Shown here: positions 1 through 10,081 of the stretch, one piece after another | Layout: each line of letters opens with the position of its first letter | Position numbering within the stretch: position 1 is the first letter of the stretch | DNA from: a virus | Taxonomy: Duplodnaviria > Heunggongvirae > Uroviricota > Caudoviricetes | Virus record (IMG/VR): IMGVR_UViG_2663763286_000006 | Span: 1 to 10,081 of that record | Length of the DNA: 10,081 bases | Direction: 5' to 3' (one strand) | The notes under the pieces: model-generated | The model's input: the letters and a program-made list of their open reading frames with translations, nothing else | Databases searched by the model: none | Told to the model about the DNA's origin: nothing | Position numbers and translations under genes: made by a program

Positions 1-2
1 TA

Positions 3-119
3 ACGTGGGTGGACTGGTATAACAATCGACGATTGCTGGAAAGGCTGGGCCATATTCCTCCGGCAGAAGCAGAAAAAGCTTATTATGCTTCCATCGGAAA
101 TAATGATCTGGCAGCCTGA
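3..119 (+). CDS. IS3-family transposase OrfB, C-terminal fragment (…TWVDWYNNRRLLERLGHIPPAEAEKAYYASIGNNDLAA*)
   Basis: Open frame from the window edge to TGA at 117-119. The C-terminal tail is typical of IS3-family DDE transposases and lies 42 bp upstream of the IS terminus. Confidence 0.75.
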   Translation, partial: TWVDWYNNRRLLERLGHIPPAEAEKAYYASIGNNDLAA

Positions 120-136
120 GTTCACAGATAAAATAC

Positions 137-161
137 TCTCCAGGAAACCCGGGGCGGTTCA
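137..161. repeat. IS right terminal inverted repeat (tctccaggaaacccggggcggttca; reverse complement TGAACCGCCCCGGGTTTCCTGGAGA)
   Basis: Matches the repeat at 9701-9725 (TGAACCGCCCCGGAAATCCTGGAGA) at 22 of 25 positions; begins with the TGA terminus typical of IS3-family ends. Confidence 0.8.
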
Positions 162-680
162 GGCTGGCATATTTCCTGTTGCCTTCATGGCCTCCAAAAT
201 AACCAGAACGCCATCTCGCCCAACCACCTCAGCGATAACCTCGGTGTTGTCGCCAACAACATCGCAGAATGCCTGAACTGCCTTACGAGCCAGCTCATTC
301 TCCACTGCCAGCGCCGTGCGATTACCCTCCAGCTCTGCAATGCGCTGTTTTGCGGCATCCAGTTCAATCGACAATTTTTCCAACTGCTCTTGATGCTTCT
401 TGTATTCCTGATATGCGTGCCAAGACTGACCTTTGCGCACACTATCAGTGATATCAGTAATCTGTTCTGGTGTTAGCGTGGTCAGTGGCTGTGATGGGAA
501 AATAAGCACTTTCCCGGAATCCCAATCAAAACCAGCGTGAATTGACTGAACCTCAACTGAAGGTGTTGAACCAATGCTGCCAGGCGAATGAACAACGATC
601 GTTACATTCATATCGCGACGATGGCTGTGGTTGTTGGACAAAATACGATTCACCAACTCAGAAAATTTGGAAAATTTCAT
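159..680 (-). CDS. Prophage hypothetical protein with C-terminal coiled-coil (173 aa as read); 3' end probably truncated by the IS insertion
   Basis: ORF MKFSKFSELVNRIL… with a heptad-like segment (QEQLEKLSIELDAAKQRIAELEGNRTALAVENELARK). Its stop codon TGA (159-161) is the terminal TGA of the IS itself. The start overlaps the upstream gene stop in an ATGA arrangement. Confidence 0.5.
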   Translation of the reverse strand: MKFSKFSELVNRILSNNHSHRRDMNVTIVVHSPGSIGSTPSVEVQSIHAGFDWDSGKVLIFPSQPLTTLTPEQITDITDSVRKGQSWHAYQEYKKHQEQLEKLSIELDAAKQRIAELEGNRTALAVENELARKAVQAFCDVVGDNTEVIAEVVGRDGVLVILEAMKATGNMPA

Positions 681-967
681 GCTGATTCCCCTTTCTCTGC
701 TCTCTCCTGTCGGAACATCACTATCATCAGGTCGCCTTTTGTCGCTATCCTGGCTGTTGTACCTGGTTCAATGCGGCTAAGCTCAAATGCGTCATAGAAC
801 GCTTCTAATGCCTTCTGGCGTAGTTCCTGTTTGCGCCGTTTTTTCCACTGTTTTAGGAAAATGGAACCCAGCCATCGCCATGTACGGGACATGATGTAAA
901 GCCAACCGAGAAGTGCCAGACCGGTATTTAGGAGCGTATCGATCGTTATTGTCGTGTCGATATTCAC
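677..967 (-). CDS. Small putative membrane protein (96 aa, GTG start)
   Basis: A GTG at 967 overlaps the upstream stop (GTGA) and is preceded by AAGGAAG at about 6 nt. Hydrophobic segment LLNTGLALLGWLYIM followed by a basic stretch KQWKKRRKQ. The annotated ATG at 1000 has no Shine-Dalgarno sequence and would overlap the upstream gene by 36 nt. Confidence 0.45.
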   Translation of the reverse strand: MNIDTTITIDTLLNTGLALLGWLYIMSRTWRWLGSIFLKQWKKRRKQELRQKALEAFYDAFELSRIEPGTTARIATKGDLMIVMFRQERAEKGESA

Positions 968-1830
968 TGGCTGCTTCCTTTGCGAATCTGTTCCGCCCAT
1001 TCTTCAAGGGATTTCTCCGCATATTCACCAGACAGGCCATCAATCGGATGCGCTTCATTAGCCAACTCTTCTTTCGCTGACAAAATCATGCGTGTAACGT
1101 CGAAAACTTCACGCAAAGACTTATTGATAAATCCGTGATTGAACGCAGCAGCAAGACGGCTGGCGGTATAGTTAATCCCCTCGTTGCGTGCTTCCGCACG
1201 TACTTCAGCAAGGAAAGCATCGGTGGCTGGGGTTTCGACATTAGGTCGAAGCTCATAATCACAAACTCTTTCAATCCATGGTGATACTCTGTCGCATTTC
1301 CTCTTCTTGCGTTCACCGACCTTGGTTGCCTGCTGAATAATTACCCCCCAGCAAATGCTTTCGACCTCTTCGCTCCATCCATCGCAAGCATCACCTCTAT
1401 AGTCGTCAATTGCAGCCTCAGCAGCAGCGATAGCCTCCTCAGCAGTTTTGTGACACTCGAAACTAAATTCAGAGCCATATGAGAAATACATAGCCCCGGC
1501 CTTAAGCCCCGCATTCTCCGCCACCAGCGCCGCGAGATTAGTCTCAAGCTCTGCAATTCGACACATAGCATCAATATTTGTGTCCTCCAGGCGCTTAATT
1601 TCACCAAGCAGCTCCAGTGCAACCTTTGGGTTGAACGCGGCAACATAACGAGCGTTGTTCTCTGCATTTTTCTGTCCATCAAAGCCGGTCCATTTGATAA
1701 CGTCTTCACATCGTTCATCACCGGGCGTGTGCACCGCATAAGTACCAGTATCTGTCGAAATAAATGCGACCCATTCGTCTGGTGTTGCCTTTTCTGCCGC
1801 CTCACGCAGTACCTGATAGTCAATTGTCAT
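964..1830 (-). CDS. Ead/Ea22-like prophage protein (288 aa)
   Basis: N-terminus MTIDYQVLREAAEKATPDEW… and a central coiled-coil (LELLGEIKRLEDTNIDAMCRIAELETNLAALVAENAGLKA) resemble Ea22-like proteins of lambdoid early-left regions (from memory). Start chosen at the ATG that overlaps the upstream stop (ATGA), with AAGGA 8 nt upstream. Confidence 0.55.
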   Translation of the reverse strand: MTIDYQVLREAAEKATPDEWVAFISTDTGTYAVHTPGDERCEDVIKWTGFDGQKNAENNARYVAAFNPKVALELLGEIKRLEDTNIDAMCRIAELETNLAALVAENAGLKAGAMYFSYGSEFSFECHKTAEEAIAAAEAAIDDYRGDACDGWSEEVESICWGVIIQQATKVGERKKRKCDRVSPWIERVCDYELRPNVETPATDAFLAEVRAEARNEGINYTASRLAAAFNHGFINKSLREVFDVTRMILSAKEELANEAHPIDGLSGEYAEKSLEEWAEQIRKGSSQ

Positions 1831-2471
1831 TCTCGCCATCCTTCACAGTTGTAATCACTACAGCCTTCAAAATCATATGGGCTGTACTGCCAGGTTATTT
1901 TTCCGCAATGCGGACAATTCCAACGCACCTTCCCGCTTCGCGACTTCTTTCTTCTGTTTTGCTTTTTCAACCAGTCAGGCATGACCAAACCTGCGCCCTG
2001 AACCATTGTTCTGCGGTTAAAGTTATTGATATTGAACGTCCGGCGCTTTGCTGCATCAGCAATGGAAAATGGCAACCAAACTATTCCTGGTTCGTTTTTG
2101 TTGGCGACGCTAAAGATGGTCGCTTTACTGAAGTCATCTGTTGGCAATCCACCGTGTTGAAGCCAGTAAACATCGTTGCCGTTCCAGCTACCTTTTTTGT
2201 AGGCCACATACGCAGTGCAATCTGACTCAATCAGGCTTTCTGTAGGGATGTACTGGCAATCAACGTGCCACACAGCCATTGCATCCACGCTATCAGCGCA
2301 AACAGGCTGATCGATATCTCGTCCACAATTCCAGGCTTTTTGGGCTGCTTCCAGCGTGTAAACATGAGCGCGATCGATATCAGAACTGTAACCATTGCCG
2401 TTATGGCAATGGAATGAGGCGTTATTACCCACAGTTTCACGCAAGCACATCATGTAAAAGCGGTTATTCAC
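1827..2471 (-). CDS. Hypothetical protein with C-terminal Cys-rich zinc-ribbon-like motif (…WNCPHCGKITWQYSPYDFEGCSDYNCEGW)
   Basis: 214-codon ORF with a GTG start at 2471 preceded by GGGAGG at 6 nt; the stop overlaps the next start (ATGA). Function not recognised. Confidence 0.5.
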   Translation of the reverse strand: MNNRFYMMCLRETVGNNASFHCHNGNGYSSDIDRAHVYTLEAAQKAWNCGRDIDQPVCADSVDAMAVWHVDCQYIPTESLIESDCTAYVAYKKGSWNGNDVYWLQHGGLPTDDFSKATIFSVANKNEPGIVWLPFSIADAAKRRTFNINNFNRRTMVQGAGLVMPDWLKKQNRRKKSRSGKVRWNCPHCGKITWQYSPYDFEGCSDYNCEGWRE

Positions 2472-2679
2472 TGGATGCCTCCCAGCAAATTTGTCTTATA
2501 TAAGAACTGTTAACGCGCTTTACTTTCCCGTCGAACTCCAGTTTCTTTAGACGACGCAAAACGTATGCCGTTTTGAGTGTGCGATATTTATCCCTAAGCC
2601 AGTTGGTCACGACGTAAGTCATACAGCGCCCGTGTTCTTCCAACACCCGAACTATTTCTTCGTCGGTTGGCTTGCTCAT
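2464..2679 (-). CDS. Small basic protein (71 aa), possible DNA-binding protein
   Basis: ATG at 2679 preceded by AAGGAG at 7 nt; overlaps the upstream stop (ATGA). Basic and helix-rich (RRLKKLEFDGKVKR). A winged-helix fold is only a guess. Confidence 0.5.
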   Translation of the reverse strand: MSKPTDEEIVRVLEEHGRCMTYVVTNWLRDKYRTLKTAYVLRRLKKLEFDGKVKRVNSSYIRQICWEASSE

Positions 2680-2897
2680 TTTGTCGCTCCTTCAGCTTTC
2701 TCTACTTTCGCTGCCATGATTTCCAGCTTTTGTGCTGCCGATGCCGCTAACCTGTGAAATTCTTCATCTGTTTCAACTGGAATTGGTACAAACCTGACAC
2801 CAATTTGAGCAAGGCTATGCGCCATTTCGAGACTTGCTCTTAACTCTGCTGGGGATGCTTTATTCAGGCCGACTTCCTCACAAATAACTGATTGCAT
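2676..2897 (-). CDS. Hypothetical small protein (73 aa)
   Basis: ORF MQSVICEEVGLNKASPAELRASLEMAHSLAQIGVRFVPIPV…; sits 10 nt downstream of the preceding stop and is co-directional with its neighbours. Confidence 0.45.
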   Translation of the reverse strand: MQSVICEEVGLNKASPAELRASLEMAHSLAQIGVRFVPIPVETDEEFHRLAASAAQKLEIMAAKVEKAEGATK

Positions 2898-2906
2898 ACG
2901 CTCGCC

Positions 2907-3632
2907 CTACTGAATACGCTCAAACTCGATTACCCAAACCCAGGGATTAGCACTCCAGCTTTCTTCGCCGTAGATGGATTCCCACAGGCGCTGGAACGCA
3001 ACCTTGGCCATTGCGAAATCCCCCTTGGGAGTAAGGAATGTTCCCGGGTGATCAGGAAGCAAACTTCCAGCAGGCGGAACGCCCTCATCCCTTGCATCGC
3101 ATTCGCTGATATCGTTCAACCGCTCAACGCGCACGTTGGTAATTTCCACCAGGATGCGTGATGCCCATCGCGGCATGTGAATTGATGGACGCCACCCACC
3201 ATCAAACTTTTCATTCACAGTGTGAGGTTTCCAGTCGGCATCATCGGGTATCGACCATAAACCGTAATCACCAGGCTTTTGCTCACAACTGGCCCGATAA
3301 ATCCTTGCTGCGTTCTTCTCATCGCCACGACAAAGGTTGTCGTTCCAGTCCACACTGCAACCATCTTCATTGCCTAATATCGCCCATGTTTCACGAACCC
3401 AAATTCGATCGCCGACGATACCAAAGGGGCAATTGAAAACACTGCTTACACCATCAGCCCCGTACCACTGAAAACCTGCACCAATTTTTCTAACCATCAC
3501 CGGTGCTTCTGGACCAACTTCCGCAGGCTGATTTTTCATTATCCGCCGCGTCTGCGTTTTCCTTCCTTCGAGGATGGCCCGGACCATCTCATCGTTGAAA
3601 ATCATGCCGCGCTCTTTCACTTCGCCTTTCAT
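2907..3632 (-). CDS. Hypothetical phage protein, possibly ASCH/PUA-like fold (GRKTQTRR motif)
   Basis: Long ORF with an N-terminal …MIFNDEMVRAILEGRKTQTRRI… segment resembling the GxKxxExR-type ASCH signature (weak, from memory). Start placed at the third in-frame ATG (3632), which has AGGGGGA immediately upstream and lies 10 nt after the stop of the small peptide ORF. ATGs at 3668, 3650 and 3605 are alternatives. Confidence 0.5.
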   Translation of the reverse strand: MKGEVKERGMIFNDEMVRAILEGRKTQTRRIMKNQPAEVGPEAPVMVRKIGAGFQWYGADGVSSVFNCPFGIVGDRIWVRETWAILGNEDGCSVDWNDNLCRGDEKNAARIYRASCEQKPGDYGLWSIPDDADWKPHTVNEKFDGGWRPSIHMPRWASRILVEITNVRVERLNDISECDARDEGVPPAGSLLPDHPGTFLTPKGDFAMAKVAFQRLWESIYGEESWSANPWVWVIEFERIQ

Positions 3633-3642
3633 GCATCCCCCT

Positions 3643-3729
3643 TTACCCATGCGCGACGATGCCGCCAAAAGTGATAGAGAACAGCCAGAAATAGATCGCG
3701 GCCATAATGATTTTGAATGCCGTGTTCAT
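3643..3729 (-). CDS. Unannotated small hydrophobic peptide, 28 aa (MNTAFKIIMAAIYFWLFSITFGGIVAHG)
   Basis: Not in the supplied ORF track (too short). ATG at 3729 preceded by AGGAG with an 8-nt spacer. The peptide has a single predicted transmembrane-like core, and its stop lies 10 nt upstream of the next gene start. Confidence 0.35.
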   Translation of the reverse strand: MNTAFKIIMAAIYFWLFSITFGGIVAHG

Positions 3730-3757
3730 ATTTTCAGCTCCTGTGATTGATTGGATA

Positions 3758-3788
3758 CATGCCGCGCCTTGCGGCATGTTTTTATTTT
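3758..3788 (+). terminator. Intrinsic terminator-like hairpin oriented for the + strand (CATGCCGC-gcctt-GCGGCATG followed by TTTTTATTTT)
   Basis: 8-bp GC-rich stem, 5-nt loop and a T-rich tract on the + strand only. It is convergent with the minus-strand operon and lies immediately upstream of the small peptide gene's RBS. Confidence 0.5.
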
Positions 3789-3815
3789 CACTTCCCCTGT
3801 CTTAAAAATCAATAT

Positions 3816-3828
3816 TTATTAGAGCAAT
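3816..3828 (-). repeat. 13-mer junction motif ATTGCTCTAATAA (minus-strand orientation), copy A
   Basis: Exact copy; it overlaps the tandem stop codons (TAA TAA) of the HAD phosphatase gene. Confidence 0.6.
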
Positions 3829-4334
3829 TGTTGTTGATAAAGAAGCGCATTTTCATACTCCCTGACCATTAATGTAAGTACGCCATGACTCCTGAACACA
3901 CGCGCCACTTCAATCTTATCTTCCAGCGCGAACGCAATTTTACTTAGACCAATTTTCTTCAGGAGATCAATCTTTGCTGGACCGTCATTTCTGTCATCGG
4001 TGGCAGGACGCATAGATAGCAAAGGCTCAGCCCCGTTTGTTACGTACTTCCGCAGCCAGGCTCGTGTTTTATCCCTTGCGATCTCACAGCGCCCGGTTAC
4101 AAACCAGACCGTGTAAACGTTAAATAACTGGCGCACCATATCAATAACTGGAGTGATGGGAGCATCAGTGTCACAGGCAAGGTTAAACTCGTTCCAGTGC
4201 TCTGTTAATGCACCTTTGCCAGGTGGTGGAAGTAAATGCAGCCTGTCTTCCGTTGCCTCTGATATCGTCCCATCAATATCTACTATGACGATGTACGGAC
4301 GTTCCTGGTGTGCGTGTTTATTGAAAATACTCAA
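3819..4334 (-). CDS. HAD-superfamily phosphatase (polynucleotide-kinase 3'-phosphatase-like domain)
   Basis: HAD motif I IVIVDIDGT (DxDGT) near the N-terminus, motif II-like VWFVTGR, and a downstream acidic motif ATDDRND. TTG start at 4334 preceded by AGGAGG. Confidence 0.6.
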   Translation of the reverse strand: MSIFNKHAHQERPYIVIVDIDGTISEATEDRLHLLPPPGKGALTEHWNEFNLACDTDAPITPVIDMVRQLFNVYTVWFVTGRCEIARDKTRAWLRKYVTNGAEPLLSMRPATDDRNDGPAKIDLLKKIGLSKIAFALEDKIEVARVFRSHGVLTLMVREYENALLYQQQLL

Positions 4335-4352
4335 ATGCCCTCCTCATTGGAC

Positions 4353-4386
4353 GAAAAAAATGCTGGTGGGCGCACTCCACCAGCAT
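4353..4386 (-). terminator. Rho-independent terminator (minus strand): 10-bp stem ATGCTGGTGG/CCACCAGCAT, 7-nt loop, then U7
   Basis: Perfect 10-bp inverted repeat at 4360-4386 followed on the minus strand by TTTTTTT (4353-4359); located between the stop of the 420-aa gene (4407) and the HAD gene start (4334). Confidence 0.65.
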
Positions 4387-4406
4387 TAAAAGTGACACTG
4401 TAACTA

Positions 4407-5669
4407 TCAGCGAACGTAAATAGTGCCGCCGTTCTCTTTTTCCCATGCATCGCTACGTGCATAGCAAACATCGAGAAGTCTTCTTGCCGCAGTTTCCTCT
4501 AAACCCAATTCGACAACCAACTGCTCATGACGGCGGGTAACCACATCAAACAGGGTATGCAGCCCTTTAGTTGCCAGATCATCAATGAATTCCGGTTCGA
4601 ACGGCAGCTCTGCCTCTGCCAACATAACCTCTTGCGCCCACTCAACTCGACGGACCAGTTCCGGGCGGCGGCTTTCCATCTCTTTACAGATCAATTCATG
4701 GAAGAACTCTACCCAACCTTCCGGCTGGAACTCGCGGAAAATGGCCAACGGCTGGAAGTTTGGCATCAACCATTCGTTGATCCGGATATCAATGGCATAG
4801 CCCATGTCGCAGCAGAACTGATAAGCAAAGTCCAGCTTAGAAACGATATAAGGACGCTCGTTATTGAACTCTTTAGGCGATGAGATCCCATAAGCCAGGA
4901 GGCGCGGGAAGAAGGAGATTTGCCCTAACGTCGGATGAAGTTTTCTTGCAGGGAAACGGCGCTCAGTAATGCCATACATTTCCTTCTTGAGCGTCGCAAA
5001 TTTGGCATTCTCATTAACCAGCGCGGTAACCTCTGCTTTTTTATTAGCAAATGCCACGCGCGCTTCGCTTGCATCTTTAATAGTTTTTTTGAGCTGTTGG
5101 TTAAGGTCGGCGACCTGCTTACGCAGTTCCTGTCGCTCGCTTTTAGCTTTGTTATAGCGTTTCTCAAGGTTAAAAGGATCAAGTTTCATGATCTCTTTAT
5201 ATTGAGATTTTAGCGTTGAAATCTGTGAGTTCCGCAGTTCAACCATCGCGGTCATTTCATTGAGTTTTGTTTCCAGCTCAATGCTTATACGTTCGGCATT
5301 ATCAGCACGCTGGTTGGCGTCATGCGTCGCATCGTCGATCGCGTCCTGTTGCTGGCGTTTCAAATGTTCAATTTGCAGCTGAAGCTCTTCAATTTCTTTA
5401 CCCTTCAGACCGAGATCCAACTGCATATTTTCAGCTGCATCTACCAGGGAGTTATGGCTATCAGCTTCTGCGTTATAAACATCAATAAGCTGTGCGTGAA
5501 GCATCTCCGCTGACTGAACCGCATTATCAAAAAAACGCGCTGTGAGGTCATCACAACTAACGCGGCGTTGCGCGGCCCGGATGTTCTGGATAATGGCCGG
5601 GATACCGGCATTCAGGACGTCAGGGATAGATACATTTTCGATTGATTGGTTTTGTGCTGAAGTGCTCAT
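4407..5669 (-). CDS. Large hypothetical protein (420 aa): N-terminal coiled-coil (about residues 60-230), C-terminal globular domain of unknown function
   Basis: Long ORF with strong heptad periodicity and K/E/Q richness (…LQLQIEHLKRQQQDAIDD…ELRKQVADLNQQLKK…), then a Trp/Phe/Cys-containing C-terminal domain. Its start lies 1 nt after the upstream stop (TGAAATG). Confidence 0.6.
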   Translation of the reverse strand: MSTSAQNQSIENVSIPDVLNAGIPAIIQNIRAAQRRVSCDDLTARFFDNAVQSAEMLHAQLIDVYNAEADSHNSLVDAAENMQLDLGLKGKEIEELQLQIEHLKRQQQDAIDDATHDANQRADNAERISIELETKLNEMTAMVELRNSQISTLKSQYKEIMKLDPFNLEKRYNKAKSERQELRKQVADLNQQLKKTIKDASEARVAFANKKAEVTALVNENAKFATLKKEMYGITERRFPARKLHPTLGQISFFPRLLAYGISSPKEFNNERPYIVSKLDFAYQFCCDMGYAIDIRINEWLMPNFQPLAIFREFQPEGWVEFFHELICKEMESRRPELVRRVEWAQEVMLAEAELPFEPEFIDDLATKGLHTLFDVVTRRHEQLVVELGLEETAARRLLDVCYARSDAWEKENGGTIYVR

Positions 5670-5670
5670 T

Positions 5671-5889
5671 TCAAAGTTCCGTATTAGCTTGTGCTTCGGT
5701 CATTTTTCCTAAGTATGAAGGAGGAAGGACTACGCAATTTGTATCCAGTCCCTCACCTATGGCAGCCTGTAAAATTCTGGCTAAGGTGAGTCTCTTGTTG
5801 CGATACCTGGTGATGACATGCCTGATACCGCCGGTCGGCGTAACAAAGGCGATCAGCCAGTAGTGATATTTCCGTCGGAATGGCCACAT
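5671..5889 (-). CDS. Hypothetical small protein (72 aa)
   Basis: ATG at 5889 preceded by AAGGTG at 4 nt; the stop directly abuts the start of the 420-aa gene (coupled pair). Confidence 0.45.
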   Translation of the reverse strand: MWPFRRKYHYWLIAFVTPTGGIRHVITRYRNKRLTLARILQAAIGEGLDTNCVVLPPSYLGKMTEAQANTEL

Positions 5890-5903
5890 AGTGCACCTTG
5901 TAG

Positions 5904-5916
5904 ATTGCTCTAATAA
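5904..5916 (+). repeat. 13-mer junction motif ATTGCTCTAATAA (+ orientation), copy B
   Basis: Exact copy; forms a perfect 13-bp inverted repeat with copy C, enclosing the terminator hairpin. Confidence 0.6.
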
Positions 5917-5940
5917 AAAACGTGATGAGTGTACATCACG
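5915..5940 (-). terminator. Rho-independent terminator (minus strand): stem CGTGATG/CATCACG, 6-nt loop, then U6
   Basis: 7-bp inverted repeat at 5921-5940 followed on the minus strand by TTTTTT (5915-5920); lies between the GT-A-like gene stop (5971) and the 72-aa gene start (5889). Confidence 0.55.
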
Positions 5941-5956
5941 CTTTAAAAATATGGAA

Positions 5957-5969
5957 TTATTAGAGCAAT
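5957..5969 (-). repeat. 13-mer junction motif ATTGCTCTAATAA (minus-strand orientation), copy C
   Basis: Exact copy starting 1 nt after the stop codon of the 5971..6672 gene. Confidence 0.6.
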
Positions 5970-5970
5970 A

Positions 5971-6672
5971 TTATTCTGATTCTCGCTCAAAAAATGAGCT
6001 GACAAGGGGAAGCCAATCCTCTGACACTTCGCGAGGTCGCGGTTTGCCGTGGAAAAAGATTATTCGGCAGTCTTTTGGTAATGCCCCATTCCCCCTGGAG
6101 TAACGCGCGCTCGCATATTTTGAACCAGGTTCCACAACATCGGCCTTGTAACTTACAAACCATCCTGGATACAGATCCTGAAATGCTGGTGTATCATCGC
6201 CCATAACCTTCCGTAAGAACCCCTGATCACCCCAGCACTCAGTAGTGACACAACGAGAAATCCAACCTTCCGGATCTTGCCAGAATGAACTCCAGATATG
6301 CGCTTTAACACTATTTGGTATCCACAGGGCACCGCTGCCACGATATTGTGGATGGTAAAAATCCCTAAGCATGGTGAAGCTGGTTGGTGGATGCTCTAGG
6401 ATTGGGCGTATATCACCGGCAATAACCGTGTCCAAATCCAGATAGAACAGATCATCGGTTATATCCGGTCGGAACAACTCGATTTTCGCCCACCAGCCAC
6501 GGCACTTTTGCCACTGGTTGATCAATGGGACAACTTTGACGCCAGGTACATGTAAACGCTTCAGGTCTGTCAGGCAAATAATTTCATAGCCTTTTGGCAG
6601 TTGATTAACCAGCCACTGCACATCGGAAGCGTTATAGTCACCACCAGAGCGAAAAACTAAAGCAATCTTCAT
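5971..6672 (-). CDS. Hypothetical protein, possibly GT-A-fold nucleotide-sugar transferase-like (DxD-like LDLD motif)
   Basis: 233-aa ORF whose start overlaps the phosphatase stop (ATGA). It contains …[27 protein letters not shown]…, reminiscent of the sugar-binding/DxD region of GT-A glycosyltransferases. This is a weak, memory-based resemblance. Confidence 0.45.
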
Positions 6673-7346
6673 GCTGCACCATCACCTTTCACTTTCATCA
6701 ATGTCAGGTTTCCGCAAAATACGGCACCAGTGTCGATATACTGCTGATTCCAGAATGTCTTCGGGCTTTTCACCGGAGTGTGACCAAAGATAAAACGATC
6801 TGCGCCCGAAATTTCGCCACCAATATCATCCATCGAATCACTGATACGCTCGCGCGCCCAGACAACGTTGAAAAGCGGCACCTCCTTACCGAATTGGTAT
6901 TCATTATCCGGATAGTCGGCATGGGCTATAACGATAGTTTCTTGCCCGGTGTTCAACTCAATGATATAGGGCAGACGCTTTACCAGCTCCACCAGCGCCC
7001 AGGCTAATATTTCCTGATCAGTGTCCAGCATGAAGAACCATTGTCCGCCATTCATTAGCCAGTTATTCACGTTGCCATCTGGACTTAACGCATCAATCAT
7101 CAGCCGCTCATGGTTCCCCATCACTGCCCTGAACCAGGGCATCTGCAATAGTTCCAGACATTCGACATTTTCAGTACCGCGATCGATAAGGTCGCCGACC
7201 GATATCAGTAAATCCTGCGCCGGGTCAAAATCCACACGATGGAGTTCGGACATCAGTCTGGTGTAGCAACCATGCAGATCACCAACAACCCAGACATTCC
7301 TGTATTTGGTACCGTCGATACGGTGATAAATTGTGGGTGCCATCAT
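6669..7346 (-). CDS. Serine/threonine protein phosphatase, calcineurin-like metallophosphatase (phage lambda PPase / PrpA-PrpB-like)
   Basis: Canonical signature GDLHG … GDLIDRG … GNHE (DXH-GDXXDRG-GNHE). Length and N-terminus ([28 protein letters not shown]) align with lambda PPase as I recall it. Start chosen at the ATG overlapping the upstream stop (ATGA) rather than the ORF-track ATG at 7361. Confidence 0.85.
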
Positions 7347-7957
7347 GTATTCTTCAGCCATTCTTTAAGAGTCATCTGCGGAATACCTCCCATTTTCCCG
7401 CATGAAACAACGTCAATCCGTTCACGCGCAGACTGGAATAACAAAGGCAGGTGACTTAGATTTTTTGGCGTGCCGCCGGAGTGAACGCGTGGTTCTTGTG
7501 TAGCGTCAACGCCCACCAGGGCGACATGTTTGAATCCGATATGGAAAGCCAGGTTCAGAGCGCCATATGCACTATTGCCGCTGGCAATTTCATTCTCATC
7601 TTCGCAAAGTCCGAAATGTGCGGACCAGCGCCACGCCCACCACTCGGGAGAATGCTCCATGCCACGTTCAGCCACACGACGGAAGCACAGAACGCCGTCT
7701 CTGACTTCACGTTCTTTAACATCGGGTAGTGCCATGCAATAACAAACACCACGGCGACGGCGGCCACGACCAACGCGCCGCATATTGTCTGGCGATGGAT
7801 CAAGTGTGAAAAAATAAGAAGCGCGGTTCAGCCAGTCGATGGCCCCATTGACCGCTATAATCGGCACTCCGCGCGGCGCAACAAAGTTTGCGGCGCTTGG
7901 GCCACTGCCGACGATAATAACGCGATCACTGCCTCTAAATTTATTCTTGGGAAACAT
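7343..7957 (-). CDS. Hypothetical protein with N-terminal GSGPS nucleotide-binding-like motif (Cst-II/GT42-like or MptE/DUF115-like fold?), paralog 1
   Basis: Contains [10 protein letters not shown]…IIAVNG and later [16 protein letters not shown], which resemble the IIAGNGPSL and GYKEIYLSGID motifs of Campylobacter Cst-II-type sialyltransferases and DUF115 proteins (from memory). Clearly paralogous to the next gene upstream. Confidence 0.55.
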
Positions 7958-8484
7958 TGAATTGCACTGCTCCTACTTGCATTCAAAATATGTAAATCTG
8001 CGTGTTTTTTGCGGGTATCCAGGAACTGCTGTTGCCATTTTGAAATAGAAACCTGCGTTGGATTCCGTAGGGCTTGAGGGTGCGCGCCATGCCAATGAAG
8101 GCCGTTTTGCAGAGAACAGTCATAGCCGACTAATACCACTACTTCAGCCCCTGATTCAGCAGCCAGACTGATAGCCTGCGCGCCGCTATTTACCCCTTCC
8201 GCCGGTCCACAATATCGCCTGTACTCCAACGAAAATGATTTCGCCGCCGCCAGGTTGGCTGTCACTTTGCGGAATCTCCCTCCCGGTATGGTGGATCCGT
8301 ATTGCTTCCACCATGACAAATCACCGGCGTATAAGGCATAAATGTCATCGAACATCTGCCAGGAATTGTTAACCGCGATGATTGAACAGCCAGTTTTTTC
8401 TATAGCAGCACAGTCCTCACGAGTGAGTGACGGACCGCTACCGACACAAAAAACAGTCCTAGTCGCCCTGCGTGGTATGTTCAT
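7855..8484 (-). CDS. Hypothetical protein with GSGPS motif, paralog 2 (start placed at internal ATG by homology with paralog 1)
   Basis: Contains TVFCVGSGPS…IIAVNN and VVVLVGYDCS, matching paralog 1 motif for motif. Its C-terminal 34 codons overlap the start of paralog 1 by 103 nt. The ORF-track start at 8517 is an alternative. Confidence 0.5.
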   Translation of the reverse strand: MNIPRRATRTVFCVGSGPSLTREDCAAIEKTGCSIIAVNNSWQMFDDIYALYAGDLSWWKQYGSTIPGGRFRKVTANLAAAKSFSLEYRRYCGPAEGVNSGAQAISLAAESGAEVVVLVGYDCSLQNGLHWHGAHPQALRNPTQVSISKWQQQFLDTRKKHADLHILNASRSSAIQCFPRINLEAVIALLSSAVAQAPQTLLRRAECRL

Positions 8485-8680
8485 TCTCAGCTGCAAATTC
8501 AGCCTCCAGGCGAGCATTCATTTCAGCGATTACAGGGTCCACTACAGCATCTGTTTCCTGTTCATTACGCGGCATGATCGATGCCAGCGATTCATAATTA
8601 GCCTTGGATGACACGATTATTCTCCCGATGTTAATGTGCGCTATATCAAATGGCTCATATGTACTAATTAATTTATTATT

Positions 8681-9259
8681 TTAAGCAACATACAACCACT
8701 TGTCGCCGTTCAATACATGCTCAATAGCCTCACCCTTTTTAAGGCTTATGTATTCCAGGATGGCGGTTATCGCTTGTTCTGCACCATACGCAAGAACGAC
8801 GTAGTAACCTTCCTCTCTAAGCCTGCGCATCCAGGCGATCTGCTCTTTCGTCGGGGCTTTACCATTTGGTTCTTTAAGCTCAATTCGCATGCCGTGATAA
8901 ATACCGCATGCTTTATCGAGACTCATGTCCGGATAACCTTTTTTCTGCCCTTCAGCCTTCATTTTCCCGGCGGTTGCTTTTGAACGTTTCCATCCGTTAG
9001 GCGTTGCATGCAACAGCTCATAGATGTCAGGGTGCTTGCGTTCGAAGTAATCAAAAATGAAAACCTGCTCGAAGTGCTCGCAATTTCCGTCGCGCAGGTC
9101 TGGGTTCTTTGCCAGTGCTGCAAGTGCCTTCGCATGTGGAGAAACTTCTTTTACCGGCGCAAGCGATAAGAATGGATCCTTTTTGGTTTTTGGCCTGGAC
9201 CGCCCCTTATTTCGACGCTCACTAAAAGCCTGAAACTCTTCCTCAGTAAAGCGCAACAT
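8681..9259 (-). CDS. VRR-NUC domain (PD-(D/E)xK-type) nuclease-like protein
   Basis: C-terminal half has GYPDM … IELKEPNGKAPTKEQIAWMRRLREEGYYVVLAYG, matching the VRR-NUC pattern (PD … ExK … Q … G-hydrophobic). ATG start at 9259 lies 2 nt after the upstream stop. Confidence 0.6.
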   Translation of the reverse strand: MLRFTEEEFQAFSERRNKGRSRPKTKKDPFLSLAPVKEVSPHAKALAALAKNPDLRDGNCEHFEQVFIFDYFERKHPDIYELLHATPNGWKRSKATAGKMKAEGQKKGYPDMSLDKACGIYHGMRIELKEPNGKAPTKEQIAWMRRLREEGYYVVLAYGAEQAITAILEYISLKKGEAIEHVLNGDKWLYVA

Positions 9260-9261
9260 AA

Positions 9262-9507
9262 TCAGTCAAATCCTGCCGGTCGCATGCCATATTTACGCTG
9301 TTTTGCGGCCTGCTCTTCCCTGTGCCATTGCGCACATTCAGCGTCACAATTAATGCCTGATTCAATCGATTCATTGCAGTAACGACACTTCCCTGTAAAT
9401 ACCTGGCTCACGACCTGTGCCTGCTTTCTGATGTTATCGATGGCCATGTCTTTGAGAGCTTCTAACTGATTCATGCTCAGCTCTGCATCATCAACACGTT
9501 CTGCCAA
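9262..9507 (-). CDS. TraR/DksA-family C4 zinc-finger protein (lambda Orf73-like), TTG start
   Basis: CxxC…(17)…CxxxC arrangement (CRYCNESIESGINCDAEC) in a roughly 80-aa protein with an N-terminal helical segment. TTG at 9507 is preceded by GAGGAAA at 5 nt; an internal ATG 11 codons in is an alternative start. Confidence 0.5.
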   Translation of the reverse strand: MAERVDDAELSMNQLEALKDMAIDNIRKQAQVVSQVFTGKCRYCNESIESGINCDAECAQWHREEQAAKQRKYGMRPAGFD

Positions 9508-9564
9508 TTTTGTTTCCTCGTGAAGAACCTACTTAAGGGCAGAATGATACATTTCACATTCAAA

Positions 9565-9577
9565 ATTGCACTAATAA
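9565..9577 (+). repeat. Variant copy of the 13-mer motif (ATTGCACTAATAA, 1 mismatch), + orientation
   Basis: 12 of 13 identity to the motif at 5904-5916, located in the AT-rich region upstream of the first gene of the minus-strand gene array. Confidence 0.4.
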
Positions 9578-9700
9578 TTTTCTTTTATTGAGTTAAATAT
9601 TCAACAAATGACTAGCGGTAGAATCACCATCATCTATTTCTGGCAGGCTGACTATGGCTACATCAATCACTACAACCCAAAGCACCCGGCAATATCCTCT

Positions 9701-9725
9701 TGAACCGCCCCGGAAATCCTGGAGA
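9701..9725. repeat. IS left terminal inverted repeat (TGAACCGCCCCGGAAATCCTGGAGA)
   Basis: Inverted match to 137-161. Confidence 0.8.
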
Positions 9726-9754
9726 CTAAACTCCCTGAGAAAGAGGTAAACAGG

Positions 9755-10081
9755 ATGACTAAAAATACTCGTTTTTCCCCCGAGGTCCGTCAACGGGCAG
9801 TTCGTATGGTTCTGGAAAGTCAGGGCGAATATGACTCACAATGGGCGGCAATTTGTTCCATTGCCCCAAAGATTGGCTGTACACCAGAGACTCTGCGTGT
9901 GTGGGTTCGTCAGCATGAGCGGGATACCGGGAGTGGTGATGGTGGACTCACCACCGCTGAACGTCAGCGTCTGAAAGAGCTGGAACGTGAAAATCGTGAA
10001 CTGCGCCGCAGTAACGATATCCTTCGCCAGGCTTCCGCTTATTTTGCGAAGGCGGAGTTCGACCGCCTCTGGAAAAAATGA
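9755..10081 (+). CDS. IS3-family transposase OrfA (108 aa; helix-turn-helix and leucine-zipper region)
   Basis: [57 protein letters not shown]… followed by a leucine-zipper-like [30 protein letters not shown]. Ends in an A-rich stretch (GGAAAAAATGA) where the programmed -1 frameshift into orfB is expected in this family. Confidence 0.85.

Follow-up and report, generated by a model that had tools for sequence, protein, structure and literature searches.

The window analysed here, a stretch of 10,081 nucleotides, begins with the right end and finishes with the left end of an insertion sequence, and this raises the question of whether the 9.5-kb segment between them is a mobile unit, the remnant of a deleted prophage, or part of an otherwise ordinary replicon. 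We find that the window equals, in reverse complement, the whole of draft contig JXWD01000082.1 (assembly GCA_000948825.1); the IS pieces are therefore the ends of that contig, and the outer ends of the elements, together with their outer flanks, lie off it. We consider the window to be, with a probability of roughly 0.85, one complete short-read contig that derives from an E. coli phage-plasmid of the P1 type, with both of its ends inside IS629. A contig that ends in IS629 is an ordinary situation and does not represent a new kind of mobile unit.

Both terminal pieces match one 1310-bp IS629 copy in the chromosome of E. coli O157:H7 PA20 (L008) at 100% identity, over 161/161 and 381/381 positions; this copy bears the 3-bp target duplication GAT. 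Thus, the earlier note was correct that one type of element, in the + orientation on both sides, occupies 1-161 and the sequence from 9701. The right piece is also identical at 381/381 positions to IS629 copies of O157:H7, while identity of both pieces to the IS1203 copies of O111 plasmids is 96-97%. Alignments to complete 1310-bp IS629/IS1203 copies stop exactly at the IS termini (1-161, end to end, and 9701-10081), where we found the 25-bp terminal inverted repeats TGAACCGCCCCGGAAATCCTGGAGA and TGAACCGCCCCGGGTTTCCTGGAGA; these are imperfect, begin TGAACCGCCCC, and agree at 22 of 25 positions.

IS629 is a member of the IS3 family, with the isoforms IS1203 and IS3411, and moves by a copy-out/paste-in process via a circular intermediate, creating a target duplication of 3-4 bp. 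It makes OrfA and, through -1 frameshifting, the OrfAB transposase, with a helix-turn-helix encoded by orfA and a DDE/rve domain by orfB. In the window, orfA encodes 108 amino acids with a Pfam match to HTH_Tnp_1, as in the O157:H7 element, and the contig ends at its stop codon; the last 38 codons of orfB alone are present, with the frameshift region and the rest of orfB beyond the contig. Identical complete IS629 copies have their transposase annotated with the programmed frameshift. In all, 542 of the 1310 nt are visible. The two IS/host junctions at the contig ends point to two IS629 copies, each visible by one terminus, and both copies are presumably complete.

The element is found at 15-39 places per O157:H7-type chromosome, among the chromosomes listed, and is known to be multicopy in such genomes (PMC3271280). 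The assembler would have halted inside IS629 at both ends because the element is a multicopy repeat. The contig reaches 161 nt into the IS at one end and 381 nt at the other; a fixed k-mer overlap would have given equal lengths, and the difference was counted against the account of a repeat-broken assembly.

Table 1. Features of the window, with strand and the evidence for each assignment
Feature	Position	Strand	Evidence or remarks
Last 161 nt of IS629	1-161	+	orfB 3' end 3-119; right inverted repeat 137-161; left contig end
Truncated Ea22-related accessory gene, 173 aa	159-680	-	Translation compared with L003:4785-5519 (intact, 244 aa)
Variable accessory module	677-2897	-	Pfam matches; collinear with EC23 plasmid p2
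DUF4752	677-1000	-	Accessory module; Pfam
Ead/Ea22-like	964-1839	-	Accessory module; Pfam
Two hypothetical genes	1827-2471, 2464-2679	-	Accessory module
DUF1382	2676-2897	-	Accessory module; Pfam
PmgT-like gene	2907-3668	-	First 232 codons 99.6% identical to P1 PmgT (tblastn), divergent after
P1 gene block pap to pmgL, P1 order	3819-9507	-	96-100% amino acid identity; P1 annotation
pap	3819-4334	-	P1 protein match
pmgS	4407-5669	-	P1 protein match
pmgR	5671-5889	-	P1 protein match
pmgQ	5971-6672	-	P1 protein match
ppp	6669-7361	-	P1 protein match
pmgP	7343-7957	-	P1 protein match
pmgO	7855-8517	-	P1 protein match
pmgN	8459-8614	-	P1 protein match
pmgM	8681-9259	-	P1 protein match
pmgL	9262-9507	-	P1 protein match
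Divergent pmgL/gene 26 control region	9508-9653		99.3% identical to P1 over 146 nt
Gene 26 (baseplate) 5' fragment, 46 nt (15 codons + 1 nt)	9654-9700	+	tblastn, gp26 residues 1-16
First 381 nt of IS629	9701-10081	+	Left inverted repeat 9701-9725; complete orfA 9755-10081; right contig end

The segment between the two IS pieces is part of a P1-type (Punavirus) phage-plasmid. The whole of it (162-9700, 9,539 nt) aligns in one collinear piece with the 97-kb plasmid p2 of E. coli EC23 at 98.9% identity. At least 80% of the window is covered by 78 genomes, and those listed are almost all plasmids of 86-110 kb; the phages P1, P7 and SJ46 match it at 98%. Between 2937 and 9700 the identity to P1 (NC_005856) is 98.4%, and eleven P1 proteins, pmgT through pmgL, find matches at 96-100% amino acid identity when searched against the window by tblastn. 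The order of these genes is that of P1, and Pfam matches among those from pap to pmgL include HAD_PNKP, Metallophos and VRR_NUC. The control region that precedes gene 26 is kept as well, with the C1 operator O26 at 9565-9581 and the late promoter LP26 from 9606, both exact matches as annotated in NC_005856. An Rfam scan of the window gave no match at the gathering score.

The window differs from P1 in its left part, where the Ea22/DUF4752/DUF1382 module (162-2936) replaces the 3' end of pmgT, pmgU and pmgV. This accessory module is missing from the reference P1, whose match begins at 2937, and a mosaic breakpoint lies near that position in the PmgT-like gene. A further difference, from P1 and EC23 plasmid p2 alike, is that IS629 interrupts the leftmost accessory gene as well as gene 26. 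The former, an Ea22-related gene that is annotated intact in EC23 plasmid p2, has lost its C-terminal 71 amino acids and now ends at a TGA stop that comes from the IS terminal TCA at 159-161; full-length homologues of 237-246 amino acids are common, and a search with the full-length 244-aa protein returned only full-length relatives among the matches listed.

The earlier note took the lack of integrase, regulatory and structural genes as a sign that neighbouring prophage genes had been deleted. This argument does not hold for 9.5 kb of a plasmid prophage of ∼95 kb. Lysogeny of the P1 type needs no integrase, and the gene order matches that of intact relatives, so the absence of these genes is no evidence of deletion. 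The genes repA, parAB, cre/lox and c1 and the structural genes are carried by the intact relatives and fall outside the 10-kb contig. An integrated lambdoid prophage that lacks its integrase was likewise rejected, the segment being P1-type plasmid DNA.

The order in which the two IS629 copies arrived can be read from a sister contig, BIED01000092.1 (GCA_005400765.1), which is 99.99% identical to the window over positions 1-9700 (one mismatch in 9,700 nt). The sister contig has the identical left IS629 junction, but it has no IS at 9700/9701 and its gene 26 is intact; instead, an inverted IS629 is found in gene 25, 585 nt beyond 9700. Because the sister contig has the left junction without the right one, the left and right insertions are separate events, in line with one of the two options in the earlier note, two independent insertions, and the left insertion, common to both strains, is the older. 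A protein of the sister contig carries the locus tag BvCmsB1661_02673.

Both junctions are specific to this lineage. In searches with 200-nt queries, no record among 5,426 complete genomes of E. coli spanned the left or the right junction, and this sets the two sites of insertion, one in gene 26 and one in an accessory gene of the P1-type plasmid, apart from those of the O157:H7 copies with which the IS pieces are otherwise identical. Scans of IMG/VR, the GTDB species representatives and JGI metagenomes for exact 28-mers of both junctions gave no match either, and the top hits in PLSDB contained the junctions in no other context. The bases that face the segment, GGC at 162-164 and TCT at 9698-9700, do differ, as had been pointed out, but the conclusion drawn from this mismatch does not follow. 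Each of these triplets is the inner flank of a different copy and pairs with a flank off the contig; the comparison is therefore uninformative about target duplications and excludes only one simple insertion into a 9.5-kb circle.

If each copy had entered by simple insertion, we would expect specific sequences beyond the contig. On the left, the DNA would read ...AAGCATCGGTGGC and then TGAACCGCCCC, with an intact duplication GGC and collinear P1 DNA; written as a contig, it would end ...CCAGGAAAGCATCGGTGGC/TGAACCGCCCC (GGC) and continue collinear with EC23 plasmid p2. On the right, ...GGGGCGGTTCA would be followed by TCTGTCGCGGTATGAC with an intact duplication TCT, or, as the start of a contig, ...GGGGCGGTTCA/TCTGTCGCGGTATGACGACC (TCT), again collinear with EC23 plasmid p2. 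Both L003 and the sister contig have gene 26 uninterrupted, with the sequence ...CCTCT/GTCGCGG. Reading through from the gene 26 fragment into the IS gives a peptide of 31 amino acids. Simple insertion also predicts an IS::gp26 fusion protein, and a search of the protein collection found no such fusion. We regard this as a weak negative, because fragments are usually merged into full-length protein clusters.

The same observations bear on a possible, though doubtful, refinement of the main reading, with which it is compatible: that the outer side of one or both IS copies abuts non-native DNA, as in a decayed or rearranged plasmid or a cointegrate with an IS629-bearing replicon. There is precedent in the complete P1-type plasmids p95NR1A and pE2855-2 of O111 strains (STEC), which share the plasmid backbone and have an IS629-group element, IS1203, in the late operon that starts at gene 26, with adjacent P1 late genes missing and no target duplication. 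In p95NR1A the IS1203 lies between gene 7 and rdgC (flanks GGC/AAC), and in pE2855-2 it follows a truncated tape-measure gene (TGG/GTT). The target duplication of IS629 is 3-4 bp, and matching duplications were reported at just 21 of 47 IS629 sites in O157:H7 genomes (PMC3271280); the missing fusion protein also fits this alternative. The O111 elements differ from those of the window in their positions, in being 96-97% rather than 100% identical, and in their adjacent deletions without target duplication, whereas the corresponding outer sides in the window are off the contig. Against deletion or rearrangement, collinearity with intact plasmids is perfect on the inner side of each junction, and the sister contig shows that the recent ancestor still had at least 585 nt past 9700, comprising the remainder of gene 26 and the beginning of gene 25.

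Two further arrangements were rejected, and we consider both highly improbable. One is the composite-transposon-like unit of the earlier note, in which the 9.5-kb pmg module would be a single translocatable unit moved by its two direct IS629 copies. The geometry, same-orientation IS629 ends on both sides, is its sole support; at both inner junctions the segment keeps the native gene order of P1, neither IS junction occurs in another context in the collections searched above, and the sister contig carries the left IS and not the right, so the copies were not acquired together. Moreover, elements of the IS3 family move as circles of one copy and rarely give rise to composites. What stands of the earlier proposal is that direct repeats could in principle recombine. 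The other arrangement is a single IS629 that joins both contig ends in a 10.8-kb circle (9,539 + 1,310 nt), such as an excised recombination product, for which the expected assembly is indeed a contig that carries the IS 3' end and the IS 5' end at its opposite ends, both in one orientation. Yet intact relatives of 86-110 kb have 9.5 kb between the two ends of the segment and the flanks differ, so that this is not a simple insertion into a circle; the segment has no replication gene by P1 annotation or Pfam; and beyond 9700 the sister contig carries on into genes 26 and 25.

Under the main reading, two separate insertions into a P1-type phage-plasmid, the two copies would have different consequences. 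The left IS629 lies in a non-essential Ea22-related accessory gene, while the right one, 46 nt into the baseplate gene, is expected to eliminate the baseplate protein and probably has a polar effect on the late operon 26-25-7-24. Provided that both effects hold, the element can persist as a plasmid and infectious particles are probably not made; with its gene 26 disrupted, the P1-type plasmid prophage of this strain is thus probably a defective phage kept as a plasmid. It is an unlikely but conceivable extension that IS629 repeatedly and preferentially knocks out the baseplate/tail late operon (26-25-7-24-sit) of P1-type phage-plasmids in IS629-rich E. coli, leading to a plasmid-only lifestyle, and that the direct pair in this strain could also excise or amplify the pmg module. 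If such knock-outs were recurrent and selected, they would provide a modest example of the domestication of a phage-plasmid. The importance of the locus beyond annotation is small, and its lesson is that, when a window has an IS piece at each end, these may simply mark where a draft contig stops and should not be taken as the borders of a bracketed mobile unit.

The two ends of the window are pieces of one insertion sequence, as an earlier note made from the sequence had proposed in describing a 9.5-kb prophage segment bracketed by same-orientation IS629-like copies. The left piece (1-161) terminates in ...CCCGGGGCGGTTCA and the right piece (9701-10081) opens with TGAACCGCCCCGG. By BLAST, these pieces correspond to the last 161 nt and the first 381 nt of the complete 1310-bp IS1203 copy on p95NR1A, in equal orientation, with 96-97% identity and with each alignment breaking off precisely at an IS terminus. 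An element that is multicopy in O157:H7-type strains, with 15-39 places per chromosome among those listed, matches the 381-nt piece with 100% identity. A 1310-bp copy in ycgR of O157:H7 PA20, flanked by the 3-bp target duplication GAT, matches both pieces perfectly (161/161 and 381/381); thus, the element is IS629 itself.

The window is also an entire draft contig. Exact-protein look-up with the 173-aa minus-strand ORF that spans the left junction (159-680) led to JXWD01000082.1 (10,081 nt, assembly GCA_000948825.1), which equals the window once reverse-complemented. The IS pieces are therefore the ends of that contig, and the outer IS ends, which the earlier note proposed to look for in the full contig, lie beyond it. 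Multicopy IS elements complicate short-read genome assembly (PMC4558774), and blocked assembly at this multicopy repeat is the simplest reason why both contig ends fall within IS629. The contig's last three bases (10079-10081) are the orfA stop codon; this end includes 381 nt of IS629 and the other end 161 nt, up to the IS right end. These unequal extents are unlike a fixed k-mer overlap.

A 97-kb plasmid from E. coli EC23 aligns without a break to the segment between the IS pieces (162-9700), at 98.9% identity. At least 80% of the window is covered in 78 complete genomes, almost all 86-110 kb plasmids among those listed, and matches in the phage collection are to P1, P7, SJ46 and other Punavirus genomes (about 98%). 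The proteins encoded in 2937-9700, with all genes on the minus strand, share 96-100% amino-acid identity with those of reference P1, and the genes are followed by a divergent control region (O26 and the late promoter LP26) that is 99.3% identical to P1. The accessory module in the remainder of the segment is common to many P1-type plasmids, but is missing from reference P1. Judged by these matches to P1-type plasmid DNA, the segment is part of a plasmid prophage and not of an integrated lambdoid prophage. The missing integrase and structural genes, previously read as a sign of deletion, do not indicate one, as the window is a 10-kb piece of a ~95-kb P1-type element. A PmgT-like ORF (2907-3668) is 99.6% identical to P1 PmgT over 232 residues and then divergent, and this divergence near 2937 marks a mosaic recombination breakpoint, past which lambdoid-type Ea22/DUF4752/DUF1382 genes replace the P1 pmgT 3' end, pmgU and pmgV. 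The pmgO and pmgP ORFs (7343-8517) share a ~100-nt overlap and each has only a sub-threshold MptE-like Pfam match; NCBI annotates the pmgP equivalent as a motility-associated-factor glycosyltransferase.

Features of the window and IS629-group insertion sites in the late operon of P1-type plasmids
Feature	Coordinates	Remark
Variable accessory module	162-2936	Ea22-like, DUF4752, DUF1382
PmgT (first 232 residues), Pap, PmgS, PmgR, PmgQ, Ppp	2937-9700, minus strand	P1 genes, by identity to P1
PmgP, PmgO, PmgN, PmgM, PmgL	minus strand	P1 genes (continued, also within 2937-9700), by identity to P1
C1 operator O26	9565-9581	exact match to P1
Site 1, gene 26, codon 16	9654-9700	window
Site 2, gene 26 3' end		at least four other assemblies (L010-L013)
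Site 3, gene 25		sister contig (L004)
Site 4, after gene 7	L001:16523-17832	p95NR1A
Site 5, tape-measure gene	L002:18022-19331	pE2855-2

Both IS copies interrupt genes. The left copy sits at the equivalent of 5000/5001 of an intact relative (L003), within a 244-aa Ea22-related gene that retains codons 1-173 and takes its stop codon from the IS terminal TCA, on the opposite strand. The right copy is located 46 nt into P1 gene 26, a baseplate gene that is first in the late operon 26-25-7-24 by P1 annotation, and read-through from gene 26 into the IS yields only a 31-residue peptide. This insertion would be expected to leave the prophage unable to build baseplates, and is predicted to be polar on the downstream tail genes.

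The two copies were acquired separately, one of the possibilities that the earlier note had raised. A sister contig, BIED01000092.1 (GCA_005400765.1; one protein named with locus tag BvCmsB1661_02673), differs from window 1-9700 by one mismatch and has an identical left junction, indicating that the left insertion is common by descent. The sister contig is uninterrupted at 9700 (...CCTCT/GTCGCGGTATGAC) and its gene 26 is intact, so the right copy was inserted in an event of its own. The simplest account is that the window lineage gained it later; it may instead have been lost from the sister lineage. The sister contig carries an inverted IS629 in gene 25, 585 nt beyond 9700, and extends 196 nt and ~500 nt into its own IS copies. 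Searches of 5,426 complete E. coli genomes, and of IMG/VR, GTDB representatives and JGI metagenomes, found neither IS/host junction.

The inner flanks, GGC (162-164) and TCT (9698-9700), are as previously reported, but the argument drawn from their mismatch holds only in part. Because the flanks differ and the segment ends lie 9.5 kb apart in intact relatives, a single simple insertion into a 9.5-kb circle is excluded. The mismatch has no bearing on target duplications, since these are inner flanks of two different copies; the partner of GGC is the 3 bp left of the left copy and that of TCT the 3 bp right of the right copy, both off the contig. A missing duplication is not unusual even for complete IS629 copies, since, of 47 IS629 sites in O157:H7 genomes, only 21 showed matching duplications of 3-4 bp (PMC3271280). 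The suggestion of a composite-transposon-like unit is without support, as is that of a circle: on the inner side of each junction the cargo keeps the native gene order of P1, the IS629-segment-IS629 unit was found in no other context, the two copies were not acquired together, and the segment contains no replication gene. Direct IS629 copies could lose the segment by homologous recombination, a property generic to any direct-repeat pair.

A deletion or rearrangement next to at least one of the window copies is possible, if rather unlikely. Two complete plasmids of P1 type, p95NR1A and pE2855-2, provide a precedent: their IS1203 copies in the late operon 26-25-7-24-sit lack target duplications and abut P1 DNA that is not the natural neighbour, and late genes are missing. 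Both sequences are finished, and the deletions are IS-associated; in p95NR1A, for example, there is a direct junction of gene 7 with rdgC. If the right copy were a simple insertion with a TCT duplication, we expected an ORF from the IS right end in frame with gp26 residues 16-125; this IS::gp26 fusion was not found in the protein collection, a weak negative since fragments usually merge into full-length-protein clusters.

Among the sequences compared, IS629-group insertions fell at five independent sites of the late operon that runs from gene 26 to sit in P1-type plasmids. A gp26 protein (P0122) whose C-terminal tail, VNRPGNPGD, is a translation of the IS629 left end is found on six contigs. 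The recurrence may reflect selection for plasmid-only derivatives or recurrent virion-gene inactivation, or simply IS load. P1-type phage-plasmids, IS629 and draft contigs broken at IS copies are all familiar, and what is new is confined to the two specific insertion sites. The case is an ordinary one overall, with the late-operon recurrence as one mild lead. In the P0122 assemblies (L010:3413-6333, L011:4825-6333), the IS629-type copy beside gene 26 is itself apparently interrupted after a 159-aa orfB fragment by a gene for a group II intron-type reverse transcriptase (RVT_1 and GIIM, ~505 aa).

Follow-up and report, generated by a model that had tools for sequence, protein, structure and literature searches.

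The stretch at 3643-3788 of the window, by which we mean the whole 10,081-nt piece of DNA that was analyzed, probably holds the control region of a C1-repressed early operon, Op88/OpmgT, in a P1-like phage-plasmid, together with the operon's first gene. This is our best explanation of the stretch as a whole, and it includes a hairpin at the 5′ end of the operon mRNA and a small membrane peptide encoded behind it. An earlier sequence-only reading had seen the peptide gene and the hairpin and had proposed a type I toxin facing the terminator of a cis-antisense RNA or, alternatively, a small membrane peptide. The alternative has held up well: by sequence comparison the ORF is a real conserved gene with homologues in four more clades of P1-like elements, and it is under purifying selection.

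The pap-pmgT region and its C1 operator

The whole window is a P1-like phage-plasmid, and the 3643-3788 stretch is 97-99.7% identical to E. coli P1-like phage-plasmids and phage P1. It is ~97% identical to the P1 pap-pmgT intergenic region (NC_005856 84263-84507), where the same operator, predicted promoter P1pmgT, hairpin and 28-codon ORF are found as in the window. The upstream gene is pap, encoding a PNKP-type HAD phosphatase, and the gene after the small ORF sits in the pmgT position and encodes a 241-aa protein (ATG 3632-3630, minus strand), while P1 instead carries the 309-aa PmgT. As the sequence-only reading had stated, no plus-strand protein gene is near, all plausible gene-sized ORFs around the region being on the minus strand. 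The sole plus-strand gene in the window encodes a transposase, an HTH_Tnp_1 OrfA of the IS3-family type, which lies at 9755-10081 and runs off the window end. The features of the region are as follows.

3812-3828, minus strand: C1 repressor operator Op88/OpmgT, ATTGCTCTAATAAATAT, mapped onto the window from the P1 reference annotation; overlaps the pap stop codon (3821-3819)
3784-3812, minus strand: predicted sigma-70 promoter P1pmgT, with -35 TTGATT at 3812-3807, a 17-bp spacer and -10 GAAAAT at 3789-3784; predicted in NC_005856
3780-3788, plus strand: T-run TTTTATTTT, the complement of the A-rich -10 element and the bases up to the start; P1 clade only
3757-3779, minus strand: stem-loop ACAUGCCGC-AAGGC-GCGGCAUGU, located where the operon mRNA is predicted to begin; on the plus strand this DNA reads as the "terminator" stem
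3743-3754, minus strand: C/A-rich leader CCAATCAATCAC between hairpin and ribosome-binding site (RBS); CAATCA(ATCA) is invariant across clades
3738-3742, minus strand: Shine-Dalgarno sequence AGGAG, 8 nt before the ATG
3643-3729, minus strand: 28-codon ORF and stop (ATG 3729-3727, TAA 3645-3643), encoding the hydrophobic, predicted single-helix peptide MNTAFKIIMAAIYFWLFSITFGGIVAHG
3630-3642, minus strand: RBS AGGGGGA and ATG (3632-3630) of the next gene, 10 nt past the small-ORF stop

The sequence-only reading placed the hairpin immediately upstream of the peptide gene; the region also holds Op88 (3812-3828) and the predicted promoter P1pmgT. According to the P1 reference, OpmgT (formerly Op88) is a monovalent C1 operator; in the window it is a 17-bp asymmetric site that overlaps the predicted sigma-70 promoter. 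P1pmgT is one of two predicted sigma-70 promoters listed there for the pap-pmgT region. The operator is identical or nearly so across all five clades examined (the P1 clade and the four others), which also have in common a -35 of TTGATT or TTGTTT, a 17-bp spacer and a -10 of the form nAnAAT. From these elements, transcription is predicted to start near 3777-3781. Further upstream, a canonical terminator on the gene strand, AATGCTGGTGG...CCACCAGCATT followed by TTTTT (4359-4387, minus strand), lies between a pmgS-like gene (4407-5669) and pap, which suggests that transcription of pap is separate from that of the late genes preceding it.

On its other side the stretch borders variable DNA. The downstream block, pmgT to humD, is known to be hypervariable among P1-like phage-plasmids (variable region 8; PMC9603915), and knockdowns in the pmgT region indicate that P1 does not require these genes (PMC10695390). 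Past the small ORF, the homology to relatives ends abruptly at ~3639, 3577 and 3571 (window 3577-3639), and the first 18-20 codons of the next gene (MKGEVKERGMIFNDEMV...) are common to otherwise different downstream proteins. Because the break points fall just after the ORF and these codons recur in front of differing proteins, the data suggest that cargo is exchanged by recombination anchored in the leader and these first codons.

The 28-codon gene and its homologues

The 28-codon ORF with AGGAG at 8 nt described in the sequence-only reading is confirmed at 3729-3643 on the minus strand. We followed its retention in a P1-clade sample that was anchored on pap rather than on the ORF itself and comprised 80 IMG/VR loci, two genome contigs and a few reference records. 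The motif GGAGC shows no variation across 87 P1-clade loci or in any other clade. An intact ORF of exactly 28 codons is kept in 85 of the 87 evaluable P1-clade loci; the other two have a recombination junction in codon 20. The ORF is also intact in the ~21 loci that have a convergent hsdR behind it, where it is the only gene served by the promoter. Polymorphism within the clade amounts to 9 non-synonymous and 7 synonymous changes, giving a pN/pS of 0.36 (binomial P = 0.04 against neutrality), about twice the value for pap (0.17).

In four more clades of P1-like elements, which come from Salmonella, Cronobacter phage JK004 and metagenome or read assemblies, the corresponding position is taken by homologues of 46-65 aa. 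The order operator, promoter, hairpin, CAATCA leader, GGAGC and ATG is common to all of these clades, being found in Salmonella plasmids, phage JK004 and three further assemblies. In the Salmonella P1-like plasmid, which has an identical operator, a leader with CAATCAATCA and GGAGC precedes a 46-codon ORF, MHTVFKLAMAAFYIWIFTIVFTGIAKATPVNASEVGVRTIYCDLGE; this locus lies just after a pmgS homologue and has no annotated pap. Over the 28 codons that can be aligned between the window and this locus (L090), 14 of 28 residues are identical and 7 codons at conserved residues differ synonymously, with a pN of 0.34 and a saturated pS of 0.86. The remaining members have 53 aa (JK004), 48-65 aa (L096/L104) and 53 aa (L100/L101/L103), with the same synteny throughout. 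M1, K6, A11 and W15 are invariant across clades, and F5 and Y13 are nearly so. Retention, coding constraint and divergent homologues in the same synteny, of which the homologues are decisive, lead us to regard the 28-codon ORF, on sequence grounds, as a genuine conserved small membrane-peptide gene.

AlphaFold, run with the family alignment, places a helix at residues 2-27 of the 46-aa relative (mean pLDDT of 83 and 91 for the first two ten-residue blocks). A hydrophilic tail of 18-37 residues, conserved within clades, follows in all non-P1 clades and is absent from the P1 form, so that the P1-clade peptide appears from the alignment to be a version shortened to the membrane helix. An exhaustive profile search of 1.84 billion representatives returned no clades beyond those already collected, and three matches to long proteins fit the low-complexity tail only. 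Judged from this search, the family is confined to P1-like elements. The peptides had no significant match in Pfam, NCBIfam, PHROGs or PADLOC. We take the peptide to be, most likely, an inner-membrane protein made early in the lytic cycle and directed at some host or membrane target; like many such peptides, it may be toxic if over-expressed.

In every clade the stop of the small ORF abuts or overlaps the next start, as TAA plus 10 nt in the window and as ATGA, TGATG or TAA plus 6 nt elsewhere, which makes translational coupling to the downstream gene plausible. The downstream genes themselves differ between clades. All non-P1 clades have the small ORF, then a conserved ~104-aa gene and then a 161-aa gene, both of which are replaced in the P1 clade. 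The stop of the small ORF and the start of the 104-aa gene (L095 3159-3473; L093 3146-3463; L100 3159-3473; L104 1698-2015) overlap or nearly abut. The 104-aa gene has no Pfam match at E ≤0.001 and just a weak precomputed MarR_2/TrmB hint.

The adjacency of stop and start also fits a rival reading in which the P1-clade ORF no longer matters as a protein and is a truncated remnant, its translation serving to load ribosomes onto the leader, to avert Rho-dependent polarity and to couple translation to the downstream cargo gene. Alternatively, the ORF would simply be decaying. The P1-form stop, at residue 28, lies 4 nt before homology to different cargo breaks (~3639), and the conserved C-terminal tail is lost exactly where the variable region begins. 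Protein databases hold many variants of the 3′ junction of the P1-clade ORF, with read-through extensions, a few frameshifts and junctions at codons 18-20. The P1-clade helix tolerates radical, charged substitutions (G22D, G23D and A11E), and the pN/pS ratio twice that of pap points in the same direction. The tail loss, the helix substitutions and the junction variants together mean that the P1-clade peptide may be only weakly functional as a protein. However, the in-clade pN/pS is still significantly below 1, the 85 intact loci include those without a co-directional gene behind the ORF, and F5, K6, A11, Y13 and W15 are conserved across clades. We therefore consider loss of the protein's role somewhat doubtful and continue to favor a small protein under selection.

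The sequence-only reading called the ORF unannotated. This is correct for the P1 and P7 reference records, of which the P1 reference also lacks the hairpin, but not for SJ46, RefSeq and UniRef, where a 44-aa "hypothetical/membrane protein" is annotated in at least 1000 contigs. The start of this 44-aa model is an ATG inside the hairpin (3775-3777) that has no RBS and lies at or before the predicted mRNA start; in the Salmonella clade, the upstream ATG does not share the reading frame of the ORF. It is almost certainly a wrong start. The GenBank model for JK004 similarly gives 38 aa from an internal ATG (L095 3046), where the conserved GGAGCC-N5-ATG gives 53 aa, and it too carries a wrong start codon. 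We found no paper on this ORF, the hairpin or the transcript, and the P1vir RNA-seq paper is silent on the region.

The hairpin and the T-run

Read on the plus strand, the DNA upstream of the peptide gene is ACATGCCGCG-CCT-TGCGGCATGT (3757-3779) followed by TTTTATTTT (3780-3788). A GC-rich stem-loop of 9-10 bp thus runs directly into a T-run, which in the P1 clade is the layout of an intrinsic terminator on the plus strand. The fold energy is -21.3 kcal/mol (z = -4.2 against shuffles), and the site is among the two strongest terminator-like sites in the window. On the minus strand the hairpin is followed by ATCCAATCAATC and so does not form a sense-strand terminator. The earlier description of a strong hairpin with a T-tract on the plus strand only is thus accurate.

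Both the ORF and the hairpin, whose conservation bears directly on the antisense proposal, are kept in relatives, but the T-run is restricted to the P1 clade. On the sense strand the T-run corresponds to AAAATAAAA, which consists of most of the -10 element GAAAAT and the bases between the -10 and the start. It is absent in L090, L095, L096 and L100-L104, which have GTTTTC, GATTAA, ACTCACC or CATTT at that place. The hairpin, in contrast to the T-run, holds its position: in every clade its 5′ base comes 4-8 nt past the conserved -10 element, and the spacing to both promoter and RBS is fixed.

Because the stems are too unlike for MAFFT alignment, we compared the hairpins by folding each sequence separately on both strands. 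The five clades have five stems that differ in sequence: ACATGCCGC/GCGGCATGT, AGGCCAC/GTGGCCT, AAGGCCAC/GTGGCCTT, GGCCGC/GCGGCC and GGCGGTCGC/GTGACCGCC. Between L100 and L103 there is a compensatory G-C to A-T double change as well as a G.T to A-T change. Stem variants found in L026 (10 loci), L031, L063, L100/L101 and L102 retain a G.U pair in the sense RNA, where the antisense RNA would have an A.C mismatch. In total, pairing is preserved in the sense RNA and lost from the antisense RNA for 6 of 7 stem variants, L064 alone doing the opposite, and in those variants the sense hairpin is more stable than the antisense one by 0.5 to 4.7 kcal/mol. Thus, the hairpin is conserved as a structure rather than as a sequence, and it belongs to the sense RNA. 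Since the T-run coincides with the -10 element, occurs in the P1 clade only and accompanies a stem whose pairing is kept on the sense strand, we read the apparent plus-strand terminator as the mirror image of a 5′ hairpin, an A-rich -10 and the bases after it, and not as the end of a conserved antisense RNA.

These observations bear on the toxin-antitoxin proposal, in which a plus-strand RNA starting in or beyond the ORF would cover the RBS and start codon, end at the hairpin and T-run and so repress a toxic peptide. The peptide is indeed hydrophobic, 28 aa long and preceded by a strong RBS; a canonical plus-strand terminator lies just past its start, and the window has no plus-strand gene that would need one. 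However, no plus-strand promoter reaches 9 of 12 matches. The best, at 8 of 12, is the CATAAT at 3703, whose -35, already noted as poor in the sequence-only reading, has 3 of 6 matches at a spacing of 15 or 19 nt. Codons 8-9, on which this CATAAT lies, are not the same in other clades (the Salmonella clade has GCG ATG). Four sister clades that retain both ORF and hairpin lack the T-run, and the wobble pairs of the stem favor the sense strand. Furthermore, the gene lies directly behind a C1 operator as the first of its operon, which is the position of a repressed early lytic gene and not of a constitutively transcribed toxin. No toxin or antitoxin family was matched in Pfam, NCBIfam or PADLOC, nor any Rfam family at gathering thresholds. 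Taken together, a type I toxin with a cis-antisense RNA is very unlikely.

The P1-clade hairpin with its T-run is nonetheless a textbook intrinsic terminator, and this could exceed coincidence. In ~21 of 85 P1-clade loci a convergent type I hsdR lies directly past the ORF and ends ~80 nt beyond the small-ORF stop; L049 has an intact copy, and IS1 interrupts the gene in L007 and apparently in most others. The P1 record notes similarity to the EcoDXXI and R124/3 hsdR genes, and the same stretch is found downstream of those. The hairpin that comes directly after hsdR lacks a T-run when read in the direction of that gene, so that transcription of hsdR would not reach a canonical terminator before 3757-3788. 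The P1-clade hairpin might thus also act as a one-way terminator that shields the Op88 promoter and operator, as well as pap, against transcription entering from the variable cargo region, notably that of the convergent hsdR, which would cross the ORF antisense. Against this, the T-run is already accounted for by the -10 element and the bases after it and is absent from the other clades, and in the window the downstream genes are co-directional with no plus-strand promoter evident. We regard such an additional role as possible, if somewhat unlikely; it is compatible with the C1-repressed operon as the main explanation.

The association with hsd genes extends beyond phage-plasmids. In many IncF and other conjugative plasmids (324 PLSDB records; L006 2950-3090, NZ_OX637962), a relic of the ORF, cut by IS1 at codon 2-3 and without start, RBS or hairpin, faces a convergent type I hsdR that ends ~80 nt away. 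This arrangement indicates that a P1-derived fragment travels with the hsd cassette. In phage T4, the 26-aa peptide Stp, the 3′-phosphatase Pnk and the type IC system EcoprrI are functionally linked. By coincidence, the small peptide gene described here lies between pap, which encodes a PNKP-type phosphatase, and, in a quarter of relatives, an hsdR of the EcoR124/EcoDXXI group; we claim no sequence similarity to Stp.

The loops of the hairpins raise a further question. Those of the four non-P1 hairpins have nnnCTnnCA in common although their stems differ, which hints at a sequence-specific partner that a pure stability element would not need. Together with the fixed distances to promoter and RBS, this would fit a recognition element, such as a nut/boxB-like antitermination signal, a translational operator or an RNase III site. 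However, the P1-clade loop, of 5-7 nt (AAGGC or AAGGGGC), is unrelated, the likeness of the other loops could reflect shared ancestry among few clades, and Rfam has no match at gathering thresholds. We know of no candidate protein that binds the hairpin. A recognition element is thus quite unlikely in our judgment, and we return to a structural role for the 5′ hairpin.

Between hairpin and RBS, all clades have the invariant C/A-rich tract CAATCAATCA. C/A-rich leaders are known translational enhancers and targets of GcvB. When Rfam was searched to E 10, the only matches were sub-threshold and at chance level, a GcvB-like match (20 bits against a cut-off of 42 bits) and isrK (12 bits). Both mirror the C/A-rich leader and the hairpin, and the GcvB-like match, on the plus strand at 3702-3785, arises because that strand is the complement of the C/A-rich leader. 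Long-range pairing of the hairpin with the 3′ end of the ORF was seen in one fold and was not significant (z = -1.2), and pairing of the loop with the Shine-Dalgarno sequence was dropped on inspection, as it is inconsistent across clades.

Proposed expression and comparison with known systems

From the identity of the locus, the coding constraint on the ORF and the sense-biased hairpin, we infer the following course of expression. In a lysogen, C1 bound to ATTGCTCTAATAAATAT (3828-3812) would block the promoter TTGATT-17-GAAAAT. Upon derepression, transcription would start ~7 nt past the -10, so that the mRNA would open with the hairpin (3779-3757); in read-through transcripts from pap it would be internal. 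By analogy, the hairpin is most likely an mRNA-stabilizing 5′ stem-loop, given the predicted start site, and would be expected to shield the message from 5′-end-dependent decay by RppH and RNase E. The unstructured C/A-rich leader and strong RBS would then drive translation of a 28-residue peptide that would insert into the membrane as a single helix. The gap of 10 nt between its stop and the next start makes coupling of its translation to that of the variable cargo genes probable.

P1 serves as a model phage, and it is by way of this variable region that P1-like phage-plasmids disseminate resistance genes. The C1-controlled Op88 operon appears to begin with a conserved gene that the reference annotation lacks, which gives P1 workers a concrete small protein to study. 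By sequence comparison the gene represents a new, narrow family of putative small phage membrane proteins encoded behind a covarying 5′ stem-loop, and this hairpin marks a conserved boundary at which cargo modules are swapped. For sequence-only scans in general, the locus calls for caution, as the appearance of a toxin with an antisense terminator can be the mirror of an A-rich promoter and a 5′ stem-loop. It is conceivable, though unlikely, that operator, promoter, 5′ hairpin, leader and small protein form a conserved "expression platform" at the edge of hypervariable cargo, with the protein an early-lytic membrane effector in its own right (for example in exclusion, host shut-off or anti-defense) and the P1-clade hairpin also an insulating terminator against type I restriction genes.

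Among known systems, the closest is the Op88/OpmgT operon of P1 itself, in whose reference record both small ORF and hairpin go unannotated; the window differs from it in the downstream genes, with a 241-aa protein and other cargo in place of PmgT. Type I toxins such as Hok, Ldr, Ibs, TisB, ShoB, ZorO and DinQ resemble the peptide in being short, hydrophobic, single-helix products with a strong RBS. Unlike these toxins with their Sok/Rdl/Sib/IstR-type RNAs, the peptide has no family match, antisense promoter or conserved antisense terminator, and its gene is instead the first of an operon behind a repressor operator. Lambda Kil and P1 Icd and KilA are small early phage proteins that act on the host, and MgrB and AcrZ offer a functional analogy as small membrane regulators. 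The P1-like peptide is homologous to none of the five; like Kil, Icd and KilA, it would be a small protein made early after repressor loss, here predicted to be embedded in the membrane. Finally, ompA-type 5′-terminal stem-loops reportedly stabilize bacterial mRNAs, according to work by Emory and Belasco and by Mackie. The element described here differs from these in that its P1-clade form reads as a terminator on the other strand and its 5′ end is a predicted one. It is like them in combining a GC-rich hairpin 0-3 nt from the predicted 5′ end with an unstructured leader, an RBS and compensatory changes in the stem.

Follow-up and report, generated by a model that had tools for sequence, protein, structure and literature searches.

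Two conserved intrinsic terminators in a P1-type phage gene array probably close separately promoted C1-operator units

The window (the whole stretch of DNA analysed, 10,081 nt) carries a minus-strand gene array of P1 type. Homology to phage P1 is limited by positions 2937 (pmgT side) and 9700 (gene 26 side). Within these limits the window is 98.4% identical in nucleotide sequence to the pmgL-pmgT region of P1 over 6.8 kb, its genes standing in the same order, and positions 162-9700 are 98-99% identical to E. coli P1-like plasmids of about 95 kb. Judged by this likeness, the array is the pmgL-pmgT region of phage P1, which has already been mapped and is well studied. Two IS1203/IS629-like copies flank the 9.5-kb P1-type phage-plasmid piece (pmgL to pmgT plus accessory genes). 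The IS on the gene 26 side starts at 9701 and breaks gene 26 47 bp in; beyond pmgT, Ea22-like, DUF4752 and further accessory genes take the place of the P1 genes, an arrangement shared with many P1-like plasmids. The IS junction of the window was common to none of the complete E. coli genomes searched. The genes for the C1 repressor (c1) and the Lpa activator (lpa) are not within the window; in a replicon lacking c1, the promoters of the array would be expected to be always active. An earlier reading of the DNA from its letters (the sequence-only reading) had correctly placed IS sequence upstream beyond 9700, but the native promoter, which it took to be lost, is not missing: the pmgL control region at 9508-9653 is present.

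P1 features were placed on the window base by base from the GenBank annotation (P1, AF234172; P7, AF503408). Both records give a C1 operator at every unit boundary of the array, and AF234172 alone also annotates predicted sigma-70 promoters (PpmgL, PpmgN, PpmgR and P1/P2pmgT) at the boundaries. By the two records the array divides into at least four C1-controlled units, at Op82, Op83, Op86a/b and Op88. The control elements and units are as follows.

9508-9653: divergent control region of pmgL and gene 26 in the P1 annotation, containing Op82, P1pmgL, P2pmgL and LPpmgL.
9606-9614 (-22 box) and 9596-9601 (-10): late promoter LPpmgL, identical to P1.
9577-9582 (-10): predicted promoter P2pmgL, identical to P1.
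9565..9581, plus strand: C1 operator Op82 (O26), pattern match with 2 mismatches, identical to P1.
9544-9549 (-10): predicted promoter P1pmgL, identical to P1.
8681..9507, minus strand: first unit, pmgL (9262-9507) and pmgM (8681-9259), from the ORFs and the P1 annotation.
8708-8713 (-35) and 8687-8692 (-10): predicted promoter PpmgN of the P1 annotation.
8658..8674, plus strand: C1 operator Op83 (Oppp) of the P1/P7 annotation, preceding pmgN-pmgO-pmgP-ppp-pmgQ.
5971..8614, minus strand: second unit, pmgN, pmgO, pmgP, ppp and pmgQ (the "hdm operon" in P7).
5953..5969, minus strand: C1 operator Op86a (OpmgRa), including the PpmgR -35 TTGCTC (5963-5968).
5940-5945: predicted PpmgR -10, TAAAGC in the window and TAAAAC in P1.
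5904..5920, plus strand: C1 operator Op86b (OpmgRb), in inverse orientation to Op86a and with an A-rich end that complements the T tract of T1.
4407..5889, minus strand: third unit, pmgR (5671-5889) and pmgS (4407-5669) (the "sht operon" in P7).
3812..3828, minus strand: C1 operator Op88 (OpmgT), overlapping the end of pap.
3822-3827 (-35) and 3799-3804 (-10): predicted promoter P2pmgT of the P1 annotation.
3807-3812 (-35) and 3784-3789 (-10): predicted promoter P1pmgT of the P1 annotation.
2907..3632, minus strand: pmgT homologue within the fourth unit, with an ASCH-domain annotation in related plasmids.

An operator pattern search allowing up to 3 mismatches returned four matches in the window (0.03 expected), at the positions of the P1/P7 annotation. 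Op83 gave no match at this threshold and fits the consensus weakly. The 17-bp asymmetric C1 operators (ATTGCTCTAATAAATTT) overlap promoters where units start. PpmgR and P1/P2pmgT are predictions with weak -10 hexamers; that of PpmgR reads TGAAGC in Cronobacter phage JK004. In the third unit, the pmgR stop and the pmgS start are separated by 1 nt (TGAAATG). P1 needs pmgR for plaques, and its deletion leaves heads and tails unjoined (PMC9024508); in a P1 CRISPRi screen the pmgR knockdown was non-essential (PMC10695390), so CRISPRi polarity was unusable as a test of pmgR dependence on upstream transcription. Classification of PmgS as similar to the RNA polymerase alpha C-terminal domain was discarded: it derived from the way a 20%-identical match was annotated, and Pfam and PDB sequence searches returned nothing significant.

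The hairpins at the unit borders and the two small genes next to them are as follows.

5915..5940, minus strand: terminator T1, closing the pmgN-pmgQ unit (stem 5940-5934/5927-5921, loop 5933-5928, T6 at 5920-5915).
4354..4387, minus strand: terminator T2, after pmgS (stem 4387-4377/4369-4359, loop 4376-4370, seven T at 4360-4354).
3819..4334, minus strand: pap, 3'-phosphatase of the polynucleotide kinase-phosphatase type (Pfam HAD_PNKP, E = 1.3e-11).
3757..3779, minus strand: stem-loop ACAUGCCGC/GCGGCAUGU, 4 nt past the P1pmgT -10 hexamer.
3643..3729, minus strand: small ORF, by translation 28 aa (MNTAFKIIMAAIYFWLFSITFGGIVAHG), first gene of the pmgT unit, unannotated in the P1 record.

To count as a strict terminator, a site needed a mismatch-free stem of 7 bp or longer in which three or more pairs were G-C, then a loop of 3-8 nt and T6. 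Exactly two sites in the window fitted, T1 and T2, both on the gene (minus) strand. Dinucleotide-preserving shuffles (n = 300) averaged 0.003 strict sites, and none of them contained two. A looser terminator scan found 18 sites where 9.8 +/- 3.4 were expected; it missed T1 because it runs the stem into the T run. At T1 and T2 alike, a G+C-rich stem-loop with a U tract immediately behind it on the gene strand lies after a stop codon, as in intrinsic terminators. Relatives were collected by a PmgS scan of genome contigs, which gave only two near-identical loci, and by tblastn with PmgS against plasmids and phages. Since the latter added no diverged lineages beyond D6-type Salmonella plasmids and Cronobacter phage JK004, covariation is based on three lineages only. 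Both hairpins are kept with compensatory changes in these relatives, whose PmgS is about 69% identical. As far as fold, position and conservation can tell, T1 and T2 are real, conserved minus-strand intrinsic terminators. The sequence-only reading had proposed minus-strand terminators at 5915-5940 and 4353-4386; both are borne out, and T2 is refined to 4354-4387.

T1 has the stem CGTGATG/CATCACG with a 6-nt loop and lies 30 nt past the pmgQ stop codon. Its predicted fold has -13.4 kcal/mol (z = -4.3), an energy that counts four added flanking pairs (three A-U, one G-U). Two of the seven stem pairs are changed on both sides in the alignment, where 95.7% of cells are paired; among the three lineages these exchanges run from G-C to A-U and from A-U to G-C. 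T1 is located inside the pmgR promoter-operator, at a C1 unit boundary, and the 65-nt module of Op86a, hairpin, T6 and Op86b is constant in length and layout in the P1-type, Salmonella D6-type and Cronobacter JK004 lineages. The module would read in the order Op86a with the -35, 17 bp, -10, hairpin, and T tract doubling as Op86b. The predicted PpmgR -10 abuts the T1 stem, and PpmgR transcripts would begin at about 5932-5934, at the end of the 5' arm. Transcripts with this start would leave out the 5' arm and thus could not form the T1 hairpin. Transcripts arriving from upstream would fold it and stop, and pmgR transcripts would escape.

T2 consists of an 11-bp stem (4387-4359) with a G+C-rich core of 9 bp (4385-4361) and a 7-nt loop, 19 nt past the pmgS stop codon; its fold has -18.1 kcal/mol (z = -3.0). 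Across 81 matched junction sequences, of which nearly all are P1-type, the stem hardly varies, while the loop and T-run length do. In Cronobacter phage JK004, T2 shows one compensatory and one wobble change and is followed by a T8 run; the TTG start and its Shine-Dalgarno sequence are retained. The D6-type lineage is without pap and has a hairpin and U6 directly past pmgS, followed by Op88, so the terminator belongs to the end of pmgRS. In the window, the TTG start of pap lies 8 nt past the Shine-Dalgarno sequence GAGGAGGG and 19 nt past the last T of T2. No pap promoter is annotated in P1, no sigma-70 match was found near T2 by scan or manual reading, and an exact search for the late-promoter -22 box plus -10 gave no match in the whole window. 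By annotation and scans, pap is the only gene of the array behind a terminator without a visible promoter. With no recognisable promoter of its own, it must be reached through T2.

The hairpin at 3757-3779 marks the start of the pmgT unit. The range given in the sequence-only reading begins at this hairpin (3758), but the T run here is on the plus strand only and the gene strand lacks the layout of an intrinsic terminator. The terminator look of the plus strand arises because the T run complements the A-rich -10 and discriminator region of the promoter, and this T run is absent in the D6-type and JK004 lineages. Both lineages have a hairpin in the same place with different covarying stems, each 7 nt past a -10-like hexamer. 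In the window the hairpin starts 0-2 nt from the start site predicted by the P1pmgT -10, a geometry alike in the three lineages. Most likely it is a stem-loop at the extreme 5' end of the pmgT-operon mRNA made from the predicted promoter, and in this position it probably stabilises that mRNA. The following 28-aa ORF has a GGAG Shine-Dalgarno sequence and a hydrophobic N-terminus conserved in loci L004 and L007. A type I toxin-antitoxin system, composed of the small hydrophobic ORF and a plus-strand terminator at 3757-3779, was considered and set aside; the A-rich promoter region accounts for the T run.

Published RNA-seq of P1vir infection (PMC8201110, Table S1) was used for comparison; it reports gene-level log fold changes against 0 min, not coverage. 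At 10 min the values are 6.9-7.4 for pmgO-pmgQ (pmgQ 7.05), 9.02 for pmgR, 9.99 for pmgS, 8.45 for pap and 9.72 for pmgT (PMC8201110). At this level RNA goes up across T1 (at least 4-fold) and across Op88. The sequence-only reading had suggested RNA steps as a check; at T1 the published RNA rises instead of falling. Pap belongs to the early class, and its RNA accumulates behind T2, the terminators lying between co-oriented genes (PMC8201110). T2 looks strong (11-bp stem, U7), yet at 10 min pap RNA is just 1.5 log2 below pmgS. With adjustment for length (507 vs 1263 nt), the two RNAs are about equal at 10 min and pap is higher at 30 min. The gap between pap and pmgS narrows by about 1.1-1.5 log2 units from 10 to 30 min in both host strains, at which time most P1 genes reach a log fold change of about 10-12 and values may be compressed (PMC8201110).

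With a probability of about 0.8, the array would be a chain of at least four separately promoted C1-operator units, with T1 and T2 ending units and pap reached through T2. Every unit would open with a 17-bp C1 operator and a sigma-70 promoter, and the first unit would add an Lpa-dependent late promoter. T2 would end the pmgR-pmgS unit, and pap would be fed by those PpmgR transcripts that get past T2; by default this read-through is taken to be passive leakage. The gene-level fold changes suggest more read-through at T2 than simple leakiness leads one to expect, which counts against the leakage view.

The sequence-only reading had favoured a single operon dependent on antitermination of the lambda N type, with internal promoters or read-through as a fallback. 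In the single-operon form, the whole array would be transcribed from one upstream promoter, and an N/Q-type antiterminator acting from a nut-like site would override the terminators. Two real intrinsic terminators between co-oriented genes fit this model. It can also draw on the P1 literature: the passage on antitermination in a 2023 paper (PMC10695390), citing the P1 genome paper and a 1988 ref-attenuator study, names "strong indications" without direct evidence. A P1 antiterminator has been suspected since 1988-2004 and is not known to have been demonstrated. Against a single promoter stand three internal boundaries that carry C1 operators and predicted promoters of the P1 record, at 8658-8713, 5940-5969 and 3784-3828, and RNA that is at least 4-fold higher past T1 than ahead of it at 10 min. 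Although the upstream promoter region is retained, the gene strand of the window contained no exact boxA and no ops element, and none of the Rfam families searched on that strand reached the gathering score. Matches to boxA with one mismatch were scattered over the gene strand (14 vs 7.8 +/- 2.8 expected), and the sole near boxA upstream of pmgL, at 9533-9541 with one mismatch, is within chance. As the sequence-only reading had noted, the window holds no antiterminator; a homologue of N or Q is also absent from the annotated 15-kb stretch of P1. P1 is reported to have 45 transcriptional units, and its late expression to be driven by an activator, Lpa at 11 late promoters, and not by an antiterminator (PMC10695390). 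A single antiterminated operon is thus very improbable. The fallback holds: predicted promoters would serve pmgR-pmgS and the pmgT unit, and pap would be expressed by read-through of T2. The idea of antitermination would survive for T2 and pap only.

At T2, and perhaps at other terminators of the array, termination resistance conferred on early or late transcription complexes by a P1 or host factor, on which pap would depend, is unlikely as judged here, but several data point to it: a canonical, conserved terminator precedes the promoter-less pap by 19 nt, the length-adjusted RNA of pap is close to that of pmgS, and the gap between them shrinks late in both host strains. Ordinary terminators are often leaky, gene-level fold changes are crude and possibly compressed at 30 min, and this analysis identified no candidate factor or recruitment site. 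An unrecognised pap promoter starting inside the T2 hairpin, so that T2 would stop upstream transcripts only, is quite unlikely. It would parallel the arrangement proposed for PpmgR at T1 and agree with the relatively higher pap RNA late in infection, and the conserved motif GTTACNNTGTCAC just 5' of T2 holds two GTNAC cores like those of the late-promoter -22 box (taken as AAGTNACTT from a comparison of four P1 late promoters). This motif is however kept in the D6-type lineage, which is without pap; no -10-like hexamer stands at the correct spacing, the candidates TAATGC and TTTAAT are not conserved in JK004, the exact search of the window for -22 box and -10 was empty, and P1 annotates no promoter here. 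Both hairpins could also work as DNA, as protein-binding palindromes or recombination boundaries of mosaic modules. T1 between two inverted C1 operators does form a larger palindrome, and the presence or absence of pap falls exactly between T2 and Op88. Such a role in place of RNA termination is hardly credible, as the T tract of both hairpins is on the gene strand only, directly past a stop codon, and compensatory changes keep the pairing and not the sequence. The G-U variants found also count against a DNA palindrome, because wobble pairs preserve an RNA helix only.

The chain of separately promoted units corrects the notion that intrinsic terminators in a co-directional phage array by themselves imply antitermination; in P1 such terminators would delimit short operons, each under repression of its own. 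For P1 specialists, T1 offers a compact module in which a terminator would be flanked by the next promoter's -10 and, downstream, by an operator doubling as its U tract. T2 with pap would be a clean test site for any antitermination activity in P1. Because T2 is canonical and conserved, pap is promoter-less and pap RNA is similar to pmgS RNA, there is a small chance that P1-type phages may make transcription complexes termination-resistant, with T2 as an assayable target of the suspected antiterminator. As speculation, the C1 operators, which read UUGCUCUAAUAA on the gene strand, might be regarded as boxA-like, with a hairpin after each.

Genes, operators and predicted promoters of the window match the pmgL-pmgT region of P1 and P7 (in P7, the hdm, sht and hea operons). 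T2 is exactly that of P1; at T1 a single base is different, and it falls in the predicted -10. The P1 context is lost here, as the segment is cut out between two IS1203/IS629-like copies. In the P1 record, the annotation of this 15-kb stretch includes promoters and operators but no terminators.

The array resembles the pL and pR operons of lambda with their tL and tR terminators in that early genes of a temperate phage, all read in one direction, are separated by intrinsic terminators, and ppp is a NinI homologue according to the P1 record. Unlike lambda, the P1 array has repressor-controlled promoters past its terminators, and no nut (boxA/boxB) site was seen in it.

The E. coli rpsU-dnaG-rpoD operon has an internal partial terminator, T1, between rpsU and dnaG. 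Like partial terminators of this type, T2 of the P1 array stands directly ahead of a promoter-less gene with a weak start (TTG in pap). By this likeness, read-through would set a lower level downstream, whereas the published gene-level RNA shows little drop across T2. The leader of E. coli ompA is a 5'-terminal stem-loop that stabilises mRNA. The hairpin of the pmgT unit is similar to stabilisers of this kind in its 5'-terminal position, although its start is only predicted here; it differs from them in that, in the P1-type lineage, the opposite strand also resembles a terminator.

The stretch 162-9700 matched E. coli plasmids of ~95 kb with 98-99% identity, and these are P1-type phage-plasmids by annotation (terminase, late promoter-activating protein Lpa, phd/doc, humD, dnaB homologue, tail genes). 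Bacteriophage P1 itself matched 2937-9700 with 98.4% identity. The following genes were assigned from open reading frames and the P1 annotation:

9262-9507, minus strand, pmgL
8681-9259, minus strand, pmgM
8459-8614, minus strand, pmgN
7855-8517, minus strand, pmgO
7343-7957, minus strand, pmgP
6669-7361, minus strand, ppp
5971-6672, minus strand, pmgQ
5671-5889, minus strand, pmgR
4407-5669, minus strand, pmgS
3819-4334, minus strand, pap
2907-3632, minus strand, pmgT

An IS3-family element of the IS1203/IS629 type was found at both ends of the window in direct orientation, with the 3' end of orfB and an inverted repeat (143-161) on the left (1-161), and an inverted repeat and the start of orfA on the right (9701-10081). 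The phage is probably defective, because the right-hand copy cuts P1 gene 26 (baseplate) at 9701, 47 bp into the gene. The two copies bracket a 9.5-kb P1-like segment in the manner of a composite transposon; the IS/P1 junction was absent from all complete E. coli genomes in the collection searched. Downstream of pmgT (162-2936), lambdoid-type accessory genes (Ea22-like, DUF4752, DUF1382 and others) stand in place of P1 pmgU, pmgV and upfM-O; they are common to many P1-like plasmids and partly to P7.

The sequence-only reading had regarded the native promoter as no longer visible, with IS sequence in place of the upstream region. This is wrong: the window contains an intact control region for pmgL (9508-9653), and the elements annotated in it (the C1-repressor operator Op82, a pair of predicted sigma-70 promoters and the late promoter LPpmgL) are identical to P1. 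Further C1-repressor operators are annotated inside the array in the records of P1 (AF234172) and P7 (AF503408), together with promoters predicted in the P1 record:

ahead of pmgN, Op83 and PpmgN (record annotation)
between pmgQ and pmgR, Op86a and Op86b with PpmgR ('controls expression of pmgR and pmgS' in the record; 'sht operon' in P7)
after pap, Op88 with P1pmgT and P2pmgT (record annotation; 'hea operon' in P7)

Searching the window with the operator consensus recovered Op82, Op86a, Op86b and Op88, with 0.03 matches expected by chance. P1 is described as comprising 45 transcriptional units, its early genes being controlled by C1 and its late genes by the activator Lpa, which acts on 11 late promoters (PMC10695390). 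The array is best read as a chain of operons. In P1, TAAAAC is the predicted -10 hexamer of PpmgR and P2pmgT alike; the window carries variants with one G each, TAAAGC (PpmgR, 5941) and TAAGAC (P2pmgT, 3801); most matched IMG/VR contigs have TAAAAC at PpmgR.

Terminators were scanned with strict settings (perfect stem of 7 bp or more, including 3 or more G-C pairs, loop of 3-8 nt, then T6). The only matches in the window, both on the gene strand, were the two hairpins proposed earlier, T1 after pmgQ (5915-5940) and T2 after pmgS (4354-4387). Such sites averaged 0.003 over 300 dinucleotide shuffles, and no shuffle contained two. The two hairpins are real, yet they lie in a well-annotated part of phage P1.

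T1 consists of the stem CGTGATG/CATCACG (5940-5921) with a 6-nt loop (tacact) and T6 (5920-5915); its fold of -13.4 kcal/mol (z = -4.3) also takes in four further flanking pairs, three of them A-U and one G-U. It is located between Op86a and Op86b. On the gene strand the module reads ATTGCTCTAATAATTCC (Op86a, with the -35 TTGCTC), a spacer ending in the -10, the hairpin, and TTTTTTATTAGAGCAAT, which is the complement of Op86b and doubles as the T tract of T1. The final C of the -10 hexamer TAAAGC (5945-5940) is the first stem base. A start ~7 nt past this predicted -10 (5932-5934) would yield RNA without the 5' arm of T1, so PpmgR transcripts should escape the terminator, and transcripts arriving from pmgQ would end there. 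Length (65 nt) and layout of the module are shared by P1-type contigs, D6-type Salmonella plasmids and Cronobacter phage JK004 (PmgS identity 68.6% and 69.3% for the latter two). In the D6 type the stem reads CATGGTG/CACCATG, and in JK004 CATGGTG/CGCCATG. Both partners differ in two of the seven pairs, and pairing is kept in 95.7% of cells. Operator invariance is uninformative in this comparison, as the search pattern already prescribed the operators.

RNA values during P1vir infection were taken as voom-limma log fold changes versus 0 min (PMC8201110 Table S1). In wild type at 10 min they were 7.39 for pmgO, 6.99 for pmgP, 6.95 for ppp and 7.05 for pmgQ, followed by 9.02 for pmgR, 9.99 for pmgS, 8.45 for pap and 9.72 for pmgT; true late genes (e.g. 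26, 25 and 7) reached 3.4-4.4 (PMC8201110). As expected for a new promoter, RNA increases across T1, the opposite of a terminator within a single operon. The gene pap belongs to the early class. The 0-min baseline was probably near zero, as is stated for a later study of the same group, so that fold changes scale with read counts and hence gene length. After length correction (pap 507 nt, pmgS 1263 nt), pap roughly matched pmgS at 10 min and exceeded it at 30 min (uncorrected 11.23 versus 11.70; PMC8201110); therefore pap is not silent.

T2 lies 19 nt past the stop codon of pmgS. Its 11-bp stem (4387-4359) closes a loop of 7 nt, its T run counts seven (4360-4354), and it folds with -18.1 kcal/mol (z = -3.0). 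Among 81 matched junction sequences, taken from fetched loci and nearly all P1-type, the stem was almost invariant, the loop took several forms (among them AGTGCGC, AGTGCTC and AGTGCGTC) and the T run was 6 to 8 long. JK004 retains the hairpin as GCTGATGGG/CCCATCGGC, which differs by one compensatory and one wobble change, along with a run of eight T, the Shine-Dalgarno motif and the TTG start codon. In the D6-type plasmids, which lack pap, a weaker hairpin with U6 comes directly after pmgS, and Op88 begins 14 nt further on. As this pap-less type retains a hairpin, T2 marks the end of the pmgR-pmgS unit, with pap filling the slot up to the next operator. The P1-type and JK004 lineages have pap. 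Its presence or absence (3819-4387 versus 5263-5330 in the D6-type locus L004) falls exactly between this terminator and Op88, and pap therefore behaves as an insertable accessory gene. Its product is a polynucleotide kinase-phosphatase-type phosphatase (Pfam HAD_PNKP, E = 1.3e-11). The pap stop in P1 and JK004 is a TAA overlapping the first base of Op88; the window reads CAA (3828-3830, minus strand), which lengthens pap by three codons, up to a TAA within the operator (171 versus 168 aa).

No obvious RNA drop is seen at T2, and these gene-level values are compatible with leakage, active antitermination or a hidden promoter. A hidden pap promoter is quite improbable: none is annotated in P1 or recognisable upstream of T2, and downstream there is no room, because the Shine-Dalgarno sequence of pap (GAGGAGGG) and its TTG start codon both lie at most 19 nt beyond the last T. 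Active read-through into pap is unlikely, if slightly less so. Passive leakage past T2 is the default assumption for pap. All three lineages, the pap-less one among them, share a conserved motif right after the pmgS stop (4391-4405, minus strand), GTTACAGTGTCAC (GTTACGTTGTCAC in JK004); it has two GTNAC cores resembling the -22 box of P1 late promoters and no matching -10.

The range given in the sequence-only reading begins at a third hairpin (3757-3779), which has its T run on the plus strand only. Its likeness to a plus-strand terminator in the P1-type sequence arises because the promoter region is A-rich and its complement reads as a T run; neither of the other lineages shows it. A hairpin occupies the same place downstream of Op88 in all three lineages, with differing, covarying stems:

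P1 type, ACATGCCGC/GCGGCATGT
D6 type, GGCCAC/GTGGCC
JK004, GGCCGC/GCGGCC

Each stem lies 4-7 nt past a -10-like hexamer (GAAAAT, AAGAAT, AATAAT), and after it come a conserved CAATCAATCA, the Shine-Dalgarno sequence GGAGC and a short ORF with a hydrophobic product. Such an arrangement would suit a stem-loop placed at the very 5' terminus of the mRNA. The ORF (3643-3729, minus strand; L004 5431-5571; L007 of JK004 6424-6603; GGAG Shine-Dalgarno) is the first gene after Op88, has 28 aa in the window and 46 aa in the Salmonella D6-type plasmid, and is unannotated in AF234172. Its N-terminus is conserved in three lineages, and it probably encodes a genuine small membrane protein.

The sequence-only reading had made expression of the whole array dependent on lambda-N-type antitermination. 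Internal operators and predicted promoters and the RNA increase across T1 speak against this, and its fallback of internal promoters and read-through was correct. No exact boxA was found on the gene strand of the window, and neither an ops element nor an Rfam family in the window, which leaves the proposal of a lambda-style system for the entire array unsupported. As an idea, antitermination is not foreign to P1; PMC10695390 speaks of 'strong indications' for it alongside a lack of direct evidence. Read from upstream on the gene strand, the C1 operators at 3812-3828 and 5953-5969 give a boxA-like UUGCUCUAAUAA, each followed by a hairpin. The boxA sequences for comparison are UGCUCUUUAACAA in rrn and CGCUCUUA in lambda, and the likeness of the transcribed C1 operators to them, seen by pattern search, is most likely a coincidence.

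Follow-up and report, generated by a model that had tools for sequence, protein, structure and literature searches.

The pap gene of a P1-like plasmid prophage encodes a predicted stand-alone phosphatase of the T4 Pnkp type

The closest described systems to the gene analyzed here are the 3′-phosphatase domain of T4 Pnkp (PDB 1LTQ, 2IA5, and 5UJ0), which is joined to an N-terminal P-loop 5′-kinase domain, and Capnocytophaga gingivalis Pnkp1 of the Pnkp1–Rnl–Hen1 RNA repair complex (PDB 4XRP and 4XRU), which is a kinase–phosphatase fusion built with this type of HAD phosphatase module. The roles of the active-site residues of T4 Pnkp have been described (PMC3592404), and Pnkp1 is known to act as part of a heterohexamer that also contains a ligase and a methyltransferase (PMC4411300). 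Stand-alone HAD_PNKP proteins of ~150–165 aa are encoded by T1-like phages (Drexlerviridae), Kagunavirus, and other phages, and their genes are usually mislabelled “polynucleotide kinase.” In phage P1, the gene in question is pap (AAQ14064.1, in AF234172), which the P1 record labels a “putative (P1) acid phosphatase” and the Escherichia coli RefSeq records label a “3′-phosphatase.” No published enzymology for Pap or for any stand-alone member of the family was found in the literature.

The window, i.e., the whole stretch of 10,081 nucleotides that was analyzed, shows ~98% identity to P1 (98–99% across P1 and P1-like phage-plasmids), and its ORF at 3819–4334 (minus strand) corresponds in position to the CDS “pap” of the P1 record. 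On sequence grounds, the ORF is therefore pap, carried by a plasmid prophage of the P1 type. Its start codon is TTG (4334–4332), and 3 nt upstream of it a strong Shine–Dalgarno sequence, GAGGAGGG, can be read directly at 4338–4345 on the minus strand. The gene, its start, a flanking terminator, and an operator are shared with P1. The sequence-only reading had thus picked out a real ORF, and its compact length of 171 aa was confirmed, but this length is a local variant: P1 pap stops three codons earlier, at 3828–3830, whereas in the window this TAA has become CAA, and the added codons (Q-L-L) carry the ORF into a C1 operator. Apart from the change of the stop codon, the window and P1 alleles differ at 13 nucleotides over the aligned codons, with a dN/dS of 0.125. 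Against more distant P1-like phages, synonymous sites were saturated and pN was just 0.17–0.31. The gene is under strong purifying selection, and we rejected the idea of a decaying pseudogene on this ground, although some alleles are truncated. A horizontally acquired island was rejected as well (GC content of 46.3% vs. 48.2% for the window). Given this selection, 8,148 homologous representatives (clusters) at E ≤ 1e-3, and the matches to HAD_PNKP and PHROG 415 described below, it is beyond doubt that the ORF is coding. Because pap was already named and annotated, the finding itself is not new; pap got its name with the annotation of the P1 genome, carries a 3′-phosphatase label in the databases, and is dispensable in the laboratory, so its discovery value is small. 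In a CRISPRi screen of P1, pap scored NE (non-essential) (PMC10695390).

The family assignment was made from profiles and from a structure model. Pap scored 45.2 bits against the Pfam model HAD_PNKP (PF25109), for which the gathering threshold is 27.6, and all of the 80 aligned Pap relatives matched the same model. It also matched PHROG 415 (1e-56) and PHROG 505 (2e-16), both of which are labelled “polynucleotide kinase.” When the profile of the Pap family was searched, Pnkp1 was the best match (2e-6), followed by the phosphatase domain of T4 Pnkp (5e-6) and T4 Pnkp (4e-5), and capped sugar- or phosphoserine-phosphatases were not the best matches. An AF2 model based on the 80-sequence alignment reached a pLDDT of 91.3 and was used instead of a model from 11 close homologues (pLDDT 68); its best Foldseek matches were, as in the profile search, Pnkp1 and T4 Pnkp proteins. 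The modelled fold is a cap-less, Rossmann-like HAD fold, predicted to be nearest to the solved Pnkp phosphatases. Pap shares 36% identity with the phosphatase halves of Pnkp proteins that are fused to a kinase, and one of these fused relatives (P0126) aligns to T4 Pnkp over its full length; the identity between Pap and T4 Pnkp is only 22–25%. The Pfam scan detected no P-loop domain in the 171 residues of Pap, which thus differs from T4 Pnkp and Pnkp1 in standing alone, and the NCBIfam scan matched nothing. These results support placing Pap, as a stand-alone protein, in the T4-type Pnkp 3′-phosphatase (HAD, DxDxT) clade, and the earlier call of a PNK-like HAD phosphatase is upheld. As Pap is homologous to the phosphatase half of T4 Pnkp, the label “acid phosphatase” is imprecise, and so is “polynucleotide kinase” for the stand-alone homologues, which correspond to the phosphatase half only.

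The original P1 annotation implies a different enzyme, namely a generic class B/C-type acid phosphatase of broad small-molecule specificity with no connection to nucleic acids. Besides the label in the P1 record, this is consistent with a weak match of Pap to Pfam Acid_phosphat_B (PF03767, HAD subfamily IIIB; E 0.029), a model matched by 54 of the 80 family members. However, the score was 14.3 bits for a cut-off of 27, the PNKP-type matches outrank it by both sequence and structure, and Pap has 36% identity to relatives fused to a kinase, so that we consider this reading highly improbable. Class B and C acid phosphatases are exported, as periplasmic or lipoprotein enzymes. Direct reading of the N-terminus of Pap (MSIFNKHAHQERPY / MSIFNKHAHQERPYIV) showed no hydrophobic segment or signal peptide, and a secreted acid phosphatase was rejected for this reason and for the sub-threshold Pfam score.

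We next consider the active site, for which the residues of Pap were mapped to T4 by HMM alignments to 1ltq and 5uj0, with a T4-like Pnkp aligned residue by residue to 1LTQ. The DxDGT motif noted from the letters alone is DIDGT, i.e., HAD motif I (D19-I-D21-G-T23, residues 19–23; 4266–4280, minus strand, as for all motifs below), in which D19, equivalent to T4 D165, is predicted to act as the nucleophile and D21, equivalent to T4 D167, as the general acid/base. Motif II, T80-G81-R82 (4089–4097), corresponds to T4 S211-G-R213, and the motif III segment, D117...K121 (3972–3986), to T4 D254...K258. Motif IV, E138-D139 (3918–3923), corresponds to T4 D277-D278, with D139 as the predicted Mg2+ ligand; the motif reads E-D-K in Pap and D-D-R in T4 Pnkp. 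In stand-alone, kinase-fused, and T4-like Pnkp proteins, D19, D21, T23, R31, R82, R109, D117, K121, D139, and R148 are invariant (T4 D165, D167, T169, R176, R213, R246, D254, K258, D278, and R287, in the same order), and D19, D21, T23, K121, and D139 are also invariant in the 80-sequence alignment. Pap and the T4 domain therefore have the DxDxT set in common (D19/D165, D21/D167, T80/S211, K121/K258, and D139/D278), in which T80, K121, and D139 are the counterparts of the phosphate- or Mg-binding Ser211, Lys258, and Asp278 of T4. They also share R31/R176, R82/R213, and D117/D254, which are invariant in the alignment containing T4-like Pnkp; mutagenesis by the Shuman laboratory reportedly found Arg176, Arg213, and Asp254 of T4 Pnkp to be essential. 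Compared with T4-type Pnkp, Pap has a loop insertion of 13–17 residues between R31 and W47. The same loop is present in the stand-alone proteins of T1-like phages, Kagunavirus, and other phages, which are 36–40% identical to Pap.

By homology, Asp19 would attack the phosphate to form an aspartyl-phosphate intermediate while Asp21 serves as the general acid/base. Thr80 and Lys121 would hold the phosphate, Mg2+ would be held by Asp19, Asp139, and the backbone carbonyl of Asp21, and Pi would then be released by water. The most likely activity of Pap, as predicted from its sequence, is that of a Mg-dependent 3′-end or 3′-nucleotide phosphatase. Its likeliest substrates would be 3′-terminal phosphates on DNA or RNA ends and 3′-mononucleotides, and possibly 2′-phosphate or 2′,3′-cyclic-phosphate ends; the product would be a 3′-OH. 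Our best guess at the role is that Pap unblocks 3′-phosphate ends on damaged or cleaved nucleic acid for host polymerases, ligase, or 3′–5′ exonucleases. The function is accessory, and plaques form without it. We put at roughly 60% the probability of the reading as a whole, in which the P1 gene pap encodes a DxDxT phosphomonoesterase that belongs to the T4 Pnkp clade, is cytoplasmic and cap-less, depends on Mg2+, unblocks 3′ ends, and is expressed by read-through. A HAD DNA 3′-phosphatase that works in DNA repair without a kinase of its own is known in yeast (Tpp1). Like the phosphatase domain of mammalian PNKP, Tpp1 is a eukaryotic DNA 3′-phosphatase of the Pfam family PNK3P, a family other than HAD_PNKP. 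The searches here showed no direct match to these enzymes, and their likeness to Pap would be one of functional analogy only. The host enzymes Xth and Nfo already supply 3′-phosphatase activity, and such duplication by Pap counts against the end-unblocking role.

The surroundings of pap bear on how it is expressed. Upstream lies pmgS (4407–5669, minus strand; 420 aa, coiled-coil), with which pap probably shares a transcription unit, and the pmgS–pap synteny is kept in divergent P1-like phages. An intrinsic terminator ends pmgS at 4352–4387 on the minus strand (hairpin at 4359–4387 with an 11-bp stem and a 7-nt loop, dG −18.1 kcal/mol, U7 tail). It is kept in two divergent P1-like loci (L004 and L017), where the changes in the stem, read by eye, are apparently compensatory. 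No promoter-like site was found between this terminator and the Shine–Dalgarno sequence of pap; because the two abut, there is no room for a pap promoter, and transcription of pap must read through. The 17-bp ATTGCTCTAATAAATTT-like C1 operators, which match features annotated in P1, include two upstream of pmgR–pmgS–pap that were placed by sequence match, OpmgRb (5904–5920, plus strand) and OpmgRa (5953–5969, minus strand), and one downstream, OpmgT (Op88; ATTGCTCTAATAAATAT; 3812–3828, minus strand), which extends over the final codons and stop of pap and governs the pmgT-like operon beyond it. From the P1 annotation, we infer that PpmgR, within 5904–5969, is the first promoter met upstream of pap on its own strand. 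Judging from this arrangement, pap appears to be the last gene of the pmgR–pmgS unit, which C1 represses, and this would make it a lytic-cycle gene. Given the missing promoter match, it is probably expressed by read-through, with low-level transcription from the C1-repressed PpmgR passing through the pmgS terminator; by this route, pap would be expressed after prophage induction or infection and not in the lysogen.

On the other side of pap lies a GC-rich hairpin (3757–3779, dG −16.3) whose only T-tract is on the plus strand. Read on the strand of pap (minus), it is followed by UAUCCAAUC without a U-tract. L004 and L017 have no conserved counterpart of this hairpin, and for pap it does not qualify as a canonical terminator. 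On the minus strand, we estimate that it lies near the predicted start of transcripts from the predicted PpmgT promoters annotated in P1. The sequence-only reading had described a gene bracketed by terminators; this is correct for the upstream hairpin, a conserved intrinsic terminator, but not for the downstream one, whose T-tract is on the wrong strand. Nor is pap an autonomous cassette: the one correctly oriented terminator stands between pap and the only promoter that could plausibly serve it. Rather than a self-contained moron, pap would be the end of a lytic operon under C1 control, attenuated by this terminator. Farther downstream, P1 has its pmgT-U-V region, whereas the window has lambdoid Ead/Ea22-type genes instead.

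The stand-alone Pnkp-phosphatase family is very abundant in phages, and a tblastn search against annotated phages found pap homologues in 1,124 phage records. The recurring partners of these homologues point two ways, to end-processing or to nucleotide-pool work. The module of T1-like and Kagunavirus type comprises a metallophosphoesterase, the HAD phosphatase, and a P-loop kinase; P1 has neither neighbor. In T1-like phages, the putative metallophosphoesterase is a 376-aa protein for which a PDB sequence search gave no assignment; only PHROG and weak Pfam matches point to that family. In Xp12, the gene immediately after the homologue encodes an ATP-dependent DNA ligase, and in a divergent P1-like contig the homologue lies two genes downstream of a Rv2179c-like 3′–5′ exoribonuclease, among overlapping or tightly spaced genes. 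The split kinase and metallophosphoesterase of T1-like phages and the DNA ligase of Xp12 suggest end-processing, and the NrdAB neighbors in other phages suggest work on the nucleotide pool.

In the latter case, Pap would dephosphorylate free 3′- or 5′-(d)NMPs in lytic growth to reshape or salvage the pool, and polynucleotide ends would not be its substrate. A P-loop protein of PHROG 139 comes next after the homologue in T1-like phages, Kagunavirus, and Aeromonas Autographiviridae phages. This PHROG bears the name “deoxynucleoside monophosphate kinase,” but the label is putative: a PDB sequence search with the T1-like protein did not separate a polynucleotide kinase from a dNMP kinase, and the protein may be the split-off polynucleotide kinase. 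One member of the family carries a fused MazZ-like dATP/dGTP diphosphohydrolase (pyrophosphohydrolase) domain, another lies three genes downstream of thymidylate synthase, and nrdAB is near the Xp12 homologue. The T4-like phage ELT4 has an extra stand-alone copy directly after nrdB despite also having a full Pnkp and an RNA ligase. Furthermore, T4 Pnkp itself cleaves the phosphate from 3′-dTMP (PMC3592404). Because family members occur beside or fused to nucleotide-metabolism proteins, a mononucleotide substrate is a live alternative. Nevertheless, no nucleotide-metabolism gene adjoins pap in P1-like phages, the nearest homologues with a characterized relative are polynucleotide enzymes, and Arg31, Arg82, and Asp117 (T4 Arg176, Arg213, and Asp254) are conserved, and we regard a purely nucleotide-pool function as unlikely.

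The sequence-only reading had also raised an anti-defence function. On this view, host anticodon nucleases or ribotoxins would cut tRNA or rRNA, and Pap would heal the ends for re-ligation. The homology of Pap to the modules that heal ends in T4 Pnkp and Pnkp1 and its wide occurrence in phages (the 1,124 records) agree with this, and PNK-HAD phosphatases have been described as RNA-repair components in phages (Iyer et al., PMC7824862). Such healing also needs a 5′-kinase and a ligase, however, and no polynucleotide kinase, RNA ligase, or DNA ligase is annotated in the P1-like genome MH422554. The kinase halves of the fused relatives and the T1-like kinases had no tblastn match in the P1-like genome or the window, and when the queries were the Xp12 DNA ligase and an RNA ligase of T4-like type, the matches were at chance level only, in a search that very divergent ligases could escape. 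With no detectable kinase or ligase in P1, T4-style heal-and-seal repair of tRNA by P1 alone is not supported. The host RNA ligase RtcB joins 3′-phosphate or 2′,3′-cyclic-phosphate ends to 5′-OH ends (established biochemistry, cited in PMC3592404); as RtcB needs 3′-phosphate ends, their removal by Pap would destroy its substrate and block this route rather than help it. Pap also matched no PADLOC or anti-defence family, and no link to a HAD phosphatase was found for NARP3 or in the other recent anti-defence papers that were consulted. We therefore consider RNA end-healing for re-ligation very unlikely.

A kinase- and ligase-independent part in phage–host conflict, in which the Pnkp phosphatase module strips 3′- or 2′,3′-cyclic phosphates from cleaved RNA or DNA, appears quite doubtful to us. 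If it were true, the ends might be opened to 3′–5′ exonucleases or host polymerases or, alternatively, RtcB might be deprived of its substrate, and the stand-alone phage homologues (8,148 clusters, 1,124 phage genomes) might share the role. The non-essentiality of pap on laboratory E. coli is neutral with respect to RNA end-healing. Among the neighbors of pap, the PADLOC scan gave a weak match of PmgS to LmuB, which probably reflects its coiled coil.

The pap ORF lies at 3819..4334 on the minus strand of the window and encodes a protein of 171 aa from a TTG start, with a strong Shine-Dalgarno (SD) sequence, GAGGAGGG (4338-4345), 3 nt 5' of the start. The ORF and its DxDGT motif (DIDGT, residues 19-23 of Pap) were present exactly as described in the sequence-only reading. 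Positions ~1758-9700 of the window share 98-99% identity with phage P1 and P1-like phage-plasmids, and of 5426 complete E. coli genomes, 980 contained the 961 bp spanning pap; 1009 of the 1041 places matching this region were plasmid-borne. AF234172, the P1 record, lists this ORF as the CDS "pap" and describes it as a "putative P1 acid phosphatase"; elsewhere it appears under the names "3'-phosphatase," "Pap," and "3'-phosphatase, 5'-polynucleotide kinase." The gene had thus been named and annotated previously. The sole structural difference from P1 pap is the stop codon, TAA in P1 and CAA in the window, which adds Gln-Leu-Leu to Pap. The dN/dS of the window pap relative to P1 was 0.125, and in comparisons with P1-like phages (55-75% protein identity), pS was saturated (0.78-0.91) and pN was just 0.17-0.31; purifying selection on pap is strong. 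Truncated Pap alleles of ~100-120 aa are frequent in the databases (protein clusters P0010, P0012, P0013, and P0016), and PHROG 36358 is a separate 113-aa family spanning only Pap residues 1-111. The truncated entries suggest recurrent frameshifted or miscalled pap copies in P1-like plasmids.

The likeness of Pap to the 3'-phosphatase domain of phage polynucleotide kinase/phosphatase (Pnkp), which the sequence-only reading had proposed, was borne out by sequence and structure comparisons. Pap scored 45.2 bits against Pfam HAD_PNKP (PF25109; gathering score, 27.6), and matched PHROG 415 (1e-56) and PHROG 505 (2e-16), both labeled "polynucleotide kinase." A PDB search with a profile built from 11 close Pap relatives matched Pnkp1 (4xrp, 2e-6), the T4 Pnkp phosphatase domain (5uj0, 5e-6), and T4 Pnkp (1ltq, 4e-5). 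The same Pnkp structures took the top Foldseek ranks for the AlphaFold2 model of Pap (80-sequence input; pLDDT, 91.3), and in the structure comparison, a HAD-IIIB plant storage protein came next at 15.8, with all others at ≤ 13.6. Because Pnkp structures head both rankings, capped sugar- or phosphoserine-phosphatases, which had been looked for as evidence against this assignment, were not the best matches. The class B acid-phosphatase Pfam model fell below threshold for Pap (14.3 bits vs. 27), and a generic acid phosphatase is highly improbable. Over their phosphatase halves, the kinase-fused protein P0126 and related proteins share 36% identity with Pap, and P0126 aligned to T4 Pnkp over its full length (4e-16); these fused proteins link the Pap subfamily directly to the bifunctional enzymes.

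Catalytic residues were mapped with HMM alignments and a T4-like Pnkp aligned residue by residue to 1LTQ. Pap D19 corresponds to T4 D165 (nucleophile), D21 to D167 (general acid/base), T23 to T169, R31 to R176, T80 to S211 (phosphate contact), R82 to R213, R109 to R246, D117 to D254, K121 to K258 (phosphate contact), E138 to D277, D139 to D278 (Mg2+ ligand), and R148 to R287; the roles of T4 D165, D167, S211, K258, and D278 are given in PMC3592404. Ten of these residues (D19, D21, T23, R31, R82, R109, D117, K121, D139, and R148) are invariant in the stand-alone, kinase-fused, and T4-like sequences. Unlike T4 Pnkp, Pap has no kinase domain, carries a 13-17-residue loop insertion (R31-W47), and has E-D-K rather than D-D-R in motif IV, and the identity between the two is low (22-25%). 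With high confidence, Pap is predicted to be a Mg2+-dependent DxDxT phosphomonoesterase that forms an Asp19-phosphate intermediate.

Pnkp-type phosphatases are abundant in stand-alone form. A profile search yielded 8148 representative clusters when the cut-off was E ≤ 1e-3 and 2258 when it was E ≤ 1e-10; among the 150 best matches, almost every one was 140-200 aa, and only about a dozen were longer fusions. Pap homologues were detected by tblastn in 1124 of 50,697 phage records, chiefly Klebsiella and Escherichia siphoviruses, and the siphovirus homologues are usually mislabeled "polynucleotide kinase." In a jumbo-phage comparison, the "PKN-HAD" family was usually kinase-fused (PMC7824862); among the closest Pap relatives, stand-alone proteins are no rarer than fused ones. 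A three-gene module occurs in T1-like, Kagunavirus, and Aeromonas Autographiviridae phages (L008, 2851-5079; L009, 2865-5031; L016, 1979-4142). In the L008 and L009 loci, it consists of a ~376-aa metallophosphoesterase (PHROG 704, "DNA repair exonuclease"), a stand-alone HAD_PNKP phosphatase, and a PHROG 139 P-loop protein, the metallophosphoesterase assignment coming from the scans of these two loci. Two readings of the module are conceivable: the parts of a split Pnkp accompanied by an additional esterase, or genes for nucleotide salvage. The P-loop protein itself may be a dNMP kinase or a split-off polynucleotide kinase. The recurrence of this trio in phages, with PHROG 139 labeled "dNMP kinase," speaks for Pap as a mononucleotide or nucleotide-pool enzyme, as do the fusion of one relative to a MazZ-like dATP/dGTP pyrophosphohydrolase and the additional stand-alone gene that directly follows nrdB in a T4-like phage already equipped with a full Pnkp and an RNA ligase; we regard this role as rather doubtful. 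In Xanthomonas phage Xp12, whose DNA has 5-methylcytosine in place of cytosine, a stand-alone HAD_PNKP gene lies directly 5' of an ATP-dependent DNA ligase gene, near nrdAB (L011, 3986-5355). In a divergent P1-like contig with a 57% identical Pap (L003, 5135-6489), a 182-aa Rv2179c-like 3'-5' exoribonuclease and a 101-aa ORF separate pmgS from pap; the genes overlap or are tightly spaced, there is no pmgS terminator, and pap is followed by a strong terminator.

The substrate of Pap would most likely be nucleic-acid 3'-ends. Several observations favor such ends: all characterized Pap relatives heal polynucleotide ends, T4 Arg176, Arg213, and Asp254 have conserved counterparts in Pap, the closest multi-domain relatives are fused Pnkp, and the neighbors are the ligase gene in Xp12 and the exoribonuclease in the divergent contig. 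Our best account, with a probability of about 60%, is that Pap acts as a phosphatase on 3'-ends or 3'-nucleotides and frees 3'-phosphate termini for host enzymes in lytic growth; it would strip the 3'-phosphate and so leave termini usable by host polymerases, ligase, or exonucleases. The earlier speculation about tRNA repair is unsupported by the gene content: no kinase or ligase is annotated for P1, and none was detectable by tblastn of a P1-like genome with kinase domains, T4-like RNA ligase, and phage DNA ligase, so a self-contained T4-style tRNA heal-and-seal system is not encoded. Moreover, the host RtcB ligase uses, and requires, the 3'-phosphate ends that Pap would take off. Pap had no PADLOC match, and anti-defense RNA repair appears quite unlikely. 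A genome-wide CRISPRi screen found pap dispensable for P1 plaque formation (PMC10695390). Our literature search found no published assay of Pap or any stand-alone family member, and the remaining interest of the locus is the uncharacterized biochemistry of its protein family, a very large one in phages.

The claim that pap is bracketed by terminators was half right. The upstream hairpin, after pmgS, is an intrinsic terminator on the pap strand (4359-4387, minus strand; 11-bp stem, 7-nt loop, dG -18.1 kcal/mol, U7 tail); on this strand, the pmgS stop (4407) is followed by the terminator and then, a few bases past the U tail, by the pap SD. This terminator is kept in P1-like phages in which Pap is just 70-79% identical, and the stems, GCTGGTGG/CCACCAGC in the window and GCTGATGGG/CCCGTCAGC and GCTGATGGG/CCCATCGGC in the relatives, differ in ways that keep pairing (compensatory pairing judged by eye). 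The downstream hairpin (3757-3779; dG -16.3) has its T-tract on the strand opposite to pap, and the pap strand past it reads UAUCCAAUC. By estimate, it lies at the start of transcripts from the predicted PpmgT promoters, and the more divergent P1-like loci L004 and L017 lack it. The C1 operator OpmgT (Op88), ATTGCTCTAATAAATAT (3812-3828), contains the last codons and the stop of pap. No promoter-like site was found between the upstream terminator and the pap start codon, and with one hairpin only in terminator orientation, pap is no autonomous cassette. The closest promoter upstream on the pap strand is PpmgR, annotated in P1, with C1 operators at 5953-5969 and 5904-5920. Based on these results, we infer that pap, attenuated by the terminator, forms the distal gene of the C1-repressed pmgR-pmgS unit, that a weak TTG start serves for its translation, and that its expression follows induction or infection rather than occurring in the lysogen. 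According to a preprint, pap transcripts are present 10-20 min into P1vir infection.

Between the downstream hairpin and the pmgT-like gene, a 28-aa hydrophobic ORF, MNTAFKIIMAAIYFWLFSITFGGIVAHG (3646-3732, minus strand), has a good SD, CAGGAGCTGAAAATATG; it had no PHROG match, and is identical in P1, yet unannotated in AF234172. The coiled-coil protein PmgS (4407-5669, minus strand) gave weak PADLOC matches (E 1e-4) to LmuB, the SMC-like Lamassu component, which probably reflect coiled-coil compositional similarity. In positions 1-2937, lambdoid-type genes take the place of P1 pmgU, P1 pmgV, and the C-terminus of P1 pmgT; they encode, among others, an Ead/Ea22-like protein (964-1839) and proteins of PHROGs 2457, 9799, and 292, and the mosaic junction falls within the pmgT-like gene at ~2937. 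At the other end, the P1 match stops at ~9700, and just past pmgL and the O26 C1 operator (9565-9581) lies an IS3-family transposase orfA (9755-10081, plus strand), which we take to be IS629-like and which probably explains the many partial matches to Stx-converting phages.

Follow-up and report, generated by a model that had tools for sequence, protein, structure and literature searches.

Sequence comparison identified the two-gene cassette analyzed here as the pmgR–pmgS operon, long annotated in P1/P7-type phage-plasmids (shtA–shtB in P7). Taken as a whole, the evidence makes it likely that pmgR–pmgS is a core operon of the lytic cycle that the C1 immunity repressor controls directly, and that PmgS is an early accessory factor that binds DNA or protein. 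The locus is textbook P1 and represents no new kind of system. New in this analysis are the predicted architecture of PmgS, the RecT/RecE-adjacent genomic context of its family, the doubt that falls on its annotation as a head protein, and the idea that P1 could do without PmgR if PmgS were absent.

Identity and conservation of the pmgR–pmgS operon

Both genes lie on the minus strand of the window, the whole stretch of 10,081 nucleotides under analysis. The pmgR gene (positions 5671–5889; 72 aa) is preceded by the Shine-Dalgarno sequence AAGGTG, and the start codon of pmgS (4407–5669; 420 aa) is located one base past the pmgR stop. At the gene junction (...CTT TGA A ATG AGC...), the pmgR stop occupies positions 5673–5671 and the pmgS ATG positions 5669–5667, in agreement with the tight coupling (TGAAATG) described in an earlier reading of the sequence alone. 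That sequence-only reading was also correct on the anatomy of the locus: a small gene and a coiled-coil gene with their own (predicted) promoter and a hairpin on both sides.

A DNA search found the cassette in 19 of the 19 punavirus phage records matched, namely, P1 (AF234172/NC_005856), P7 (AF503408) and 17 others, at 99.1–99.5% identity over 1701 bp (window positions 4300–6000). The genes, their order, the operators, the promoter and the hairpin are those of the P1/P7 operon, and the ORF map and the P1 and P7 annotations place the same neighbors around it, pmgQ upstream and pap downstream. PmgR is 100% identical to its P1 and P7 counterparts (73 of 73 codons, stop included), and 417 of the 420 PmgS residues are identical to P1 and also to P7 (418 of 421 codons, stop included). 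The region of the window 3′ of pap resembles P7 rather than P1. Gene 26, at the other end of the window, is interrupted by an IS.

The pair belongs to the 21 ‘extremely conserved’ genes in a comparison of 77 P1-like phage-plasmids (PMC9603915). In more distant P1-like relatives, the pairing is kept at 53%, 27% and 20% PmgS identity, with a spacing of 4–9 nt. These observations bear on the origin proposed in the sequence-only reading, where the cassette was considered an independently acquired moron, its coiled-coil protein and small partner forming an exclusion, abortive-infection or anti-defense module. We regard this proposal as improbable. It draws on the presence of the cassette's own predicted promoter and of a hairpin on each side, and on the fact that no known function is assigned to the cassette. 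However, patchy presence and atypical composition, the marks of such an acquisition, were not seen: the pair is present in every matched record, is core among the 77 elements and is retained in distant ones, and its GC content (0.45–0.49, compared to 0.45–0.52 for the window) is ordinary.

Promoter, C1 operators and flanking hairpins

A search of the window with the C1 operator ATTGCTCTAATAA matched the 17-mer at four sites, against 0.03 expected. Two of the four copies are inverted relative to each other and bracket the promoter and the upstream hairpin. OpmgRa (former Op86a; ATTGCTCTAATAATTCC; 5953–5969, minus strand) overlaps the −35 element of the predicted promoter and, in the alignment, is identical in P1 and P7; OpmgRb (former Op86b; 5904–5920, plus strand) is located in the pmgR leader. 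Both operators were recovered by the search and are annotated in P1 and P7, where the records state ‘controls expression of pmgR and pmgS’. The ‘junction motif’ noted earlier just upstream of the pair is a genuine repeated motif, and its identity is that of the C1 repressor operator.

The predicted σ70 promoter, PpmgR (5940–5968, minus strand; −35 TTGCTC at 5963–5968, −10 TAAAGC at 5940–5945), was transferred from AF234172 through the alignment and was absent from the output of a consensus promoter scan of the window. The promoter/operator region matches P1 and P7 at all but one base, an A>G change at window position 5941 that changes the predicted −10 element (TAAAGC in the window, TAAAAC in P1 and P7) and also falls within the overlapping hairpin, which is otherwise kept in both phages. 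A late, Lpa-type promoter driving pmgR was considered and rejected because none is annotated upstream of the gene and the sequence there shows no counterpart of the −22 box of LPpmgL or LPhot.

Operator control of the pair extends to diverged relatives. One of these (L004) carries an inverted pair of C1-type operators upstream of its pmgR homolog, and another (L003) carries two perfect inverted copies of a different 15-bp repeat at this location. The arrangement of a putative promoter of its own with paired operators is thus conserved beyond P1 and P7, in two diverged lineages. With C1 operators on the −35 element and in the leader, the operon is predicted to be silent in a lysogen, the opposite of a moron, which is expressed from the repressed prophage.

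The sequence-only reading had further described the cassette as bracketed by terminators. Downstream, a terminator-like hairpin followed by a run of seven T residues (4352–4387, minus strand; hairpin at 4359–4387) is located 20 nt past the pmgS stop, before pap. Its 11-bp stem includes six G–C pairs, it was the top-ranked match in a terminator scan, and it folds with a ΔG of −18.1 kcal/mol (z −3.0; 1 of 200 shuffles was equally good). Upstream, a terminator-like hairpin with a U-run (5911–5944, minus strand; hairpin at about 5917–5944) follows the pmgQ stop and consists of an 11-bp stem and a 6-nt loop (AAAGCGUGAUG-UACACU-CAUCACGUUU, then UUU). This hairpin folds with a ΔG of −15.0 (z −5.6; 0 of 200 shuffles equally good) and was missed by the simple terminator scan, probably because its U-run partly pairs with the upstream A-run. 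It overlaps the −10 element of PpmgR and the expected start site, and could stop read-through from the pmgN–pmgQ genes, while transcripts initiated at PpmgR, starting within the hairpin, would escape. Promoter and terminator activity are both predicted.

The bracketing hairpins are therefore significant by folding, but no intrinsic terminators were found at the equivalent positions in the diverged relatives L003 and L004, so that the ‘insulation’ of the cassette is a feature of the P1/P7 group. The moron proposal fails on identity with the P1/P7 operon, C1 regulation, conservation and composition; the predicted promoter and the flanking hairpins do match the layout of a moron, but the terminators are not conserved in these two relatives.

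Architecture of PmgS

Pfam gave no match for PmgR or PmgS, P-loop families included, in line with the earlier statement that no family can be assigned from sequence alone, and NCBIfam yielded nothing beyond coiled-coil noise for either protein. PmgS matches PHROG 1660, ‘PmgS-like head morphogenesis’, over its full length (E = 3.4e-195).

For structural analysis of PmgS, an AlphaFold2 model based on a 63-sequence alignment was used (mean pLDDT 89), which superseded an earlier 10-sequence model with a pLDDT of 69 in the middle domain. The modeled protein consists of an N-terminal helix, an antiparallel coiled coil of ~190 residues, an α/β domain and a C-terminal (HhH)2 domain. In the model and the alignment, the coiled coil (residues 41–234; 4968–5549, minus strand) is formed by two long helices (residues 41–160 and 168–234) that fold back at a conserved L-D-P turn (residues 163–165; Pro in 57 of 63 relatives). 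A long coiled coil had been recognized in the sequence-only reading, and the P1 record itself mentions a myosin-like coiled coil. The portrayal of the C-terminal part as rich in aromatic and Cys residues also holds: residues 240–420 include four Cys and 12.7% F/W/Y, compared to 4.6% in the coiled coil. This part had been called an unrecognized domain, which in structure comparison applies to the middle domain but not to the last ~55 residues, predicted to form the (HhH)2 domain.

The α/β middle domain of the model (residues 238–350; 4620–4958, minus strand) had no fold match in structure comparison. Its conserved positions are mostly Gly, Pro and Trp, along with R341, and the family alignment contains no conserved acidic set. 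A PD-(D/E)XK nuclease was considered for this domain and rejected given that the catalytic residues are not conserved.

The C-terminal domain (residues 359–413; 4431–4595, minus strand) comprises two helix-hairpin-helix motifs in a five-helix fold. In the model, it superposes at 1.4–1.8 Å with the N-terminal domain of RAD51/RadA, the C-terminal domain of the RNA polymerase α subunit (α-CTD), and NusA AR1/AR2, and the PmgS family profile matches the same (HhH)2 domains by sequence, with E values from 1e-7 to 1e-5. PmgS differs from all these proteins in having no attached recombinase ATPase core, RNA polymerase or NusA body. The ligand of the compared domains is either DNA or protein, and because (HhH)2 domains also make protein–protein contacts, as in NusA AR2 and α-CTD, DNA binding by PmgS is not assured. 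Most of the relatives carry the canonical h-K-G-I-G-x-x-x-A hairpin of (HhH)2 domains, with the G-h-G core through which such domains contact the DNA backbone (K in 43, the first G in 55, and the second G in 45 of 63). In contrast, the second hairpin is degenerate in P1-type PmgS, with L-G-L-E (L388-G389-L390-E391 in the window) in place of K-G-I-G. Five of the polar or Gly positions that are best conserved in the family are changed in P1-type PmgS relative to the majority residue (H282A, R286C, H335R, K388L and G391E), and, given these changes, the protein may have lost or altered the ancestral activity.

PmgS shares with SMC, Rad50 and LmuB proteins a long, antiparallel coiled coil whose apex is conserved, and weak coiled-coil matches to these proteins were obtained (14–18 bits in NCBIfam; 17–18 bits for LmuB in PADLOC). 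However, PmgS contains no ATPase head, Walker motifs, hinge or zinc hook, and the scores fall far short of the cut-offs (300–1000 bits), so that the resemblance is compositional only. Kinship with SMC/Rad50 was rejected, as the coiled-coil segment alone matches. The LmuB coiled coil was also the only PmgS match in PADLOC-DB 2.0, which gave no significant defense-system match for PmgS and no match for PmgR; these results leave the proposed exclusion or defense function unsupported.

Genomic context of the PmgS family

The wider PmgS family comprises 121 representatives among 1.84 billion proteins (50% clustering), and every one of the 63 relatives in the alignment matches PHROG 1660. Members of the family are encoded in the early-left region of temperate phages. 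The genomic context was analyzed in distant relatives, with about 16–24% identity to P1 PmgS, at 56 IMG/VR loci drawn with one degenerate DNA pattern; due to the use of a single motif, this sample is biased to one sub-clade (four clusters at 50% identity). The gene at position −1 encodes a RecE-like/YqaJ exonuclease in 29 of the 56 loci, and the gene at −2 encodes RecT in 21; other loci have an ExoVIII or DEDDh exonuclease neighbor, and an integrase gene is found 3–5 genes downstream of the PmgS-like gene. After de-duplication, a recombination-type neighbor is present in 11 of 13 clusters at 90% identity and in 5 of 7 at 70%. The gene order in phiARM81mr is ExoVIII–RecT–integrase–58-aa ORF–PmgS-like, followed by one ORF and then a Dam methyltransferase. 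In one further locus (L006), RecT is directly upstream of the PmgS-like gene; in another (L012), the PmgS-like gene is the first after a CI-like repressor and points to the integrase; and in two Vibrio phages, a DNA methyltransferase gene lies directly downstream. P1 itself has no RecET module beside pmgS.

Phage recombination modules include accessory genes, as in lambda exo-bet-gam, P22 erf-abc1-abc2 and Rac recE-recT-ralR, and in these model phages, anti-RecBCD and restriction-alleviation genes occupy the slot that follows the exonuclease and annealase genes. The PmgS-like genes share this slot, in early-left operons ending at the integrase. No resemblance of PmgS to Gam, Abc2 or Ral was seen in sequence or fold, and the PmgS-like proteins (360–470 aa) are much larger. 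A literature search on ‘PmgS-like’ proteins or coiled-coil HhH proteins associated with RecT/RecE returned nothing relevant. The predicted architecture and the regular position after RecT/RecE-like genes make this family, which is moderately widespread in gammaproteobacterial phages, a candidate accessory of phage recombination or of protection from host nucleases, and one that may be of interest for recombineering toolkits. A match to a housekeeping family such as a recombination mediator, which the sequence-only reading had set against its own proposal, is approached through this gene context but not through a direct family match.

Possible functions of PmgR and PmgS

PmgR matches PHROG 3177, and a search of PDB sequences with its profile gave no match at E ≤ 10. 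Its homologs are confined to P1-like contigs of ~90–100 kb, among them the small ORF upstream of the PmgS-like gene in L007, and, judging by this distribution, PmgR is a small protein specific to the P1 lineage. No recognizable PmgR was found at PmgS-like loci outside this lineage; the 58-aa ORF upstream of the phiARM81mr gene shows no similarity to PmgR, and small ORFs at such positions were rejected as PmgR homologs. PmgR would then be a lineage-specific small partner or neighbor of PmgS.

The pmgR gene is one of only five newly found essential genes of P1. An in-frame pmgR deletion yields fewer than 10^2 PFU/ml, and what it produces are tails and incomplete heads, as is the case for mutants in pacA and pmgC; supplying pmgR in trans rescues the deletion. 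PmgR is needed for filled, tail-joined heads and was not detected in virions by mass spectrometry (PMC9024508). Because the heads remain unfilled, as in the pacA packaging mutant, the phenotype would fit a defective supply of packageable DNA at least as well as a failure of structural head completion. A pmgS deletion plates normally and shows ‘normal restriction’; neither the virion table nor the rest of the main text of the same paper mentions pmgS (PMC9024508).

These data weigh against the database annotation of PmgR and PmgS as virion-morphogenesis proteins, which we consider very improbable. This annotation appears in the P1 and P7 records (P7 ShtA, ‘sheath structure or assembly’; ShtB, ‘sheath contraction’) and in the PHROG 1660 label. 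It accords with the incomplete heads of the pmgR deletion and with the frequent occurrence of coiled coils in scaffolding and tape-measure proteins; weak PHROG matches to tape-measure proteins were obtained for two relatives, and to scaffolding for one. However, P1 without PmgS plates normally, the reported virion proteome does not include the protein, the operon has a repressor-controlled, predicted σ70 promoter and no annotated late promoter, and the modeled C-terminal domain is an (HhH)2 module of the nucleic-acid or RNA polymerase type. The genes of PHROG 1660 relatives are located in early-left recombination/integration regions and not within modules for heads or tails, and this position, after RecT/RecE, renders the ‘head morphogenesis’ label doubtful. 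The label goes back to a ‘putative’ name from 2004, explicitly so designated, and is now spreading through PHROG-based annotation; the genetics, the domain content and the genomic context all contradict it. A structural role at low copy number may nevertheless exist.

Instead of a head or sheath protein, PmgS would be an early DNA- or protein-binding accessory factor, with an antiparallel coiled-coil stalk that bears a globular head composed of the N-terminal helix, the novel α/β domain and the (HhH)2 domain. Given the position of the family right after RecT and the RecE-like exonuclease, in a repressor-controlled early-left operon, we hypothesize that the target of PmgS is phage DNA undergoing replication or recombination, or a host enzyme attacking this DNA. 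The same surroundings, accessory early regions with DNA methyltransferases, nucleases and recombinases that are the usual sites of anti-restriction and anti-RecBCD genes, are compatible with the defense-related function suggested earlier, as is the dispensability of PmgS for growth. However, pmgR is essential for virion production, and pmgS deletion leaves restriction by EcoA, EcoB and EcoK normal (PMC9024508). Taking dispensability and neighborhood together, an anti-defense or anti-nuclease role may still apply to PmgS alone.

The contrast between a lethal in-frame pmgR deletion with pmgS intact and a harmless pmgS deletion (PMC9024508) also accommodates an antagonist pair, in which the synthesis of PmgS is all that makes PmgR necessary: PmgS without its partner would bind or trap replicating phage DNA, or a packaging factor, and thereby block head filling, and PmgR would restrain or redirect it. 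We consider this arrangement possible but unlikely. A dCas12a roadblock in pmgR gave efficiencies of plating of 0.94 and 0.30, and the gene was scored as non-essential; such roadblocks were shown to exert polar effects on genes farther along the transcript (PMC10695390); it is the combination of a lethal deletion with a harmless polar knockdown that allows the idea. The one-base junction, the adjacency kept at 20–53% PmgS identity, and the failure to detect PmgR in virions are consistent with it. However, four other genes known to be essential (mat, repL, 25 and 26) also escaped this screen, and ineffective roadblocks were suggested by its authors for genes 25 and 26 (PMC10695390). A little PmgR may simply suffice, and PmgS-like proteins outside the P1 lineage do without a recognizable PmgR.

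On a bolder reading, pmgRS would be an early DNA-handling module rather than an operon for morphogenesis: PmgS, a diverged member of a hitherto unrecognized coiled-coil (HhH)2 family of RecET companions, would have as its ligand a host nuclease or else the ends or intermediates of DNA, and without its lineage-specific regulator PmgR would block concatemer formation or packaging. So detailed a scheme is speculative, and the chances are against it; were it true, pmgR would be ‘essential’ only in the presence of pmgS. The conflict between pmgR deletion and knockdown bears on whether this essential P1 gene is truly structural.

Gene order and anatomy of the pmgR–pmgS locus

Nineteen phage records, including P1, P7, RCS47, SJ46 and JL22, match positions 4300–6000 over the whole query at 98.9–99.5% identity (megablast). 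The reverse-strand gene order is pmgL, pmgM, pmgN, pmgO, pmgP, ppp, pmgQ, pmgR, pmgS and pap, and a P7-like variable region comes next; the window is part of a P1/P7-type phage-plasmid, presented in reverse orientation. The genes under study, ORFs of 72 codons (5671–5889, minus strand) and 420 codons (4407–5669, minus strand), are named pmgR and pmgS in the P1 record and shtA and shtB in the P7 record. PmgR is identical to the P1 and P7 proteins, and PmgS differs from each of its counterparts at three residues. All tested features of the P1 pmgRS operon were found, and the locus itself is ordinary, previously annotated and already known.

One base separates the pmgR stop codon from the pmgS ATG (junction TGAAATG). 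The terminator-like hairpin 3′ of pmgS (4359–4387; 11 bp, 6 G-C pairs, T7 run) was the best match of the terminator scan and folds with a dG of -18.1 (z -3.0). A second hairpin, followed by a U-run, lies 5′ of pmgR (about 5917–5944; dG -15.0, z -5.6, with 0/200 shuffles as good); the simple scan did not recover it, probably because part of the U-run is taken up in pairing with an A-run. The ORFs, the junction and both folded hairpins thus bear out the anatomy described in the sequence-only reading, two closely spaced genes between hairpins on both sides, whereas its interpretation as a moron or defence cassette largely fails.

Repressor control of the operon

In P1, pmgR–pmgS forms a lytic operon under C1 control. 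The P1 and P7 entries mark a predicted sigma-70 promoter, PpmgR (5940–5968), and two "monovalent C1-controlled operators", OpmgRa (5953–5969, minus strand, overlapping the -35 element) and OpmgRb (5904–5920, plus strand, in the leader), and place both genes under their control. The "junction motif" noticed earlier just upstream of the pair is this C1 operator, which has a 17-mer consensus. Four sites matching this consensus are present in the window, versus 0.03 expected by chance; the other two correspond to P1 OpmgT (Op88; 3812–3828, minus strand) and O26 (Op82; 9565–9581, plus strand). At up to 3 mismatches, the search did not retrieve the Oppp/Op83 site annotated near pmgN.

The upstream hairpin is positioned between OpmgRa and OpmgRb and overlaps the -10 element, and a transcription start ~7 nt past the -10 would place the 5′ end of the PpmgR transcript in the hairpin loop. 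Read-through from the pmgN–pmgQ genes would then be terminated at this predicted hairpin, and PpmgR transcripts, lacking its 5′ arm, would escape termination. Across 96 bp of control region, the sequence departs from P1/P7 only at 5941 (A>G), a change that converts the predicted -10 hexamer from TAAAAC to TAAAGC and, at the base of the hairpin, an A-U pair to G-U.

In a diverged P1-like locus whose PmgS is 53% identical (L004), a C1-type operator and an inverted partial copy surround the pair's own promoter. In a second (L003; PmgS 27% identical), a different 15-mer, AAGATACTAATTTAT, occurs as two perfect inverted copies 5′ of the pmgR homologue (9704–9718, plus strand, and 9736–9750, minus strand, of that locus), which points to a heteroimmune repressor whose operator co-evolved with it. 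Because a dedicated promoter with inverted operators recurs in both, repressor control is conserved; the diverged lineages do not share the flanking intrinsic terminators.

Regulation, distribution and composition all contradict the proposal of an independently acquired moron. The repressor operators predict an operon that is silent in the lysogen; in a set of 77 P1-like phage-plasmids both genes rank with the 21 most conserved (PMC9603915), and the pair, 4–9 nt apart, is kept in elements with PmgS 53%, 27% and 20% identical. The GC content of the pair is the same as that of its flanks. Nor was an exclusion or defence role upheld, as the PADLOC search for known defence systems gave only sub-threshold matches, confined to the coiled coil.

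Predicted structure of PmgS

The AlphaFold2 model of PmgS, built from a 63-member alignment, is confident (mean pLDDT 89). A helix (residues 15–36) precedes a 120-residue helix (41–160), a turn at a conserved L-D-P (Pro in 57/63 relatives) and a return helix (168–234); the two long helices confirm the coiled coil recognized previously. Likewise, the C-terminal half is richer in aromatic residues and Cys, as had been noted, with 12.7% F/W/Y and 4 Cys in residues 240–420. It comprises an alpha/beta domain (238–350) and a five-helix C-terminal domain (359–413). The latter is an (HhH)2 module: Pfam HHH_5 is matched by 18/63 relatives and RNA_pol_A_CTD by 13/63, the family profile also hits the N-terminal domain of RAD51 (E 1e-7) and the RNAP alpha-CTD (E 1e-6), and Foldseek agrees. 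This domain assignment is new here.

The middle domain has no match in PDB or BFVD. Conservation in this domain falls on Gly, Pro, Trp, hydrophobics and R341, with no invariant acidic set, which makes a nuclease or other hydrolase unlikely. Kinship with PD-(D/E)XK and with SMC/Rad50 proteins was considered and rejected. P1-type PmgS departs from the family majority at H282, R286, H335, K388 and G391, the last two falling in the second HhH hairpin, which is degenerate in this copy; judged by these substitutions, it is a divergent family member.

Gene neighbourhoods of the PmgS family

A profile search of 1.84 billion representatives returned 121 family members, of which 85 score E<1e-10; most are 360–470 aa long. 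Near relatives are confined to P1-like elements. Each of the 63 members in the alignment matches PHROG 1660, "PmgS-like head morphogenesis"; the profile match holds, and the function claimed by the name was not borne out. Source databases label the proteins "hypothetical", "helix-hairpin-helix domain-containing" or "RNA polymerase alpha C-terminal domain-containing".

Beyond the P1 group, annotated phages carry the PmgS-like gene in early regions. Aeromonas phiARM81mr has the order ExoVIII, RecT, integrase, a 58-aa ORF, the PmgS-like gene, one ORF and Dam methyltransferase. In Vibrio douglas 12A4 and 1F273_PE002, a DNA methyltransferase gene is immediately 3′, and the latter carries YfdP/YfdQ (DUF2303) 5′. 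In one metagenomic contig (L006), RecT is immediately 5′ with an integrase close by; in another (L012), the PmgS-like gene is the first past a CI-like repressor, heading for an integrase.

We also searched IMG/VR with a degenerate DNA pattern encoding H-P-x-L-[VI]-x-R-x-E-W-A and collected 63 loci; in 62 of them the family HMM matched at least one ORF. Neighbours were clustered for 56 loci, a sample biased by the motif. A RecE-like/YqaJ exonuclease (phrog_7655) occupies position -1 in 29/56 and a RecT annealase (phrog_2449) position -2 in 21/56, with ExoVIII/DUF3799 or a DEDDh exonuclease in others; downstream are a 160-aa unknown protein (+1, 28/56), phrog_874 (+2, 7/56) and integrases (+3 to +5). 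After redundancy removal, a recombination nuclease or annealase is at most six genes away in 11/13 PmgS-like clusters at 90% identity, 5/7 at 70% and 3/4 at 50%, in the same motif-biased sample. In none of these loci is a head or tail gene the neighbour. We infer that PmgS acts early, as an accessory factor that binds DNA or protein and is of the type found with phage recombination genes, and that it is not a sheath or head protein; its "head morphogenesis" name is likely a mis-annotation. The link between the family and RecET modules is new here.

The window also encodes a phrog_874 member (2907–3668, minus strand; 253 aa), which is related to P7 Upf86.8 and P1 PmgT and has no Pfam match. In 7 unrelated IMG/VR prophage loci the family recurs two genes 3′ of a PmgS-like gene, and in 9 loci it lies within five genes, so the PmgS/phrog_874 neighbourhood is conserved beyond P1.

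Requirement for PmgR

Gonzales et al. 2022 made in-frame deletions of both genes (PMC9024508). The pmgR deletion yields <10^2 PFU/ml and makes tails and incomplete heads, as do their pacA and pmgC mutants; pmgR in trans restores it, and no PmgR was found in virions. Deleting pmgS leaves plating and EcoA, EcoB and EcoK restriction normal (PMC9024508). Filled, joined particles thus require PmgR, and PmgS is dispensable. PmgR is found only in P1-like elements, always immediately 5′ of pmgS. Given this distribution and position, the pacA-like knockout and the absence from virions, a role in supplying packageable DNA is at least as compatible with the evidence as structural head completion.

A dCas12a roadblock in pmgR was scored non-essential (EOP 0.94 and 0.30; Piya et al. 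2023, PMC10695390), in conflict with the deletion, and its authors list pmgR as one of five essential genes that the screen "missed". In the same paper, roadblocks of this kind have polar effects on genes downstream (PMC10695390), so one in pmgR should silence pmgS too, yet the knockdown is harmless; therefore two readings fit. Either the roadblock is weak, or a tiny amount of PmgR is enough; alternatively, pmgR is needed only while pmgS is expressed, an epistasis hypothesis that is new here and that we consider improbable.

Other features of the window

P1 homology ends near position 9700, some 15 codons inside gene 26, a baseplate gene for which amber mutants are known. Next comes an IS3-family transposase OrfA (9755–10081, plus strand), and the IS seems to have inserted into an essential tail gene of this P1-like element; no PLSDB plasmid has the same junction.

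Several upstream "putative morphogenetic" genes look like enzymes instead, judging from their database matches. pmgM (8681–9259, minus strand) has a VRR-NUC/Holliday-junction-resolvase-like match that is sub-threshold in Pfam, pmgO (7855–8517, minus strand) and pmgP (7343–7957, minus strand) have weak MptE-like and sialyltransferase-like matches, and pmgQ (5971–6672, minus strand) is assigned to a PHROG glycosyltransferase family. All four are non-essential in published knockouts.

pap (3819–4334, minus strand) encodes a HAD-type polynucleotide-kinase phosphatase domain and has a TTG start with a good GGAGG ribosome-binding site. It starts 25 nt past the strong pmgS terminator, and no promoter is annotated or predicted at 4335–4406. 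Between pap and the next gene, a strong hairpin with a T-run (3757–3779, plus strand; 10 bp, 6 G-C pairs) lies on the strand opposite to all genes there and would terminate only antisense or convergent transcription.

Follow-up and report, generated by a model that had tools for sequence, protein, structure and literature searches.

C1 Operators of Bacteriophage P1

In bacteriophage P1, lytic functions are repressed by the C1 protein, the master repressor of lysogeny in P1 and in related plasmid prophages, which binds to asymmetric operators dispersed over the genome. A later paper (PMC8546580) reports 22 such operators in P1 and quotes, from the P1 genome paper, their consensus as the asymmetric 17-mer ATTGCTCTAATAAATTT; this paper and the notes in the P1 GenBank record also describe that binding of C1 is strengthened by Lxc and antagonized by Coi and Ant. 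C1 operators have been known since the 1980s, and their consensus and positions are part of the reference GenBank record of the P1 genome authors, AF234172, whose 'phage repressor C1' protein_bind features served as operator annotation in this study. One of these features, Omat/Op2b (AF234172 2628-2645), has a length of 18 nt and apparently carries the wrong strand assignment, as the sequence that resembles an operator, CATGCACTAATAAATAT, is found on the opposite strand.

The closest described relatives of the locus presented here are the P1 and P7 operators Op82/O26, Op86a and Op86b (also named OpmgRa and OpmgRb) and Op88/OpmgT, which are located at pmgL/26, pmgQ/pmgR and pap/pmgT, respectively. 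pmgR is essential for the assembly of P1 virions (PMC9024508). All of these operators are asymmetric, and the two Op86 sites are convergent. Op86a and Op86b are each called 'monovalent' in the P1 record, which further states that Op86a 'controls expression of pmgR and pmgS', and two C1 sites are annotated at the pmgQ/pmgR position in the P7 record, too. Two convergent (tail-to-tail) C1 sites at a promoter are also found in the bivalent P1 operators Op72ab/Obanab and Op99ab/Oc1ab, where they form an imperfect palindrome; however, the 17-mers of the bivalent operators overlap by 6 bp, whereas the Op86 sites lie 32 bp apart, with a -10 element and a terminator hairpin in the gap. Earlier mapping by experiment is suggested by the names 'former Op82/86/88' in the GenBank notes, and binding of C1 at Op82, Op86 and Op88 was reportedly demonstrated in the work of Schuster and Sternberg.

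Here, we describe a stretch of viral DNA of 10,081 nucleotides (IMG/VR record IMGVR_UViG_2663763286_000006, positions 1 to 10,081; referred to as the window), in which a 13-bp motif recurs that very probably represents the core of the C1 operator. The host element is of the same, P1-like type (98% identity), the sites occupy the same places, and there is no difference of substance between them and the P1 operators: the Op88 site of the window has a T instead of a C at position 16, its Op83 homologue has two mismatches more, IS3-family insertions flank the segment, and the window contains no c1. The appropriate annotation of the sites would thus be C1 operators and not antitermination sites or lambdoid boundary sequences. 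C1 operators mark a P1-type phage-plasmid, in which the C1/Lxc/Coi immunity circuit governs early and morphogenetic operons, among them the one with the essential pmgR. What the present comparison adds is evidence from relatives for a conserved terminator of minus-strand RNA in the hairpin between Op86a and Op86b, and for an operator-terminator-operator geometry that has been retained in a distantly related Cronobacter phage.

A P1-Like Segment Bracketed by Insertion Sequences

Positions 2937-9700 of the window are 98.4% identical to bacteriophage P1 (AF234172 78409-85183, reverse strand), and positions 162-9700 are 98-99% identical to P1-like E. coli plasmids of approximately 95 kb. According to the P1 record, the minus strand encodes pmgL, pmgM, pmgN/O/P, ppp, pmgQ, pmgR, pmgS, pap and pmgT. 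Because of this identity and gene set, the source element is, as judged from its sequence, a P1-type (Punavirus) phage-plasmid and not a lambdoid prophage. The gene pmgQ (5971-6672, minus strand) is the last gene of the upstream transcription unit, the transcripts of which run into the hairpin terminator described below; it is followed on the same strand by pmgR (5671-5889), which encodes a protein of 72 aa and forms an operon with pmgS (4407-5669) that is placed under the control of Op86a and Op86b.

The left third of the window (162-2936) is unlike reference P1 and contains accessory genes of lambdoid type (DUF4752, Ead/Ea22-like and DUF1382), which are also present in E. coli EC23 plasmid p2. 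A reading of the window made from the sequence alone (hereafter the sequence-only reading) had brought lambdoid phages into consideration, probably because of these genes. No c1 gene is present within the window; in P1, c1 is located about 8 kb beyond the homologous segment. Within a 33-kb neighborhood of EC23 plasmid p2, the best plasmid match, the arrangement is unlike that of P1, and no c1 was found within 11 kb. Positions 1-3000 of this plasmid contain pacB followed by ash/icd/antirepressor genes, where P1 carries c1-coi-lox; that lineage thus has a different arrangement of its immunity regions.

Both ends of the window belong to an IS3-family insertion sequence of 1,310 bp, with its last 161 bp at positions 1-161 and its first 381 bp at positions 9701-10081; based on the start of its ORF A, we take it to be IS629. 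Both ends map to a single copy in NZ_CP023674.1 (26640-26800 and 25491-25871, respectively) and have the same orientation, so that a direct IS copy lies on either side of the 9.5-kb P1-like segment. The IS junctions of the window were found in no record searched, and the best E. coli records cover only positions 162-9700. The right-hand copy cuts the P1 baseplate gene 26 (ATG at 9654) after 47 nt (9654-9700), and the left-hand copy cuts a hypothetical gene, which is a homolog of EC23 plasmid p2 11133-11867. With both genes disrupted, the P1-like element is probably defective as a phage.

A Recurring Motif at Gene Junctions

A scan of the window recovered three exact copies of the 13-mer ATTGCTCTAATAA, namely at 3816-3828 (minus strand), 5904-5916 (plus strand) and 5957-5969 (minus strand), and a further copy with one mismatch (12/13) at 9565-9577 (plus strand); all four had been listed in the sequence-only reading. 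If up to two mismatches are allowed, the window contains four matches, while 0.30 would be expected by chance; this number was not reached in any of 200 shuffles that preserve dinucleotides, which bears out the view that the motif is not random. The claim that the copies are placed at junctions holds as well: the copy at 3816-3828 contains the stop codon of pap (3819-3821; ORF 3819-4334), the copy at 5957-5969 begins 1 nt past the pmgQ stop codon (5971-5973), the site beginning at 5904 is separated from the pmgR start codon (ATG at 5889) by 14 nt, and the variant at 9565-9577 lies within the divergent control region of pmgL and gene 26. Two features had been missed in the sequence-only reading, namely that each copy extends to a 17-bp site and that a fifth, degenerate site is present at 8658-8674 (plus strand), the homolog of P1 Op83.

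Since all copies are found at gene or operon junctions, and since the cargo of the left third of the window differs from reference P1, it might be speculated that the motif is a conserved boundary sequence that promotes modular (mosaic) exchange between phages, as had been suggested for lambdoid phages. This is highly improbable. Similarity to related elements breaks at positions 162, 2937 and 9700, and in some plasmids also at around 6148, but at none of the motif copies; two of these breakpoints, 162 and 9700, represent IS insertions, and the element is P1-like. Moreover, the junction placement is accounted for by promoter placement: P1 is densely packed, so that the promoter of an operon is found a few bases after the preceding stop codon, and the operators are located there, too.

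Match of the Motif to the C1 Operator

The 13-mer ATTGCTCTAATAA is identical to the first 13 nt of the C1 consensus ATTGCTCTAATAAATTT, and GCTCTAAT corresponds to the operator core. The features OpmgT, OpmgRa, OpmgRb and O26 of AF234172 map exactly onto the four sites of the window. The Op88/OpmgT site (3812-3828, minus strand; ATTGCTCTAATAAATAT) matches the consensus at 16 of 17 positions and scores 26.8 bits with a position weight matrix (PWM), which was built from 14 P1 operators, all located outside the homologous region. Op86b/OpmgRb (5904-5920, plus strand; ATTGCTCTAATAAAAAA; 14/17, 21.6 bits) is identical to its P1 counterpart including the flanks, and the 17-mers of Op86a/OpmgRa (5953-5969, minus strand; ATTGCTCTAATAATTCC; 14/17, 21.4 bits) and Op82/O26 (9565-9581, plus strand; ATTGCACTAATAATTTT; 15/17, 24.6 bits), the latter in the pmgL/gene 26 control region, are likewise identical to those of P1. 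Hence, three of the four 17-mers are the same as in P1 and the fourth differs by 1 nt.

The scores of the four sites (21.4-26.8 bits) fall within the range of the training operators (15.8-28.2 bits). The maxima of simulated random windows had a mean of 10.2 bits (sd 2.8); as one of these windows reached 21.2 bits, a single site of 21.4 bits would not be decisive by its score alone, and the assignment is based on the four sites and their orthology, not on the score of any one of them. The fifth site, the Op83/Oppp homolog (8658-8674, plus strand; TATGTACTAATTAATTT), differs from the P1 site CATGCACTAATTAATTT at two positions, including the highly conserved C5, and its score of 13.9 bits is lower than that of every training operator. 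It is thus probably weak or inactive, and the pmgN-ppp-pmgQ unit may be under less stringent control by C1 in this element.

The distribution of the motif in P1 itself points in the same direction. The 94.8-kb P1 genome contains seven exact copies of the 13-mer and five copies with one mismatch, and all twelve are annotated C1 operators. Each of them is located at a gene edge or in intergenic DNA, and the motif is not scattered through coding regions in this genome. Taken together, we assign a probability of approximately 0.96 to the reading that the asymmetric 17-bp operator of the P1 C1 repressor has the recurring motif as its conserved 13-bp core, and C1 would be expected to bind to these sites in this particular element. 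One of the proposals of the sequence-only reading, operator half-sites for a phage regulator, was therefore right with regard to the regulator, but the sites appear to be complete asymmetric 17-bp operators and not half-sites. The idea that a TraR-like protein binds the motif found no support, as a Pfam scan of PmgR (72 aa) and the other small ORFs included revealed no TraR/DksA hit.

The motif had also been compared to boxA, and it does share the hexamer TGCTCT with the rrn and lambda boxA elements. According to this reading, the motif would act in the RNA, as UGCUCUAAUAA, by loading NusB/NusE (S10), thereby leading to read-through of the terminator at 5915-5940 and of other junctions; Op86a is indeed transcribed in sense orientation just upstream of the terminator hairpin. 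However, the overall match is poor, with at best 6-9 of 13 positions for rrn boxA (TGCTCTTTAACAA) and only 5-6 of 8 for lambda boxA (CGCTCTTA), whereas the C1 consensus is matched at 14-16 of 17 positions. The conserved stretch also includes the A/T-rich tail, which is specific to the C1 site. Furthermore, the copies do not share one orientation with respect to the minus-strand genes: Op86b is antisense to them, so that the mRNA carries its complement, and Op82 is antisense to pmgL. Finally, the motif has an established role as a repressor site at the DNA level. In P1, it is annotated as such at Pc1, P1coi, P1ban and PkilA, and the promoters of c1, coi, ban, kilA-repL, ssb and lpa all carry it. 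A role of the motif as boxA can thus be regarded as very improbable, and an Rfam scan of the window matched no family.

A Probable Terminator Hairpin between Op86a and Op86b

The motif copies at 5904-5916 and 5957-5969 are perfect inverted repeats of each other over 13 bp and enclose a hairpin, as the sequence-only reading had noted. On the plus strand, the stem of this hairpin is formed by 5921-5927 and 5934-5940 and its loop by 5928-5933. On the minus strand, the intrinsic terminator spans 5940 to 5915 and consists of the stem CGUGAUG/CAUCACG (5940-5934/5927-5921), the loop UACACU (5933-5928) and a U6 tract (5920-5915). Its core stem has 7 bp, or 11 bp with the A-U extension, and the minus-strand hairpin folds at -13.1 kcal/mol (z = -6.6). 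The 87 nt between the pmgQ stop codon and the pmgR start codon on the minus strand contain, in this order, Op86a, a 17-nt spacer, the predicted -10 element, the stem-loop, which lies 31 nt after the pmgQ stop codon, the U6 tract, the complement of Op86b, the Shine-Dalgarno sequence AAGGUG and the pmgR ATG. Read in the complement, the A-rich tail of Op86b forms the U-tract, and this double use explains why Op86b deviates from the consensus at positions 15-17. A pattern scan for promoters and terminators missed this terminator, which is an artefact, since greedy stem extension took up the T-run.

Sequences of relatives were used to assess the hairpin. A scan of IMG/VR for the convergent operator pair yielded more than 119 loci, almost all of which are nearly identical, with 21 distinct module variants; the same scan of genome contigs yielded only two loci, both from Escherichia. 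Nineteen of the 21 variants were aligned for covariation. The 7-bp stem is paired in 96.2% of the cells of this alignment, compared to at most 58% in controls with a slid 3' partner. Two stem pairs show a compensatory double change (G-C to A-U and A-U to G-C) in three sequences; these changes probably stem from one lineage, so that the number of independent covariation events is small. In addition, five cells contain G-U wobble pairs, which would be C·A mismatches on the opposite strand.

A more distant comparison is provided by the Cronobacter phage JK004, which shares 71.6% nucleotide identity with the window over the pmgQ/pmgR region. The core of Op86a is conserved at 13 of 13 and that of Op86b at 12 of 13 positions, the U6 tract and the 49-bp offset of the operators are unchanged, and a 17-mer identical to the Op88 site of the window is present at the homologous place. 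Divergence is seen in the leader (5/14 identical), the 3' end of pmgQ (17/30) and the loop (3/6). The stem has changed from G-C to A-U, from A-U to G-C and from U-A to U-G. With these changes, the minus-strand RNA keeps its folding energy (-14.0 compared to -13.4 kcal/mol), whereas the plus-strand version loses energy (from -9.1 to -5.8 kcal/mol). JK004 also encodes a C1 homolog with 76% amino acid identity. In fact, all phage records with this region, namely P1, P7, SJ46, RCS47 and JK004, encode C1, and the repressor and its operators therefore travel together.

Everything points to the hairpin being a genuine intrinsic terminator for minus-strand ppp-pmgQ transcripts, in line with the terminator call of the sequence-only reading: the stem-loop and U6 tract follow the pmgQ stop codon, and stem pairing is kept in relatives.

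A different question is whether the operators themselves act in the RNA. The full 66 nt of the minus-strand RNA (5969-5904) fold at -26.4 kcal/mol, and the predicted minimum free energy structure is exactly the one that had been proposed, a 13-bp outer stem around the terminator, which is hence real on paper. In read-through RNA, the paired arms of Op86a and Op86b together with the hairpin could act as a stable 3' structure or as an RNase III-type site that uncouples the pmgR-pmgS mRNA from the upstream mRNA. The pair, its orientation and its spacing are kept in the 21 module variants seen and in JK004, as would be expected for such an element; however, the search pattern used for IMG/VR demanded intact operator arms, and their conservation in this set is partly due to its construction. 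More importantly, an outer stem is what any two convergent copies of a single protein-binding site would produce, and neither its existence nor its conservation needs an RNA explanation. The only changes in the arms are uncompensated terminal mismatches at position 1 of Op86b (A to G in JK004 and A to T in variant L075), and termination at the inner hairpin would precede transcription of the 3' arm. A function of the outer stem in RNA is thus quite unlikely, and the arms are better explained as binding sites for C1.

Proposed Control of the Junctions by C1

The P1 annotation contains a predicted sigma-70 promoter of pmgR, PpmgR (5940-5968, minus strand), with the -35 element TTGCTC (5968-5963), a 17-nt spacer and the -10 element TAAAGC (5945-5940). 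The predicted -35 element TTGCTC of PpmgR is located inside Op86a, and that of P2pmgT inside Op88 in the P1 record. Both promoters are predictions of that record and weak (-10 TAAAGC), and a consensus promoter scan of the window recovered neither predicted PpmgR nor PpmgT; the model below presumes that PpmgR is real and located at the predicted position.

In the lysogen, C1 would bind to each operator together with its co-repressor Lxc and thereby switch off the adjoining or overlapping sigma-70 promoters, which would keep the early and morphogenetic operons, that is, the pmgT unit, pmgR-pmgS and the units of pmgL and gene 26, silent. At the pmgQ/pmgR junction, C1 bound to Op86a would occlude the -35 element of PpmgR, and C1 at Op86b would sit between the transcription start site and the ribosome-binding site of pmgR. 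The pmgT unit would be controlled in the same way by Op88, and the divergent pmgL/26 region by Op82. The terminator between Op86a and Op86b would end the transcripts that arrive from ppp-pmgQ, whereas transcripts from PpmgR itself, which presumably start at around 5933, approximately 7 nt past the -10 element and inside the hairpin, would escape termination.

It is tempting to speculate that Op86a, the terminator and Op86b form a conserved composite 'junction module', which is more than two independent operators. In such a module, the terminator could insulate pmgR-pmgS from upstream transcription with the start of PpmgR inside the hairpin, and C1 bound to the convergent sites would clamp the unit, for instance as a roadblock to read-through or through contacts of one site with the other. 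In another version, a 13-bp RNA stem formed by the operator arms would direct the processing of read-through mRNA. The conservation of the 49-bp offset and of all parts of the module at 72% identity is compatible with coupling, but independent constraints explain it equally well, and we consider the composite module unlikely.

Two further terminator-like structures were observed in the window. A strong intrinsic terminator with an 11-bp stem and a T5 run is located between pmgS and pap (4359-4387, minus strand); it marks the end of the pmgR-pmgS operon, so that no annotated promoter is left for pap. Another strong terminator-like hairpin (3757-3779, plus strand), with a 10-bp stem containing six G-C pairs and a T-run, is found between Op88 and the start of pmgT and is antisense to all genes. 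The P1 record notes 96% identity between this stretch and the DNA that lies downstream of both the EcoDXXI hsd locus and R124/3 hsdR, and in view of this identity to hsd-flanking DNA, the terminator at 3757-3779 may have been imported with foreign DNA.

What the first reader, a model, noticed from the sequence alone, without database searches (positions are those of the whole stretch)
9262..9507. TraR/DksA-like zinc-finger protein as the first gene of the array
Small TraR-family proteins encoded by conjugative plasmids and lambdoid phages (lambda Orf73) bind the RNA polymerase secondary channel and reprogram host transcription without ppGpp. Its position as the promoter-proximal gene, with a non-ATG (TTG) start, suggests early, dosage-controlled expression of a host-takeover factor.
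Basis: partly seen in the sequence, partly recalled or inferred. Interest (0 to 1): 0.4.

Follow-up and report, generated by a model that had tools for sequence, protein, structure and literature searches.

The report
Phage P1 pmgL: divergent TraR-like protein

Summary
The ORF is real: window 9262-9507, minus strand, 81 aa, TTG start. It is pmgL of a P1-like phage-plasmid, differing from P1 PmgL only at Y53N. It heads the co-directional pmgL-to-pmgV/upf array.

The TraR/DksA reading is supported as remote homology, not as canonical membership. Pfam PF01258, NCBIfam, BLASTP against TraR and a PDB sequence search all fail. Profile methods succeed:
- PHROG phrog_54, E 4e-12.
- hhalign of the PmgL family against TraR, lambda Orf73 and P2 Orf82: 98.3%, score 73.9, against at most 17.7 for 60 shuffles.
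- The family profile's best PDB hit is TraR.

PmgL belongs to a family of at least 400 small proteins. They have an N-terminal DxxDxA tip, a tip-to-Cys1 spacing like TraR's, and a shorter zinc module: CxxC-x9/10-FCDADC instead of CxxC-x17-CxxC.

P1's copy departs from TraR in three ways. Its tip is DxxExS. The loop that carries TraR R48/R49 is deleted. This window's allele also replaces a near-invariant aromatic residue (Y53N).

Fold searches with the AlphaFold models did not recover TraR. RNA polymerase binding is inferred, not shown. The P1 record annotates a C1 operator, weak sigma-70 promoters and a late promoter upstream, so expression is not simply "early". pmgL is dispensable for plaque formation.

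The parts
9262..9507 (-). pmgL CDS: 81 aa, TTG start 9507-9505, TGA stop 9264-9262. Layout: N-terminal helix with D6-x-x-E9-x-S11 tip, zinc module C41-x2-C44-x9-C54-x3-C58, C-terminal helix.
   Evidence: 97.5% identical to P1 PmgL; the only amino-acid difference is Y53N; invariant D6, G39, C41, C44, C54, C58; AF2: H7-32, H56-73.
9515..9519 (-). Shine-Dalgarno GAGGA, 7 nt upstream of the TTG start.
   Evidence: Read directly from the sequence; identical in P1.
9565..9581 (+). C1 repressor operator (P1 O26, formerly Op82), ATTGCACTAATAATTTT. It overlaps the -10 of predicted promoter P2pmgL and the -35 of P1pmgL.
   Evidence: P1 record annotation mapped base for base onto the window. Operator-consensus search: 4 sites in the window against 0.03 expected.
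9544..9571 (-). Predicted sigma-70 promoter P1pmgL (GTGCAA-N16-TATCAT). The window has one SNP in the spacer, at 9559.
   Evidence: Annotation of AF234172 mapped. It is weak (8 of 12 consensus positions by my own count), which is below the 9-of-12 threshold of the generic promoter scan; that scan found no site in 9200-9760.
9577..9604 (-). Predicted sigma-70 promoter P2pmgL (TTGAAT-N16-GAAAAT).
   Evidence: Annotation of AF234172 mapped; not found by the generic scan.
9596..9614 (-). Late (Lpa-dependent) promoter LPpmgL: -22 box TAGTCATTT (9614-9606), shared with the divergent LP26, and -10 AATATT (9601-9596).
   Evidence: Annotation of AF234172; the sequence is identical in the window.
8681..9259 (-). 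pmgM (VRR-NUC nuclease-like, 192 aa), the next gene. Its ATG is 2 nt after the pmgL stop, so translational coupling is likely.
   Evidence: The same adjacency occurs in Cronobacter phage JK004.
9654..9700 (+). 5' stub of divergent P1 gene 26 (baseplate), truncated by an IS insertion.
9701..10081 (+). Left end of an IS3-family (IS629-like) element, with orfA at 9755-10081. It is not part of the pmgL unit but bounds its regulatory region.

Best explanation
The ORF is pmgL, the first gene of the pmgL-pmgV accessory operon of a P1-type phage-plasmid.

What it encodes. The product is a TraR-like protein of a distinct 'short-loop' subfamily. It has one long N-terminal helix carrying an acidic tip motif, a four-cysteine treble-clef-like zinc knuckle, and a C-terminal helix.

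Most likely mechanism (inferred). As with F TraR and lambda Orf73, the N-terminal helix inserts into the secondary channel of host RNA polymerase. This places the acidic tip near the active site and changes initiation kinetics, for example lowering rRNA and ribosomal-protein promoter activity, without ppGpp. The zinc module and C-terminal helix would dock at the channel rim and beta lobe.

Expected differences from TraR (inferred). The zinc loop is 8 residues shorter and lacks the TraR R48/R49/K50 segment. PmgL should therefore bind more weakly and should lack the beta' Si3-dependent activation function. P1's own tip (DxxExS) and this window's Y53N allele may weaken it further.

Expression. 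Expression is predicted from two weak sigma-70 promoters overlapped by a C1 operator, which would be derepressed on induction, and from an Lpa-dependent late promoter. Translation from TTG is expected to keep the level low.

Shown here: gene identity, start codon, remote homology over the full length, motif and spacing conservation, and genomic context. Inferred: RNA polymerase binding, any effect on transcription, and timing of expression.
For: Identity and context:
- The gene is P1 pmgL and heads the array.

Homology to the TraR group:
- phrog_54 'DksA-like zinc-finger protein', E 3.9e-12, full length. TraR, lambda Orf73 and P2 Orf82 hit the same PHROG.
- hhalign of the PmgL family against experimentally validated TraR homologues: 97.4% and 98.3%, E 1.2e-14, 68 columns.
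- Controls: 60 column shuffles gave a maximum score of 17.7 against 73.9 for the real alignment. The N-helix alone gave 97.2% and the Zn plus C-terminal part alone gave 90.2%.
- The PmgL-family profile searched against 177,635 PDB sequences gives TraR 5W1S_M as the top hit, E 0.009, aligned from residue 1.

Family-wide signatures (about 107 sequences):
- First Asp invariant; second acidic position D in 105 and E in 3; DxxDxA in 90 of 109.
- Tip-to-Cys1 distance has a median of 33 (range 28-38), against 31-34 in TraR-type proteins. PmgL has 35.
- 76 of 106 have exactly 2 residues before the first Asp, as TraR does.

Structure prediction:
- The AF2 model (68-sequence alignment, pLDDT 79) gives helix 7-32, a knuckle and helix 56-73. 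This is the TraR_N / TraR_G / TraR_C layout described in PMC6970531.

Synteny:
- A short-loop member lies between a CII-like gene and a VapE/PriCT primase (L021). A canonical TraR-type protein occupies the same slot in Pseudomonas phage U5.
- Two other members lie directly upstream of VapE-like primase-helicases.

Phenotype:
- pmgL is non-essential for plaque formation, by CRISPRi (EOP 1.3) and by deletion (PMC10695390; PMC9024508). This fits an accessory factor like lambda Orf73 (PMC9239242).
Against: - No hit to PF01258 or to any NCBIfam TraR/DksA model, even at E up to 1-10. BLASTP against TraR finds no alignment. phmmer against the PDB finds nothing.
- The zinc motif spacing differs (x9 and CxxxC). 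Several family members give weak sub-threshold hits to DUF2116 'probable treble clef' instead.
- The loop bearing TraR P45/E46/R48/R49/K50 is deleted. R48 is described as important for rim-helix binding (PMC9239242), and P43A/P45A variants are binding-defective (PMC6970531).
- P1 PmgL has Glu at the position equivalent to DksA D74 and Ser at the position equivalent to A76. DksA D74E is loss-of-function, and the DksA-like RSP0166, which carries Glu there, is inactive (PMC4010833).
- The window allele has N53 where 106 of 107 relatives have an aromatic residue next to zinc ligand C54.
- No experiment on PmgL and RNA polymerase was found in the literature searched.
Confidence: 0.55

Rival explanations
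1. PmgL is a small zinc-finger adaptor or regulator that does not act on RNA polymerase. For example, it could be a treble-clef (DUF2116/TRASH/FCS-like) nucleic-acid- or protein-binding module that works with the translationally coupled VRR-NUC nuclease PmgM, or with replication proteins.
For: - pmgL and pmgM are 2 nt apart, and the pair is conserved in Cronobacter phage JK004.
- 7 of 15 family members give weak DUF2116 hits and none hits PF01258. NCBI names some members DUF2116 Zn-ribbon proteins.
- The second knuckle, [FY]CDxxC, has the C-x3-C form of FCS/L24e-type fingers; hits to L24e are weak.
- Distant members sit next to primase-helicases and nucleases.
- VP882 TraR is reported to act in a complex with a partner protein (bioRxiv 10.64898/2026.07.27.740977).
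Against: - The VRR-NUC neighbour is absent from distant members.
- The most conserved non-cysteine feature of the family is the N-terminal DxxDxA motif at a fixed distance from the zinc site. That is the signature of secondary-channel factors and has no obvious role in a nuclease adaptor.
- The N-helix alone aligns to the TraR family at 97.2%.
Confidence: 0.2
2. P1 PmgL is a decaying, largely inactive remnant of a TraR-like gene. It is carried along in an accessory operon and has no significant function in P1-type elements.
For: - P1-clade proteins deviate from the family consensus at the functionally critical tip positions (D to E, A to S) and in the RDDW segment after the last Cys.
- The window allele carries Y53N at a near-invariant aromatic position.
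- There are many frameshifted or truncated variants among close relatives.
- Knock-down and deletion have no plaque phenotype.
- DksA D74E is inactive.
Against: - The full-length reading frame, the TTG start with its SD, and all four Cys are kept in the P1-like relatives returned by the phage and protein searches from E. coli, Salmonella and Cronobacter. The regulatory region is near-identical to that of P1.
- R. sphaeroides DksA D80E is active, and homologues with imperfect motifs (P2 Orf82, Gp34) still work, though less well.
- Lambda Orf73 also has no plaque phenotype, yet it raises burst size.
Confidence: 0.17
3. PmgL has a virion morphogenetic role, as its name ('putative morphogenetic function') implies.
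For: It lies behind an annotated late promoter and is divergent from baseplate gene 26.
Against: - The name is a positional placeholder for 16 P1 genes (PMC9024508).
- pmgL is not mentioned in the main text of the P1 virion proteome paper, and its deletion is reported as non-essential.
- It has no similarity to structural proteins.
- Its homologues sit in replication or early modules.
Confidence: 0.03

Closest known systems
F-plasmid TraR and its validated phage homologues (lambda Orf73, P2 Orf82, VP882 Orf61, VHML Orf8); PDB 5W1S, 6N57; PMC9239242, PMC6970531
   Same: - Size of 70-80 aa.
- Helix, zinc knuckle, helix layout.
- Acidic motif within the first 3-11 residues.
- The same tip-to-Cys1 spacing (35 against 31-34).
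- Four Cys, with the second pair at the start of the C-terminal helix.
- The same PHROG (phrog_54) and profile-profile homology of 98%.
- Location in mobile elements of Proteobacteria, and dispensability for plaque formation.
   Different: - Fails PF01258.
- The zinc loop is x9 instead of x17, so the P45-G54 segment with R48/R49/K50 is missing.
- The second knuckle is CxxxC.
- The tip is DxxExS rather than DxxDxA.
- There are 5 rather than 2 residues before the first Asp.
- The C-terminal tail is longer (23 against 10-15 residues after the last Cys).
- There are no biochemical data.
E. coli DksA (PDB 1TJL) and the DksA family
   Same: An acidic DxxDxA-type tip presented on a helix, a Cys4 zinc site and a C-terminal helix. 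The proposed target is the RNA polymerase secondary channel.
   Different: - DksA is 151 aa, has a two-helix coiled coil and needs ppGpp. PmgL has a single N-terminal helix, as TraR does.
- PmgL carries Glu at the D74-equivalent position, a change that inactivates E. coli DksA.
Pfam DUF2116 (PF09889, 'probable treble clef') and FCS/TRASH/L24e-type fingers
   Same: The zinc half-site pattern CxxC ... [FY]C-x3-C. Several family members (not the window protein) give weak hits, and NCBI labels some as DUF2116.
   Different: All hits are below the gathering threshold. DUF2116 models only the finger and has no DxxDxA N-terminal helix. No function is known for it.
GreA/GreB coiled-coil tip (DxxExA)
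   Same: P1 PmgL's tip, D-x-x-E-x-S, has the Asp...Glu arrangement of the Gre tip motif (noted in PMC9239242).
   Different: There is no sequence or domain similarity to Gre factors, and PmgL has no Gre C-terminal domain. This is a resemblance only and was not tested.

Membership tests
Phage P1 PmgL orthologue group | High identity to P1 PmgL and the same position: first gene of the pmgL-pmgV operon, divergent from gene 26. | tested here: met
   97.5% identity by tblastn, with one true amino-acid difference, Y53N. The gene order and the regulatory region are the same apart from one SNP.
TraR/DksA C4 zinc-finger family (Pfam PF01258 zf-dskA_traR; NCBIfam TraR models) | Match to the curated family model at its threshold, with canonical CxxC-x17-CxxC spacing. 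| tested here: not met
   No PF01258 or NCBIfam hit for the window protein or for any of 15 + 4 relatives, even at E up to 1. Positive controls TraR, lambda Orf73, P2 Orf82 and VP882 Orf61 score 35-51 bits against a cut-off of 24.9. The spacing here is CxxC-x9-CxxxC.
TraR subfamily (as defined in PMC9239242 / PMC6970531) | Four zinc-ligand cysteines spanning the globular domain and the start of the C-terminal helix. | tested here: met
   C41, C44, C54 and C58 are invariant in 68 aligned relatives. In the AF2 model the second pair sits at the start of helix 56-73. Zinc binding itself was not tested.
TraR subfamily | N-terminal helix with a DxxDxA motif at its tip. | tested here: inconclusive
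   The aligned motif is D6-D-A-E9-L-S11 (DxxExS). The wider short-loop family has DxxDxA in 90 of 109 sequences. Both functionally critical positions (equivalent to DksA D74 and A76) are conservatively changed in P1. D74E kills E. coli DksA, but D80E is tolerated in R. sphaeroides DksA.
TraR subfamily | Helix long enough to reach from the channel rim to the active site (tip Asp to first Cys about 31-34 residues). | tested here: met
   35 residues in PmgL; family median 33; 31-34 in nine TraR-type proteins. AF2 helix 7-32.
TraR subfamily | Globular-domain residues equivalent to TraR R48 (rim helices) and E46/R49/K50 (beta' Si3). | tested here: not met
   hhalign places a 7-8-residue deletion exactly over this segment. 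The PmgL loop NESIESGIN has no basic residue. R48 is invariant in the TraR-type alignment.
TraR subfamily | C-terminal helix after the second Cys pair (contacts beta lobe-Si1). | tested here: met
   AF2 gives helix 56-73 with block pLDDT of 85-88. The Zn plus C-terminal half aligns to the TraR family at 90%. Contact with Si1 was not tested.
TraR subfamily | Significant full-length homology to validated members. | tested here: met
   hhalign 98.3%, E 1.2e-14, with shuffle and reversal controls. phrog_54 is shared. TraR is the top PDB hit of the family profile.
TraR subfamily | Three-dimensional similarity to TraR or DksA structures. | tested here: inconclusive
TraR subfamily | Binds the RNA polymerase secondary channel, inhibits rrnB P1 and r-protein promoters without ppGpp, and complements a dksA-null strain. 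| not testable with these tools
   Needs biochemistry and genetics. No published test of PmgL was found.
DUF2116 (PF09889) | Match to the Pfam model at the gathering threshold. | tested here: not met
   The window protein has no hit. 7 of 15 relatives give sub-threshold hits (best E 4.5e-4; for example 17.4 bits against a cut-off of 26.8).

The most novel reading that the evidence does not exclude
PmgL-type proteins (at least 400 found here) may be a distinct, unrecognised class of minimal secondary-channel factors.
- They keep the TraR N-terminal helix and DxxDxA tip but dock through a different, shorter FCDADC-type zinc module without the rim-helix arginines. They would therefore regulate RNA polymerase in a different way from TraR, for example inhibition only, with no Si3-dependent activation, or with a partner protein.
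- The P1 clade's Gre-like Asp...Glu tip could give it yet another activity at the active site.
Probability: 0.15. Interest if true: 0.6.

Novelty: new variant of a known kind. Interest (0 to 1): 0.35.

Why it matters
P1 is a classic model phage, and P1-like phage-plasmids are common: 485 of 5,426 complete E. coli genomes hold this locus. Even so, pmgL still carries only a placeholder annotation.

If PmgL acts on RNA polymerase, three things would follow:
- P1 would join lambda, P2 and F among elements that reprogram host transcription without ppGpp.
- A natural 'loop-deleted' TraR would show which contacts are dispensable for secondary-channel regulation.
- A family of several hundred small phage proteins that Pfam's TraR/DksA model misses, and that are mostly unannotated or labelled DUF2116, would gain a function.

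If PmgL does not act on RNA polymerase, it marks the limit of inferring TraR-like function from a C4 finger plus an acidic N-terminus. The Gourse laboratory papers already make that point for other family members.

Tried and rejected
- Pfam and NCBIfam scans of the ORF, both the TTG and ATG versions: no TraR/DksA hit, only sub-threshold noise such as TraN, PHD-like and VATC.
- phmmer against PDB sequences: only chance CD160 hits.
- BLASTP against TraR: no alignment.
- The single-sequence search of 1.84 billion representatives returned only 20 hits. Four of these were large eukaryotic poly-C2H2 zinc-finger proteins, matched repeatedly through 'TGxC..C' linkers. A Pfam scan identified them as spurious and I rejected them.
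- The word-indexed search with TraR returned only close F-type TraR proteins, which were useless for diversity. I took TraR-type sequences from phage records instead.
- The alternative ATG start at codon 12 was rejected. It would remove the invariant Asp and the acidic motif that relatives conserve.
- A domain swap (TraR helix fused to an unrelated finger) was considered. It is disfavoured, though not excluded, because the Zn plus C-terminal half alone still aligns to the TraR family at 90%.
- The generic sigma-70 and terminator scan found nothing in 9200-9760. The promoter statements therefore rest on the P1 record's annotation.
- The P1 genome paper (PMC523184) is not held in the library.

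Full report
**1. The observation**

The window carries an 81-codon ORF on the minus strand at exactly 9262-9507. TTG (9507-9505) is the first possible start after an in-frame TAG at 9531-9529. GAGGA lies 7 nt upstream. The stop codon (9264-9262) is followed 2 nt later by the ATG of the next gene.

The ORF heads an uninterrupted minus-strand array that runs to about position 159. The coordinates, the TTG start, the four cysteines, the acidic N-terminus and the 'first gene of the array' description are all correct.

**2. What the locus is**

- The region is 99.7% identical to roughly 95-115-kb E. coli plasmids.
- The protein is 97.5% identical to PmgL of phage P1 and its relatives P7, RCS47 and SJ46.
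- The neighbours match the P1 order pmgM (VRR-NUC), pmgN, pmgO, pmgP, ppp (phosphatase), pmgQ, pmgR, pmgS, pap, pmgT and onwards. The window therefore comes from a P1-type phage-plasmid.
- RefSeq calls the same 246-nt CDS a 'hypothetical protein'. The P1 record calls it 'putative morphogenetic function' and notes the alternative ATG at codon 12.
- The only amino-acid difference from P1 is Y53N. That exact protein is on record on 76 contigs.

**3. Regulatory setting**

The upstream 110 bp are identical to P1 except for one SNP at 9559. Mapping the P1 annotation onto the window gives:
- The late promoter LPpmgL (9614-9596). Its -22 box is shared with the divergent LP26.
- Two predicted sigma-70 promoters (9604-9577 and 9571-9544).
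- The C1 operator O26/Op82 at 9565-9581, which overlaps both sigma-70 promoters.

An operator-consensus search finds this site and three more in the window, against 0.03 expected by chance. A generic sigma-70 scan finds nothing in the region, so the sigma-70 promoters are weak predictions.

On the annotation, pmgL would be repressed in the lysogen, derepressed on induction, and boosted late by Lpa. None of it is shown experimentally here.

An IS3-family (IS629-like) element begins at about 9701 and cuts gene 26 47 nt after its ATG. It leaves the pmgL control region intact.

**4. Is it TraR/DksA-like?**

Direct tests fail:
- No PF01258 or NCBIfam hit, even at permissive E-values.
- No BLASTP alignment to TraR.
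- No PDB hit by phmmer.
- As a positive control, TraR, lambda Orf73, P2 Orf82 and VP882 Orf61 all pass PF01258.

Profile methods succeed:
- PHROG phrog_54 ('DksA-like zinc-finger protein') matches residues 5-72 at E 3.9e-12. The same PHROG is hit more strongly by TraR, Orf73 and Orf82.
- I built a PmgL-family alignment and a TraR-type alignment from F TraR, lambda Orf73, P2 Orf82, VP882 Orf61 and other phage proteins extracted from GenBank records.
- hhalign gives 97.4% with 15 sequences and 98.3%, E 1.2e-14, 68 columns with 68 sequences.
- Sixty column-shuffled controls reach at most score 17.7 against the real 73.9, and the reversed alignment scores 12. The N-helix half alone gives 97.2% and the Zn plus C-terminal half alone gives 90.2%.
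- Independently, the PmgL-family profile searched against all PDB sequences returns TraR (5W1S chain M) as its best hit, E 0.009, aligned from residue 1 to the first CxxC.

Remote homology over the whole length is therefore well supported.

**5. Anatomy of the family**

The profile search finds 407 small proteins of 62-84 aa. None of the top 120 carries PF01258. A few carry or are named DUF2116.

Across about 107 of them:
- The first Asp is invariant. The second acidic position is D in 105 and E in 3. DxxDxA occurs in 90 of 109.
- 76 of 106 have two residues before the first Asp, as TraR does.
- The distance from the first Asp to the first Cys has a median of 33 (range 28-38). It is 31-34 in nine TraR-type proteins.
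- The zinc motif is CxxC-x9/10-FCDADC(RDDW), that is, C-x3-C in the second knuckle and a loop 7-8 residues shorter than TraR's x17.

hhalign places the deletion over TraR P45-G54. That segment holds several functionally mapped residues:
- R48, which contacts the rim helices.
- E46, R49 and K50, which contact beta' Si3 and are needed for full activation.
- P43 and P45 nearby, whose substitution impairs binding (PMC9239242; PMC6970531).

N-termini such as MTDIYDQASEREE... closely resemble lambda Orf73's MADIIDSASEIEE....

**6. P1's own copy is atypical within this family**

- Its tip is D6-D-A-E9-L-S11 (DxxExS), with five residues before the first Asp.
- The segment after the last Cys is AQWH rather than RDDW.
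- The E9 position corresponds to DksA D74. D74E is loss-of-function in E. coli DksA, and the Glu-bearing RSP0166 is inactive. The equivalent D80E in R. sphaeroides DksA is tolerated, however (PMC4010833).
- P2 Orf82 and X. bovienii Gp34, which also have imperfect motifs, are still active, though less so.
- The window allele also has N53, where 106 of 107 relatives have F, Y or W next to zinc ligand C54.

**7. Structure**

- AF2 with 13 sequences gave pLDDT 65.6.
- AF2 with 68 sequences gave pLDDT 79.2 and pTM 0.42, with helix 7-32, a knuckle with a beta-bridge at residues 40/47, and helix 56-73.
- This is the same order of elements as TraR_N (2-27), TraR_G (28-57) and TraR_C (58-73).

The secondary-structure layout fits TraR, but the 3-D match is not demonstrated, and I could not measure the zinc-site geometry.

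**8. Context of relatives**

- In Cronobacter phage JK004 the homologue (52% identity, ATG start) is again followed by the pmgM homologue, but it is not the first gene of its array.
- In Achromobacter phage AchV4 it follows a nucleotide kinase.
- In metagenomic phage contigs, members sit directly upstream of VapE-like primase-helicases, beside DNA polymerase A and PD-(D/E)XK nucleases.
- One member sits between a CII-like gene and a PriCT/VapE primase. A canonical long-loop TraR-type protein occupies that same slot in Pseudomonas phage U5. I read this positional equivalence as support for equivalent function.
- One member follows a lysozyme gene. Contexts are therefore mostly, but not only, early or replication modules.

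**9. Function**

- pmgL knock-down gives EOP 1.3, and its deletion is listed as non-essential (PMC10695390).
- Only pmgA, B, C, G and R were essential among 29 knock-outs, and 'pmg' is a positional placeholder name (PMC9024508).
- This argues against a morphogenetic role. It fits an accessory factor like lambda Orf73, which slows host growth and raises burst size without being essential.

My best explanation, at about 0.55, is a TraR-like secondary-channel factor with a reduced docking module and probably weaker or narrower activity. The rivals are:
- A zinc-finger adaptor that does not target RNA polymerase, possibly working with PmgM (0.2).
- A decaying, near-inactive remnant (0.17).
- A morphogenetic role (0.03).

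**10. Novelty and verdict**

The gene is known, and PHROGs already files it with DksA-like fingers. I found no paper that discusses PmgL as a TraR relative or tests it.

What is new here is the delineation of a large short-loop, FCDADC-type branch. It keeps the DxxDxA tip and the helix spacing but lacks the arginine-bearing loop, and it escapes PF01258. I rate it a new variant of a known kind, of moderate interest (0.35).

Noticed in passing
window 9654-10081: An IS3-family (IS629-like) element begins at about 9701, with orfA at 9755-10081. It truncates P1 baseplate gene 26 (ATG at 9654) after 47 nt. This P1-like element is therefore probably defective for tail assembly, while the pmgL control region is left intact.
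   Followed up: partly
window 9349-9351 (codon 53 of pmgL): The window allele has Asn53 where P1 has Tyr and 106 of 107 family members have Phe, Tyr or Trp. This position comes immediately before zinc ligand C54. The exact protein is nevertheless on record on 76 contigs.
   Followed up: partly
window 3812-3828 (-), 5904-5920 (+), 5953-5969 (-): Three further matches to the P1 C1-operator consensus (1, 3 and 3 mismatches). With the site at 9565-9581 that makes 4 sites, against 0.03 expected by chance. The pair at 5904-5969 lies between pmgQ and pmgR in inverted orientation.
   Followed up: no
window 8681-9259 (-): pmgM encodes a VRR-NUC-like nuclease (Pfam 21.6 bits, just under the cut-off; phrog_2363 and a Holliday-junction-resolvase PHROG). 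It starts 2 nt after the pmgL stop. The pmgL-pmgM pair is conserved in Cronobacter phage JK004.
   Followed up: partly
window 5971-8517 (-): pmgO and pmgP are paralogue-like. Both give weak MptE-like Pfam hits and cross-hit phrog_4603 ('alpha-2,3-sialyltransferase') and phrog_2111. pmgQ matches a 'glycosyltransferase' PHROG. This suggests an uncharacterised sugar-modification module in the P1 accessory operon.
   Followed up: no
L021 5001-5207 and L008 151-360: A short-loop PmgL-type protein and a canonical long-loop TraR-type protein occupy the same slot, between a CII-like regulator and a primase, in two unrelated temperate phages. Other short-loop members sit directly upstream of VapE-like primase-helicases (L019, L023).
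   Followed up: partly
window 9559: There is a single-base difference from P1 (A instead of T on the coding strand of pmgL). It lies in the spacer of predicted promoter P1pmgL.
   Followed up: no
protein cluster of window 9262-9507: The 90%-identity cluster that holds PmgL has a 192-aa VRR-NUC (PmgM) protein as its representative and mixes the two proteins. This is presumably because some assemblies carry fused or mis-called pmgL-pmgM ORFs. Many close relatives of PmgL are also frameshift variants.
   Followed up: no
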